Shown here piece by piece: positions 1 through 64,000 of a DNA stretch of 64,000 bases. A program made the position numbers and the translations under genes. The stretch lies in NCBI GenBank assembly GCA_965204575.1, contig OZ241993.1, positions 1,632,001 through 1,696,000 on the forward strand, in the 5' to 3' direction. This DNA comes from an uncultured candidatus Porisulfidus sp. (GTDB taxonomy: Bacteria > Pseudomonadota > Gammaproteobacteria > Poriferisulfidales > Poriferisulfidaceae). Within the stretch, counting starts at the first letter, position 1. Every line of letters begins with the position of its first letter. The notes beneath the pieces were generated by a model that was given only the letters and a program-made list of their open reading frames with translations, did not search any database and was not told where the DNA came from.

Positions 1-364
1 CGGGCAGAGCGCCACCACCTTGTCAGGGGGGGAAGCCCAACGCATCAAACTGTCACGCGAATTGTCCAAGCGCGGGACCGGGAAGACTCTCTACATCCTG
101 GACGAACCGACCACCGGGCTGCATTTTCATGACATCAAGCTCCTGCTGCACGTCCTGCATCAATTGCGCGACCGCGGCAATACCGTGATCGTGATCGAGC
201 ACAATCTGGACGTCATCAAGACTGCCGACTGGATCATTGATCTCGGCCCGGAAGGCGGTCAAGCAGGCGGACGGATTGTCGCCGAAGGCCCACCGGAGAA
301 AGTTGCGCGCAACAAGCGGTCTTATACCGGACAGTTTCTGGCACCAGCGCTGGAACAGAGTTGA
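1..364 (+). CDS. uvrA: Excinuclease ABC subunit A, C-terminal fragment (gene begins before window)
   Basis: [56 protein letters not shown], the second ABC module of UvrA. Confidence 0.97.
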
Positions 365-374
365 AGAAAAATCC

Positions 375-798
375 TTAAACGCCTTTCCTCAAACGTAGCA
401 AAGCTTCGCGTGCGGTCACGATAGGAATGCCTTCAGCCTCGCCCAACGCAAGCATGCATATGTCTTTTGTCACCAGAGACGATAAGATCAGCATGCCCGG
501 CAATTGCCAGAGCCAAAATCGGGTTGTCTTTAGGGTCGGGAGACAAATCCACGTCTGGTGGTGAATCCATAATGAACGCGAACGTGTCGATGTTTTCGAC
601 AAGAGTCGCCGCATGGCTAATATCTACAAACTTTCGAATACGAGGACGGACAAGAACTTCAGACAGCTCAGCAATTTGAGCCTTTGATGTAACAAGTTCG
701 ATTCTGCCACGCATCCAGGCCTGATACAGCCGTTCCGGCGAGGTACCCTTAGTAATAAGGGCACTGACTAGGATGTTGGTATCAAGTACGAGCCGCAC
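375..798 (-). pseudogene. PIN-domain (VapC-like) toxin, frameshifted near the C-terminus
   Basis: VRLVLDTNILVSAL...DPKDNPILALAIAGHADLIVSGDK in ORF 433-822; the expected tail MLALGEAEGIPIVTAREAL is in another frame (ORF 375-614); GCATGCAT tandem duplication at 452-459. Confidence 0.8.
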
Positions 799-1042
799 GC
801 ACGGTATCCACTTCCTCGTCAATCAGATCGAGGATTTCCTGTTGATCGTGCGAACTATTGCGGTCTTTAATTTCACGGATGGTCAAGTCAAACACGTGGC
901 GACGTGCTGCCTCATCGACAAATCGAGACAGGTCTCCTTTCTTGCCGCCAATACGCATAAGATAGGAGCGAACTGCTCTGTCCGTCTTTTCAGAAATAGA
1001 TAGATTCCATCGAGTCATGTCTAAATTCTCGCGCGTAGCCAT
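782..1042 (-). CDS. Ribbon-helix-helix antitoxin, partner of the PIN toxin
   Basis: 86 aa, RWNLSISEKTDRAVR..KKGDLSRFVDEAA RHH pattern; overlaps the start of the PIN gene. Confidence 0.75.
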   Translation of the reverse strand: MATRENLDMTRWNLSISEKTDRAVRSYLMRIGGKKGDLSRFVDEAARRHVFDLTIREIKDRNSSHDQQEILDLIDEEVDTVRAART

Positions 1043-1118
1043 AGCGTCTACATGCAGACAAAATTATCGCACAGGTTGTGCGTTGAACTGAAACCGGAAA
1101 GCCGGGGTAGACAACCAT

Positions 1119-1400
1119 TCATGTTGCTCCGGGGTGCCAACGGCCAACCTTAATGGTGCCAGCGCTCTCCAGCGTACGGGCAAAGTCATAAGCCGCCTGC
1201 ATGCGGCACCAGATCCGCGCACTGCCACCAAAAACCTTGCTAATGCGAACGGCCATTTCCGGAGAAATGCCCGAACGACCATTCACGACTTTTGAGAGTT
1301 GCCCCCGGCTGACCCCTAAATGTGTCGCCGCTTCAGTGAGAGTCATGCCTATGGAATCAATGCACACCTGCCGGAATGCTAATCCCGGATGTTGAAGGTT
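1119..1400 (-). pseudogene. HigA-family HTH antitoxin, orphan and probably lacking its native start codon
   Basis: HPG motif upstream in frame (LNLQHPGLAFRQVCID), then MTLTEAATHLGVSRGQLSKVVNGRSGISPEMAVRISKVFGGSARIWCRMQAAYD; no ATG near the expected position and no higB upstream. Confidence 0.7.
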
Positions 1401-1448
1401 CAGGCAGTGCGTTAGGCGTAATCCGATACGCCCGAGAGCAGGTTTCGC

Positions 1449-1877
1449 TTATTCCGTAGTTTCAGCAGATTCTTCGACAGTTTCGGGAGCAGGCGCTTCT
1501 GCTTCCGTTTCCAGGCTAGCCTCCCGGTCTACCAACTCGACATAGGCCATCGGGGCGTTGTCGCCCGGTCGGTAGCCATTCTTGAGAACCCGCAGGTAGC
1601 CCCCCGGGCGATCCTTGTATTTCGGGCCCAATTCAGTGAACAATTTTCCAACGATCTGCCGATCGCGCAGTTTGTCGAACGCACGGCGACGACGAGCCAA
1701 CGTGTCCTCGCCGGCCAACGTGATCAGCGGCTCGACGACCCGGCGCAGTTCCTTGGCTTTCGGCAAAGTGGTATGGATCCCCTCGTGCTGCAGCAGCGAC
1801 ACCGCCATGTTGCGGAACATGGCGCGGCGGTGTGCCGAGGTTCGATTCAGGCGGCGGCCGGCCTTTCGGTGGCGCAT
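1449..1877 (-). CDS. rplQ: 50S ribosomal protein L17
   Basis: [24 protein letters not shown]; acidic C-terminal tail. Confidence 0.98.
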
Positions 1878-1887
1878 GGCGGATTCC

Positions 1888-2883
1888 TCAGAACAGCGGC
1901 GTGCGTCCGCGCACCAGGTCGGCGGGAGGCCAGTTCTCGATCTTCATGGCCAGCGTGAGTTCGCGTGCCGCCAGGGCCTGCTTGATTTCCGCGACGGTCT
2001 TCACCCCGATATTCGGCGTCTGCTTCATCAGTTCGTCCTCGCCCTTCTGCACCAGGTCGCCCACGAAGAAGATGTTTTCCTGCTTGAGACTGTTGATCGA
2101 GCGGACTCCCAGCTCCAGTTCGTCGATCGGCAGTTTGAAGACTGGGTCGACCTCCGTCGTGTGAGCCGGAACCGGGCGCATCACCTCGCCTTCGAGGCCA
2201 ACCAGCACCGACAATTGCTCGCTCAGGATCACCGCAGCCATGCGAATGATTTCTTCTGGCTCGACAGTCCCGTTCGTCTCCAGATTCAGTACCAGCTTGT
2301 CCAGATCGGTGCGCTGCTCCACGCGGGTATTCTCCACGTGGTAGGCCACCCGTCGGATCGGGCTGAAACTCGCGTCCAGCAGCAGGGTGCCGATGGAATG
2401 TTCCTGGTCGTCGCGCCGGCGTGCCGGAACCGGGACGTACCCGCGACCCCGTTCGATCTTCAGCCGCATATCCAGCGAACCGGCTTCGGTCAGGTGCGCA
2501 ATTACGTGATCCGGGTTTGCGATCTCGATGTCATGGCCGATCTCGATGTCGCCCGCGCACACGACCCCCGGGCCGCTCTTCTGCAGGTGCAGTTCGGCCT
2601 TGACCCGTTCATGCATGCGAATGGCGACGCCCTTGAGGTTGAGCAGGATGTCGACCACGTCCTCCTGCACCCCGTCGAGCGTGTCGTATTCGTGCTTCAC
2701 GCCCTCAATCTCGACCTCGGTGATGGCCGAGCCCGGGATGGACGACAGCAAGACCCGGCGCAACGCGTTCCCGAGCGTGTGCCCGAACCCCCGCTCCATC
2801 GGCTCCAACACCACCCGTGCCTCGCGGCCGGCCGTGTACTTGGCTTCCACCACGCGGGGCACCATCAGTTCGCTGCTCAGCAT
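1888..2883 (-). CDS. rpoA: RNA polymerase alpha subunit
   Basis: [23 protein letters not shown]; alpha-[13 protein letters not shown]. Confidence 0.98.
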
Positions 2884-2903
2884 TCTTCCAGTCCTCTTCA
2901 GGA

Positions 2904-3533
2904 TTATTTCGAATAGAACTCAACGACTAGAGACTCGTTGACTTCCCTGTAAATCTCTTCACGCGCCGGAGGTTGCTTGAAGGTCCCTTCGAGCTTGTCG
3001 AAATCGACGTCCACCCAGTCCGGCAGGCCCTGCTGCTTGGCGATGCCGATCGCGTCCCTGATCCGCACCTGCTCCCGCATCTTCTCGCGCACGGCGACCA
3101 CGTCGCCGGCCTCGACCGAATACGACGGAATGTTGACTATCTTGCCGTTCACCTCAATGCCCTTGTGCGAGACGATCTGGCGGCATTCCGCCCGGGTCGT
3201 GCCGAAGCCCATTCGGTACACCACGTTGTCCAGCCGGCACTCCAGCAGGCGCATCAGGTTGTCCCCGGTCGAACCCTTGGCCTGCGAGGCTTTCTTGTAG
3301 TAGTTGCGGAACTGCCGCTCAAGCACGCCGTACAGGCGGCGCAGTTTCTGCTTCTCGCGCAATTGCAGGCCGTAGTCGGAAATCCGCCCGCGCCGGCCTC
3401 CGCGTCCACCCTTGCTGCCCGGCGGCACGTCGAGCTTGCACTTTTTGTCCAGTTCGCGCACCGGCGACTTGAGCTCCAGGTTGGTGCCCTCGCGTCGCAT
3501 GAGCTTGCATCGGGGTCCGAGGTATCGTGCCAT
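2904..3533 (-). CDS. rpsD: 30S ribosomal protein S4
   Basis: [16 protein letters not shown]; [18 protein letters not shown]. Confidence 0.98.
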
Positions 3534-3543
3534 GACCCTGCCC

Positions 3544-3945
3544 TCAGACGCGGCGCCGCTTCGGCGGGCGGCAGCCGTTATGCGGAACCGGGGTGATGTC
3601 CCGGATGTTGGTGATTCGGAAACCGCTTGCGTTCAATGCCCGCATGGCCGACTCGCGGCCCGGTCCCGGCCCGCGCACCCGGACTTCCAGGTTGCGAATC
3701 CCGAACTCCAGGGCTTCCTTGCCGACCCGCGAAGCCGCGACCTGAGCGGCAAACGGAGTACTCTTGCGGGAACCCTTGAAGCCGGACCCCCCGGAGGTCG
3801 CCCAGCACAGGGTGTTGCCTTGCAGGTCGGTGATGGTCACGATCGTGTTGTTGAACGAGGCGCGGATGTGCGCGATCCCGTCGGTCAATGTCCGGCGAAC
3901 CTTCTTGCGCGCCCGGGTGGAGGTCTTGGATTTAGGAGCAGCCAT
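3544..3945 (-). CDS. rpsK: 30S ribosomal protein S11
   Basis: [16 protein letters not shown]; [11 protein letters not shown]; [13 protein letters not shown]. Confidence 0.98.
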
Positions 3946-3948
3946 GGA

Positions 3949-4305
3949 TTACTTGCGGATGGGGCGACGCGGCCCTTTTCGGGTGCGTGCGTTGGTTCGG
4001 GTTCGTTGGCCGCGCAGCGGCAGGCTGCGCCGATGGCGCACCCCCCGGTAGCAGCCGAGGTCCATCAGGCGCTTGATACTCATGGCGGTCTCGCGGCGCA
4101 GGTCGCCCTCGATGGTGTACTTTCCGACCGCCTCGCGCAGCGTGCCCAACTCCCCCTCGCTGAGGCTGCCCAACTTCTCCGCCGGATTCACCGAGCAGGC
4201 TGTGCAAATCGCCACCGCCCGGCTGCGTCCGATGCCAAAAATGGACTGCAACGCGATCACCGTATGCTTGTGATCGGGGAGGTTGACGCCTGCAATTCGT
4301 GCCAT
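3949..4305 (-). CDS. rpsM: 30S ribosomal protein S13
   Basis: [10 protein letters not shown]; [15 protein letters not shown]. Confidence 0.98.
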
Positions 4306-4343
4306 GATTTTTCGTGCGCGTAAAAAGGGTATATTTTACCGTA

Positions 4344-4457
4344 TCAACCCTGCCGTTGCTTGTGGCGGGGAATCCTGCAAATCACGCGCACCACGCCGTT
4401 GCGGCGCACGATCTTGCAGTGACGGCAGATTCGTTTGACGGAAGCCTGGACTTTCAT
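4344..4457 (-). CDS. rpmJ: 50S ribosomal protein L36 (zinc-binding C+ form; absent from ORF track)
   Basis: Manual translation [37 protein letters not shown], between secY and rpsM. Confidence 0.97.
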
Positions 4458-4469
4458 GGGGTCCTCCTC

Positions 4470-5780
4470 TTATCGCAGGAGGCTGCGGGAGCGCATGCCC
4501 CGCGCCTCGGCTTTCTTCAGCAGCCCTTCGTACTGGTGCGACATCAGGTGCGTCTGCAGCTGGGCAATGAAATCCATCACCACCACCACGATGATCAGCA
4601 GCGAAGTCCCGCCGAAATAAAACGGAACGCTCAGGCCTAGGATCAGGAACTCGGGCAGCAAGCACACGAACACGATGTACATCGCGCCGACCGCGGTCAG
4701 GCGGGTCATCACGGTGTCGATGTAGCGGGCCGTCTGCGCGCCCGGGCGGATGCCCGGGATGAATGCGCCGGAGCGCTTCAGGTTGTCCGCGGTGTCCTTG
4801 GAATCGTACACCAGCGCGGTATAGAAGAAACAGAAGAACGCGATGGCGACCGCATAGAACAGCACGTACAGCGGCTGCCCCGGCCCCAAGGTAGCCGACA
4901 GGTCGCGCAACCAGCCCATGCCTTCGGCCGTGCCGGCCCATTGCCCGAACGTGGCCGGGAACAGGATGATGCTGGAGGCGAAGATCGGCGGGATGACGCC
5001 GGCCATGTTGAGCTTGAACGGCAGGTGCGTCGACTGCATGGCGACATGCCGGCCCTGCTGCTGTCGGGCATAGTTGACCGTGATGCGGCGCTGCCCGCGT
5101 TCGATGAACACGACGAACGCGGTGATGGCCAGAACCAGGGCAAACAGGAGCACCACCAGCGCGGACGACAGTTCGCCGGTGCTGGCCAGCTCCAGGGTGC
5201 CACCGACTGCGGTCGGCAGACCGGCGACGATGCTGGTGAAGATGATCAGCGAGATTCCGTTGCCGATGCCGCGCTCCGTGATCTGCTCGCCGAGCCACAT
5301 CAGGAACATGGTCCCCGTCACCAAGGTGATGATGGCGGTGACCGCGAAGCCGTAGCCGGTGTAAAGCGCGATGCCCTGGCTTTGCAGCGCCACCGACACG
5401 CCGCCGGCCTGGAACGTGGCCAGGGCCAGGGTGCCGTAACGCGTGTACTGGGTGATCTGCCGCCGCCCCTGCTCCCCTTCCTTGCGCAATTCCTTGAGGC
5501 TCGGGATCACGGCGGTCATCAACTGCATGATGATCGCGGACGAGATGTACGGCATGATGCCCAGCGCCAGGATGCTGAGGCGCTCCAGCGCACCGCCCGA
5601 GAACATGTTGAACAAGTCGATGATGGTGCCGCTTTGCTGTTCGAAGAAGCGGGCCAGCGCACTGGGGTCCACGCCCGGCACCGGAATGTAGGTCCCGATG
5701 CGATAGACGATCAACGCGCCCACCACGAACAGGAGGCGTTGGCGCAACTCGGAGAACGGCGAGGCTTTGGGAGGCGCCAC
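4470..5780 (-). CDS. secY: Preprotein translocase subunit SecY
   Basis: [16 protein letters not shown]; [17 protein letters not shown]; IPGIRPG; FGGTSLLI. Confidence 0.98.
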
Positions 5781-5783
5781 GGT

Positions 5784-6215
5784 TTACTCCTGGATCTCTC
5801 CGCCAGCCGCTTCGATGGCTGCGCGCGCACCGCGGGTCACCGCAATCCCCTGCACGGCGTACGCCCGGGTCAATTCGCCGCGCAGCATGATCTTCGCGCG
5901 CACCGCGTGGCCCGGCACCAGCCCGGCGCTGCGCAGGGAGTCCAGCGTCACGGTCGGTTCGTCCAGGCTCTCCAGGCGACCGGTACCCACCTCGGCGCAC
6001 AGCGGCCGATGCGAGCGGAAGCCGGATTTGGGCAGGCGGCGCTGCAGGGGCATCTGGCCGCCCTCGAAGCCGGTCTTGTGATAGCCTCCGGAGCGCGACT
6101 TCTGGCCCTTGTGGCCCCGTCCCGCGGTCTTGCCGGTCCCGCTGCCGATGCCGCGCCCCACGCGCTTGCGCGGGCGGCGGCTGCCGGACGGCGGCGTCAG
6201 GGTGTTGAGGCGCAT
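5784..6215 (-). CDS. rplO: 50S ribosomal protein L15
   Basis: [24 protein letters not shown]; [14 protein letters not shown]. Confidence 0.98.
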
Positions 6216-6397
6216 CAGTTCTCCTCCACTTCGAGCAGGTAGTCGACCTTGCGCACCATGCCGCGATTCTGCGGCGTATCCTGCACCTCGACAGTCTGGT
6301 GCAGGCGACGCAGGCCCAGGCCGCGCACGCAGGCCCGGTGATCCGGCAAGCGGCCGATCAGGCTCTTCACCAGAGTGACCTTCAGGCTTTTTGCCAT
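6215..6397 (-). CDS. rpmD: 50S ribosomal protein L30
   Basis: [24 protein letters not shown]; start trimmed to ATG at 6397. Confidence 0.96.
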
Positions 6398-6912
6398 TGC
6401 ATGCGCTCCTTCATTTCGGCCGCCGACTTGCCGAGTTTCTCGGCCACCTGTTCCGGCGACTGGATGGACTGCAACCCCTTGAGGGTGGCGTAGACGGTGT
6501 TGATCGGATTGCGCGAGCCGATGCACTTGGCCAGCACGTTGTGCACGCCGAGCACCTCGAAGACGGCGCGCATCGGTCCGCCGGCGATGATCCCGGTACC
6601 TTCGGAGGCGGGTTGCATGTAGACCCGCGCCGCGCCGTGCGTGCCGGTGACCGGATAGTACAGGGTGCCATCGCGAAGCGGCACCGTGATCATGGACCGT
6701 CGCGCCTTCTCCATGCTCTTCTGGATGGCCAGCGGCACCTCGCGCGCCTTGCCGTAACCGACTCCGACGCGGCCGTTGCGGTCGCCGACCACGGTCAGCG
6801 CGGTAAAGCCGAACTGCCGGCCGCCCTTGACGACCTTGGCCACGCGGTTGACCGCGACCATTTTCTCGACCAGCTCTTCGCTGCCTTGCAGAACTTCAAG
6901 ATTCGTCGCCAT
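6382..6912 (-). CDS. rpsE: 30S ribosomal protein S5
   Basis: [24 protein letters not shown]; start trimmed to ATG at 6912. Confidence 0.97.
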
Positions 6913-6922
6913 TCTTATCTCC

Positions 6923-7279
6923 TCAGAACTTGAGCCCCGCTTCCCGCGCGGCTTCCGCCAGCGCGCGCACGCGGCCGTGATAGCGGAATCGTCCGCGGTC
7001 GAACCAGACCTCTTCCACCTTCGCCTTGAGCGCCCGTTCCGCCACCATGCGCCCAACCTGCCCGGCCGCTTCGCAGTTGCCGGTGGTTTTGAGCTTTTTG
7101 CGCAACTCCGGGCTCAGGGTCGATGCCTGGACAATCACCTGGGAACCGTCCGGGCTGAGCACCTGGGCATACACGTGCCGCTCCGTGCGGTGCACGGTCA
7201 TCCGGTGCCGGCTGGAATCCTCCAGCCGGGTGCGAACCCGGCGCATCCGCCGGCCGCGAACCTGGTCGAGACGGCTCAT
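6923..7279 (-). CDS. rplR: 50S ribosomal protein L18
   Basis: [26 protein letters not shown]. Confidence 0.97.
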
Positions 7280-7800
7280 TTCTTCTTCGCCTCCTTTCGC
7301 AGCACCCGCTCGTCGCTGTAGCGCACGCCCTTGCCCTTGTACGGTTCCGGCGGCCGGTAGGCGCGAATTTCCGCTGCCACCTGGCCGACCTTCTGCTTGT
7401 CGATCCCAGACACCACCACTTCGGTCTGGCTGGGAGTCTGCAGAGTCACGCCCTCGGGCGGGGTGTAATTGATCTGGTGCGAAAAGCCGAGATTCAGGTT
7501 CAGGGCCTTGCCGCGCATCTGCGCCCGGTAGCCGACACCGACCAGTTCCAGCTTCTTCGAATAGCCTTCCTGGACGCCCTTGATGTTGTTCGTCAACAGG
7601 GAATTCATCGTCCCCGCCAGTGCAGACGCTTGCGGAGGCGCATCGAAGTACACCACGCGGTCTTCTTCGCGCACGCGGACTGGATCCGCCAACTGCAGCG
7701 AAAGTTCCCCTTTCGGCCCCTTGACCGTCACCTGCTGGCCGGCCATGGAAAACTCGACCTTGTCCGGCAGTGGAATGGGGCGACTGGCAATACGCGACAT
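7276..7800 (-). CDS. rplF: 50S ribosomal protein L6
   Basis: MSRIASRPI; [13 protein letters not shown]. Confidence 0.98.
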
Positions 7801-7803
7801 CGT

Positions 7804-8199
7804 TTACTCCACGGTGCAGAGGATCTCGCCGCCATGTCCACCCTTTCGGGCCTCATGGTCGGTCATGACGCCGTGCGAAGTCGACACCACCGCGATGCCG
7901 AGCCCTCCCCGGATCCACGGCAAATCGCGCGCGCCGCGATAGATCCTCAAGCCCGGGCGGCTGACTCGGCGCAGACGGTTGATCACCGGCTTTTCTTCGT
8001 GGTACTTCAAAGTGATCCGAAGGCGATTGCAGGGCTGACCCTCCTCGACCTCGTAACCGGTGAGGTAGCCCTCGTCGCGCAGCACCCGGACGACCGACTC
8101 GCGGTGCTTCGAATATCCCATTTCCACCGTCTCATGCCGAGCCTGTTGGGCATTACGGATGCGGGTCAGCATATCGGCGATCGGATCTTGCATGCTCAT
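7804..8199 (-). CDS. rpsH: 30S ribosomal protein S8
   Basis: [17 protein letters not shown]; SRPGLRIY. Confidence 0.98.
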
Positions 8200-8209
8200 G
8201 GCCTTGTCC

Positions 8210-8515
8210 TCACCAGCTGGCCTTGGTCAGGCCCGGGATGTCGCCGCGCATGGCGGCCTCGCGAAGCTTGTTGCGCCCCAGGCCAAAGCGGCGGTAATAG
8301 CCCCGTGGCCGACCGGTAATGCTGCACCGGTTGCGCAGGCGGATCGGCGAGGAGTCCCGCGGCATCTTCTGCAGCGTCTCCTGGGCGGCCAGACGCTGCT
8401 CCAGCGTGCTGTTCGGGTCCTTGATAATGGCACGCGCGGCAGCGCGACGCTTGGCATAGCTTCGCACCAAGCGCTGGCGCCGGCGGTCTCTCTGAATCAT
8501 GCTGACTTTGGCCAT
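8210..8515 (-). CDS. rpsN: 30S ribosomal protein S14 (long, zinc-independent form)
   Basis: 101 aa; [23 protein letters not shown]; GLTKASW. Confidence 0.98.
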
Positions 8516-8518
8516 GCT

Positions 8519-9058
8519 TCAACTCCGCAGGGGAAATTTGAACGCGCGCAGCAGTGCCTCGGCCTGGGCGTCGTCGCGCGCATTGGTGGTAATGGTCACG
8601 TCCAGTCCCCGCATCTGGTCGATCGTGTCGTAGTCGATCTCGGGGAAGACGATCTGCTCGGGGATGCCCATGCTGTAATTGCCGCGCCCGTCGAAGGAAC
8701 GCACCGGCAACCCGCGAAAATCACGCATCCGGGGGATCACGATGTTGATCAGCCGGTCCAGGAACTCGTACATCAGGGTCCGGCGCAGCGTAACCCGGCA
8801 ACCGACCGGCCAGCCGTCCCGGATGGAGAATCCGGCCACCGACTTGCGCGCCCGGGTCACCACCGGCGTCTGACTGGTGATGCGCTTCAGGTCGTCCAAC
8901 GCGTTCTGGATGGTTTTCTTGTCGCGCGCACTCGCGCCCAATCCCATGTTCAGGGTGATCTTCTCGATCCGGGGAACGGCCATCGGGCTGTTCACCCCGA
9001 GCGCTTCCTGCAACTGGGGGCGAATCTCTTCCAGGTATTGCTGCTTCAGACGGGCCAT
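8519..9058 (-). CDS. rplE: 50S ribosomal protein L5
   Basis: [20 protein letters not shown]; PRMRDFRG; start trimmed to ATG at 9058. Confidence 0.97.
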
Positions 9059-9065
9059 GGCAACC

Positions 9066-9383
9066 TCAGATGTCGATGACTTCATCGTTGGACTTGAAGA
9101 AGCGGACCTTGCGTCCGTCTTCCAAGCTGCGGAAACCGACCCGGTCCGGGCGCTGGGTGGTCGGGTTGTAGATCTGCACGTTGGAGAGGTCCAGCGGCGC
9201 TTCGCGCTCGACAATGCCGCCCTGCCGGCCGGCCTGCGGGTTCGGCTTGGTGTGCCGCTTCACCAGGTTCAGGCCTTCCACCACGACCCGGTTGCCCTGC
9301 AGCATGCGCAGGACCGTGCCCTGCCGGCCACGATCCTTGCCGACCATGACCACGACCGTGTCGCCTTTGCGGATCCTGTTCAT
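9066..9383 (-). CDS. rplX: 50S ribosomal protein L24
   Basis: [20 protein letters not shown] motif. Confidence 0.98.
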
Positions 9384-9389
9384 GATTCC

Positions 9390-9758
9390 TCACAGCACCT
9401 CCGGCGCCAGTGAAATGATCTTCATGAATCTCTCCGAGCGCAGTTCCCGGGTGACCGGACCGAACACGCGGGTGCCGATCGGCTGCATCTGGTTGTTCAG
9501 CAGCACGGCGGCATTGCGGTCGAAGCGAATCGACGAACCGTCGCCGCGCCGGACGCCGTGCGCCGTGCGCACCACCACCGCGTTCAGCACTTCACCCTTG
9601 CGCACCTTGCCGCGCGGGATCGCATCCTTGACGCTGACCTTGATCACGTCGCCGATCCGCGCATAGCGCCGGCGGGACCCGCCCAGCACCTTGATGCACT
9701 GCACCTTGCGCGCGCCGCTGTTGTCGGCCGCATCCAGCATGGTCTCGACCTGGATCAC
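9390..9758 (-). CDS. rplN: 50S ribosomal protein L14
   Basis: (M)[16 protein letters not shown]; [10 protein letters not shown]; GTG start at 9758. Confidence 0.98.
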
Positions 9759-10018
9759 GAGCTCCCCTCCGTCGCCGCCTTGAGAACCTCGACCAATTCC
9801 CAGGCCTTGTGCTTGGAGTGCGGGCGGCACTCGCGAATCCGCACGCGGTCGCCGATGTGCGCCTGGTTCTCCTCGTCGTGCACCAGGACCTTGGTCGACC
9901 GGCGAATGTACTTGCCGTACAGGGGATGGCGGAGCTGACGCACCACCTCGACCGACGCCGTCTTGTCCATGCGGTCGCTGACCACCTGGCCGATCACGGA
10001 GCGGATCTTCTCGCTCAT
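9755..10018 (-). CDS. rpsQ: 30S ribosomal protein S17
   Basis: [11 protein letters not shown]; [13 protein letters not shown]. Confidence 0.97.
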
Positions 10019-10215
10019 TGGTTCTCTCCCTGACGACGTTCCGTCATCAATGTCTTGATCCGGGCAATGTCGCGACGCGCCTCCCGGAAGGCGTGGTTGC
10101 GCGCCAACTGCCCGATGCGCACTTGCATCCGCATCTCGAACTCGCTGCGCCGAAGGCGCAGCAGTTCGGCACGCAGTTCCGCGTCATCTTTCGCGCGCAG
10201 GGCCTGCATGTCCAT
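10015..10215 (-). CDS. rpmC: 50S ribosomal protein L29
   Basis: RRDIARIKT; position in S10 operon. Confidence 0.95.
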
Positions 10216-10628
10216 CAGGCCAACGTCCGGTGCGCGAAGGTGGTCTGGACCGGCAGCTTGGCGGCAGCACGACGAAACGCCTCGCGCGCCAGGTCCTCCT
10301 GGACGCCTTCGATTTCATAAAGCATGCGGCCCGGCTGGATCTTGGCGACCCAGTACTCGACGTTGCCCTTGCCCTTGCCCTGACGCGACTCCAGCGGCTT
10401 CTTGGTCACCGGAACATCCGGGAACACCCGGATCCAGATCTTGCCGCCGCGCCGGATGTGACGGGTCATGGCCCGCCGGGCCGCCTCGATCTGGCGAGCA
10501 GTCAGGCGCCCTCCCGTGGTCGCCTTCAGACCGTACTCGCCGAAGCTGACCTTGTGCCCGCGCTGCGACAGGCCCCGGTTGCGGCCTTTCTGCTGCTTGC
10601 GGTAGCGGGTGCGCTTGGGTTGCATCAT
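10215..10628 (-). CDS. rplP: 50S ribosomal protein L16
   Basis: [15 protein letters not shown]; KIWIRVFPD. Confidence 0.98.
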
Positions 10629-10642
10629 GGCGGCGGTCTCCG

Positions 10643-11302
10643 TTACTTGCCGAGCGGTCCGTCCGGCCCGCCGATCTCGCCGTTGAAGATCCAGGCCTTG
10701 ACGCCGATAATGCCGTAGGTGGTCCGCGCCTCGGCGAATCCGTAATCAATGTCCGCGCGCAGGGTATGCAGCGGAACCCGGCCTTCGCGGCACCATTCGC
10801 TGCGCGCGATCTCGGCGCCGTTGAGACGTCCGGCCACGTTCAGCTTGATTCCCTGGACGCCGAGCCGCATGGCGTTCTGCACGGCCCGCTTCATGGCGCG
10901 CCGGTACATGATGCGCCCTTCCAACTGCTGGGCGACACTCTCGGCCACCAGGTGGGCGTCCACTTCCGGGTTGTGGATTTCATCGATGTTGATCTTGACC
11001 GTGCCGAGAGCCAGGCCCATCATCTGCGCGACTTCGCGGCGCAGGATCTCGATGTCGTTGCCCTTCTTGCCGATCACGATTCCGGGGCGGGCCGTATGGA
11101 TGGTGATCTCGGCCGTGTCGTTGCGCCGCTCGATCCGGATACGGCTGACCGAAGCCTGCGACAGCTTGTGGCGCAGGAAATCGCGGACCATCAGGTCATT
11201 GTTGAGCTGGTCGCGGTATTCGGTGCCCTCCGCGTACCAGTTCGAGTTCCAGTCGGTCATGATGCCGAGGCGGAATCCGATCGGATTGACTTTCTGTCCC
11301 AT
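10643..11302 (-). CDS. rpsC: 30S ribosomal protein S3
   Basis: [13 protein letters not shown]; [14 protein letters not shown]; start trimmed to ATG at 11302. Confidence 0.98.
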
Positions 11303-11304
11303 GC

Positions 11305-11646
11305 TTACTCCTCCGCGTCGCTCAGCACGACCGTGATGTGGCTGGTGCGCTTCAGGATCCTTCCGACCCGGCCCCGGGCGCGCGGGCGGAAACGCTTGAA
11401 CACCGGCCCTTCGTCGACCGTTACGCGGCTCACCCGCAGCAGGTCGATGTCCGCGCCGTGATTGTGCTCCGCGTTGGCCAGCGCCGACTCCATGGTCTTG
11501 CGCATCAACTGCGCCGCCTTGTGCGGCGAGAAGCGCAGGATTTCCAGGGCTTCCCCAACCGGCAGGCTGCGCACCTGGTTGGCCACCAGCCGGCACTTGC
11601 GTGGGCTGATGCGCTGGTAGCGGGAGACGCAACGCGTTTCCATCAT
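11305..11646 (-). CDS. rplV: 50S ribosomal protein L22
   Basis: [10 protein letters not shown]; [15 protein letters not shown]. Confidence 0.98.
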
Positions 11647-11918
11647 GCTTTCGCCTTGCGGTCGCCCGCATGTTGCCGGAACGTGCGCGTCAGCGCGAAT
11701 TCTCCGAGCTTGTGTCCCACCATGTTCTCGTTGACCAGCACCGGGACATGCCGGCGGCCGTCGTGCACGGCCAGCGTCAGTCCGACCATCTCCGGCACGA
11801 TCATGGAACGCCGCGACCAGGTCTTGATCTGGCGGCGGTCGTTGTTCTCGACGGCCTCGCGCACCTTGGCCATCAGGTGATGGTCGACGAACGGGCCTTT
11901 CTTCAGTGAACGTGACAT
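11643..11918 (-). CDS. rpsS: 30S ribosomal protein S19
   Basis: [12 protein letters not shown]; [11 protein letters not shown]. Confidence 0.98.
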
Positions 11919-11922
11919 GGCA

Positions 11923-12752
<830 letters not shown>

Positions 12753-12756
<4 letters not shown>

Positions 12757-13217
12757 GCCCCGATCTCCGCGCCTTCGATGGTCTGCCCGGGCGCAAGCCG
12801 CACATAGGCCTTGCTCCAGTCACTGCGGCGACCCCGGCGCTTGACCTTGCCGCGGACGTTGGCCACCCGCACGCCATCAACCTTTACGTCGAACATCGTC
12901 TCCACCGCATGCTTGACTTCGTCGCGGGTCGCGTCCGTCTTCACCTCGAAGACATGCTGCTCGCTTTCCGCCAGGCGCACCGATTTCTCGGACATCCGGG
13001 CACCCAGGATCACCTGGCTCAGGCGTTCTTCGCTGGGCTTCTTGGCGACGGCCGGGGCGGGTTTCGGCTTGGCCGGCTTCGCCGGAACGGCCTCGGCTTT
13101 CTTCGCCGCAGCCGGCTTGGCCTCAGCCTCCGGCTTGTCAATCTTCTTGACTTCCTCGGCGGGCGCCTCCTTCGGCTTGCCCCTGAAGAGACTCTTGATC
13201 TTTCCGAACATGCTCAT
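12753..13217 (-). CDS. rplW: 50S ribosomal protein L23 with ~60-aa N-terminal extension
   Basis: Core [35 protein letters not shown]; start ATG overlaps the rplD stop (ATGA at 13214-13217). Confidence 0.93.
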
Positions 13218-13837
13218 GACGCCGCACCCCCCAGGCGTTGTTCCAGAAGGCTCAGCGCCGACCGGGTCACCAGCACATGTTCGTATCGCAGCAGCGATAC
13301 CGGATCCACTGCGTTCACTTCGCAGGCATCGTAGTTCGGCAGATTGCGGACGGCCAGGAATACGTTCGGCTCCATGCGCTCGACCAGGATCAGGACGCTG
13401 GTCAGGCCGAGCCCCTCAAGTTTCTCGCGCGCAAGCCGGGTCTTCGGCTCCGGCAGATCGAACGATTCCACGACGTGCAGGCGTTCCTGGCGCAGCAGTT
13501 CGGAGAAGATCGAACGCATCGCGTGGCGGTACATCTTCTTGTTCAGCTTGGCGTTGTACGTGCGATTGGTCGCCGGGTGCGTCACACCCCCGCCGCGCCA
13601 GATCGGCGAGCGGATGCTTCCGGCCCGGGCTCGCCCGGTGCCTTTCTGGCGCCAGGGCTTGGCGCCGCCGCCACGGACCGCGGCGCGATTCTTCTGCGCG
13701 GATGTCCCCTGGCGGCCCCGCTGCGCGTAGGTCACCACCGCCTGGTGAATCAGCGCCTCGTGAAATGCCACGCCAAAGCACTCGTCTGCGACGGTCACGG
13801 CAGCCTGGGTATCGCGGGTCTTCAGTTCCATGTCCAT
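13214..13837 (-). CDS. rplD: 50S ribosomal protein L4
   Basis: KPWRQKGTGRARAGSIRSPIWRGGG; start at 13837 or 13831. Confidence 0.97.
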   Translation of the reverse strand: MDMELKTRDTQAAVTVADECFGVAFHEALIHQAVVTYAQRGRQGTSAQKNRAAVRGGGAKPWRQKGTGRARAGSIRSPIWRGGGVTHPATNRTYNAKLNKKMYRHAMRSIFSELLRQERLHVVESFDLPEPKTRLAREKLEGLGLTSVLILVERMEPNVFLAVRNLPNYDACEVNAVDPVSLLRYEHVLVTRSALSLLEQRLGGAAS

Positions 13838-13841
13838 TCCC

Positions 13842-14471
13842 TCACTGCGCCGGGCGGACAACCACCCGTCCGCCGGTGGCGCCCGGAACGGCGCCGCGAA
13901 TCCAAAGCAGTTGCTCTTCGCTGTTGACCTGGACCACTTCCAGGTTGCGCTGGGTGACCTGCTTGCCGCCCATGCGCCCGGGCATCTTCTTGCCCTTGAA
14001 CACGCGCCCCGGGAACTGGCACTGTCCGGTCGCGCCCATCACCCGGTGCGACAGCGAATTGCCGTGCGAGCGGTCCTGGCCGCGGAAGTTGTGCCGCTTG
14101 ATCGTGCCGGCGAAGCCCTTGCCGATCGTGGTGCCGCTGACGTTGACCTTCTGTCCGACTTCGAACAGGTCCGCGCCGACTTCAGCGCCAACCTCCGGAA
14201 TCTCCTCGTCCGCGTCGACCCTGAATTCCTTGAGGCCGCGGGCGGTCTCCAGCCCGATCTGCTTGATTTCGCCCGCCAGCGGGCGGCGCATCCGTTTCGC
14301 CGGACGGGTGCCGTAGCTCATCTGCACGGCTGCATAGCCGTCCGATTCCCCGGTCTTCACGCGCACCACCCGGTTGGCGTCCACCGAAACCAGCGTCACC
14401 GGCACGGACTCGCCGCTGTCGCGAAACAGCCGCGTCATGCCGATCTTGGTTCCGATGATGCCGAGGCCCAT
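13842..14471 (-). CDS. rplC: 50S ribosomal protein L3
   Basis: GTKIGMTR; [13 protein letters not shown]; [15 protein letters not shown]. Confidence 0.98.
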
Positions 14472-14483
14472 GATTCCGTCCCT

Positions 14484-14876
14484 TTACTTGAGCTGGACAT
14501 TGATGCCGGCGGGCAGGTCCAGCTTCATCAACGCGTCCACCGTCTTCTCGGAGGGGTTGATGATGTCGATCATGCGTTTGTGGGTGCGGATTTCGTACTG
14601 GTCACGCGCATCCTTGTCGACATGCGGGGAAATCAGCACGGTAAATCGCTCCATCCGGGTCGGCAGCGGGATCGGCCCGTGCACCTGGGCTCCGGTGCGC
14701 CGCGCCGTCTCGACGATCTCTTTCGCCGACTGGTCCACCAGCCGGTGGTCGAACGCCTTCAACCGCAGCCGCAGGCTGCTGTAGCGGCCCTTCCCTTTCT
14801 TCGGTGCAGCCGAAACCGCTTCGGATACCGCAGTTTCCGTTTTCGGTTGGCGGGCTTTTTTCTTTGGAGCGGCCAT
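14484..14876 (-). CDS. rpsJ: 30S ribosomal protein S10 with ~27-aa basic N-terminal extension
   Basis: [16 protein letters not shown]; GPIPLPT; [11 protein letters not shown]. Confidence 0.96.
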
Positions 14877-14909
14877 GGTTCGATTCAGTCTGCGGTTATT
14901 CGAAATGTG

Positions 14910-16100
<1,191 letters not shown>

Positions 16101-16116
16101 CGTTCTGTCTCCTGGT

Positions 16117-18213
<2,097 letters not shown>

Positions 18214-18217
18214 GGTC

Positions 18218-18709
<492 letters not shown>

Positions 18710-19084
18710 TTAATTTTTGGGCCGCTTGGTTCCGTACTTGGAACGGCCTTGCCGGCGATCCGCAACCCCCTGGGTGTCGAGGCTGCCGCGCACCGTGTGG
18801 TAGCGCACGCCCGGCAGGTCCTTGACGCGACCGCCACGGATCAGGACGACTGAATGTTCTTGGAGATTGTGCCCTTCGCCACCGATGTAACTGGTGACTT
18901 CGAAGCCGTTGGTCAGACGGACGCGGGCGACCTTGCGGAGTGCGGAATTGGGCTTCTTTGGAGTGGTGGTATAGACACGAGTACAGACCCCGCGTCGTTG
19001 CGGGCAACGGGCGAGCGCCGGCACGTTGCTTTTGCTCGTAGGGCGTTTGCGCGGCTTGCGCACCAACTGGTTGATTGTGGCCAT
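18710..19084 (-). CDS. rpsL: 30S ribosomal protein S12
   Basis: MATINQLVR; [13 protein letters not shown]; GGRVKDLPG. Confidence 0.99.
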
Positions 19085-19167
19085 CGTGTCATCAATGAAT
19101 TGGCGTTCATTTATAAAAACAGGCCAGCGCCCGTGGTCGGAAGCTGGCCCGCCAAAACTGGCGGCGA

Positions 19168-19176
19168 ATTATAGCA
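19168..19176 (-). promoter_or_regulatory. Putative extended -10 sigma70 promoter of the str operon
   Basis: Minus strand reads TGCTATAAT (TGn + perfect TATAAT) ~85 bp upstream of rpsL. Confidence 0.55.
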
Positions 19177-19301
19177 CAAGGGGAAACCGAAAACTCTGTT
19201 TCGGCGTGTTCACATTCCTGTCATCGGGCAGGGTCAAAAACAGCCACTTTCGCGGCTTCTCTTGTATTGACAGGAATGGAAGTTTTGGCCTGGCCGGCCG
19301 T

Positions 19302-19331
19302 AGCCCGAGCAGGGGTATACCCTGTCGGGCT
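19302..19331 (-). terminator. Stem-loop just downstream of aprA (terminator or mRNA stabiliser)
   Basis: AGCCCGA-G-CAGGG / GTATA loop / CCCTG-TCGGGCT; no clear U-tract. Confidence 0.4.
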
Positions 19332-19343
19332 TGAACCGTATCT

Positions 19344-21188
19344 TTAGTCGATGATGTGGTGAACGGGCGCCTTCTCCATCTCCCACTCATCGGAGTCCCG
19401 ATCATAGCGGGACAGGGTGAGGCAATGCCAATCCTGATCGTCGAGTTTCGGGAAATCGCCCCGGTAGTAGTAGCCGGGCCAACGCGTCTCCTTGCGGAAC
19501 AGCGTGTGGTGGGCGACCGACTGCGAAGCCAGGAACCGATGATGAAGCTCCCATGTTCTCTGCAACTGGTGAAAGTCTTCGGCCCCGACATTGTTGAGAT
19601 CCTTCTTCAGCATGTCCAGCAACTCCAAACCGCGGGTGAGCAGGGGCTCGTTCGTCATGTAGTTCGTGCTGATTCCGCCGACGTATTCGTCCATGATCTT
19701 TTCGAGACGCTGAAGGCCATGGATCGGCAGAATGTAACTCGGCGAGACGGTTCCCGCCACGATCTCGTTGCGGCCGACCTGGTAGTTCTCCAGAGGCTGG
19801 TAGATCGTCTCCTTCAGATCCTGGCACTGTTTTTCGCTGACTTGAAGTTTTTCATTCTTCAGGTCGTTGATGTAATTGACCGCCGCCTTGGCTGCGATTC
19901 GGCCTTCCGTGTAGGACCCCGATGAGAACTTGTGCGCGCTGCCGCCGATCGTGTCGCCGGCACCGAACAGCCCTTCAACGGTCATCATCCGGTTGTAGCC
20001 CCACTGATAATCAGCAGGCGCGACATCCTCGGGGCCGCTGGCCCAGGCTCCCGAACAAGTCGCATGAGAACCCATGACGTAGGGCTCGGAAGTCGTCAGT
20101 TCCGGGTTGATGTGCTTGGGATCGATGTTCTGTGCCGCCCACACCACCGCCTGACCGATGGTCATGCCGAGGAAGTTTTCCCAGCCCACGGTTTCCTTGT
20201 GCGGATCCTGGAAAGCCTCTTTGGTTACCATGCGGATGGGGCCCCTGCCCGCCTTCACTTCTTCAAGAAAAGCGTGGTTGCGCAGACAGGTCGGGGTCGG
20301 ATGGTGATCGATGTAATCTCCGACCATTTCCTTCGTGTGCTCATACCACTTGGACTCGTACTCTTCGCCGTACCCGTTCTGGGTGTAGGTCTTGAGGTGC
20401 AGGAAGTAGGCGCCGACCGGGCCGTAGCCATCCTTGAAACGGGCCAGGACAATCCGGTTCTCCATCTGCGTCATCTTGGCGCCGGCGAGAATCGGCAGCG
20501 CATAGGCTGAGGCACTGCTCCACGGCGCATACCAGGTGCGCCCCATGCCCTCTCCCACGGAACGGGGCTTGTAAATGTGCGAGGCCCCCCCGGCGCAGAC
20601 GATCACGGCCTTGGCGCGGAACACGTAGAAATCCCCGGTCCGGACATTGAAGCCGACGGCACCGGCCACCCGGTTCGGTTTCGACTCGTCCATCAGCAGG
20701 TGGGTCACCATGATCCGGTTGTAGACTTCGTTGGCGGCCTTGCGGGCCGCTTCGGCGACGATCGGCTTGTAGCTTTCGCCGTGAATCATGATCTGCCACT
20801 TGCCTTCGCGCTGGTAGCGCCCCGTTTCCGGGTCCCGCATCATGGGCAGGCCCCACTCTTCGAACTTGTGCACGGTGGCGTCGACGTGCCGGGCGATGTC
20901 GTAGCCCAGGTCCTCTCGCACCAGCCCCATGAGGTCGTTGCGCGCGTAACGGACATGATCCTCCGGCTGATTCTCGCCCCACTGCATGCCCATGTAGCAG
21001 TTGATTGCGTACAGGCCCTGTGCGACCGCACCGCTTCGTTCGATGTTGGCCTTCTCGACGCAGACCACCTTCAGGTCGCGCCCCCAGTATCTGGATTCGT
21101 ACGTGGCGCCACAGCCGGCCATGCCGCCGCCGACGACGAGAACGTCGGAATCGACAACAACGGTTTTTCTTCGGTTAAACAATCCCAT
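19344..21188 (-). CDS. aprA: Adenylylsulfate (APS) reductase alpha subunit
   Basis: GGGMAGCG FAD motif; ERSGAVAQGLYAINCY; WQIMIHGESYKP; RFKDGYGPVGA; ETRWPGYYYRGD. Confidence 0.97.
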   Translation of the reverse strand: MGLFNRRKTVVVDSDVLVVGGGMAGCGATYESRYWGRDLKVVCVEKANIERSGAVAQGLYAINCYMGMQWGENQPEDHVRYARNDLMGLVREDLGYDIARHVDATVHKFEEWGLPMMRDPETGRYQREGKWQIMIHGESYKPIVAEAARKAANEVYNRIMVTHLLMDESKPNRVAGAVGFNVRTGDFYVFRAKAVIVCAGGASHIYKPRSVGEGMGRTWYAPWSSASAYALPILAGAKMTQMENRIVLARFKDGYGPVGAYFLHLKTYTQNGYGEEYESKWYEHTKEMVGDYIDHHPTPTCLRNHAFLEEVKAGRGPIRMVTKEAFQDPHKETVGWENFLGMTIGQAVVWAAQNIDPKHINPELTTSEPYVMGSHATCSGAWASGPEDVAPADYQWGYNRMMTVEGLFGAGDTIGGSAHKFSSGSYTEGRIAAKAAVNYINDLKNEKLQVSEKQCQDLKETIYQPLENYQVGRNEIVAGTVSPSYILPIHGLQRLEKIMDEYVGGISTNYMTNEPLLTRGLELLDMLKKDLNNVGAEDFHQLQRTWELHHRFLASQSVAHHTLFRKETRWPGYYYRGDFPKLDDQDWHCLTLSRYDRDSDEWEMEKAPVHHIID

Positions 21189-21203
21189 TAGTCTGCTCCT
21201 TGC

Positions 21204-21650
21204 TTAAGTGGCCGGCTTCAATGTGGGTAGCCCGCTGTCGATGTTGAGTGCATCCGGTTCATGTGCGAGTTCTTGAGACTGAAACGCTTCCGCACTAGGC
21301 GCGTCCAGTTCTGCCGGTGACGGAATGGTGCCCCATTCGGTAGTACGAATCGGCGATTCGAAATTCTTTTCCCGGCCATCCTGGAACAGAATCTTCCAGG
21401 AGATCGTGCCCTTTTCTTCTTCGCGAAGCGCTCTGACGCTGTGGCCGAGAGGCGCGAAATCGGCATAGCCGCGCGCATCGATCGCATTTTGCGGACACGC
21501 CTTCACGCAGGAGTAACACTCCCAGCACATGTTGGGCTCAATGTTGTAGGCACGCCGATAGGTCTTATCGATGTGCATGATGTCCGAGGGACAGATGTCG
21601 ACACAGTGACCGCAACCGTCACAGCGCGTCATATAAACGAAAGTAGGCAT
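21204..21650 (-). CDS. aprB: APS reductase beta subunit (2x[4Fe-4S])
   Basis: MPTFVYMTRCDGCGHCVDICPSDIM; CWECYSCVKACP; GYADFAPLG. Confidence 0.97.
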   Translation of the reverse strand: MPTFVYMTRCDGCGHCVDICPSDIMHIDKTYRRAYNIEPNMCWECYSCVKACPQNAIDARGYADFAPLGHSVRALREEEKGTISWKILFQDGREKNFESPIRTTEWGTIPSPAELDAPSAEAFQSQELAHEPDALNIDSGLPTLKPAT

Positions 21651-21733
21651 GCTGTTCCGTCCTCTCCTATCGTTGAGTGAACAATTGTTCCTTCTCGAGG
21701 GTTAATGGCCTAATCAAAAACAGACCAGACGAG

Positions 21734-22507
21734 TTAATAATTCGTCGGCGCCCCGCGCGCCGAACCAAAGGTTTCAGGCTTGTCCGCCGGTGCCGGCAGG
21801 TTGCTTCTCGTCCCGGCCGCTTCCGCCACTCTTTTCTGCAAGGCGGCAGAAGGCTTGAAAAACATGTGCGCGAACTTGGACCAGGGGATGGACCCGAACA
21901 GTACTGCGGTCGAAAGCACGTACAGCCCGAAAGCCAGCCATCCGATCATCGATGTCCCCAACCATGACCACACCAGGGCCAGCGTCGAGCTCGCAAGCAG
22001 CGAAAGGATGAACAGGTCGGCCTGCGAAATACTGAAAGGCGAATTGCCCTCGGCCGCAACGTCAACCCGGATAAAGAACCAGAACCAATAGCCGCCGACA
22101 CAGACCATCAACGCCCCGATGTGCCACATCATCGGCCAGATCGTGGGGCCGACTGAGGTTGAATAGCAAAACACCATGACGGCGGTTGCGACGACATACC
22201 CGACGAAGCCGTACATCGTCAGCAGATGGGCGATTCGTCTTTGATTGGAGCAAAATTCCGATGATGTCAAGACCTCGCTGGCTAGGGTCTGGACCGCCAT
22301 GGACACGACTTGTCCGCCCCCGACTTGGTTGGTTCCCTTAGTCTTGGATTTCTTCCAATCTTCGAAAAAATACTTGGCGCTTTTCTTATGTATGACGTCA
22401 AACAACGTACCCACCACGACCAGAGCAAACATGACGATAACGAAAGTCTGCATCACTGCAACATCGATGTACGCCGAAAGCTCAGCAAAAGGATTGCTGG
22501 TGAACAT
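21734..22507 (-). CDS. aprM: APS reductase membrane anchor AprM
   Basis: Multi-TM; GTLFDVIHKKSAKYFF; AHLLTMYGF; GGYWFWFFIRVDV; WSKFAHMFFKP; directly upstream of aprB. Confidence 0.9.
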   Translation of the reverse strand: MFTSNPFAELSAYIDVAVMQTFVIVMFALVVVGTLFDVIHKKSAKYFFEDWKKSKTKGTNQVGGGQVVSMAVQTLASEVLTSSEFCSNQRRIAHLLTMYGFVGYVVATAVMVFCYSTSVGPTIWPMMWHIGALMVCVGGYWFWFFIRVDVAAEGNSPFSISQADLFILSLLASSTLALVWSWLGTSMIGWLAFGLYVLSTAVLFGSIPWSKFAHMFFKPSAALQKRVAEAAGTRSNLPAPADKPETFGSARGAPTNY

Positions 22508-22655
22508 ATTTTTTGGATCCCAGGTTATTTTGGTTATGTGTCGGGTTTGTCATTATACAAAACTTTGTAATATCGGCTTCAATCATCCCGCCTGTGCAAC
22601 CGTCATATTGAATCCAACTTACAGTTGCAAATCAACCTGAGGTTTTCAGAATCGG

Positions 22656-23405
22656 TTACTCCGCTGTCTGCATCGAAACAGGCTCAGTCGGGTCGCCTTG
22701 CAAGCGGTAAACAGAAAAAGCATGCTCCTTGCCTGCATTGGGATTGGAAATAGTGGCCGTAGAAATCTCGTTACTGCGCAAGTCAAATTGGTAAGCCACC
22801 ACAATTTCATTCGCCTCCCTCCTGACCACTTCACCAACACAGACAAATGGACCATCAATGGCATAACCAGTAGGAACGATAAGAGTCCGCTGATGGGCCG
22901 TACCCTCCACTAGAGCAAATGGTGTCGGCGCCACGTACATCTTCCTGTCTCGCACCAGAATGTCACCGTAGCTCCCAAACCCCTTGAAGCTTTCATTCTT
23001 GTGCACATAGGTATTGTCGGCATTCAGGAACTCCCCATGACACATGACGAAGTCGAGCACCGGATAGCGGTCACCATCCGGCTTTTTCGGATAGCGTCCA
23101 AAGACATAAAAAATTTGACGTCCATTGTGTTCGCCACGGGGAATTTGACTATTGCAGTCGTAGTTGGCTGATCGGCCTGGGTAAGCCAGTCCTTTCAACT
23201 CAAAACCCTCGGCCGAGTTGACCAAGCAGAAGTCAGGGTATGTGTTTCTGCCTGGCAAATCATAGTGGAGTTCGAGTTCGTCCAGACGACACGCAAACCA
23301 ATTTTGAAGATGGAATTCTTTGTCCTTCTGCCCTTCCCGTTCAATCAATGTGCCCGCCCGAATAGCCTGAACGCAAGCTTCGAAAATAACTGTCGCCTTT
23401 GACAC
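22656..23405 (-). CDS. Putative type II restriction endonuclease (PD-(D/E)xK)
   Basis: YPDF-x8-GFELKG catalytic pattern; starts 2 bp after the methylase stop. Confidence 0.65.
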   Translation of the reverse strand: MSKATVIFEACVQAIRAGTLIEREGQKDKEFHLQNWFACRLDELELHYDLPGRNTYPDFCLVNSAEGFELKGLAYPGRSANYDCNSQIPRGEHNGRQIFYVFGRYPKKPDGDRYPVLDFVMCHGEFLNADNTYVHKNESFKGFGSYGDILVRDRKMYVAPTPFALVEGTAHQRTLIVPTGYAIDGPFVCVGEVVRREANEIVVAYQFDLRSNEISTATISNPNAGKEHAFSVYRLQGDPTEPVSMQTAE

Positions 23406-23407
23406 GA

Positions 23408-25609
23408 TTATGCCGCCTTCCCTCTGACTTCCAACGTCTCCGTTCCGTGCAGATGTCCAACCTGTCGATTGATCTCTTCCATACTTTCGTCAAGAAGTTG
23501 CAAGGATTCCTGTGTTGCACTTCCGTATGAGAGGTAGCGCAGGAATTGAGCCATTAGGATAACGAGTACATCGTTACGACTGAGTTCTCTCCCCGCTGCT
23601 TTCAATCTGTCGGCTTGGTGCTCAGCTGTCTTCAGCCAGTCAGAAGCCTTCTCCGACTGGCTTAAAGCAAGACGTTTTCGGCATACGATGATGATGTCCA
23701 GATCGATCGGCTCTTTCGCCTGATGCTTGGGCATGGCGACCGACATCTCCGCCTTGACCGGATGGGCCGCCGTGATGACGAAGCCCGCGTCCATGAGTGC
23801 CTCAAGGACCGCCCGCCAGCCTTCGGGCCGGGAATGATGGTAGGTAAAAACTAGCAGGCCGTCGTCTTTCAGGACGCGGCAGGTTTCCTGCCAGACACTC
23901 TCCAAGCGCGACGTGAATGCTGCCGCATCGCCATTCTGAACCTCGCCGCTGGCACGAGTCGTCTCACGCGCTCTAGGCCCAGATGTTCCCAAGATATGCC
24001 GTTGCCAAACGTGGAAAAAGTCCGCCAATTGCGAGTAATGGACATTGTCGAAGAACGGCGGGTCCGTAATGACCGCATCGACAGACTGGTCAGGCAAATC
24101 CGTACGGCTCGAATCGCCACAGGACAGATAAATCGGCTTTCCGCTCTCGAATTCCCGGTAATCCTCTGCAAAGTCGCAGCCTAAGCGTTCCGACAACCCG
24201 AACACCTTTACAGGCTTCCTGCCCGCTTCCGACGGGCTAATCTCGAATGGGTCTTCGGCATAGTCCAAGGCACGCCGAATCCGGCCCTCAAACATTGTGG
24301 AGAATGACCCCGAACTCTTGGGTGTGCCCCACAGGTTGGCTTCCAGCGGGGTCCGTTCAGGCTTCAGGATGTGGTGCGCAAACATGTGCCGGACCGCGCC
24401 CGTCCCTTCTCCCTTGTATGAGGCGAATTGATTGTTGAATTCCAGCGCCCCCGAGAAAAGGCAAGTAAAAAGGTTCTTCAGGTCGGGGTCTTCGATGTCC
24501 CGGATCCGGTCTGCAAGAATCGACAGGCACAGGAGTTGGCGAGCATTAAACATGTTGTGCCAATGCCGATAGTTGTAGCCAAGGGCTTGATTGGTGTTGT
24601 AGCCCGCCTTGATTTTGACAACGGGGAACGGATTCTCCCGATCGTTCAGTTCCACTTCCGCCGCCTGATACTGTGCCCGGTCTTCTTCGGTCGCAGGAAG
24701 ATACTGCTTGGATCCGTCCGGCATCAAAACCAGTTTCGCGTATAGCCGGTGACGAGGAGGCTCCTCGCTTTCCCGAACCCGTCGCACGATTGAGAATGTA
24801 TGCTGGCAAGATGGGCATTGGGCATTCTGCCTTTGGACCGGACCCACCTGAGGATTGAAGGATGCACCACAGATCCCGCATTCCTCGTCCTCAGAATCGT
24901 AACGCGTCTGGTTGATGGCACCGCACTGCGGACAGACTGCCCGAGCCGTTGGATAGCGACCCGGATAGGCATGCCGAGCGAAGACGTACGAGGAAAACAA
25001 ATCAACATCGCCGGAGCACTGCGGGCAATCCAGTACCTTGACCCAGAAAAAACACAACGCATCCGCAGAAGTACCATCGGGAAGGGTGACTTTGTAATAC
25101 TGCCGAATCTGATCCCCAACGTCCTCGTCAATCGCCCGGAATGTATCCAGAATGGCTCGTCGGTCGTGAGATGCCAAAGCATTCCGCACCAAGAAATGGG
25201 CGACGGGGTTGATGTCCCGCCCAATCGCCCTGCCCCCCAACTTGGCAACTTCACCGATAGTCGTCCCGCTCCCCATGAAAGGATCGAAAATGATCTGCTC
25301 GGGGATCCGCGTACATCGGTAGAAAAGGTCCAGAACGTCCGAGCCCGTCGGTGCAGATGCAGCGATCGTAATTGCCCGAAATACCGAGCCAAGCCGGTGC
25401 GCCCACCATTTGTGTATGTGGTAGATCGGACGGTTGATTTCTTTGCGCCAGCTTTCCGCTTCAGCAATCCGGCTTAATTCTTCAAATGGGAAATTCTCTT
25501 CTTCGATGGCCCGCTGACCGCCAGTCGGAGAAATTAGGACATTCTTCGACCTGCCGTCAAGCAACTCGAGTTGTCTAGATTCACTCCGCATCCGCGAAGA
25601 GACTCTCAT
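23408..25609 (-). CDS. Adenine-specific DNA methyltransferase with Zn-ribbon insert (DUF1156/COG1743-like)
   Basis: HKWWAHR; DPFMGSGTT (motif I); four CxxC pairs; TDPPF (motif IV); GAGGA RBS before ATG 25609. Confidence 0.85.
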   Translation of the reverse strand: MRVSSRMRSESRQLELLDGRSKNVLISPTGGQRAIEEENFPFEELSRIAEAESWRKEINRPIYHIHKWWAHRLGSVFRAITIAASAPTGSDVLDLFYRCTRIPEQIIFDPFMGSGTTIGEVAKLGGRAIGRDINPVAHFLVRNALASHDRRAILDTFRAIDEDVGDQIRQYYKVTLPDGTSADALCFFWVKVLDCPQCSGDVDLFSSYVFARHAYPGRYPTARAVCPQCGAINQTRYDSEDEECGICGASFNPQVGPVQRQNAQCPSCQHTFSIVRRVRESEEPPRHRLYAKLVLMPDGSKQYLPATEEDRAQYQAAEVELNDRENPFPVVKIKAGYNTNQALGYNYRHWHNMFNARQLLCLSILADRIRDIEDPDLKNLFTCLFSGALEFNNQFASYKGEGTGAVRHMFAHHILKPERTPLEANLWGTPKSSGSFSTMFEGRIRRALDYAEDPFEISPSEAGRKPVKVFGLSERLGCDFAEDYREFESGKPIYLSCGDSSRTDLPDQSVDAVITDPPFFDNVHYSQLADFFHVWQRHILGTSGPRARETTRASGEVQNGDAAAFTSRLESVWQETCRVLKDDGLLVFTYHHSRPEGWRAVLEALMDAGFVITAAHPVKAEMSVAMPKHQAKEPIDLDIIIVCRKRLALSQSEKASDWLKTAEHQADRLKAAGRELSRNDVLVILMAQFLRYLSYGSATQESLQLLDESMEEINRQVGHLHGTETLEVRGKAA

Positions 25610-25958
25610 GTCATATCCTCCTTGGATGCAACCGGACCCGAAAAATTTTGGGAAAAGATTTGTCACCCCATCCTGCCACTAATACTACCATCCTCCCTGT
25701 TGACTTGTTTCGCTCCCGTGCACAACCTCAATTTTTGCTTTACTCACTCTAAGGCTCCGAAGTGAAATCGTCTTTTTTGTAATCTACAAAGTCATTCTGG
25801 TTTTACTTTCGGCGAGATTTGGCTGCTATATATCCAACTTCCGACTACGTCTTGCACTATATTTTGGCTAGTAATTTTCTATCTCTCCAACAGCATTTAG
25901 ATTTCTATTACGTACATTGACCGCGATGACTTGGCTACTACATTGATAACCATCAGTG

Positions 25959-27383
25959 CTAATTTCCAGTCAGCCGTTGCTCTGTTCGCTCTAGATGTTC
26001 TCGCACAATTTCACTAATTTTCGAAGTGACTCTTCGCACAACTCCACTAGTATTCTTAGTCCAAGGCAATTTGTACCAGCGACGAACGACTTCGACACCT
26101 TCAGCATTAAATTTCCCAAAACTTATCAAGCTATGTTCGGTTCCAATTTCAAAAATATAGCAGTTTTCCAGACTCGGGGCGCAAGTGACCACAACGACTA
26201 TGCGCTTCAAACTATGGTATTTGGGAGTGAGCGTTATTTTTAACTGTGCCCTTTGCATCTCGCAGTTTAAGTGAAGTTCATAAGTTTCTCGATAACTTTG
26301 ATCTCCTCCCAATATCCCCCAAATAGCTGCCGTACTTGCTTGCAAAGGATTTTGAGCTTTTTCCCGTCTAATCCTCGCAGTAACAAATTCGTCAGATCGG
26401 CTCTCCCTTGCCAGAACACGTATGATGTGTGCTTCTGATGTCGGCTCATCAAAATCAGGATGTTCGCTTACTTCTAAGTCAAAAAATTCTGAGAATTCGT
26501 CTTTCGACACTTCTTCAATTAAATCGTCAAAAAAAGTATTTACGAAAAATTCGATCTTCTCAGGCGTCGCCATATTTTCTTCAGCCTCTTCGAGTAAAGT
26601 TTGGACACTACGCGGGGCAGCAGGAACCTGTTGGTCCTCCTCCTCTAACTGCGATGGCAATTTATCTTCCTTCGCTAATTTGGCTCTCAACGAATCCAAA
26701 CTTTTTGCGTCATCGACAAACTGCTCTCGCCCAGTACCTTGGGAGATAAAAAATGGTGTTTGGTCATGGTTTTGAAGGCTCTCGTCTCTCAGAGTGTTTA
26801 TTATGTCGGTGTAATAAACGATTCCTTCATTCTTACGGAGTGCTGCGGCACGGAATGCTTCTGTAAATACACTCAGCGATTCTCCAGCAAGTGCATTTTG
26901 GGATTGAAGGCAAGAAGATATCTGTATCAGATTATTGAATCCATATTTTTTTGGGGGTTGAAGCTGGTGCTCATCGTCTGCTTTAATAAGCGATACACCA
27001 GAATTGCAAGCATCAATCACTTTAACCACCAAATTTGAGTCAGCTTGCCTTAGCAAAATGTGTAACTCATCGGATGAAAGCCCTGTTTCATTTGGCCGCT
27101 CTGAATCGAAATTTGTAGCACAATAATAAAATTCCTCATCTCGCTGGCAACCGTGTCCTGTGAAATAAAAAAACAATTCTTCTGTTTGTTGATCTGTATC
27201 AACCGCGGCACGTATTCTGGATTTAAGTTCATCAGCATCACTATTTTCAACAATCCCAATCTCAGAATATTTCCCTGTAGATTCCAATAACTCTTTCATG
27301 GCCACTAGATCGTTGGCACAACATGGTAAGACTTTTAGTGATTTATATTGAGAGTTCCCAACTAATATTGCTCTATTGACCAT
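25959..27383 (-). CDS. Caspase-family (peptidase C14) protein with uncharacterised C-terminal domain
   Basis: AILVGNSQY..L..CAND; FFYFTGHG (His); VIDACNSG (Cys); AT-rich. Confidence 0.85.
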   Translation of the reverse strand: MVNRAILVGNSQYKSLKVLPCCANDLVAMKELLESTGKYSEIGIVENSDADELKSRIRAAVDTDQQTEELFFYFTGHGCQRDEEFYYCATNFDSERPNETGLSSDELHILLRQADSNLVVKVIDACNSGVSLIKADDEHQLQPPKKYGFNNLIQISSCLQSQNALAGESLSVFTEAFRAAALRKNEGIVYYTDIINTLRDESLQNHDQTPFFISQGTGREQFVDDAKSLDSLRAKLAKEDKLPSQLEEEDQQVPAAPRSVQTLLEEAEENMATPEKIEFFVNTFFDDLIEEVSKDEFSEFFDLEVSEHPDFDEPTSEAHIIRVLARESRSDEFVTARIRREKAQNPLQASTAAIWGILGGDQSYRETYELHLNCEMQRAQLKITLTPKYHSLKRIVVVVTCAPSLENCYIFEIGTEHSLISFGKFNAEGVEVVRRWYKLPWTKNTSGVVRRVTSKISEIVREHLERTEQRLTGN

Positions 27384-27556
27384 AGCTAGTTCTCTTTCCT
27401 TATCCTAAACATTTGGCAAATTGATTCAGCAGGAGCGTGTCTCAGACACACCCCACAAGGGTAGAAATCGTGGTTTCATGTTGCATCACTCCTCATACAG
27501 CCTCTACAAAATAACCTTGTTGAGGCCGAAAGCAATTTTCATACATCCGGTTTTGT

Positions 27557-28513
27557 TTACTCAATGAACAGCGTGCTGATCGACTCGTTCCGGTGAATGC
27601 GGGAAATGGACTCCGCCAGCAGTTCGGACACGCTGAGCACGCGAATCCGGTCGCACTCTATGGCCTCCTTGCTCAGCGGAATGGTGTCCGTGACGACCAG
27701 TTCGTCCAGGGTCGAATTCGCCAGGTTCTCGATGGCCCGGCCCGACAGCACCGGGTGCGTGACATAGGCGACCACCCGCGTGGCCCCCTGCTCTTTAAGA
27801 GCCGCGGCCGCATGACACAACGTGCCCGCCGTGTCGACCATGTCGTCGACCATCACGCAGCACATGCCCTCGACCTCACCGATGATGTTCATGACTTCCG
27901 ACTCGTTGGGGTTCGGACGCCGCTTGTCGATGATGGCGAGTTCGCTGCCAAGTTGCTTGGCGAACGCGCGGGCTCGCACCACCCCGCCGATGTCCGGCGA
28001 CACCGTCACCAGCTTGTCGCCACCGTCCCGGTGCCAGATGTCCTTGATCAGGATCGGCGAAGCGTAGATGTTGTCGACCGGGATGTCGAAGAAACCCTGT
28101 TCCTGATCGGCGTGCAGGTCGATGGTCAGCAGCCGGTCGACCCCGGCCGCGGTGATGATGTTCGCCGCCAGCTTGGCCGAGATCGGCACGCGGCCCGAAC
28201 GGGCGCGGCGGTCCTGCCGCGAATAGCCGAAATACGACACCACCGCGGTGATGCGATCGGCCGAGGAGCGGCGCAGCGCATCCACGATGATCACCAGTTC
28301 CATCAGGTTCTCGTTGGTCGGCCGGCAGGTCGGCTGCACGATGAACGCATCCTTGCCGCGGACGTTCTCGTTGATCTCCACGCGCACCTCGTCGTCGCTG
28401 AAGCGGCCAATGTCCGCCTTGCCCAGCGGAATGCTGAGGTACTGGGCGATCTTCTGCGCGAGCGCCGGGTTCGCGTTCCCGCTGAACACCACCAAGTCGT
28501 CGTAATCACTCAT
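27557..28513 (-). CDS. prs: Ribose-phosphate pyrophosphokinase
   Basis: [10 protein letters not shown]; [12 protein letters not shown]; [11 protein letters not shown]. Confidence 0.98.
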
Positions 28514-28540
28514 CCTGGCATCCGTCCACGATTTTAAAAA

Positions 28541-28618
28541 TGGCTGGGCCGGCAGGATTCGAACCTGCGAATGCGGGGATCAAAACCCCGTGCCTTAACC
28601 TGACTTGGCGACGGCCCA
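28541..28618 (-). tRNA. tRNA-Gln (anticodon TTG)
   Basis: TGGGCCG acceptor stem, CGGGG-TT-TTG-AT-CCCCG anticodon arm, GGTTCGAATCC T-loop, encoded CCA; conserved ispE-tRNAGln-prs position. Confidence 0.95.
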
Positions 28619-28625
28619 ACATTCT

Positions 28626-29456
28626 TCACGCCCCCTCCTGCGCCAGCAGGGGCGAGCGCGCGAGACCCGCGGCAATCCGTCCGTTCCATTCCGGCGGACA
28701 AAGCGCCAGCACGGACTCGGCCTCGCCACGATCGTCGAACCACGCGAAGACCGAGCCGCCTGAACCCGTCATTGCTGCCGGCGCATAGCGGCGCAACCAG
28801 TCCAAGCGTGTCCCCACCTCCGGCAGCCGCGACCGGAGCAATTCCTCGAACACGTTGCTCCCCCAATACGCGTCTACCTCGCCCATTTTGATGGGGCGGC
28901 TCCATTGTGTCAATTGCAGGGACCGGTACGCCTCGGCCGTGCTGACCTCCGTCGGGGTCGGCAATACCAGCGCAAATCCCTCCGGACGATCCACCGGCGT
29001 CAGCCTCTCCCCCACGCCTTCCGCCCACGCGGTGCGCCCATAGACGAACAGCGGCACGTCCGCTCCCAGCTCCAGCCCCATCCCGGCCAATTCCTCCGTT
29101 TCCCACGGTTGCCCCCACAGGCGGTTGAGCCCGTGCAGCACGGCAGCCGCATCGGAACTGCCGCCGCCCAGGCCCGCGCCGACCGCGATCCGCTTGTTGA
29201 GGAATATCGTGGCGCCACACCCCCCAGGATGCCGCGCGCGCGCCAACTCGGCGGCCCGCAGGCACAGGTTGGTTCCCGCGAAGGCCCCGTCCGCATCGTC
29301 CGCGTACTCGAAACGGTCGTCCTCGCGCGGCTCGATCGTCAGGCAATCCGTGTAGTCGATCAACTGGAACAGGGTCTGCAACTCGTGGTAGCCGTCCTCG
29401 CGGCGGCCGGTCACGTGCAGGAGCAGGTTGATCTTTGCCGGGGCGTACAGGCGCAT
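28626..29456 (-). CDS. ispE: 4-diphosphocytidyl-2-C-methyl-D-erythritol kinase
   Basis: APAKINLLLHV; GAGLGGGSSDAA; LGADVP; MTGSG. Confidence 0.96.
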   Translation of the reverse strand: MRLYAPAKINLLLHVTGRREDGYHELQTLFQLIDYTDCLTIEPREDDRFEYADDADGAFAGTNLCLRAAELARARHPGGCGATIFLNKRIAVGAGLGGGSSDAAAVLHGLNRLWGQPWETEELAGMGLELGADVPLFVYGRTAWAEGVGERLTPVDRPEGFALVLPTPTEVSTAEAYRSLQLTQWSRPIKMGEVDAYWGSNVFEELLRSRLPEVGTRLDWLRRYAPAAMTGSGGSVFAWFDDRGEAESVLALCPPEWNGRIAAGLARSPLLAQEGA

Positions 29457-29459
29457 CGA

Positions 29460-30065
29460 CTAGTTCCGGCTCCATTCGCGAACGACCAGAACGCCGCGCA
29501 TCGCCTCCTGGGCGAAACGAACACGGCCCGGCAGGGTCGGTTCCTCGCAGCAACTGTAGTCACGGTAGTTGATTTCCCATCCCTCCTGGAGGATGCGCAG
29601 GGCCCGGGCCTGCCCGTCGAGCATGACTTCGCTCGCGTCGGAGACCGGGATGCCGCGCACGAGGTTCACCAGTTCCGGCAGCGGCAGCGCAAAACCCAGA
29701 CGCTCTTGCATGATCGCCTCGAGTTCCCCCTGGAGCGTCTCTTCCCCATCGTCCAAGGTTGCCTGGCCTGTCTGCAGGCTGCCGGTTACGTGCACCGGGT
29801 TCAACCCGAACGGCCCGCTCAACCGCAGTTCAAAGTCCGTGCCCGTCTGGCGCCACTGCAGGCGGCCCTGCACCTGGCCGTCGCTCCACTGCAGGCCGAA
29901 GCGGCCTTGCAGGCCCCAGTCCTGGAGGTCCACCACGCTCTGGCGGTGCTCTTCCCAGAGCCGGATCTCTCCCGAGTCCCCCAGCCCGGTCTCTCCCGGT
30001 ATCTGGAACAGTGGGCATCCCGTCAGCAGAAGCGCCGCCAACAGGCCGAGTCCTGCTTCCCTCAT
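29460..30065 (-). CDS. lolB: Outer-membrane lipoprotein insertase LolB
   Basis: Lipobox LLTGC; W-LQGR; LSGPFG; GWEINY; position before ispE. Confidence 0.88.
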   Translation of the reverse strand: MREAGLGLLAALLLTGCPLFQIPGETGLGDSGEIRLWEEHRQSVVDLQDWGLQGRFGLQWSDGQVQGRLQWRQTGTDFELRLSGPFGLNPVHVTGSLQTGQATLDDGEETLQGELEAIMQERLGFALPLPELVNLVRGIPVSDASEVMLDGQARALRILQEGWEINYRDYSCCEEPTLPGRVRFAQEAMRGVLVVREWSRN

Positions 30066-31834
30066 AAGGAGAAGCGCTGGGCGACCTGAGCCAGGAATTC
30101 GTCGTCCGGGAGCTGGTCGATGGCTTCGCGGTAAATCTTGCGTGCTTCCTCGCGCTGCCCCCGCACCCAGAGCACCTCGACCAGGTGCGCCGCGATTTCT
30201 CCTTCGGTCATCAGCGAATACGCCCGCCGCAGCAATGCTTCCGCCTTCTTGAGATTGCCGAGCCGGTAGTGAACCCAGCCCAGGCTGTCGGTGACCGCCG
30301 CATCGTCTGGAAGCTGCGCATGCGCCCGCTCGATGTATTCCAATGCCAGTTCAAGATTGAGGTTATGGTCCGCCCAGGTATAGCCGAGCGCATTGAGCGC
30401 CTGAGCATTGTCCGGGTCTTCCGCAAGCACTGCCTGCAGATCCCGTTCCAACCAATCGATCCGGCCCAACCGCTCCGCCAGCAAGGCGCGGCTGTACAAC
30501 AGCGACGCCTGCCCCGGGTATTTCTCCAGGGCCTGGTTCAGCAAGGCAAGCCCGGCATCGTACTGCTTCAGCCCGTACAGCAGGTCCCCTTCCGCAACGT
30601 ACAGCTGCACCACGCTTTCCTCGCGCTGGCTGCGTCCGCGCGACACCCTCAGGTGCATGCGCGCCTGTTCGAGGGTCCCCGCGTTCAAGAGCAGGTGCGC
30701 GATCCGCACTCGCGCCTTCTGGTAATACTCGTCGACCCCGAAATAGTCCCGCTCCTCGACCTGGTAGTAGTAGTCCATGGCCTTCCTCTCCTCCTGGGTC
30801 TCTTCGGCAACGAGCCCGAGAAAGTAAGCACTGACCGAGCGATTCAGCGACTGCGGCTGGCCGGACACAAGCGGCCGGAGGTTGGAGGCGAGTGCGAGGA
30901 AGTGCCTCTCGGCCTCCTTCCAGTCGCCCGCCAAAAGCGCCAAGGAACCGAGGGTCATCTGCCAGTGCGGGTTGCCCGGGTCGGATTCGAGCAACTTGAG
31001 GAATTGTTCCCGCGCCTCGTCCTGCCGCCCCAGGCTGTTGAGCAAGTCCGCCATCATCTGGCGCAGGCGCTGCGCGTTCTGGATCGGTTGCGCCAAGGCT
31101 TCCTGCAGCAACACGACCGCCTCTTCGGTGCGCTCCATTGCGCGCAGGATGTCGGCCTGCAGAGTGATCGCCTCCGGCCATTGCGGGAGGAGTTCAGAGG
31201 CTCGGCGCACGGCCGCCAAGGCTTCGTCCATCTTCTCTTCCACGCGCGCAATGCCGGCCACATGGAGATGCGCGTGTGCGCTTTTCGGATAGATTTTCGT
31301 GAGCCCCCGAAGGACTTCGAGCCGAGCCGACTGCGCCTCCGGCGTCGAGAGGGAGTTCGAGACCGCGAGGAGGTCCAGTTCCAGGCTGAGCGGCGACACT
31401 TCGATGGATTCCCTGTACGCCTCAAGCGCAGCTGGAATTTCCCCGCGGGCCGCGTGGATGGAGCCCAGCACACGCCATGGATGCGGGTTTTCCGGCACCA
31501 GGTCCCGCCAGCGCAAGGCGGCTTTCAGCACGCGGTCCGGATCCTGCATCCACAGGGCGATCTCGGTTGCCCGCGAAGCGACCTGGGGGTCGTCCGTCAG
31601 CAGGGATGCCTGGTAATAATGCTCGAATGCCGCCGGCAGGTCTCCGCGGAACCCGCTCATCTCGCCCTGCAGCAGCTCGTACATCAGGTCCGCGACCGGG
31701 GTCTCGGCTGTTGCAGCCTTTTCGGGCGTTTCGGGCGTCCCGGACGTTGCGGCCGGCTCAGGCAGGGTTTGGCAGCCTGATGCCAGCCCGAGCAGCAGGA
31801 TCAGCCCCGCCACCTCGAAATCATTCCGGCTCAT
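30062..31834 (-). CDS. TPR-repeat lipoprotein (conserved hemA-divergent gene)
   Basis: LASGC lipobox; ALNALGYTWAD; DSLGWVHYRLG TPR motifs. Confidence 0.88.
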   Translation of the reverse strand: MSRNDFEVAGLILLLGLASGCQTLPEPAATSGTPETPEKAATAETPVADLMYELLQGEMSGFRGDLPAAFEHYYQASLLTDDPQVASRATEIALWMQDPDRVLKAALRWRDLVPENPHPWRVLGSIHAARGEIPAALEAYRESIEVSPLSLELDLLAVSNSLSTPEAQSARLEVLRGLTKIYPKSAHAHLHVAGIARVEEKMDEALAAVRRASELLPQWPEAITLQADILRAMERTEEAVVLLQEALAQPIQNAQRLRQMMADLLNSLGRQDEAREQFLKLLESDPGNPHWQMTLGSLALLAGDWKEAERHFLALASNLRPLVSGQPQSLNRSVSAYFLGLVAEETQEERKAMDYYYQVEERDYFGVDEYYQKARVRIAHLLLNAGTLEQARMHLRVSRGRSQREESVVQLYVAEGDLLYGLKQYDAGLALLNQALEKYPGQASLLYSRALLAERLGRIDWLERDLQAVLAEDPDNAQALNALGYTWADHNLNLELALEYIERAHAQLPDDAAVTDSLGWVHYRLGNLKKAEALLRRAYSLMTEGEIAAHLVEVLWVRGQREEARKIYREAIDQLPDDEFLAQVAQRFSL

Positions 31835-31923
31835 GCCCGCAAGCGACCTTATGGAAAGGGATTTTTGGCGTAAAATGAACAAGACAGCCGTCGCAGCACT
31901 CGGGCTCGGGAAACCGTATCATT

Positions 31924-33189
31924 ATGGCATTGGCCACCCTTGGCATCAATCATCGAACCGCCAGCCTGGACCTGCGCGAGAAAATCGCGTTCACTCCGGA
32001 TGCGCTGGACGCCGCCCTCAAGGAGCTGGCGGCACTGCCGAACATCAGCGCGGCGGTCATCCTGTCCACCTGCAACCGCACCGAGCTGTACCTCAGCCAC
32101 GACACCGCGGAGGATCTCGTACAGGCCCGGGACTGGCTCTGCCACTGGCACCAGGTGGACCCGACGGCCCTGCAGGATGCGCTGTACTGGTACGTGGCCG
32201 ACGACGCGGTGCGCCACGCCATCGAAGTCGCCAGCGGCCTGGACTCCATGGTGCCCGGCGAACCGGAGATTCTCGGCCAGTTCAAGCAGGCCTCGCGCGA
32301 TGCGGAACAGGCCGGCACGCTGGGCGGCGAACTGCACCGCCTGATCCAGCACACCTTCGCGGCCGCGAAAAAGGTCCGCACGTTGACCGAAATCAGCCGA
32401 AACCCGGTCTCCATCGCCCACGTTGCCGTCTCGCTCACCAAACAGTTTTTTGACCAGTTGCAGGAACGCCGGGCGCTGGTGATCGGGGCCGGCGAGGCCG
32501 CGCGGCTGGTGGCGCGCTACCTGAACGATGCCGGGATCGGCCACCTGACCATCGCCAACCGCAGCCTAGACCGCGCCCAGAAATTGGCCCGGGAACTGCT
32601 GGCGCACGCCATCCCGATGTCCCACATCGGCCACGCACTGGAGGACGCGGACATCGTCATCAGCAGCACGGCGAGCCCGGTGCCGGTTCTCGGCAAGGGA
32701 ATGGTCGAAGACGCCGTCCGACGGCGCAAACACCGGCCGATCTACATGGTGGACCTGGCGGTGCCGCGCGACATCGAACCGCAGATCGCGAGCCTCTCCG
32801 ACGTCTACCTGTACACCCAGGAAGATTTACGCCAGATCATCGAGAAGAATCTGCAATCCCGCGAGAACGCCCGCCAAGAAGCCAGCGCGATCATCGACCA
32901 GCAAGTGGAAGAATTCGCGCGACGCACACAAGGCGAATCCGCATTCGCCCTGATTCGCGACTACCGCGAGCAGGCGCAGGAGTTGCGCGATGAAACGCTG
33001 GAGCAAGCGCAAAAGCGGCTGAAGCGCGGCCGTGGAACCGAAGAGACGCTGGAGTGGCTCGCCCACACGCTGTGCAACCGCCTGACGCACAACCCGACTC
33101 AAGCCCTGAACGAAGCGGGCCAGGACAACGACCACTCCCTGCTCGACGCGGCACGCACCCTGCTCAAGACCCGTTCCCCGGATTCATGA
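31924..33189 (+). CDS. hemA: Glutamyl-tRNA reductase
   Basis: GINHRTA; STCNRTE; [15 protein letters not shown]; DLAVPRD. Confidence 0.97.
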
Positions 33190-34274
33190 GGGAGTCGCTT
33201 CGGGTCCGGCTCGACCGTTCGGTCGAACGCCATGTCTGGATCCAGCAGCAGCTCGCGGACCCCGAGGTGCTGTCCGACCGGACGCTCCACCGCGACCTGT
33301 CCAGCGAATTCGCAAGGCTGGCGCCGCTGGTGGACCGGTACCAAGAGCATCAGGCCTGCCAGCAAGAACTGGAATCGATCTCCGAACTGAAGGACGAACC
33401 CGACGCCGCGCTGCGTGCCCTGGCCGATGAGGAGCGCGTACGCCTGCAGCAACGGATGGGTGAAATCGAGAAGGAAATCGAGGAACTGCTGGTCCCGGTC
33501 GACCCGCACGACCAGTGCAACGCGTTCCTTGAAATCCGGGCCGGCACCGGCGGCCACGAAGCGGCCCTGTTCGCCGGCGACCTGTTCCGGATGTACAGCC
33601 GCTACGCCGAGCGGAACGGCTGGGAGATCGAGTCGCTCAACCACAACGAGGGTGAACAAGGCGGTTTTCGTGAGGTCGTAGCGCGCGTGCGCGGGCGGGA
33701 TGCCTACGCCCGTCTCAAGTTCGAGTCCGGCGTGCACCGGGTGCAACGCGTCCCGCAGACGGAATCCCAAGGCCGGATCCATACTTCGGCGGCCACCGTC
33801 GCGGTCTTCCCGGAAACCGAAGACATCGGCGAGATCGAACTTCCCCCCGAAGACCTGCGTATCGACCGGTTCCGCGCTTCCGGCGCCGGGGGCCAACACC
33901 TGAACAAAACCGACTCTGCCGTGCGCATCACGCACTTGCCGACCGGGCTCGTGATCGAATGCCAGGACGAACGCTCGCAGCACCGCAACCGGGAGCAGGC
34001 CATGTCCCTGTTGAGGGCGCGACTGCTGGACCGGGAGCGCCAGCGGCGCGCCGAGGAAGAAGCCAGCCTTCGCCGCGACTTGATCGGCAGTGGTGACCGT
34101 TCCGAGCGAATCCGGACCTACAACTTCCCGCAGAGCCGCGTCACCGATCACCGGATCGGGCTGACCCTGCATTCCCTGCACGAAATGCTCGAAGGCGACC
34201 TCAACCCGGTTATCGACCCCCTGCGGCAAGAACACCAGGCCATGCAACTGGCCGATCAGGACGGTGGCGGCTGA
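33186..34274 (+). CDS. prfA: Peptide chain release factor 1
   Basis: [14 protein letters not shown] (PxT); GAGGQH; ATGA overlap with hemA. Confidence 0.96.
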
Positions 34275-35106
34275 GCCGCCCATCCTCCGCCAGGCGCTGC
34301 TCGAATCCCGGACCCGACTGGCTTCCTGCAGTGACAGCCCGGCGGTCGATGCCGAATGGCTGTGGAGCCATGCCCTGCGCCGCTCCCGCAGTTGGCTTCT
34401 CGCGCATCCGGAATGGCCACTGACGCCAGCCGAGCAGGCGCGGGGCGAATCCCTGGTTCGTCGCCGGCAGGACGGCCACTCGATCACCCATCTTTGCGGC
34501 GAGTGCGAATTCCTGGATTTCTCGGTCCGGCTGACTTCCCAGGTCCTGGCGCCCCGCCCCGAAACCGAGCTGCTCGTCGAACAGGCGTTGCGCGGGCTGC
34601 CGCGCCGGGCGCGCATCCTCGAGTGGGGCACCGGCAGCGGCGTGCTTGCCCTGGCCCTCGCCCGAGCCCGGCCGGACTGCCGGATTCTGGCCCTGGATCA
34701 TTCGCGTACTGCGGTCGAACTGGCTCAAAGCAATGCCCTGCGGCTACGCCTGAAGAATGTCCGGTTTATGCGAGCCGACTGGCGTCGCCCCTGGCCCAGA
34801 GGAGCCTTCGACCTGATTCTGGGAAACCCACCCTACGTGGCCCTGCACGATCCGCACCTGCAATCTCCCGGGGTCTGCCAAGAGCCCCGCTCTGCGCTGG
34901 TCGCCCCGGCCCAGGGAACCCAAGCGACCCGGGTCCTGGCCGCGCAAGCGCGACGCCGCGCGCACCGGCGTACCCGGCTCCTGCTGGAGCATGGGGCAGA
35001 TCAGGGTGATGCTTGCCGGAAGATTATTCGGCAAGCAGGATGGGGGCATGCAAAAACCCTGCTCGACTTGGCTAGCCTGCCACGGGCCTGCTTGGCATCG
35101 CGCTGA
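34264..35106 (+). CDS. prmC: Release factor glutamine methyltransferase
   Basis: [10 protein letters not shown]; GTGSG; NPPY. Confidence 0.93.
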
Positions 35107-35208
35107 TTGGTCATAGAAGCAAAACCAAGCAATGCTATTTCCACCGTAATGATCCCATGAAATACTAAATAAATAGCATAGTTGACAAAAAAATGTTATA
35201 ATTTGATT

Positions 35209-36423
35209 ATGATCCACAGATTCTGCATTAATAATTTCCAGTCGATCCGGGAAGCTGTTGAGCTTGACTTTCGAATTCCCGGGACGACTCCGGAAATGCC
35301 TTGTTTCCGGAAAAGCCGGTCACGGCCTGATGTTCGCCTGCCGAGTTCAGTTGTACTAGTTGGCCCAAATGGATCCGGAAAAAGTACTTTGCTGAGAGCG
35401 ATGGTCGAGACTATACGCTTTGTTGCATATTCATATGGTAATCAATCGGGCAATATTCCAGGTTTCCTTCCATTTCTGTCATTGGAAACATTGTCTTCTT
35501 CTACACGGGTTGAAGTAGATTTCGATGCTTTCTGGTTCAAGTCTGGTGAGAATTCCGTAGATTCGCTACTTCGATATACCTTGGAGTTGGAGCGGGAGGA
35601 GAAAAACCCGTTTGTTCCTAGAGTTGGTCACGAAGCGTTATATTCTTTTCCAAAGGGACGCCCTCGCCGTCTACTGGAACGGAAGAAAGGACAGCCCGTT
35701 TATGTCGCGAAAGAAATAGGGCTACGTCCCCGCGATGATCGCCTCTCTTCAATTCCTGATAATGCTTCGGTTATTTCGAGTCTAGCAAGAATGGGAGTGG
35801 GCTCGTTCTTAGAAGTCCTGCAAGACATTAACGGTGTGCAAACGAATGTAAGTATCACCGACCCTGACCCTTGGAGGCCTGACACGCAAGTAGTTACTCA
35901 TTACTATCGAGATCGTAAGGATCTTGTAGAGAAAATCTCAAACAAATTGCGCCGTTTCGATCTTGGGATTAAAGATATGAACCTTCAACCGACAGAAGAC
36001 GGAGAATGGCTCTTAACATTCGAACATCATGGCCTTAGTACCCCGATAATCTTACCAAAAGAATCGGCAGGAACACGCCACTTGGTACACACCTTCCCTT
36101 CTCTTAATTACGCGATAGATACTGGCCAATTGGCGATTATGGATGCTCTTGACTCTGACTTTCACACGGAACTTTCGGTGGAAATTATCAACTGGTTTCG
36201 ACGAAAAGAAACTAATCCAATCAAAGCGCAATTGTTTTGCGCGCTTCACAATTTATCCATTTTGGACGATCTTGAAAAGGAGGAAATCTTCATCGTCGAA
36301 AAAGACCGGAGTGGCACAACTCGCGTACATGGCGCGCGCGATGTTGCTGGGCTGCGGCGTGGAACCAATCTTCAAAAACAGTATCGCAGCGGCGCTTTAG
36401 GCGGGCTGCCAGCCTTCGGCTGA
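35209..36423 (+). CDS. AAA_21 ATPase, RloA/AbiLi-like
   Basis: NNFQSI; GPNGSGKS Walker A; ESAGT signature; D-x-LDSDFH; YRSGALGGLP C-terminus. Confidence 0.85.
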   Translation: MIHRFCINNFQSIREAVELDFRIPGTTPEMPCFRKSRSRPDVRLPSSVVLVGPNGSGKSTLLRAMVETIRFVAYSYGNQSGNIPGFLPFLSLETLSSSTRVEVDFDAFWFKSGENSVDSLLRYTLELEREEKNPFVPRVGHEALYSFPKGRPRRLLERKKGQPVYVAKEIGLRPRDDRLSSIPDNASVISSLARMGVGSFLEVLQDINGVQTNVSITDPDPWRPDTQVVTHYYRDRKDLVEKISNKLRRFDLGIKDMNLQPTEDGEWLLTFEHHGLSTPIILPKESAGTRHLVHTFPSLNYAIDTGQLAIMDALDSDFHTELSVEIINWFRRKETNPIKAQLFCALHNLSILDDLEKEEIFIVEKDRSGTTRVHGARDVAGLRRGTNLQKQYRSGALGGLPAFG

Positions 36424-36426
36424 CGA

Positions 36427-36990
36427 ATGCCGCCTCGCTTCTCGGTCCCGGAGCGAAAACGCTTCTTTGTCGGTGCCGAAGGCGAAAGCGAACGGTCGTT
36501 CGCAACCTGGCTTAGACGTCTTTGCGACGAAGCCAACCTTTATGTTCATTTGGATGTCTTCGTCTGCGGTGGAGGAGATGGTTTTGAGATCGCGAATTAT
36601 GCCGCGAAACAATACCGGAGGCGAATTCGCGAACATGGCCAGTTTGTCTCTGGACTGATCCTCCTAGACTCCGACCGGGTCGAACAAGACCGTTTGCATG
36701 GTCGTAATCCAGAGGCGGCCCTGAAAGGCCAAGAAGGACTATGTGTAGTTTATCTAAAGCCAAACCTCGAAGGATTGTTGCTGCGGCTCCACCAAGACCA
36801 CGGACAAGATGTCGTGCCAGCAGGCAATACCCTGAGGGCTCTTCGAAAACTGTGGCCTAGTTATGTGAAACCCGCATCAGCCGATGCGTTAAGTGAGCGC
36901 TTCAGTTTGAGCGACCTTCAGCGTGCATCCCGCCAGGACACTGATCTTCAAAAAATCCTGGCGACACTCGGATTGTCACGTGATAACTAG
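36427..36990 (+). CDS. RloB/AbiLii-like TOPRIM-fold partner
   Basis: FFVGAEGESE; LDSD (DxD); PNLEGLLLRLH; 3 bp after the ATPase stop. Confidence 0.75.
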   Translation: MPPRFSVPERKRFFVGAEGESERSFATWLRRLCDEANLYVHLDVFVCGGGDGFEIANYAAKQYRRRIREHGQFVSGLILLDSDRVEQDRLHGRNPEAALKGQEGLCVVYLKPNLEGLLLRLHQDHGQDVVPAGNTLRALRKLWPSYVKPASADALSERFSLSDLQRASRQDTDLQKILATLGLSRDN

Positions 36991-37078
36991 ATGCCTAGTT
37001 CGATTCTTTCAGCCAACTAATCTAGGGTCTCAGTTTAACTCTCAATCAAAATGCAGGCCTGAACGAGCCCGTGAAAAG

Positions 37079-37492
37079 TCAATTTCGTTCCTTGGAAGGA
37101 GGTGGAGGCGGCGGGTCCGGTTTAACAAAACCTGCCGGCTTGGGTGACACACCATCCTGCAACGGAAAAGTCCGGCTAGACTGTCGAGGCGAGATTGTTC
37201 GTGCGGTTTTTTTCTTGGAAGCCTCGAAAGTAATCCTAAGATGCGTCCCGGTCGCCTGGGCGAGCCTTTCCAAGATCTTGGTCGACGGGTTCGTCTGCCC
37301 ACCCTCTAGGCGCGCAATGGCAGACTGCGTCGTATTCATACGCCTGGCCAACTGCTCCTGAGTCAGCCCGGCCTTCAAACGGACCTTGATCAGTGTCTCG
37401 ATCAATTCAAACTCCGGAGCAAGTTTTTCATAGGCTGCCCGATATTCCGGGTCGCGACTCCATTTTTTGTGCAGATCTTTTATTTTTCTCAT
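37079..37492 (-). CDS. XRE/HigA-type HTH regulator or antitoxin with Pro-rich tail
   Basis: DPEYRAAYEKLAPEFEL; GLTQEQLARRMNTTQSAIARLEGG. Confidence 0.8.
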   Translation of the reverse strand: MRKIKDLHKKWSRDPEYRAAYEKLAPEFELIETLIKVRLKAGLTQEQLARRMNTTQSAIARLEGGQTNPSTKILERLAQATGTHLRITFEASKKKTARTISPRQSSRTFPLQDGVSPKPAGFVKPDPPPPPPSKERN

Positions 37493-37494
37493 CG

Positions 37495-37926
37495 TTATTC
37501 AGTTGATTCCCCAAGGCGATATTTGTCCAGATTTTCCAGGAGCCGCTGTGGCGGCTTCCCCCAATGGCAGTTGCCCCGCACCATCCAAGATTGATTTCTC
37601 AAAGCTGGAGTGCACTGTCCGACAATCTCCACTAGTTCATCGTGCGGAATCATATACCAGTATTTTTCAACAGGAAATGCGACTCGTAGATCCTTGCCAC
37701 AGTATTTCTTATTGATGGTCAAACGGCTCTTCAACTGAACCTTCAGCACTTCGCCTCCATCTTTGTGAAACGCGAGAAAATCTGCTCCCTTCCAGTCATC
37801 GACAAGTTTGACGCAGTTGAAACCATAATCAGCAAGCACTGCCGCTATCTTCTGAAAGTTATAGATTTCTTTCTGCTTCGAATTAAGCGAAGCGTACTCT
37901 ACTTTTTGCCACTTTAAGTCTGTCAT
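37495..37926 (-). CDS. Small hypothetical protein, putative PD-(D/E)xK nuclease fold
   Basis: GADFLA..KVQLKSR pattern; stop 2 bp before the XRE gene start. Confidence 0.55.
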   Translation of the reverse strand: MTDLKWQKVEYASLNSKQKEIYNFQKIAAVLADYGFNCVKLVDDWKGADFLAFHKDGGEVLKVQLKSRLTINKKYCGKDLRVAFPVEKYWYMIPHDELVEIVGQCTPALRNQSWMVRGNCHWGKPPQRLLENLDKYRLGESTE

Positions 37927-37967
37927 TCAATTCAAATCCAGTCTTGCGCGTAAAGCCCGATTCCTGC

Positions 37968-38741
37968 TTACCGGAAGATCCGCTTGAAGAATGCCCGCAT
38001 GTTTTCGGTTGACTGCTGGTCGGCATGCGCGTCGTATTTCAGGGCCTCGATGCCGTACTTGGCGACGTCCGGATTGGTGAAGCCATGGCGCACGCCGTCG
38101 TAGCCATTGAAGGTGTATTCGATCCCCGCCGCATCCAGTGCCGTGCGGAACTCGCGGACCCTCTCCTCTGGAACGAAGGGATCGTCGTTGCCGTGCTCGA
38201 CCAGTATCGCCGCCTGGATCGCCTTTGCCTGCTCGGCGGAAGCCGGCGGCAGCGAGCCGTGCAGGCTGACCACGCCCTTGACGCCCGCGCCGCTGTAGGC
38301 GAGTTGCATGACGGTCGCCCCGCCGAAGCAGTAGCCGACCGCGGCGATGTTGCCGCCATCCGTCATTTCGTGGCCGCGCAGTAACTCGACCCCCAACTGC
38401 GCGCGCTTCTGCCAGTCCGCGACATTGCTGGTGACCTGCGTCATCCATTCGCCGGCCTGCTCGGGGTGCTCGGCCACCATGCCCGCACCATACATGTCCA
38501 TGGCGAAGGCCACGTAGCCGTCGGCGGCCATCTGCCTTGCGCGATCACGGGCGTAGGCGTTCAACCCCCACCATTCATGCACCACCAATATGCCGGGGCG
38601 CTTGTCCGAGTGACTGTCGTCGTAGTAGAGATATCCCTTGTGCGGGGCACCGTTGTACTCGAAATCGACTGTTTCCTCGACGATTTCGGCTGCGGCTGAA
38701 CCGCAGGCCAGCAGCAATACCAGTGAAAAGGTGCTTTTCAT
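37968..38741 (-). CDS. Dienelactone hydrolase family protein, exported
   Basis: Signal peptide; VHEWWGLN; GYCFGG nucleophile; HGFTNP. Confidence 0.92.
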   Translation of the reverse strand: MKSTFSLVLLLACGSAAAEIVEETVDFEYNGAPHKGYLYYDDSHSDKRPGILVVHEWWGLNAYARDRARQMAADGYVAFAMDMYGAGMVAEHPEQAGEWMTQVTSNVADWQKRAQLGVELLRGHEMTDGGNIAAVGYCFGGATVMQLAYSGAGVKGVVSLHGSLPPASAEQAKAIQAAILVEHGNDDPFVPEERVREFRTALDAAGIEYTFNGYDGVRHGFTNPDVAKYGIEALKYDAHADQQSTENMRAFFKRIFR

Positions 38742-38765
38742 CGATCCCTCCTGTATCCCTCGACC

Positions 38766-40205
38766 TCAACCGGACTGAAGTTTTGTGCGCAGTTGTTCGC
38801 TGACCTGCTTCGGGTCCGCTTTCCCGCCCGACGCCTTCATCACCTGCCCCACGAAGAACCCGAGCAGGCGGTCCTTGCCGCCGCGGTATTGTTCCACTTC
38901 GGCCGGGTGCGCCTCGATGGCCTGGTCGATCCATTGGTCCAGGTCGGCTCCTGCACCGACCTGACGGAGGCCCCGTGCCTCGATGATCTCCTCGGCCCCG
39001 CCTTCGCCTCTCCACATCGCGGCCAGCACTTCCTTCGCCGCACTGTTGGACACGACGCCGGAGTCGATGCACTTCAGCAATTGCGCGAGCGAATCCGCCG
39101 ATACCGGCGGCTCGGCCAACTCGGCCGAATCCTTGTGCATCCGGGCGAACACCTCGCCCGTGATCCAGCGCGCCGCGGTGGCGGCACCGGCGCCCGCTTC
39201 GACGGTCGCCTCGAAATAATCGGCCCACTGCCGGCTCTGCACCAGCACGGCAGCCAGGTCGGCGGCCAGCGCGTACTGCTCGATCAGCCGGGTCTTGCGC
39301 GCCTGCGGCAGTTCCGGGAGCGATTCGGCCAGTTCCACCTGAATGGATTCGTCGACGACCACCGGCAGCAGGTCGGGATCCGGGAAATACCGGTAGTCGT
39401 CCGCGTATTCCTTGACCCGCATCGGGCGGGTGCGGTCGGTTCCCGGGTCGTACTGCCGAGTCTCCTGGATGATCGGTTTGCCGGACTCCAGCGCATCGAC
39501 CTGGCGCTGCTGCTCGTAGCGCAGGGCACGCTCCACGAAGCGGAACGAGTTGATGTTTTTCAGTTCGACCTTTACGCCCAACTCTTTTTCGCCCGGCCGC
39601 CGCATGGAAATGTTCGCGTCGCAGCGGAACGAGCCTTGCTCCATGTTGCCGTCACAGATTCCCAGGAAGGTGACGATGCCGTGCAGGGTCCGCATGTAGG
39701 CGGAGGCTTCCTCGGGGCTTCGCATCTGCGGCTCCGAGACGATTTCCATCAGCGGCACGCCGGCGCGGTTGAGGTCCACCGCGCTCTCCCCGGCGTAGCC
39801 CTCGTGCAGCAACTTGCCGGCATCCTCCTCCAGATGCGCCCGGGTCAGTTCGATCTCCCGGTGGCTGCCGTCCTGCAGTTCGATTTCGACCACGCCGCCC
39901 TCGACGATCGGCAGTTCGTACTGGCTGATCTGGTAGCCGCGAGGGAGGTCCGGGTAGAAATAGTTCTTGCGCGCGAACACGCAGGGCGTGCGGATCTTCG
40001 CGCCGACGGCAAGCCCGAACAGGATCGCCATGCGGATGGCTTCGCGGTTGACCACCGGCAATACGCCCGGCAGCGCCAAGTCGATGCCGCAGGCCTGGCG
40101 GTTCGGTTCCGCCCCGTACTGCGTCGAGGCGGCGGAGAACAGCTTGCTTCGGGTCGAGAGCTGGGTATGAATCTCCAGCCCGATCACGGTCTTCCACTCA
40201 CTCAT
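38766..40205 (-). CDS. gatB: Asp/Glu-tRNA amidotransferase subunit B
   Basis: [13 protein letters not shown]; [10 protein letters not shown]; [10 protein letters not shown]; start trimmed to 40205. Confidence 0.97.
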
Positions 40206-41656
40206 GCGAACCCCGGCGGCACCTGCCGGTGCCAATCCGTCTCCCGTTGCCAGGCGGCGCCGAGCCCGAACAGCCGCGCCTCGTCGAAATAATTGCCGAT
40301 CAGCTGCACGCCGGTCGGCAGCCCGTCGACCGGCCGCGCCGGCAACGACAGGCCCGGCAGGCCGGCCAGGTTGACCGGGATGGTATAGCAGTCGATCAGG
40401 TACATCGCCACCGGATCCTGCGTCTTCTCGCCGAGTTTGAACGGCAGCACCGGCGAGACCGGGGCCGCGATCGCATCGACCTTCTCGAACGCCTGCCGGA
40501 AATCCCGCCGGATCAACTGCCGCACTCGCCGCGCCCGGTCGTAGTACGCCTCGCGATAACCGGCAGACAAGGCATACGTTCCGATCATGATTCGGCGCCG
40601 CACTTCCGCCCCGAAGCCTTCCTCGCGCGAGCGGCAGAACAGGTCCTCCAGGTCTTCCGGGTCTGCGCACCGGTGTCCGTAGCGCACCCCGTCGTAGCGG
40701 GCCAGGTTGGACGAGCATTCGGCCGAGGCGATCACGTAGTAGGCCGGCGTCGCGAGCGGGAGATTCGGCAATGAAATCTCGACCCGTTGCGCGCCCTGCC
40801 CCTCCCAGGCCGCAACCGCTTCCTCCACGGACGCCCGGATCCGCGCATCGAGCCGCCCGTCGAAAAATTCTTTCGGCAATCCCAGGCGCAGGCCGTCGAT
40901 CGGCTGCTTCAGTTCTTTTTGGTAATCCGGCACGGGGTGATCCACGCTGGTCGAGTCGCGGGAGTCGAACCCCGCCATCGTGCCGAGCAGGGCCGCGCAG
41001 TCTTCGGCGCTCGCGCCGAGCATCCCGCCCTGGTCCAAACTGGAGGCGTAGGCCACCATGCCGAACCGGGACACCCGGCCGTAGGTCGGCTTCAGGCCGG
41101 TCACGCCGCAGAACGTGGCCGGCTGCCGGATGGAGCCGCCGGTGTCGGTCGCGGTGGCCGCCGGGGCAAGGCGGGCCGCCACGGCAGCAGCGGAGCCGCC
41201 GCTGGAGCCGCCCGGGACCCGTTCCGGATCCCAGGGATTATGGACCGGACCGTAGTAGCTGTTCTCGTTGGACGAACCCATCGCGAATTCGTCCATGTTC
41301 GTCTTGCCGAGCATCACCATGCCGGCCGCCTGCAGCCGTTCCACGACCGTGGCGTCGTACGGCGAGACGAAGTTGTCCAGCATCCGGGACCCGCAGGTGG
41401 TGCGCACGCCGCGCGTGCAGAAAATATCCTTGTGCGCCAGCGGCACGCCGGTCAGCGGCCCGGCTTCGCCGGCGGACCGGGCGCGGTCCGCCGCCTCGGC
41501 CTGCGCCAGGGCCTGCGCCTCCGTCACGGTGACGAAGCTGTTGAGCGAGCCGTCGTGCGCCTGGATGCGCTTGAGGTAGGACCGCGTCAGTTCGACGCTG
41601 GACACTTCCCCGTCCTGCAGCGCCTGCGCCTGTTCCAGCAGGGTTCGCTCGTGCAT
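40202..41656 (-). CDS. gatA: Asp/Glu-tRNA amidotransferase subunit A
   Basis: [13 protein letters not shown]; PGGSSGGSA; [10 protein letters not shown]. Confidence 0.97.
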
Positions 41657-41949
41657 CAGTCGGAATCCAGCACCGCGGGGACCCGGTACAGGCCTTCGCG
41701 CGCATCCGGGGCGATCTCCTGGTAGTCCTCCCGCCGGTCGGGTTCGGTCACCTCGTCCTCGCGCATGCGCTGGTCGACCTCGAGCGGATGCGCCATCGGC
41801 TCGATGCCGTCGACTTCCGCCTCGCTGAGCTGGGCGAAGAACTCGAGGATCGCGCCCAGATCCTGGATCAGGCGCTGGTCTTCCTCTGGGTTCGGGCGGA
41901 GTCGGGCGAGTTTTGCGATCCCGCGGACGGTCTCGGCGGTCAGATCCAT
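41656..41949 (-). CDS. gatC: Asp/Glu-tRNA amidotransferase subunit C
   Basis: IAKLARL; GIEPMAHP; MREDEV; YRVPAV. Confidence 0.95.
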
Positions 41950-42004
41950 GAACGAAGGGAGGTCTTAGGGGTCAAAAAAGGCTGCGATTAATAGTCTAGT
42001 ATAG

Positions 42005-43890
42005 CCCCGATCTCCGAGCTAGGGCGATTTTGGGGGATTTTTTCCGTTTGGGGTTGCCCACCAAGAGATTTTCGAGCCGAAGAGGGTGATGTGGTCGGGT
42101 TTTGTGTCCAACCGCTGGGGGCTGAGGATGATTTTTGACGCTTCGGCGCCCTGTCGCGCAGGGCTCCGCTCGCCGCTCAGGCGGCCCGTGCCAGGGTCGC
42201 AGCCGAACCGGTCGTCACGAAGTGTCGTAGGCCAGGAACCCGGCCATTCGGTCCAGCGCCTGCCGGACCCGCTGCACATGAGCCGTCTGGAACACCAGCC
42301 GCCGGTTGCGGGCATGCCGCACCACCTTGGCCACCAGGTGGACCCAGCACAGGCGCACCTGCTTCATCCGGGTCCACAGCCAGTCGCGTCCGAACGCGGC
42401 ATGCCGCAGCAGCGCGTTGACGTTGGCCGACAGCACCGCCAGCTGCCACCAGGCGGCGTTCGCCCCGAACTTCCCCGACGGCATCATGCCGCCGGCCAGG
42501 TCCTGCTTGAGCACGGCGTGCACCTCTTCGCCATGCCCGCAGCGCTCGTGCGCGAAGCGCACCACCTCCGAGGCGGTCATCCCCAGGCCCGCCCCCTCCC
42601 CGGAGCGCCCCGGATACGGCAGGTTGGTCAGATAGACCCGGTAGCGGTACGCCGGACGCCCGGACCTCGCCGGCGTCTCGTCCGGGTTCACCCCCAACAC
42701 GCCCGGCAAGACACGCCGGGTGCCGACATGGCGCAGCAGCTGCCCCCGGGACTGCCGCGCGCCCCACGGCGAGACATAATCCAGGTCGGCGCATTCCAGT
42801 TCCGGCTCCGAGGCCCGCACCGGCTCCCACCACTGCTCCGGCGTCGCCCCCACGGCCTCGCGTAGTTCTTCTCTCTGCGGCGCGCCGACCACGAAGCCGA
42901 TCACGCCGAAGCGGCGCAATGCCGCCGGGCGCGAAGCCGGCACGTTGCAGAAGCGGATCAGCCGGTTCTGGCAACCCGCCCCGTCCGAACGCAGCCACAC
43001 CCGCCGCACCTCCGGCGGCAGCCCCGACAGCACCCGCTGGAGCATCTCCAGGTTGCCCACCGAGGCCGGCACGTTGCCGTCGCGGAACTGGCTCGCCAGC
43101 ACCATGCCCAACTCCGGGCAGAACATCGACAGCGGCTGGTAGCCCCGCTCGCCCGGAACCTCGCCGGTCGAACTGCGGTAGGTCGGCTGCGCCTCGCGCT
43201 TGCCCGAGGCCAGCACCGTCGCATCCAGGTCCAGGGTCAACTCGTCCAGCCCCAGGCGCCGGATCAGGCCCCGCGCCAGCCGCCGGTTGACCGCCTCGAC
43301 CAGTTGCAGGGCCGCCGCCGGCTCCGGCACCACCGCCGCGCCCTTCACGCGCGCCGCACCGGCCGCCGCATCATGGAAACGCCGCAGCCAGTCATGCACC
43401 GCATTGGCGGACGGGAAGGTGCGCCCGCGCCCCCCGCGGAAGCGCGCCGCCAGCCCCGCCGGCATCACCCCCAGAAGCTCCGGTTCGTAGTCGCGCACCA
43501 GTCGGCACAGGCTGCGGTCCGCCTCCAGCGCGTCCACGTCCGAGACCCGCTCGTGACCGATCACGTTGAGCAGCAGCACGGTCAGCATCATCTGGCCGTC
43601 GCGCCAGCCCTGCGCCCCGGCCACCTGCACCGGAAGGGTCCGAAACGCCCCGCTGCGGCGCAGCAGCTCCAGCCACAGCACGGCCCCGCCACAGGCGCTG
43701 GTTCGGCTTAACTTGGGGTCGCCCCCAATGGCGACCAAAGGGGAAAAGTTCGACATATAATGAGACTCCCGGTTGGTTGTTCCCGGTTCACCCAATGGGT
43801 GAAACTTTTGCACCACCGATTTTAACCGTTTCACTCGGTTAAATAAGCGCCAACCGGGACCTCGCTCTCATTTAGCTCGGATATCGGGGG
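42005..43890 (-). mobile_element. IS1380-family insertion sequence, apparently complete
   Basis: Left end CCCCGATCTCCGAGCTA; right end reverse complement CCCCCGATATCCGAGCTA; TATAG duplicated at 42000-42004 and 43891-43895. Confidence 0.9.
42215..43834 (-). CDS. IS1380-family DDE transposase (start 43834 or 43756)
   Basis: LTLDLDAT; GYQPL; FRDGN; LRSDGAG; R-x-G-x-GEEVHAVLK; PSGKFGANAAW. Confidence 0.9.
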   Translation of the reverse strand: MKRLKSVVQKFHPLGEPGTTNRESHYMSNFSPLVAIGGDPKLSRTSACGGAVLWLELLRRSGAFRTLPVQVAGAQGWRDGQMMLTVLLLNVIGHERVSDVDALEADRSLCRLVRDYEPELLGVMPAGLAARFRGGRGRTFPSANAVHDWLRRFHDAAAGAARVKGAAVVPEPAAALQLVEAVNRRLARGLIRRLGLDELTLDLDATVLASGKREAQPTYRSSTGEVPGERGYQPLSMFCPELGMVLASQFRDGNVPASVGNLEMLQRVLSGLPPEVRRVWLRSDGAGCQNRLIRFCNVPASRPAALRRFGVIGFVVGAPQREELREAVGATPEQWWEPVRASEPELECADLDYVSPWGARQSRGQLLRHVGTRRVLPGVLGVNPDETPARSGRPAYRYRVYLTNLPYPGRSGEGAGLGMTASEVVRFAHERCGHGEEVHAVLKQDLAGGMMPSGKFGANAAWWQLAVLSANVNALLRHAAFGRDWLWTRMKQVRLCWVHLVAKVVRHARNRRLVFQTAHVQRVRQALDRMAGFLAYDTS

Positions 43891-43950
43891 TATAGCCGCC
43901 AAGCCTATATTTATGCTAAATTGACCCATTCAATTTTCTGGAAGTTTTCC

Positions 43951-44988
43951 ATGTTCCGACGTCTTCTCAGCGACGACATGTCCATCGACCTGGGCACCGC
44001 CAATACCCTCGTCTACGTGCCCGGAGAAGGAATCGTCCTGGACGAGCCTTCGGTGGTGGCGATCCGCAAGTATTCGGACCTGAACAAACCGCAGGTCGAG
44101 GCCGTCGGCATCGAGGCCAAGCGCATGATCGGCCGGACGCCCGCCAACATCGAGGTGGTGCGGCCCCTGCGCGACGGCGTGGTCGCCGACTTCGCGACCG
44201 CCGAGAAGATGTTGCAGTATTTCATTCGAAAGGCAAGTCAACGACGGCTGTTCTCCATCGGGCCGCGGGTTCTGATCTGCGTGCCCTGCGGCGCCACCCA
44301 GGTGGAACGCCGGGCGATCCGGGCCGCCGCGGAAGCGGCCGGCGCGCGCAAGGTCTACCTGTACGAGGAGCCGCTGCTCGCCGCGCTGGGCGCGGGGTTG
44401 AGCATCGAGGAGCCCTGCGGCCACTTCATCCTGGACATCGGCGGCGGCACGTCGGAGGTCGCGGTGCTGTCGCTCAACGACATCGTCTATGCCGACTCCT
44501 CCCGAACCGGCGGCGACCACTTCAACCAGAGCGTCATCGAGTACGTGCGGCGCAACTGCGGGCTGTTGATCGGCGAAACCACCGCGGAGACGATCAAGCA
44601 CACCATCGGCAGCGCCTACCGCCCGCAGACGGTGGAAGAAATGGAAGTGCGGGGCCGCGACCTGTCCGACGGCACGCCGCGCAGCATCACCGTCAACAGC
44701 AACGAGATCAACGACGCCCTGCAGGAGCCGCTGCAGATCGTCCTGAACAAGGTTCGTTCGGTTCTGGAGCAGACCCCACCGGACCTGGCTTCGGACATCA
44801 TGGCGCGCGGCATCGTCGTCACCGGCGGCGGCGCCATGCTGCGGGGCATCGACGAATTGCTGGTGCAGGAGATCAAGGTCTCCGTGATCATCGCCAACGA
44901 ACCCTTGTACTGCGTCGCACGCGGCGGCGGCAAGGTCCTGGAGGAAAACATCAAACTTCAGCAGGATTCGCAAGCCTTTTTCGGGTAA
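43951..44988 (+). CDS. mreB: Rod shape-determining protein MreB
   Basis: [10 protein letters not shown]; [11 protein letters not shown]; DIGGGTSE; TGGGAML. Confidence 0.97.
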
Positions 44989-45038
44989 CCGGCCGCAATC
45001 CGCTGGAACGGCTGAGCCTTTCCTGAGTCAGACCCCGT

Positions 45039-45857
45039 ATGCTTTGGCGTAAACTGACCGGCAGCCTGATCCTGGCAATCGCATTGATCAGCGTCGACTA
45101 CCGCTATGCGGTGGTCGACCGCGCCGCCCCCCTGCTCAACCTGATCATCCAGCCGATCCTGGTTGCCGTAAGCCTGCCCCAGCGGCTTGTCGATTCGGTC
45201 TATACCCACTACCAGGGCGTCGAGACGCTGGCCGAAGAGAACCGGAAACTCCGCCAGCAACTGCTGGAGAACGTCTTCTCGTCGCGAACCCTCGAGGCGC
45301 TGCGAGACGAGAACCGCCGCCTGCGGACGCTCGCGCAACTGGACATCCAAGAGCGTTCGAAGCAGGCACTGGTTGCGGTCATCACGAAGAGCAACACGAA
45401 CGCATTCCGCCAGACCATCACCATCAATCGCGGCACCCGAAACGGCACCTACGTGGGCCAGCCGGTATTGGATGGGCGCGGTGTCGTCGGCCAGATCTCC
45501 AACACCAGCCTGTTCCAGTCCACCGTCTTGCTGGTTACCGACGTCAGCCACGCCCTGATGGTGCGCAATGCGCGGACCGACGACCGCTACCTGGCGCACG
45601 GAAACGGACAGGGGCTGACCCTCAAGTTCGTCCCGCGCCACAACGACCTCAAGCCCGGCGACATCCTGCTGACCTCGGGCCTCGACGACACCTACCCCGA
45701 GCAATACCTGGTCGGAAAGGTCACGCAGATCACCACCCAGCCCGGCCGGGATTTCCTGGAAGCGGACGTCCAGGCCGGGGCACAACTGCACCGGAACCGG
45801 GAAGTCCTGCTGGTCTGGAACCGGGAGGCTCCCGAGGAAATCGCCGATGCGGATTGA
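45039..45857 (+). CDS. mreC: Rod shape-determining protein MreC
   Basis: N-terminal TM, coiled coil ENRRLR; INRG; GVVGQ; GDILLTSG. Confidence 0.93.
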   Translation: MLWRKLTGSLILAIALISVDYRYAVVDRAAPLLNLIIQPILVAVSLPQRLVDSVYTHYQGVETLAEENRKLRQQLLENVFSSRTLEALRDENRRLRTLAQLDIQERSKQALVAVITKSNTNAFRQTITINRGTRNGTYVGQPVLDGRGVVGQISNTSLFQSTVLLVTDVSHALMVRNARTDDRYLAHGNGQGLTLKFVPRHNDLKPGDILLTSGLDDTYPEQYLVGKVTQITTQPGRDFLEADVQAGAQLHRNREVLLVWNREAPEEIADAD

Positions 45858-46332
45858 ACGATGGCGGCTCTACCAGGCCCTGAGCCTGATCGCGGCGGCC
45901 GCCCTGTCGGCCTGGCCGCTGCCGGAATGGCTCGCGCCGTGGCAGCCGCACTGGATCGCGATGGTGATGATCTTCTGGGTCATCGCCCAGACCGGGAAAG
46001 CCGGCTTCGGAATGGCCTGGGTGGCGGGCCTGGCCAGCGACCTCATCGTCGGCAACTGGGTCGGCATTCACATCGTCAGTTATTCCATCATCGTGTATCT
46101 ATGCGCCCGGTTCTACCGGACGCTGCAGTTCTCCGGCTCCGTGAAGACCAGCCTCCCGCTCGGCCTGCTGCTGGCGCTGCACCTGGGCTACCTTCACCTG
46201 CTCTCGATCTTTCTCTCCAACGTCGACCCCGGCCTGATATTCTGGGCCAACCTGCCGACCAGCATGGTCGCTTGGCCGATCCTGTACTTTCTGCTGATGA
46301 AGATTCCGGCGGGAGAACCTGGGTTGACCTGA
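45847..46332 (+). CDS. mreD: Rod shape-determining protein MreD
   Basis: Multi-TM; PHW..MIFW; AWVAGLASD; follows mreC. Confidence 0.88.
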   Translation: MRIERWRLYQALSLIAAAALSAWPLPEWLAPWQPHWIAMVMIFWVIAQTGKAGFGMAWVAGLASDLIVGNWVGIHIVSYSIIVYLCARFYRTLQFSGSVKTSLPLGLLLALHLGYLHLLSIFLSNVDPGLIFWANLPTSMVAWPILYFLLMKIPAGEPGLT

Positions 46333-46357
46333 GTTCGAGGTCAGGGGCGTCTTCCCG

Positions 46358-46954
46358 TTACCGGTGACGTTCCAGCCAGCGCGTCACCGCTTCCCGTTGC
46401 AGCGACGGACCCATCGGCTCCAGTAGTTTTTGGGCTCGCCGGAACGCGGTCCGGGCCGAATTCTTCTCCCCCAGCAGCACGTAGACGTTGCCGAGTTCGC
46501 CCACCAGGTCCGGGTGCTTCGGCCAGCGGTTCGTCAGCTCCAGGTAGGCCTGTTCGGCGCCCGCCAGATCCCGCTGTCGCAGTAATTGCCGGGCCCGGCT
46601 CCACGATTCGTAGAGCCTTTCCGCTTCCAGGTCGCGGGGTTGAGGCTGGGGCGGTTCCGGGGCCGCCTCCGGCTGCGGAGCCTCCGCCTCCGCTGCCCGC
46701 ACAGGCTCGGACGGAACATCCGGTTCTTCCTCCTGGGGCGCGGCCGGCACGGGTTTGACCCCGCTTTCCTCTTCCGGCTGGTCGATCACGTCCCGAAGCG
46801 AGGGCAACTCCTCGGGCTCGAACAACGGTTCCGTCTCCAGGTCCGGGAACCAGGTAACATTCGGGCTCATCCGCCATCCGAGCAACAGCAGCGTAATCAC
46901 GATGATGACGACGGCCAGATGGCTGGCGAGGCGGGAGTTCCAGCCGAACTTCAT
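46358..46954 (-). CDS. Membrane-anchored protein with acidic Pro-rich linker and C-terminal TPR
   Basis: N-terminal TM; AEQAYLEL..PDLVGELGNVY TPR-like helices. Confidence 0.7.
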   Translation of the reverse strand: MKFGWNSRLASHLAVVIIVITLLLLGWRMSPNVTWFPDLETEPLFEPEELPSLRDVIDQPEEESGVKPVPAAPQEEEPDVPSEPVRAAEAEAPQPEAAPEPPQPQPRDLEAERLYESWSRARQLLRQRDLAGAEQAYLELTNRWPKHPDLVGELGNVYVLLGEKNSARTAFRRAQKLLEPMGPSLQREAVTRWLERHR

Positions 46955-47316
46955 GGTGCCTCCTGCCTCTTTTCCGGGGTCAAGCGCATCTGAATCGTAA
47001 TTGCATCCATGATGATTCCGGGTGCCTCCTGCCTCATTTCAGGGGTCAAGCGCATCCGCAGCAAAGGATAGACATACGGCATGTCGACCAGGATGTCCGG
47101 GGAATACAGGCTCAAGGGGTCGGAGGGAAGCGCAAGGGGCTCTTCTTCCGGCGGAACAGGCGGCTCAGGCGAAAGCTCCTCTCCAGCTGATACCGGCGCA
47201 TCATTCGATGTCGCTTGAACCGGGTCATCTGTGGCTGGATCCTGCGCTTGCACCTGTCCCGGAACGCTCACGCCGACGAGCAGGGAAAACAGTAAAAAGG
47301 CCTGAAAAATAGGCAT
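46951..47316 (-). CDS. Secreted Pro/acid-rich hypothetical protein with duplicated C-terminal motif
   Basis: Signal peptide MPIFQAFLLFSLLVGV..VQA; MRLTPE(M/K)RQEAP twice; ATGA overlap with next gene. Confidence 0.55.
   Translation of the reverse strand: MPIFQAFLLFSLLVGVSVPGQVQAQDPATDDPVQATSNDAPVSAGEELSPEPPVPPEEEPLALPSDPLSLYSPDILVDMPYVYPLLRMRLTPEMRQEAPGIIMDAITIQMRLTPEKRQEAP
46955..47056. repeat. Two 36-bp direct repeats separated by a 30-bp unique spacer
   Basis: GGTGCCTCCTGCCTC(T/A)TTTC(C/A)GGGGTCAAGCGCATC at 46955-46990 and 47021-47056. Confidence 0.9.
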
Positions 47317-47371
47317 TTCTTGAGGACCGGGGATAATTTCGCAACCGGAACACATTATACTGTTCCCCCCC

Positions 47372-48484
47372 ATGAGAAGGATGCTAGTACCGAGTTGGAC
47401 ATGGGTCGCCCGGCAGGACACCCTTTTGAAATTCATTGATTCCATCAAGGAAGCGCCGTGGCTTGCGCTGGACACGGAATTCCTGCGCATCAATACCTAC
47501 TACCCGAAACTCTGCCTGATGCAGGTTTCGGACGGCACTCAGCATGCCCTGATCGACGCGCAAGCCGGGCTCGACCTGTCCGGCTTCATCGCATTGCTGC
47601 GTGAATCCGACAGAATCAGCGTCCTGCACGCCTGTCTTCAGGATATCGAGATCATGTACCATGATTTCGACCTGATTCCCAAAAACCTGTTCGACACCCA
47701 GATCGCCTGGGGCTTGCTCGGGCGCGACTTCCAGGTCAGTTATGCCGCCATGGTGGAGGAAACACTGGGAATCGCGCTGGACAAATCCCAGGTGCGCAGC
47801 TGGTGGGACCGCCGACCGCTCAAGCCTGCCCAACTCCAGTACGCGCTGCGCGACGTCGTGTATCTCGGCCCCATCTACCAACAACTGTCGGAAGATCTGG
47901 AAGCCAAGGGACGAACGGCCTGGCTCCAGGAGGAACTGGAACGAAACCTGACCCCTTCCGCCCTGATCCCCGACTCAAGCCATGTGTGGAAACGAGTCAA
48001 AATCCCCAACAGCGAAATCCCCGACGACCGGCTGCACGTGCTGCAAGGGCTGGCGCGTTGGCGCGAACTGGTCGCCCGGCGCCAAGACCAGGCTCGGGGC
48101 CGGGTGGCCTCGGACGATATCTTGGTGGCTCTCGCCTGCGCGACTCCCGAGGACCGGGAGGATTTCGAACAGATTGTGGCCGGCAGGGTCTCCTGGAAGC
48201 TGCACGAAAGACTGTGGAAGGCGCTCCAAGAAGCCCACCGCCGCCCTCCCATTCAGCGGAAGCTCATGGACCGGAACGAACGCATGGAAATGCGCAGGAG
48301 AATCCGGATCCTGGCTGGCGTTGCCCGCAAGGTTGCCGAGGAAATCGGAGTCTCGCCGGAACTGCTCGCACCCCGTGCCATGCTGGAGGATCTCGTGCGG
48401 CAGAACCCGGACCCGGTCCTGCTCCAAGGCTGGCGCGGCAAGACGGTCGGCCCGGCCTTGACCCAAGCTCTCGATGCCCTCTGA
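47372..48484 (+). CDS. rnd: Ribonuclease D
   Basis: ALDTEF; YYPKLCLMQ; FDTQIA; W-x-RRPL; YALRDV; HRDC region. Confidence 0.93.
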   Translation: MRRMLVPSWTWVARQDTLLKFIDSIKEAPWLALDTEFLRINTYYPKLCLMQVSDGTQHALIDAQAGLDLSGFIALLRESDRISVLHACLQDIEIMYHDFDLIPKNLFDTQIAWGLLGRDFQVSYAAMVEETLGIALDKSQVRSWWDRRPLKPAQLQYALRDVVYLGPIYQQLSEDLEAKGRTAWLQEELERNLTPSALIPDSSHVWKRVKIPNSEIPDDRLHVLQGLARWRELVARRQDQARGRVASDDILVALACATPEDREDFEQIVAGRVSWKLHERLWKALQEAHRRPPIQRKLMDRNERMEMRRRIRILAGVARKVAEEIGVSPELLAPRAMLEDLVRQNPDPVLLQGWRGKTVGPALTQALDAL

Positions 48485-48944
48485 ACCGGCGGCGGGCACG
48501 CCGGTTTCCCTTTTCGAGAAGGCTCGAGAAGCCGTCTCGGACCGGAGCGTGCTGCTGATCTGCGATCTCCCGTGCACCCCCGCACTGCGGTGGATCACCA
48601 TGACGCTATCGAGCACCGAGATCTTGGCGGCACCCAACCCGGAATCACGCTACGACTGCGGGCTGATCCTGACCCCGTGGGTGGAACCGAAGCAACTGGA
48701 TGCCGTCATCGCGCACCTGCGCGACTTCCTGTCGCTGGAGCTGTACGTCCTGCATCCCGGTGACGCCATGGAGCAGACCCGGCGGATGGGCGCGCTGGGA
48801 TTGCGCTGCATGGAGATTCTCGACATCAGCGGACAGCCTTGGGGGCTGAACCATTTCAGCCTGAAGACTTACAAGAAAACGCCGAATTGGCTGAACAGCC
48901 GCTTCTGGGCCAACCCTCAACTCTGGAACAAATTCCGCTGGTAG
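48474..48944 (+). CDS. Conserved hypothetical protein (DUF6231-like)
   Basis: C-terminal YKKTPNWLNSRFWANPQLWNKFRW motif. Confidence 0.65.
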   Translation: MPSEPAAGTPVSLFEKAREAVSDRSVLLICDLPCTPALRWITMTLSSTEILAAPNPESRYDCGLILTPWVEPKQLDAVIAHLRDFLSLELYVLHPGDAMEQTRRMGALGLRCMEILDISGQPWGLNHFSLKTYKKTPNWLNSRFWANPQLWNKFRW

Positions 48945-48951
48945 GCCAGGC

Positions 48952-49704
48952 TCAACCCTGGTCGTGCACGTTGCACAGGGCCTGAACCCCCGGCGGCAAG
49001 GTGTCGGGACAACGCCCGCACAATTCGTTGGCCGGAACCGAGAAATCGATCTTCTTCGGGTACGGCAGGTCCAGTTCGCCCATCAGTTTCACGAAATCCT
49101 CCTCGCTCCGGTTGTCCTTGAGGCGGGGGTTGCGCGCCTTTTCCTGACCGACGGTGGATACGAAACGTCCATCATAGTCGTGCGCCGGATAGACCAGGGT
49201 GTCGTTCGGGCGGGAGAAGAACTTGTCCTGGATCGAGCGGTACAGCGTGGCAGCGTCCCCCATCTGGAAGTCGGTCCGCCCGCAGGCGTCGATCAGCAGC
49301 GCATCGCCGGTGAACAGCCAGTCGCCGCTCGGGGAGTGGAACAGGAAGGCATGATGGGTGTCGGTATGCCCCGGCGTGAACAGCGGATGAATCTCCAGGG
49401 TTCCGACGCGGAATGCTTCGCCCTCGCGGACGCCGATATCCCGGCACGACAGGTCGTCCATCGCGGCGCCGGCGATCTTGCAGTCGGTGATGGCCTTGAG
49501 CTTGAAAGCCCCGCTCACGTGATCGGCGTGAACGTGCGTCTCCAGGGTATAGGTGAGTTTCAGGCCCATCTCGTGCATGACTTCAAGGTCACGGTTCGCC
49601 GTCTCCAACACCGGATCAATGAGCACGGTCTCGCCAGTCTGCGGGCAGCCGAGCAGATAGGTGTACGTGAACGATTCCGGTTCGAAGAGTTGCCTGAAAA
49701 TCAT
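48952..49704 (-). CDS. Persulfide dioxygenase (ETHE1-like metallo-beta-lactamase fold)
   Basis: MIFRQLFE; IDPV; ETHVHADH; TPGHT; FTGDALLI..CGRTDFQ; YPAHDY; NPRL. Confidence 0.88.
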   Translation of the reverse strand: MIFRQLFEPESFTYTYLLGCPQTGETVLIDPVLETANRDLEVMHEMGLKLTYTLETHVHADHVSGAFKLKAITDCKIAGAAMDDLSCRDIGVREGEAFRVGTLEIHPLFTPGHTDTHHAFLFHSPSGDWLFTGDALLIDACGRTDFQMGDAATLYRSIQDKFFSRPNDTLVYPAHDYDGRFVSTVGQEKARNPRLKDNRSEEDFVKLMGELDLPYPKKIDFSVPANELCGRCPDTLPPGVQALCNVHDQG

Positions 49705-49825
49705 GGCGAATCCGTTCCTTGCGTGAATTCCCCGGGCTTTACCTTAGACAGGAAGCCTCGAAAAAATTCCTCGGTTTCTGATGCGGGCATTTTAGCGTAT
49801 GGCGGCACAGTCGAATAAATTATGG

Positions 49826-50902
49826 CTATACAACCTTCGGCCTTTTAGACCAGCGAATTTCCTCGCCAGTTTCGGCATCTATTAATCCGTCTATGGTTGG
49901 AGGATTGTCCTCTGGTTCTGCTATGGCAAAAGCAATATGCCTTTGCGTCAAACCTTCTGCCAAAATACCATCTTTGTGGAAGATGGCCCCCGCAAGGTTT
50001 GCGCCATTAAAATAAGTTTTATGATCAAAAATTGCACCAGCCAAATTTGCACCAGCCAAATTCGCATTCATCATGAATGCGCCCGAAAAATCAGCTAGAT
50101 GTGCATTTTCGACGTAGGATAGGTTTGTGCCTAATAGTGTAGCTTCCATCAAATTCGCGCCCGAAAGGTTTGCCTTCACCAATTTCGCGCCAAAAAAATC
50201 TGCATCGGAGAGAACTGCTTTACCAAGATAGGCACCAGATAAATCTGCGCCTGCAAATGAGACTCTCGACAAATTCATCCCATAGAGGGTTTGGTTTTTA
50301 AGATCAGCGTTGCGCAAATCTGCTCGATATTTTGCCTGTTGTTCTACGGCAATTTGCATCTGATTTCGGTTGCCAATCGCCTCCATAGCAGCGTGCACAT
50401 CTTCGTTATCCTTCGATGTCGGGTTCCGCACAAACGCACACAAAAGTTGCATCACCTGGATGTGGTACTTTTCCGGACACTCCGATGCAAGGCGGCTCAA
50501 CGCATAGATACCACCAAGACGAACTGTAAGAACAGTGCTCCCCAGCATCTCAGCACCCTTCTGATAGCGTTCGTTTAACAGTCCATGTTCTGCTGTGTTA
50601 GCCTGTCTCTCAGCTACCCGACTACGCCACAAAGCTAATGGAAGACCAATTACTGCCAGAACGGTGAGAGCAAGATTACGAAGGATTGCGCCACCAGATT
50701 CCTCGCCAATCAACCAAATCCAGTTCTCTATAGCAAGCCAACCTCCTACTAGAAATACAACTACGAGCCATGTCAAAACCCAGAACCATGTGGATTTGAT
50801 CCAATAGAAAGTGGGGCGAAAACGATTCGAAAAGTTGAAAAATTTTATACACAGTTCTCTAGCACGATTTATCCAAGCGTCCAACTTTTTAAACATCGCC
50901 AT
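49826..50902 (-). CDS. Membrane-anchored pentapeptide-repeat protein
   Basis: Two TM helices; ERYQKGAEMLG..VRLGGIYAL; A(D/N)LxG repeats. Confidence 0.85.
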   Translation of the reverse strand: MAMFKKLDAWINRARELCIKFFNFSNRFRPTFYWIKSTWFWVLTWLVVVFLVGGWLAIENWIWLIGEESGGAILRNLALTVLAVIGLPLALWRSRVAERQANTAEHGLLNERYQKGAEMLGSTVLTVRLGGIYALSRLASECPEKYHIQVMQLLCAFVRNPTSKDNEDVHAAMEAIGNRNQMQIAVEQQAKYRADLRNADLKNQTLYGMNLSRVSFAGADLSGAYLGKAVLSDADFFGAKLVKANLSGANLMEATLLGTNLSYVENAHLADFSGAFMMNANLAGANLAGAIFDHKTYFNGANLAGAIFHKDGILAEGLTQRHIAFAIAEPEDNPPTIDGLIDAETGEEIRWSKRPKVV

Positions 50903-50916
50903 CTTCCCAACAGTAA

Positions 50917-52089
50917 TCAGCCAATTACGAGGTCGCCGCACCAAAGACTCCGAATGAAGGTTTTTACGGGAAGAATCTCAATGCCATCATCCGTGCGCCA
51001 TGCCCGTGATTCGAGACAGACGACCATACGCCGACTAATGTCTGGATGGTCTTCCGCCAAACTACGCAGTCCTCGCAGATGGGCTGGTGAGATTTTCGGG
51101 CTCGCCTTGGCTTCAATTGCAATTCGCATGTCACCAAGCACAAAATCCACTTCTGTTCCACTCGCAAGCCTCCAATAGGACAATTTTTCATACGACTCTC
51201 GGTAGGCACGAAAAGCACATAGTTCGTGGAAAACCCAGTTTTCAAAAGCTTTTCCGTAAAGGCCTGAGCCTGGGAGTATGTCTCCCCTACGCGCCAACCG
51301 ATTGACAATGCCTACATCGGAGAAATAGAACTTCGGCGCTCGGATCACCCGCCGTTTCTGCCGCTTGCGGTAAGCCGGCAACCAGCGACCAAGCAATGTG
51401 TCCTCCAAAATCCCGAAGTAGGCTTTTGCCGTATGGCTCGATACACCGCAGTCGCTGGCAATATTCGAGAAATTGATAATCTCCCCGTCGCAGAGAGCTG
51501 CTGCATCAAGAAACCCAGAGAAACTCGGCAGGTTTCGAACCAGGCCCTCCGCCGCCACTTCTTCTTTCAGGTAATCCGCTACGTATGCTTTCAACAATTT
51601 TTCAGGCTGCTTGGCCTCATACATCCGTGGCAAATAACCACGGTTGAGCATCCGAGTCAAATCAAAATCCTTTCCAATCTCGTCCGCTGTCAGGCCATGC
51701 AACTCATACCGAACTGCCCTTCCACCGAGAAGGTTGGCAGCCCCACGCCTTACCTTGCGGGCACTTGACCCGCACAGAGCAAAACGTAGCCCCCGGTTCT
51801 CAATCATCCAGTGCACTTCGTCGAGCAGAGCGGGAACTTTCTGGATCTCGTCAATCACGATCTGGGTCCCACCTCCAGACAACCCTTCCGTCTCGATTTC
51901 CTGGCGTAAACGTTCGGGTCGGTCGCCATAGTGCCGAAATTCGTCTGACTTCAGCAAATCGACCCATCGGCTCTTCGGGTAGTGTTGGCGCAATAGTGTG
52001 CTCTTGCCCGTCTGGCGTGGCCCCCACAGGAAGAAGGTTTCAACTCCTGGGGCTGGAAGTTCCAAGTTTCTTTTGAACATGCACTTCAA
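50917..52089 (-). CDS. AAA_14 ATPase with DUF4143 (wHTH + PD-(D/E)xK-like) C-terminus
   Basis: GPRQTGKS; IDEIQ; CGSS; PKFYFSDVG; FENWV; YWR..EVDFV..IEAK. Confidence 0.9.
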   Translation of the reverse strand: MKCMFKRNLELPAPGVETFFLWGPRQTGKSTLLRQHYPKSRWVDLLKSDEFRHYGDRPERLRQEIETEGLSGGGTQIVIDEIQKVPALLDEVHWMIENRGLRFALCGSSARKVRRGAANLLGGRAVRYELHGLTADEIGKDFDLTRMLNRGYLPRMYEAKQPEKLLKAYVADYLKEEVAAEGLVRNLPSFSGFLDAAALCDGEIINFSNIASDCGVSSHTAKAYFGILEDTLLGRWLPAYRKRQKRRVIRAPKFYFSDVGIVNRLARRGDILPGSGLYGKAFENWVFHELCAFRAYRESYEKLSYWRLASGTEVDFVLGDMRIAIEAKASPKISPAHLRGLRSLAEDHPDISRRMVVCLESRAWRTDDGIEILPVKTFIRSLWCGDLVIG

Positions 52090-52138
52090 ACTATCATGAT
52101 AATTTGAAATTATACTTCAAATTATCATTAATTTAAAT
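52085..52138. promoter_or_regulatory. Cluster of 12-bp inverted/direct operator-like repeats
   Basis: TTCAAACTATCA (52085), TGATAATTTGAA (52097), TTCAAATTATCA (52116), degenerate TTAATTTAAA (52128). Confidence 0.65.
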
Positions 52139-52399
52139 TTCCCCATCATCTCCGCTAAATATCACAATTCTAGCCATATATAGCTTACAGCCATTCTCTC
52201 AGACAAACACCGAGCACAAGAGTACAATTAGCTCCAGGATTTATATATCTGGCAGTTTTAACCTAGGCCATAGCTAGCGAATCTTTGAAAATTTTCGTGG
52301 CACACATAGCCGCTCCCGAACCGTATAGTAAACGGCATACACCATGGCAAAGTATGAGATTTTGTGCATGAAAGACACTACACCATTCGAGGTGTTCCC

Positions 52400-54565
52400 A
52401 TGAACACTGATGAACAGCGCCAGATACTGTACGCAGCCTTATTGCGACATTCGCCCGAAACTGGATCGTTGCGCGAACGATCTCTTGACCGATTCGTTCT
52501 TGTAGCACTGCTGGGTTCATCTCGGCTGGAACCAATGACCATTCGCCAAATCCAAGAACTCACTGTACTCGCACCTAAGTCTCCTGGGCTGCGTGTTGAA
52601 GTGATTAACGAAACCCTTGAACGTCTTGTCCACGCCAGCAAAGTCGATCACGTGAAAATTTCGGTTGAAGACAGTTACTTCCTGACCGATCTCGGTCGAC
52701 AACACACCGATGAAGCCACTAATTCCGCCGCACAACTTTTTCGGCCAGTTCTCGATCGCATGTTGCGCGACACCACCGGGTTATTCTCCAAGCATGACGG
52801 TGAAAATGTATGTCGGACTTTCATCTCGGAGTGTTTTGCGCGCTTCGGGCATCAGATCGCGAAAGCCGTTGCTGGCGGCCTTGCGAACGACGAATCATTT
52901 GGTGGGGCAGACATTGAGGGAGCTTTTCAAGCAGCCGTTCAAGCAGTCTCCCTCTCTAAAGAAGCTGAACAGACTCTCCGCGCCAGATGTACCCGCTTCT
53001 TGCATAGCATGGAACCCAACGACAAGGATCTGAAATTTTGCCTCGCACAGAGTTATTACGTTGTACAACTTTTGGAACTTAGTCCGAAAAACTTCAATTT
53101 ACTAGCGGACGATGCTTTTCGTGAAGCAGTTTTTTACCTTGATACCAATGTCATCCTTGATGGGGTGATGTCTGATGATTTAGCCCGTCGTTTCAGTGAG
53201 CTTGTAGCAGCGTCAAACACTTTAGGCATTGAGCTTAAGGTTACCCGTGCCACGATTGACGAAGCAACTCACGTTGCGGTGCGTCATATGGAGGATATGG
53301 AGAAAGTTGTCGAAAAAGTACCAGAAAAACTGCTTGAAAGGACTAAAGACCCATTCTTCTCGGCGTACCAAAGTGCAAAAGCAAAAGACCCCGAGATGAC
53401 ACCTGTCAAGTTTATGGCTCGATTCCAAGAATTGCCAGCGTTTTTGCAAAAATTGGACATCACATTCGAAGATAGAAACGCGAACGAGATTGTTGGTGAT
53501 CAAGACGTGTCAAGAGAATGCCAAATTGTGAACAATGCAGCAGAGACAACTCGGGGCTGGGGGAAGAGCGACGACGTAAGTCTCCACGATGTGTCCCACT
53601 TCATACTGGTTCAAGAGGAGAGGCGAGAAAATCCAAAGGCATGGTTTCTGACGAAAGATCGCACGCTAAGTAAAGCTGCGGTCAAGTTAGCGCCCGGCGA
53701 ACTGCCTTTTTGCTTTCCCATGACAGCATTTCTTCAGAGTGTGTCCCCATTTCTTGAAGCACCTACCATACGCCACACTCTCGTTGATATCTTCTCCGCA
53801 GTTCTTGATGGGGAAGTTGGAGATCTGACAGGACGGTCACTGTTTGACGTGGCAGAGCTTCGACTAATCTCTGAACTTCATGCTGATGTTCTGTCTATTC
53901 CCGAGGAGCAACTGTTGCCCGCTTTTGACTATCTCAAAGGCAACCTGCTGAAAGGAAGACCATATCGGCGCGATGAGAACGTGGATATCACCCTTGAGCT
54001 AAGAAAATTCCTTACTTCTAGTGCGCACGAGAAACAAGAAGCACTACTTGCGGAAGTTGAGCAACACAAGGCACTGGCTGTCGCTGAACGGAACAAACGC
54101 ACAGATACCGAGCGAGATGCGGACAGCATGCGTAGGGAGATTGCCCGCTTGCATGCGGAAGCGCGTATCCATAGATTTCTCAGCGGGGGGCTGGCTATAC
54201 TTGGCCTTATTGTCGCGAACGTGTGCTGGCAATTAGACTTCGAACTTGGCCGATGGGCAATGAATTTTTTGAGTGTTAATGGTGTTGACGCTACACCATT
54301 TAACATTGCTATACGTGCGTCTGGTGCGGTAGTGTTTGTGGGTTCACTAATACCTGCACTTTCTTTTGTGCTAAAAGGTCAGTACCGTATACCCAGTTAC
54401 ACTATCGTTGTTGCAACCGCGCTCGGTGCATCTGATTTGGTTGGCCTGCCAATGGTCAAAGCGGCGTCCGCATACTTGGCAGTTGCAACCCCGATTGGGG
54501 TAATGATTGCTTTGGCGTTAGGTGTTCCCAAAGACAAGCAACGAAGAGACGTCGGCGAGCTGTAG
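52400..54565 (+). CDS. Hypothetical multidomain protein: wHTH-like N-terminus, central PIN-like domain, coiled coil, C-terminal TM helices
   Basis: FYLDTNVILD; VTRATIDE; HD; WFLTKD; about four hydrophobic C-terminal segments; GAGGT RBS before ATG 52400. Confidence 0.7.
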   Translation: MNTDEQRQILYAALLRHSPETGSLRERSLDRFVLVALLGSSRLEPMTIRQIQELTVLAPKSPGLRVEVINETLERLVHASKVDHVKISVEDSYFLTDLGRQHTDEATNSAAQLFRPVLDRMLRDTTGLFSKHDGENVCRTFISECFARFGHQIAKAVAGGLANDESFGGADIEGAFQAAVQAVSLSKEAEQTLRARCTRFLHSMEPNDKDLKFCLAQSYYVVQLLELSPKNFNLLADDAFREAVFYLDTNVILDGVMSDDLARRFSELVAASNTLGIELKVTRATIDEATHVAVRHMEDMEKVVEKVPEKLLERTKDPFFSAYQSAKAKDPEMTPVKFMARFQELPAFLQKLDITFEDRNANEIVGDQDVSRECQIVNNAAETTRGWGKSDDVSLHDVSHFILVQEERRENPKAWFLTKDRTLSKAAVKLAPGELPFCFPMTAFLQSVSPFLEAPTIRHTLVDIFSAVLDGEVGDLTGRSLFDVAELRLISELHADVLSIPEEQLLPAFDYLKGNLLKGRPYRRDENVDITLELRKFLTSSAHEKQEALLAEVEQHKALAVAERNKRTDTERDADSMRREIARLHAEARIHRFLSGGLAILGLIVANVCWQLDFELGRWAMNFLSVNGVDATPFNIAIRASGAVVFVGSLIPALSFVLKGQYRIPSYTIVVATALGASDLVGLPMVKAASAYLAVATPIGVMIALALGVPKDKQRRDVGEL

Positions 54566-54623
54566 GGTCGCCATTTCAGAGCAGTCAAACTATATACTTC
54601 CTTAATTTTTCACAAAGAAACTA

Positions 54624-54863
54624 ATGGACGCACAGCAGATTGAAAACCTGATCCAGGCTGGCATTCCCGATGCCAAAGTGGCCGTCAGCGGCGGCGAAGG
54701 GAAGTTTGAAGCAACGGTAGTCAGCAATGCGTTCGAGGGCCTGATGCCCGTCAAACGCCACCAACTGGTCTACGCCACCGTCCGGGAACAAATCGCAGAC
54801 GGATCACTGCATGCCTTGACGATCCGGCCGTTGACGCCGGAAGAAAGCGAGAAAACCGGTTGA
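54624..54863 (+). CDS. BolA/IbaG family protein
   Basis: FEATVVSNAFEG..VKRHQLVY; LHALTI..TPEE. Confidence 0.9.
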   Translation: MDAQQIENLIQAGIPDAKVAVSGGEGKFEATVVSNAFEGLMPVKRHQLVYATVREQIADGSLHALTIRPLTPEESEKTG

Positions 54864-54864
54864 T

Positions 54865-55224
54865 TCAGGGGGTTCCGGAGCCCAGGCCCGCGTCAATCTT
54901 GTACAAGCCTTCCTGGGACGCGTAATACGCGGCTAGATCTTTAATATCCTCTTCCGACAGCGGTTGCACAATGGCAACCATGATCGGATTGGTACGCTCG
55001 CCGGTCTTGTAACTCAGCATGCTGTGCAGCAGATAATCCTTATGCTGCCCTGCAATGATCGGGAACGTCGGGATTGGGCTGTTGCCGTCCGTGCCATGAC
55101 AGGCCTGGCAGGTCACAGACTTCTCTTTGCCTGCCACCGGATCACCTGCCAGCACGGGGCCCGAAAGCCCGATGCTCAGTGTAATTACGGCTGAAATCAG
55201 GAAAGGACGGGACGAACGGTTCAT
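54865..55224 (-). CDS. Monoheme cytochrome c (c553/c4-like)
   Basis: Signal peptide; CQACHG; P-x-IAGQ; M axial ligand; LSEEDIKDLAAYY. Confidence 0.9.
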   Translation of the reverse strand: MNRSSRPFLISAVITLSIGLSGPVLAGDPVAGKEKSVTCQACHGTDGNSPIPTFPIIAGQHKDYLLHSMLSYKTGERTNPIMVAIVQPLSEEDIKDLAAYYASQEGLYKIDAGLGSGTP

Positions 55225-55544
55225 TTGAGGGAGGAGAAATAGGTCGCAATGTCTCGGATCTGTTCTTCCGAAAGCCTGACCGAATGCGCCCGCATGGTCG
55301 GATGGCTGCGTTCGCCGGATTGATAGGCTTTCAGAGCCATGACAATGTATTCCGCATGCTGGCCGCCTAGTTTCGGCACATGGTAGGTTGGATAGACATT
55401 GGTGTAACTGGGAACACCGTGGCATCCAAGGCAGGTCCCTGCCAAAGTGCGCCCGCGTTCGATTGCCGCTTCGTCAGCAGTGGCGAGAGCGGGAGTTAAT
55501 CCCAATACGAAAGAAGCCGCAAGAAGATATCCGCGTCCGCGCAT
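55221..55544 (-). CDS. Monoheme cytochrome c (c553/c4-like)
   Basis: Signal peptide; CLGCHG; YPTYHVPKLGGQ; RSHPTM; ATGA overlap with next cytochrome. Confidence 0.9.
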   Translation of the reverse strand: MRGRGYLLAASFVLGLTPALATADEAAIERGRTLAGTCLGCHGVPSYTNVYPTYHVPKLGGQHAEYIVMALKAYQSGERSHPTMRAHSVRLSEEQIRDIATYFSSLK

Positions 55545-55673
55545 GACGTTTATGAAGTCCCAGAAAGATATGTGCGAAGAATCGCTCGTCTGGCGGCCAT
55601 TATACACCGCGCTCTTCACCGAACCGTACAAATGAATGCCTAAAAAGTGGGCTACGAGGCGCAATTTCAATGG

Positions 55674-57479
55674 TTATATCGTCCCAGACTTGGGCTTGTG
55701 CATCATCGGACACTTGTCCCGCGTACAGCCGCAGGGCTTGTCTCCGCAGATCCTCATCTGCTTCATCGCATACTCCATTGCCTCTTCCCGGGTTGCCGTG
55801 AAATACTCGCTCCACTCCGGGCTGGCGAATCCCGTGCGCTCGAAAACCTCCATGATCTCGGGCTTGGCGCGGGTCACGATGAAAGTGATATTGGAATCCA
55901 CCAGTTCCCGCGCGAGGCTGTGCAGCATATGCTCCCCGGTCGAGTCAATCTCCGTGATGCTGCTCGCATCCACGATGATGTAGCGCAAGCCTTCGGTCGA
56001 AGCCGCGGCCCGCAGGACCTGGTCGCTGAAATAACCCGTGTTGGCGAAGAACAGCGGCCCGTCGAAGCGCAGCATCGAGATGCTGCAGCAAGTCTCGAGA
56101 ATCCGCCGCCGGGCATCGGCGAACTTGCCCGTGCTGTCACGCGAAATCAGGCTGATGTTCGGGCGCATGATGCGGTACACGAACAACCCGAGGGCCAAAA
56201 GCACCCCAATGATGATCCCGTTTTCCAAGTGGGGCGCGAATGCCAGCGTCAGCACGAATGTGATGACTGCCACGACCGCATCGTGTTTCTGCACTTTCCA
56301 GGCATCGATGATCGGTTTCACCCGGAACAGGCTGGCCACTGCGATGATGATGACCGAAGCCAGCATGGCCTGCGGCATGTGGTACAGCATCGGGGTCAAG
56401 AACAGCAACGTTGCAGCCACGAGTAGGCCAGTCACAACAGAAGAGAAACCGGTAACTGCCCCGGCGGTTAAATTCACCGCGGAGCGGGAAAACGAGCCGG
56501 AGACCGCATAGCCTTGGAAAAAGCTGGCCGCCAGATTGCCCAAGCCCTGACCTAACAATTCCTGATCGGCATCCAGATGCTGGCGGGTTTTTCGCATCGA
56601 CATCGACTTGGCAACGGAAAACGCCTCCATGAAGCCAATCAGGGAAATGGCAATCGCAACGCCTGCCAGGTCCAGCACATAGCCGAAATCAACGGTCGGC
56701 AATACGAGATTCGGCAAACCCTCCGGAATTGCGCCAACTATGGCCCCACCAAAATTCTCCTTAAATCCGATCAGCCACGAAACTACTGTGGTCAGGATCG
56801 CTGCAACCAAGATGCCTGGCACCTTTTGCGAAATTTTTGGCAAAAAGTACATCATGCCGAGAGCCGCGACACTCATGGCGACCGTCGGCCAGTGCGTGAA
56901 CTCGGAGGCTGCAACCAGTATGTTCCAGACCGTCTCGTAGTGATGTTCGCTTTTCTCTGCGGTCACCCCTAGCAACTTGCCCAATTGGGACGTGGCGATG
57001 ATTAGTGCCGCCGCGTTGGTGAAGCCAATGACCACCGGGTGCGACAGGAAGTCCACCAGCACTCCTAGACGTAAAAGTCCCAGAGCGATCTGGAACACGC
57101 CGACCATCAGAGCCAGCATGATCGCGTAGGCGATGTAGCCTTCCGAGCCTGACGACGCGATCGGCTCCAGGGCCGATGCCGTCAACAGCGAGATCACGGC
57201 CACCGGGCCGGTCGCCAGCTGGCGGGACGAGCCGAACACGGCCGAAACGATTACCGGCAAAAACGAGGCATACAAGCCGTAATAAGTCGGCAGGCCCGCC
57301 AACTGGGCATAAGCCATCGACTGCGGGACGATCACCAAGGCAACGGTGGTGCCGGCGATGAGGTCCGCCTTCAGGACGGCAGAGGAACGCAGTTCCGGCA
57401 GCCATTCGAGGAACGGCAGGAACCGGGTTTTTAAGTATCTCGGGATTTTTTTGGCAGTCTTGACCCAGAATTTCCTCAT
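55674..57479 (-). CDS. SulP-family anion (sulfate) transporter with STAS domain
   Basis: DLIAG; PQSMAYA; YGLY; GPVA; GSFSRS; STAS LRFDGPLFFAN..DSTG. Confidence 0.93.
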   Translation of the reverse strand: MRKFWVKTAKKIPRYLKTRFLPFLEWLPELRSSAVLKADLIAGTTVALVIVPQSMAYAQLAGLPTYYGLYASFLPVIVSAVFGSSRQLATGPVAVISLLTASALEPIASSGSEGYIAYAIMLALMVGVFQIALGLLRLGVLVDFLSHPVVIGFTNAAALIIATSQLGKLLGVTAEKSEHHYETVWNILVAASEFTHWPTVAMSVAALGMMYFLPKISQKVPGILVAAILTTVVSWLIGFKENFGGAIVGAIPEGLPNLVLPTVDFGYVLDLAGVAIAISLIGFMEAFSVAKSMSMRKTRQHLDADQELLGQGLGNLAASFFQGYAVSGSFSRSAVNLTAGAVTGFSSVVTGLLVAATLLFLTPMLYHMPQAMLASVIIIAVASLFRVKPIIDAWKVQKHDAVVAVITFVLTLAFAPHLENGIIIGVLLALGLFVYRIMRPNISLISRDSTGKFADARRRILETCCSISMLRFDGPLFFANTGYFSDQVLRAAASTEGLRYIIVDASSITEIDSTGEHMLHSLARELVDSNITFIVTRAKPEIMEVFERTGFASPEWSEYFTATREEAMEYAMKQMRICGDKPCGCTRDKCPMMHKPKSGTI

Positions 57480-57694
57480 GTGGGTGATTCCGTTGTTAAA
57501 TCAATCCGCCAAAAAGTGTTGCGATTACTTTAGCATATGGGGTTTTGGCGACCGTTTTCGGCGGTGTTTCCGATGGGCCTGTAGCAAACCGAATAGCCAA
57601 ACGCCCGAAAACCGCTCGATTCCTATTGGCTGACACAGAGAGGTACCGAGAGGCAGCGGATTTGCTATCTCCCGGCACTCCCAAAACAATCTGT

Positions 57695-57973
57695 CTAGGC
57701 AGCTTGTGCCTGATTTTTATCGGGCTGAGAAGGCGACAGAAGTCCGGCGGCGCGGAACCCTTCAAACAACCCTTCCATATGCGATACGCGACTTTCCACG
57801 GAGGACACGCGGCCTTCCAAAGCCGACATGCGACCTTCCAAAGCCGACATGCGGCCTTCCAAAGCCGACATGCGGCCTTCCAAAGCTGAAATGCGGCTCA
57901 AGATGACCTTGCTCTGTGCGAACACGGCACCCAGGATCGTCACGATCAGGATAATCAATTGAATGTTGTCCAT
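57695..57973 (-). CDS. Small membrane-anchored coiled-coil heptad-repeat protein
   Basis: TM IILIVTILGAVFA then (I/M)SALEGR x4, VSSVESR, VSHMEGL. Confidence 0.75.
   Translation of the reverse strand: MDNIQLIILIVTILGAVFAQSKVILSRISALEGRMSALEGRMSALEGRMSALEGRVSSVESRVSHMEGLFEGFRAAGLLSPSQPDKNQAQAA
57809..57892. repeat. 21-bp tandem repeat, 4 copies (plus 2 degenerate)
   Basis: GCGGCCTTCCAAAGCCGACAT units at 57809, 57830, 57851, 57872. Confidence 0.95.
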
Positions 57974-58026
57974 CAGCATGATGCGTTCAGGTTGGTCAGC
58001 CTTATTTATTCCAACCCCGGGGTAAT

Positions 58027-59232
58027 TCAAGATCCCTCCTCAATTCCGTTTTTCGGAGGGGACGATGGTTGCGAGTCTAGCACAGAAGCCTCCCCTGCTC
58101 CAACTGGAAGGCTGTCGGCGTCTTCCATGGTCTCGGAAGAAATCCGGGCGCCGTCGACCCGGTCGCCCAGGCAGGAAGCCAGAAGGTTCCGACCCCGCTC
58201 TGCATGCTCTTCGCTGTGGGTGTCCAGAAGCACCTCACCCTCCGAGATTTCAACCATGCCGAGATACTCGCCGTCCACATTCGCATTCTTCCCAAGGAGT
58301 CGGCTAAACCATTGCCTGATCCGACCATTGCCAGGGGTGCCGGGTTCGACCCAGACCCAAAAGAAACCCCCGTCCTCCACTCTTTCGAGTTCCTCGACCG
58401 CATCCAGGACCGAGGCGATTTCCTCTGGCTTCCTCTTGAGGGGAAAGTAAACTTCGAAATATGCGAAATCCTCCTCGTCCACATCCTCGAATTCGTCGTC
58501 CTCGAAAGACAAGGCCTGATCCAGGGTGTACGACATCCAGAACCATGACAGCATGGCGGCAGGGCCTGGCGAGGACAATGCGGCATCCCGCACGGCACGC
58601 TCGTCCCTCTCGATCCCCTTCGCCTCCTTTCCCGACTCCGCAGAACCGAAGTGAATCCTTGTGTACTCTTCGAACAACTGGTCGAAGGTTTCCAGGATTT
58701 TAGGGACAATCTCGGGAGAGATGGAAAGGTGCTCGTTGGCCAGCAAAGGGTCGCCGTTGATCGTGACAACCCGCCCGGCAATGTAATCCCCCTGCTCCAG
58801 GTATTCCAGCGCTTCCTCCTTTCCCAAAACAACCGGATCATCATCTCGGAACCGGTCCTGGATCGTCACCGCCCCTTCCGGGCTCACCGCCACGACCTCA
58901 TAAAGCGACGCGACAGATTGCCTGATGGCCTTCAGATAACGCTTGCCGCGGACGCTCTCGCGCCAGCCGCATTTCTCAAGATAGGCGTCAACGACATTCT
59001 GTTTCTCTTCTCCGAACTCGACCGCGCAAAAGTCCCCCAGGATGTACGCCCTGAGCATCTGGCTGTGATGTTCGTCCAGCAGGTCGTCGATGTCGCCCGC
59101 GTCAAGCCCGAAGTTTTCTTCGACCGGGTCGAGGTAGAGGTCGATTATTCTGGAGAAACACTCCTGCCACGGCTCCCGCTTGCTCCATTTGGCCAGGTTC
59201 CGGGTCGCCTTGGTGTACTCAGGACGGGACAT
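58027..59232 (-). CDS. Conserved acidic hypothetical protein
   Basis: 401-aa ORF with host-like codon use; NVVDAYLEKCGWRES..YLKAIRQS..SLYEV motif. Confidence 0.7.
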   Translation of the reverse strand: MSRPEYTKATRNLAKWSKREPWQECFSRIIDLYLDPVEENFGLDAGDIDDLLDEHHSQMLRAYILGDFCAVEFGEEKQNVVDAYLEKCGWRESVRGKRYLKAIRQSVASLYEVVAVSPEGAVTIQDRFRDDDPVVLGKEEALEYLEQGDYIAGRVVTINGDPLLANEHLSISPEIVPKILETFDQLFEEYTRIHFGSAESGKEAKGIERDERAVRDAALSSPGPAAMLSWFWMSYTLDQALSFEDDEFEDVDEEDFAYFEVYFPLKRKPEEIASVLDAVEELERVEDGGFFWVWVEPGTPGNGRIRQWFSRLLGKNANVDGEYLGMVEISEGEVLLDTHSEEHAERGRNLLASCLGDRVDGARISSETMEDADSLPVGAGEASVLDSQPSSPPKNGIEEGS

Positions 59233-59289
59233 GGGGAATCTCAGGTGGCACGCTCAGTCCATTGTATGGCAACGGCATGCCGACCTGGA

Positions 59290-59490
59290 AACCCTGGCAG
59301 AGCATGACCGTAGGAGCCTTGAGTGTCTCCAAATCGTGCTTTCCCCGGATGTCCTAGCGCCAGCCGTGCCACCCGGGATAGCTGTCGATGACGTTCCCCT
59401 CGCCCCGGTCGCCGAGCCGAGTCGTGAAGAAACCCTCCGTGATGAAGGCGGACAGCAACGCCGAGAAGACCGTTGTGCCTAGCTATTGCA
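59290..59490 (-). pseudogene. Degenerate paralogous fragment of the 58027-59232 gene
   Basis: Manual translation LSAFITEGFFTTRLGDRGEGNVIDSYPGWHGWR*DIRGKHDLETLK aligns with LRAYILGDFCAVEFGEEKQNVVDAYLEKCGWRESVRGKRYLKAIR. Confidence 0.7.
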
Positions 59491-59663
59491 TGTGCAGCAA
59501 GTCAAGAGCGGCTGATCCGGAATGCATCAAGCCGACCGCAAGATTTGTCAGAGATTCCTTTCAAGGAGCAGGGGGCTGTGAGAAATCCACTCAGGGGCGC
59601 CACCAAGAGCAATAAGATATACTCCCTGCGAATTGTAGTGACGAACTCTCTCGAAAACCGACC

Positions 59664-60860
59664 ATGAATCAAAATGAATCACGCATAAGCGTCACACATT
59701 TTCCCCCATACGGCGAAGTTCGCCATCTTCTCCGAATCTGGGATGGGTGGTCCCGAAAACAACTCACTGGATTAAATCAATCTATCCGGAATCTGACAGG
59801 AACACCTCAAAACATCGTCGATTGGACCAATCCTGACAAATGGATCGCTGAACGACTTGGAGGCAAGGACCGCGAACTCGCTGCACTCATCTGGGAACAG
59901 AGTGGTAAAACTGTCAATCCAAGGTATACCCATGGCCACTGGAGCCTGATCCAAAAGTACAACCTTTTCAGTGAAGTATCTGACGGCGAACTTCAACTCA
60001 CCGAAGATGGTCAGGAATTCGTTAACCATGACGCCGGTCAAACTGAGCAATGCCTCGATAAACGAGAAGGGCTCATCGACCTTCTTTCCTTAGTTGAAAA
60101 TAATGAGCCCACACGCGTTAGCGGGATTCGTGAAGACTGGGCCCACCATCTCAAACTCAATTCCAATTTCCGCAGCCCCGCCACTTTCATGACCTGTCTC
60201 CATTCACGAATCAACAATCTACTTGGCCGGGATCTGATAGAACGTGATGGTGTGAGATATTCGCTGACTGGGAAAGGGTCGAAATATCTTCAGCGGTTTG
60301 ACGCCAGAGGAGGGTCTGATGACCCTGCGACGAAACTCCAAAAATCACTGAAACAGCAAGAGGACAGAACCCGGAAAGATCTGTTGGAACGCCTGCTGGA
60401 CATGGACCCTCGGGAGTTCGAATATCTCGTGAAACGCCTCTTAGTCAGCATGGGCTATGAAAACACCGAAGTGACAAAAAGTTCAGGAGATGGCGGCGTG
60501 GACGTGATTGCTGATATCGAAGTTGGTATTACTTCCGTCAAGGAGGTGGTCCAAGCCAAGAGACACCGCGGGACCATTCAACGGCACGTACTGGATGCTC
60601 TTCGAGGCTCGCTGCACCGATTCGACGCGTTCAGAGGAACCATCGTTACAACGGGCAGATTCACGAGTGGAGCCAAGGAAGCCACTTTGGAGCGCCAAGC
60701 CGCGCCAATTACCTTGATTGATGGCGACAAACTCGTAGACCTTTTGATTGAGCATGGCATCGGGGTTCGTAAACATACCATCCATCTGCCTGACCGATTC
60801 CCTCCACTCGGAATTGACGAGGCGGACAGCGAAACTGAGCTAGCCAGCCGAGATGAATAA
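59664..60860 (+). CDS. Mrr-family (type IV) restriction endonuclease with wHTH N-terminal region
   Basis: MDPREFEYLV..MGY; SGDGGVD; VQAKR; GTIVTTGRFT; ITLIDGDKLVDLL. Confidence 0.88.
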   Translation: MNQNESRISVTHFPPYGEVRHLLRIWDGWSRKQLTGLNQSIRNLTGTPQNIVDWTNPDKWIAERLGGKDRELAALIWEQSGKTVNPRYTHGHWSLIQKYNLFSEVSDGELQLTEDGQEFVNHDAGQTEQCLDKREGLIDLLSLVENNEPTRVSGIREDWAHHLKLNSNFRSPATFMTCLHSRINNLLGRDLIERDGVRYSLTGKGSKYLQRFDARGGSDDPATKLQKSLKQQEDRTRKDLLERLLDMDPREFEYLVKRLLVSMGYENTEVTKSSGDGGVDVIADIEVGITSVKEVVQAKRHRGTIQRHVLDALRGSLHRFDAFRGTIVTTGRFTSGAKEATLERQAAPITLIDGDKLVDLLIEHGIGVRKHTIHLPDRFPPLGIDEADSETELASRDE

Positions 60861-60939
60861 ATCTACAGCAATACTTGCCGCAGTACATTTCCGAGCTGGA
60901 GATGGAACACAAGAAACATTTTTCAGGAGGAACTGATCC

Positions 60940-61242
60940 ATGAATTTTACCGAGACAAACCCACGAGAAAACGCCCGTTTGGGAATGGCCTACTTAGAGC
61001 AATCTGTTATCGGGGTGCTTCTGGAGGCAAGAGAGAGCGGGAGCGGATCGCTTGGTGCGACAGAGATCGCAAAGCGGGCTGGTATTCCGGCAAAAGCCTT
61101 CAAGCCCGCGTTCGGTAATGCGATTACGTCCGGAATCTTGGCGCGACTCTCGGAGCAGAAACGCATTGAACAATCATACGATAAAGGACCATGGCGGCTA
61201 ACCGAGGAAGAATTCACCAAACTAGAGGCAACCAGCGAGTAG
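60940..61242 (+). CDS. Small wHTH-like hypothetical protein
   Basis: AGGAGG RBS; LGATEIAKRAGI..ILARLSEQKRIE..WRLT. Confidence 0.65.
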   Translation: MNFTETNPRENARLGMAYLEQSVIGVLLEARESGSGSLGATEIAKRAGIPAKAFKPAFGNAITSGILARLSEQKRIEQSYDKGPWRLTEEEFTKLEATSE

Positions 61243-61322
61243 TAGACACGACATCAGCCCGGATAGGGTCACCCGCACAATCACCACAGCATTCCGCAAG
61301 TGCAGGAAAATTCTACAACCCC

Positions 61323-61450
61323 TTACCGCACAAAATCAGGATAAACCCTGTCACGGTCAGAAATCACAACCGGGTGGGCGGGCCAATCAATCGAAAAAGC
61401 CGGATCATCCCACCGCGCACCACATTCGTGGCCAGACTCATACATGCGCC
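61323..61450 (-). pseudogene. C-terminal remnant of dTDP-4-dehydrorhamnose 3,5-epimerase (RmlC/RfbC-like)
   Basis: YESGHECGARWDDPAFSIDWP..VISDRDR matches the RmlC C-terminal motif; N-terminal part missing. Confidence 0.7.
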
Positions 61451-61531
61451 CATCTGGTAAAGAACATCCAAGCAATCGTTCCCCTTCAGAAGCCTTGGAT
61501 TTGACAGACTTATCCATCAGACATCTCCCCT

Positions 61532-62629
61532 CTAATAAACAGCAATGCCGTGCGCGGGCAATAACTCCTTCAGCACATAATAACGATGGAGTGCTGCGGC
61601 TTGGTGAAATCGATAGATATGAGCCCCTATAGCCTCTTTTGAGGAGGGATATTTTGAGAATTGGCTTTTTTCGTTTTCCCACTCTTCAAAAGAGTAGGCA
61701 ATCCTCTCTTCGTCCGGCTCTGGAGGGTAGATGGTTCCTTGTTCAATCGCCGACCGCCATTGTTGGACTCTATCCTCTTTTCTCCCCTCAAACCGAAGAA
61801 TTTCATTCACCTTTTCCTTGAATGAGGAAAACGGTTGCTGAACCACTGGGTTGTCCACATAATACTGATGGGCAAACGAAGACAAGTACTGATGAAGTTC
61901 TTCACATCCCTCCAAATAAGTCTTTGGATTGTCGCGGTCGGATAGGGTTCCGTTTTTGGGACGTTTCTTTTCGAATGTCACTCGCCAATGAAGAAACGGA
62001 CGATCCGGGTAGGTCGCCACAGCACCATGCCCTAGCGCACCGGTACCCTTTTCAATTAACGAACTCGTAAAAGAACGCAAACCATACTTGTTGATGAAAG
62101 CGCCTTTCTTGTCAAGAAGATATCGTTCCATCTCCTCGTTCTTTACTTCAATCAATTCAAAGGAGTCTTCGTCCACCTTGTTGTATTCTGAACTGATGCC
62201 TGAAAAGCCATAATGAGAGAAAGTGTCCATGTAAACGTGGGCGGCAATCCCCATAAGTTCAAATCCAAAAGGCTGGTCCAGAGCTTTCTTGATGTGGTGT
62301 CCGATCATCTCTCGGACAATCTGACTGTTTTTGACGCAGAGCAGTTTCTCCTCTAGGGACTCCCCGTCACCACCAGGCAGAAAATGGAAAGGAACCCAGA
62401 CTCGCCGTTGTTCATCAGCCTCAACTAACCGGTTAAGCACACATTGACTATCATGATGGGCAGTGGCAATTCCGTAGAGCAACCCTTTGTCCGGATGAGG
62501 CTCACTGTCTTGCTGAGTGGAGTCATCCACGAATTGTGCGGCATAAGCAAGAGTTTTTGCATGAGCCGGAAGAAGGCCTGCCGCACGGGCAAGAACATAG
62601 GTTCCATAAAAGTGCATATCGGTCTGCAT
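61532..62629 (-). CDS. DUF6765-like protein, putative Zn-dependent phospholipase C/P1-nuclease fold
   Basis: DMHFYGTYVLARAAG; YAAQFVDD; TAH; VWVPFHFLPG; GIAAHVYMDTFSH; LGHG. Confidence 0.7.
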   Translation of the reverse strand: MQTDMHFYGTYVLARAAGLLPAHAKTLAYAAQFVDDSTQQDSEPHPDKGLLYGIATAHHDSQCVLNRLVEADEQRRVWVPFHFLPGGDGESLEEKLLCVKNSQIVREMIGHHIKKALDQPFGFELMGIAAHVYMDTFSHYGFSGISSEYNKVDEDSFELIEVKNEEMERYLLDKKGAFINKYGLRSFTSSLIEKGTGALGHGAVATYPDRPFLHWRVTFEKKRPKNGTLSDRDNPKTYLEGCEELHQYLSSFAHQYYVDNPVVQQPFSSFKEKVNEILRFEGRKEDRVQQWRSAIEQGTIYPPEPDEERIAYSFEEWENEKSQFSKYPSSKEAIGAHIYRFHQAAALHRYYVLKELLPAHGIAVY

Positions 62630-62690
62630 GGATCCCCCTCTGAAGACTCTCTTAATGGTAGAAGTGTTTCTCGAACAGGTTCTGCTTATT

Positions 62691-63302
62691 TCAGCCGCTA
62701 GGCGTTTTAGCTCCTTCCTTTTCGGAGGAAGCCCTCGTTTGATTTGGTGTGTCAGTGCTATCAGGCTGTGGCGGGCTCTGATCTGAACCCTTCCCTGCGA
62801 AATAGAAACCAGTCACAGCACCAGCAAGAGTTCCGAAGGCTGTAACTACTTGCTCAAAATTCTCCCCCATTACATTGGCTCCGAATACAAGAACATTAAC
62901 GAAAGAAGCAACGATCAGCAAAGCCAGCATTGCACGCACTGAACCCTTTGGAAGATTTAAACTTGTGAGTTTTTCGGATTTTTCGGAGTTTGAGATATAG
63001 CTCGCATAGCAGGGTGCCGCCAACAAAACCAACAACAATAACAATACTTCCGTCAAAAAAAGCGGCTCACACAACCACGTGCCATCACAAAACGTAGTAG
63101 CTTGAGGGTTTACTGAACTTTCTGCTGTCAGTTCACTTGCCTGTGCAACAGATAATATGTTCATGATGTCGTTCCCATAATTTTTAACTCCTATATCTAA
63201 GCGTACTGGCGTGGCTTTCCATGCTAACACCAAAAAATCGTAAGTTGGATTGAATCTCCTTTTTTGCTGATTACTTCCCGCATCAGCATTAGAGTCCGGC
63301 AT
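62691..63302 (-). CDS. Hypothetical membrane protein (~3 TM)
   Basis: Hydrophobic segments; LNLPKGSVRAMLALL; GAVTGFYF. Confidence 0.65.
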   Translation of the reverse strand: MPDSNADAGSNQQKRRFNPTYDFLVLAWKATPVRLDIGVKNYGNDIMNILSVAQASELTAESSVNPQATTFCDGTWLCEPLFLTEVLLLLLVLLAAPCYASYISNSEKSEKLTSLNLPKGSVRAMLALLIVASFVNVLVFGANVMGENFEQVVTAFGTLAGAVTGFYFAGKGSDQSPPQPDSTDTPNQTRASSEKEGAKTPSG

Positions 63303-63571
63303 TCGCTGACCATTATCTTATACCTGCTTTACTAGACTAGTGGCTTAACAGATAGAATACCAGACGGCTGACCTAAATGTTTAAGTTTCACATCCTCTCT
63401 GACCTATCAGCACCTAACTCTTTGCTAGATATAACCGCCTAAAATGTCCTACTGTTCGTATGATAATTGATTCTGTGTACATAGGTTTCGGATGCGGCTT
63501 GTGCTGGCGCAAGCCATTATGTTGACCTTTTATAATTTTGCATCTCATTGAGCCCAAAAAGCGTGTTTTCC

Positions 63572-64000
63572 ATGGCTCGCATAGACGAACCTTTCAGCGA
63601 AGATTTCCACGGCAGATTGGTTGTTGAAGAAATTTCGACAAATTGCGTTGAGGTTTTCTATGTTCCTTCAAGGCGAAGTTTTGAGTTGTCAGGACTAGAT
63701 TCTGCTAAATTTTCAACCCATCAAGTAAAGTTACTTCGAATAGATAGCGGAAATCAGAGCCTTACAATTTATCCGATCAACACACTTGCCACTAGCACAA
63801 GATTTTTGCAGCCGAAATACGAGCAGATTAAATGCATCACCCTGATAGGTAGCAATGTTGTCCACAATTTTTCGCCTGATGGCGATGGCATACCTCCATC
63901 CGGCCAAGCTTTTATGTCACCCACCTTAGGCCCGACAAAACCGTTAGAAGATGATTCGCTGGATATTGACTCGCTTCACCTCGTTCCTGCAACACAGGAG
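63572..64000 (+). CDS. Partial ORF running off the window; N-terminus possibly of a Shedu (DUF4263)-type protein
   Basis: Open from ATG 63572 to window end: MARIDEPF..LTIYPINTL..FLQPKYEQIKCITL; family call is from recalled resemblance only. Confidence 0.45.
   Translation, partial: MARIDEPFSEDFHGRLVVEEISTNCVEVFYVPSRRSFELSGLDSAKFSTHQVKLLRIDSGNQSLTIYPINTLATSTRFLQPKYEQIKCITLIGSNVVHNFSPDGDGIPPSGQAFMSPTLGPTKPLEDDSLDIDSLHLVPATQE

Follow-up and report, generated by a model that had tools for sequence, protein, structure and literature searches.

Why should a ribosomal protein begin with what resembles a membrane-targeting helix? The question is raised by the rplW gene of a Candidatus Porisulfidus, a sponge-associated gammaproteobacterium, which lies within the window that we analyzed, a stretch of 64,000 nucleotides. 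The gene encodes a uL23 in which about 62 residues precede the canonical core, as bounded by Pfam. That core sits at the rim of the exit tunnel and docks SRP, trigger factor, SecA and SecYEG. The original prediction saw in the extra residues a translated, flexible tether that holds ribosomes at the membrane by their exit site. Our comparisons establish the extension as a translated, selectively maintained module. The membrane-tether reading is plausible and unproven, and it is not supported as a general rule.

The uL23 gene and translation of its extension

The Pfam model PF00276 (Ribosomal_L23) matches uL23 residues 68-148 at E 1.5e-24, with 86.7 bits against a curated cut-off of 30.8. The gene order on the minus strand, uS10-uL3-uL4-uL23-uL2-uS19, is that of the S10 operon, and rplW lies inside an S10-spc-alpha cluster that reaches through secY to rplQ (Table 1). 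The SecY translocon is the docking site of the ribosome, contacted via uL23, uL24 and uL29. Within the SEK loop of the core, E77 and K78 are invariant across 69 aligned sequences, and the glutamate is presumably the residue used by trigger factor, as in E. coli. The extension itself comprises three parts: residues 2-13 make up an amphipathic basic peptide, Lys-Pro-Lys serves as a hinge, and a spacer rich in Lys, Ala, Pro and Glu follows. In the same genome uS10 is likewise extended at its N-terminus, by a basic stretch of about 30 residues without an amphipathic start. Two plus-strand ORFs run across the uL23 region; neither has a Pfam match and both overlap conserved ribosomal protein genes, so we reject them as spurious artefacts of high GC content.

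The start of uL23 is built as originally described, with its ATG (13217-13215) overlapping the rplD stop TGA (13216-13214) to form ATGA. A G-run or GGGAGG lies 9 nt before the overlapping start in all 14 genus loci that were parsed, 13 of which use ATGA and one GTGA. The 15th locus of the genus (L015), which is more divergent, has an ATG start with only a weak GGAA site. The original prediction further held that no ATG, GTG or TTG occurs near the canonical start. This is correct for codons 4-68, which contain none of the three, but codon 69 is an in-frame GTG and codon 75 an ATG. Both fall within the conserved core and neither is accompanied by a Shine-Dalgarno-like site. Upstream of the GTG, R65 is invariant in the 47 aligned homologues, as is V69 itself, and L66 is kept in 44 of the 47. 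Given the lack of a Shine-Dalgarno-like site and the conservation of R65 and L66, initiation at codon 69 appears very unlikely.

The extension also bears the composition and substitution pattern of coding sequence. Its GC3 (0.85) is close to that of the core (0.82), and the differences in extension length among homologues are all in frame. Among the pairs for which dN/dS could be computed, the spacer was below 1 in 7 of 8 and the peptide in 6 of 7. Close-to-intermediate pairs gave 0.10-0.63 for the peptide, 0.18-0.69 for the spacer and 0.10-0.25 for the core; at intermediate distances the peptide had 0.10-0.47. For L001 and L011, the most distant genus pair that yielded a value, the extension had 1.14-1.17, and dS was saturated in two further distant pairs. 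Because dN/dS exceeds 1 in that distant pair, selection appears to preserve the pattern and character of the extension and not its exact sequence.

The claim that an extension of about 60 residues is translated is thus upheld by the ATGA overlap with its Shine-Dalgarno-like site in 14 of 14 loci, by GC3 and by dN/dS. The contrary view, that the extension is either not translated or cleaved away, could appeal to the GTG at codon 69. It is opposed by the missing ribosome binding site before that GTG, by the conserved arginine and leucine that precede it, by the coding signature and purifying selection in the extension, and by an upstream start whose Shine-Dalgarno element is conserved. We regard this view as highly improbable.

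Table 1. Features of the uL23 locus and of secY, in window coordinates
Feature	Coordinates	Strand	Remarks
rplW (uL23) CDS, extension included	12753..13217	minus	154 aa; PF00276 match; between rplD and rplB
Amphipathic basic N-terminal peptide, codons 1-13	13179..13217	minus	Hydrophobic moment; hydrophobic face M3, F4, I7, L10, F11
Lys-Pro-Lys hinge, codons 14-16	13170..13178	minus	Ends helix; Pro15 in 46/47, Lys/Arg14 in 45/47
Lys/Ala/Pro/Glu-rich spacer, codons 14-62	13032..13178	minus	Predicted disordered; length varies by in-frame indels
Canonical uL23 domain, residues 68-148	12774..13016	minus	Pfam; AlphaFold2 pLDDT 88-95; contains SEK loop (E77)
In-frame GTG, codon 69	13011..13013	minus	Sole conceivable internal start; judged unused; no Shine-Dalgarno-like site upstream
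Shine-Dalgarno-like G-run (GGGGGG; GGGAGG in several relatives)	13227..13232	minus	9 nt upstream of start, within rplD end
rplD (uL4)	13214..13831	minus	PF00573, E 6.8e-67; stop overlaps uL23 start
secY	4470..5780	minus	ORF; homologues aligned

The amphipathic peptide, its spacer and their distribution

The original prediction proposed an amphipathic helix at the N-terminus and a calculation of its hydrophobic moment, and the calculation bears out the amphipathic pattern. Treated as helical on the Fauchere-Pliska scale, residues 2-12 have a moment of 0.64, a mean hydrophobicity of 0.48 and a net charge of +3, and their moment is the maximum of the whole uL23 at all window lengths tried. M3, F4, I7, L10 and F11 come together on one helical face, with Lys, Arg, Ser and Gly opposite. 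Of 20,000 shuffles of residues 2-13, 3.8% attained the observed moment. Across the genome, 14 of 3,798 crude ORFs have an N-terminus with a moment of at least 0.60, a charge of at least +2 and a hydrophobicity of at least 0.3. The motif itself was found in uL23 only, whether sought by a loose regular expression or by profiles of the extension.

Conservation among uL23 homologues, which the prediction had named as a check, is extensive. An N-terminal 11-mer with a moment of at least 0.58 is present in 47 of 48 sequences (the window protein and 47 homologues), and it is the maximum of the protein in 45 of them. Positions 4, 7, 10 and 11 carry a hydrophobic residue in 44-47 of the 47 homologues. 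Amphipathicity is retained despite sequence change, as a comparison of the window peptide with the homologue MKNPFAWLGRLFGRKPKP illustrates, and in two homologues (P0018 and P0025) the peptide motif is duplicated.

Known lipid-binding helices offer a measure of these values. The C-terminal anchor of FtsA from the same genome has a moment of 0.56 and a charge of +1, and the amphipathic helix before the FtsY N domain has 0.56-0.66 and +2 or +3 in 10 of 18 sampled gammaproteobacterial FtsY proteins. Judged by calculated moment and charge, the uL23 peptide is a match for both the FtsA anchor and the lipid-binding helices of gammaproteobacterial FtsY. Its HeliQuest discriminant is 1.59, which we take to be within the lipid-binding range.

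The spacer agrees with the Lys/Ala/Pro/Glu linker of about 48 residues that had been described. It comprises 49 residues (codons 14-62), of which 88% are K, A, P or E, and it has a net charge of +6 with six Glu and one Asp. AlphaFold2, run on a 69-sequence alignment, gave pLDDT values of 88-95 for the core, 41-59 for the extension and 41-57 for the spacer, and did not pack the extension against the uL23 core. Helix was predicted within the extension only at residues 8-10, and residues 1-10 had a pLDDT of about 59. Membrane-targeting amphipathic helices often fold only on lipid. No Pfam family matched uL23 residues 1-62 at E<=0.1, and a search of the ESM Atlas gave no usable match for the extension. 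We reject a folded domain in the extension on the lack of a Pfam family and the disorder predicted by AlphaFold2.

The source genome is a single contig of 1,816,663 bp, 98.75% complete, with 60% GC and no N, and genomes of the genus range from 1.4 to 2.0 Mb. Of 16 genomes of the Porisulfidus genus, 15 yielded a uL23 gene, and every one of these genes has the extension; the remaining genome, 76% complete, gave no uL23 match. In the other ten genera of the order no extension was found (53 genomes in all). Within the genus the identity of the uL23 core falls to 46-56%, and the amphipathic start is still found in all 15 genes. The extensions form two sequence types, that of the window protein and MKNPFAWLGRLFGRKPKPE, and there are also more divergent forms, MSIKSRIGNLFGRKK among them. 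When 1.84 billion representative proteins were scanned, six 50%-identity clusters with an alignable extension were recovered, and all six begin with an amphipathic peptide. Some uL23 proteins of other Gammaproteobacteria, such as matches named Steroidobacteraceae, are likewise extended at the N-terminus by a Lys/Ala/Pro-rich stretch, and here the start is not amphipathic. Literature searches yielded no description of a membrane anchor on bacterial uL23, although the tables of extensions across 4,396 bacteria that accompany an in-cell ribosome study of M. pneumoniae (bioRxiv 10.1101/2021.12.18.473270) may include some of these extensions.

A similar design is seen in Patescibacteria. In 27 of the best 150 representatives, the S/TEK motif is preceded by at least 40 residues. 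One set of these proteins opens with MG[ILF][LF][DN][KR][FL]K and continues into a Lys/Glu-rich spacer, giving 50-85 extra residues. For one such protein (P0228), 70 of the 120 homologues listed have a stretch of at least 40 residues ahead of S/TEK, and the named matches among those listed are Doudnabacteria, Parcubacteria and Patescibacteria. As in Porisulfidus, a short hydrophobic-basic motif at the N-terminus is joined to a charged spacer, but the Patescibacteria motif differs and is shorter, with a spacer far richer in Lys. The two designs probably arose separately. Such recurrence suggests that a short hydrophobic-basic peptide, carried on a charged spacer at the uL23 N-terminus, may be useful at the tunnel exit. 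Our literature searches found no description of the Patescibacteria extension either.

The SRP system and the uL23 extension

The original prediction proposed examining whether ffh, ftsY and tig are altered in this genome. Trigger factor (tig) is present, but neither ffh nor ftsY was found, nor was the gene for 4.5S RNA. In the single-contig genome, searches with TIGR00064, TIGR00959, PF00448, RF00169 and tblastn detected none of Ffh, FtsY and 4.5S RNA. The ftsY model had no match and the ffh model nothing meaningful, the SRP54 GTPase domain returned P-loop fragments only (best E 0.004), the 4.5S RNA model gave nothing at E<=1, and tblastn with FtsY proteins of relatives gave nothing below E 0.1. 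The same protein models were positive in 14 of 14 control genomes and the RNA model in 13 of 14, and they were likewise positive in SRP-positive relatives. SecY, SecA and YidC are present. YidC ends soon after its last helix and has no long ribosome-binding tail, and a full MinD was not found in the genome.

The apparent absence extends through much of the order. Among 41 related genomes, the SRP54 domain and 4.5S RNA are both present in the genera g5 (3/3), g7 (2/2) and g10 (1/1), and both are missing from g1 (the Porisulfidus genus, with the RNA in 0 of 15), g2, g3, g4, g6 and g9. The lone protein match in the genus, a fragment of FtsY, sits at one end of a 9.65-kb contig (C50) in a 120-contig assembly, G011. 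The contig has no nucleotide similarity to the complete genome and the assembly has no 4.5S RNA, so we reject the fragment as evidence of SRP in the genus; it is probably mis-binned. A wider survey sampled 301 gammaproteobacterial species evenly, through genomes of at least 90% completeness. The SRP54 domain was found in 286 and not in 15, three of which belong to this order and one of which, a restricted genome, was only partly scored. Apparent SRP loss is thus rare in Gammaproteobacteria (about 4-5% of the species sampled) and not unique to this order. No description of SRP loss in this group was found in our literature searches.

It would be attractive to explain the extension by the missing SRP, and the membrane-tether reading does gain weight because the SRP system is missing. 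A general rule that SRP loss brings about a uL23 extension must, however, be rejected. In g2, g3, g6 and g9, where no SRP was found, uL23 is canonical at 98-102 aa, and it has canonical length in all of the 12 further gammaproteobacterial genomes that lack a match to the SRP54 family (nothing at E<=0.001 in 11, a single weak match in one). The uL23 open frames in these 12 span 99-173 aa, and the longer ones have no upstream start. Compensation by other exit-site proteins or by a YidC tail is also rejected: the short YidC C-terminus offers none, and no firm extension was found on uL22, uL24 or uL29 in g2, g3, g6 and g9, where the N-terminal values are open-frame upper bounds. SRP loss alone is insufficient, since other SRP-less lineages keep a canonical uL23. 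It appears to explain the extension only in part, with an association that rests on one evolutionary event.

A candidate tether at the tunnel exit

Terminal membrane-targeting helices are familiar in other bacterial proteins. Those of FtsA, MinD, SepF and MreB are 10-15 residues long, with a hydrophobic face flanked by Lys and Arg, and in FtsA and SepF a flexible linker joins them to the folded domain. The uL23 peptide shares the terminal position, the short length, the hydrophobic face and the basic flanks, whereas its counterparts belong to cytoskeletal and division proteins that gain affinity by polymerizing. We know of no ribosomal protein that carries such a helix. The uL23 extension may be regarded as combining two known kinds of element, a ribosomal protein extension and a terminal helix of membrane-targeting character.

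FtsY offers a functional comparison. For the E. coli receptor, NMR shows lipid binding by both the basic N-terminus and a membrane-targeting sequence, with the disordered A domain serving as a translocon tether (PMC5094494). Many of the 18 gammaproteobacterial FtsY proteins examined here have a short hydrophobic-basic start, a P/E/A/K-rich spacer of 20-55 residues and an amphipathic helix, for example FFGRLKERLSR or LFGRLKAGLSK. FtsY and the uL23 module have in common a basic, amphipathic peptide, which in FtsY binds lipid, joined by a disordered charged spacer to a folded domain, and locally MFGKIK of uL23 resembles LFGRLK of FtsY. The pattern [LMFIV]FG[KR][LIV]K, which was chosen post hoc, has a single match in the 2.36 million residues of the genome's six-frame ORFs, the one in uL23, and is also present in 2 of the 18 FtsY helices. 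Derivation of the extension from ftsY is nonetheless rejected. When profiles of residues 1-62 and 1-20 were run with hmmsearch against 15,990 ORF segments and the 18 FtsY proteins, the best FtsY reached E = 18 at rank 30 of 1,697; none of the 18 rose above the decoys, and only the post hoc motif is shared. The likeness that we propose is functional and not one of descent. The two modules also differ in that the uL23 spacer is net basic and the FtsY A domain acidic. Moreover, the uL23 module would not be regulated by GTP, because it sits on a ribosomal protein and not on a GTPase receptor.

A second comparison comes from organelles. Most mitochondria lack SRP, and the mitoribosomal proteins mL45 and Mba1 have a Tim44-like fold. 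Mitoribosome tethers (mL45 in mammals, Mba1 in yeast and mL119 in Chlamydomonas) hold the exit at the membrane beside Oxa1, the YidC homologue (PMC8998825), and some mitochondria are described as retaining Ffh and FtsY (PMC8662606). The candidate uL23 tether would resemble these systems in holding the tunnel exit at the membrane. It differs from mL45 and Mba1, which are separate Oxa1-binding proteins, in being an unstructured extension without a Pfam domain; no Tim44-like folded domain was found in uL23 residues 1-62 (Pfam, E<=0.1), which are predicted to be disordered. Among bacteria, M. pneumoniae resembles Porisulfidus as a reduced-genome organism with extended exit-site proteins: L22, L23 and L29 are extended at its tunnel exit, and their disruption affects fitness (bioRxiv 10.1101/2021.12.18.473270). 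The same study describes ribosomal protein extensions as widespread and of unknown function, and reports that those of M. pneumoniae L22 and L29 contact peripheral rRNA. We found in its text no mention of an amphipathic, membrane-like terminus on the M. pneumoniae extensions or of a connection with SRP loss, which would set them apart from the extension described here.

It is quite possible, though we hold the view tentatively, that the uL23 extension tethers the tunnel exit to the membrane, in the manner of the lipid-binding N-terminus and disordered A domain of FtsY. On anionic phospholipid the peptide would fold into a helix lying in the membrane plane, like the lipid-binding segments of FtsY, FtsA, MinD and SepF. 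With one copy on each 50S subunit, ribosomes would bind the inner membrane weakly and reversibly with their exit site turned toward it, and polysomes would bind more strongly through avidity. The spacer, about 45 residues that could reach up to about 130 Å when fully extended, may keep the ribosome tethered during docking on SecYEG or YidC. In a cell without Ffh, FtsY and 4.5S RNA, nascent membrane proteins would then have a higher chance of meeting SecYEG or YidC co-translationally. Such a module would replace the membrane-tethering half of FtsY and not signal recognition, in a way comparable to mitoribosomes on the inner membrane. It is more doubtful, and in our judgment less likely than the tether itself, that Porisulfidus ribosomes carry their own FtsY-like anchor following the loss of SRP, such that SecYEG and YidC capture nascent membrane proteins without a targeting particle. 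The original inference of a membrane tether thus retains its sequence-level claims, the conserved amphipathicity and the company of an SRP system that was not found, but it must be reconciled with SRP-less relatives that have no extension.

Several considerations temper the membrane-tether reading. A single 12-residue helix on its own would bind weakly, which is a point against it. Amphipathic helices also mediate protein-protein and protein-RNA contacts, and an SRP-less cell may have other ways to cope, as SRP bypass in E. coli through slower translation or mRNA targeting has reportedly been achieved. One alternative is that the peptide is a docking motif for a putative protein partner at the exit site (SecA, loops of SecY, YidC, trigger factor or another) and the spacer a fly-casting arm. 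The hydrophobic positions and the Lys-Pro-Lys hinge are conserved, as a binding motif would be, uL23 is the textbook platform for exit-site factors, and SecA, SecY, YidC and Tig are all retained in the genome. The freedom of the sequence to vary while amphipathicity and charge are kept fits lipid binding better, and we consider a docking motif unlikely. Alternatively, the extension may serve the ribosome itself, lying on 23S rRNA or neighboring proteins in support of stability or assembly, or plugging the exit tunnel of idle ribosomes, much as the N-terminal tail of mL45 is said to do. Extensions are common in reduced-genome bacteria and mostly of unknown function; those of M. pneumoniae L22 and L29 touch peripheral rRNA, according to the study cited above, and the uS10 extension shows that uL23 is not alone in this genome. 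That uS10 extension has no amphipathic start, however, and an RNA-binding tail needs no four conserved hydrophobic positions on one helical face. The Pro/Ala-rich spacer, with its six Glu and one Asp, is atypical of tails embedded in rRNA, and no packing on the core was seen with AlphaFold2. A role internal to the ribosome therefore strikes us as improbable, somewhat more so than a docking motif.

The extension could also be a tolerated low-complexity expansion without specific function, its N-terminal pattern reflecting shared ancestry in one genus. The Lys/Ala/Pro-rich extensions of Steroidobacteraceae and others, which have no amphipathic start, are what such a process might leave, and the dN/dS of about 1.1-1.2 in one distant pair would be in keeping with it. 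Shared ancestry is harder to reconcile with a start that stays amphipathic in 15 of 15 genes as the core diverges to 46-56% identity, with peptide dN/dS values well below 1 (0.10-0.47) at intermediate distances, with homologues (P0018 and P0025) that duplicate the motif instead of losing it, or with the separate appearance of a similar design in Patescibacteria. We think neutral expansion quite improbable, and slightly less credible than a role within the ribosome.

SRP and its receptor are treated as a near-universal requirement for membrane protein insertion, and life without SRP is known mainly from mitochondria and laboratory suppressors. The Porisulfidus genus is a natural candidate for an SRP-less state, and its ribosomes bear a conserved, readily testable feature that may be part of an answer. 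Even on their own, two observations merit a report: the apparent loss of SRP across much of the order and in about 4-5% of the gammaproteobacterial species sampled, and the conserved uL23 extension of Patescibacteria. Should the tail prove to bind membranes, this uL23 would be, to our knowledge, the first bacterial ribosomal protein with an intrinsic membrane anchor, and the tail would serve as a simple, portable tag to bring ribosomes to membranes. The membrane-tether reading, if true, would make the Porisulfidus ribosome a convergent bacterial counterpart of the membrane-tethered mitoribosome and, together with Patescibacteria, would make ribosome-borne anchors a recurrent solution in small symbiotic cells.

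Signal recognition particle components

Protein and RNA searches found neither Ffh, FtsY nor 4.5S RNA in the complete genome (G000), and across this genome and its 52 relatives (G001-G052) the same three components were not found in six of the ten genera sampled in the order. An SRP protein and 4.5S RNA occur together in only three of the ten, g5, g7 and g10. A seventh genus, g8, gave a single sub-threshold match to SRP54, the GTPase domain of Ffh and FtsY, and its 4.5S RNA was not found. In a class-wide sample, the SRP54 domain is missing from 15 of 301 genomes. We found no account in the literature of SRP absence in this genome, the order or the class sample.

The sole FtsY-like gene in g1, the genus to which G000 belongs, lies at a contig end in the related genome G011 (L057). 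That contig shares zero nucleotide similarity with the complete genome, and it is probably mis-binned.

The original prediction had likened the start of uL23 to the membrane-targeting helices of MinD, FtsA and FtsY. FtsA is present in G000 and carries the typical amphipathic peptide at its C-terminus; no full-length MinD was found there, only ParA-like P-loop fragments.

Location of the features discussed (the window is C1:1632001-1696000 of G000; window coordinates count from its start)
Feature	Location	Strand	Remarks
bL17	window 1449-1877	(-)	C-terminal acidic tail
uS10, 130 aa	window 14484-14876	(-)	Pfam S10 domain from residue 36
L057	end of G011 contig C50, 9.65 kb		sole FtsY-like gene in genus g1

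Extensions of other ribosomal proteins

In G000, the N-terminus of uS10 is extended by a basic stretch of about 30 aa that precedes the Pfam domain and has no amphipathic start. The extension is shared by G006, which represents the genus's other sequence type, and is absent in the relatives compared from g2, g3, g5, g6, g7 and g9. The acidic tail of bL17, a protein positioned near the tunnel exit, is 8-18 residues longer in G000 than in the eight relatives compared, including G006. A C-terminal extension of uL3, its length set by the stop codon, spans 41-78 residues in genera g3, g6, g9 and g7 (L059, L060, L061 and L063, from G017, G022, G034 and G024) and is absent in g1, g2 and g5; among the genera compared it is independent of SRP status.

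uL23 extensions outside the genus

N-terminal extensions of uL23 also occur outside the genus. Other Gammaproteobacteria, including matches named Steroidobacteraceae, have Lys/Ala/Pro-rich extensions of 35-60 aa (P0050, P0063, P0066-P0120) that contain a conserved KKVVDIKDAPKK element and have no amphipathic start. In many Patescibacteria, uL23 carries an extension of 50-85 aa (P0228, P0299-P0417; L080), in which a conserved MG[ILF][LF][DN][KR][FL]K motif at the start is followed by a Lys/Glu-rich spacer; among the matches listed, 70 of 120 homologues have an extension of this type.
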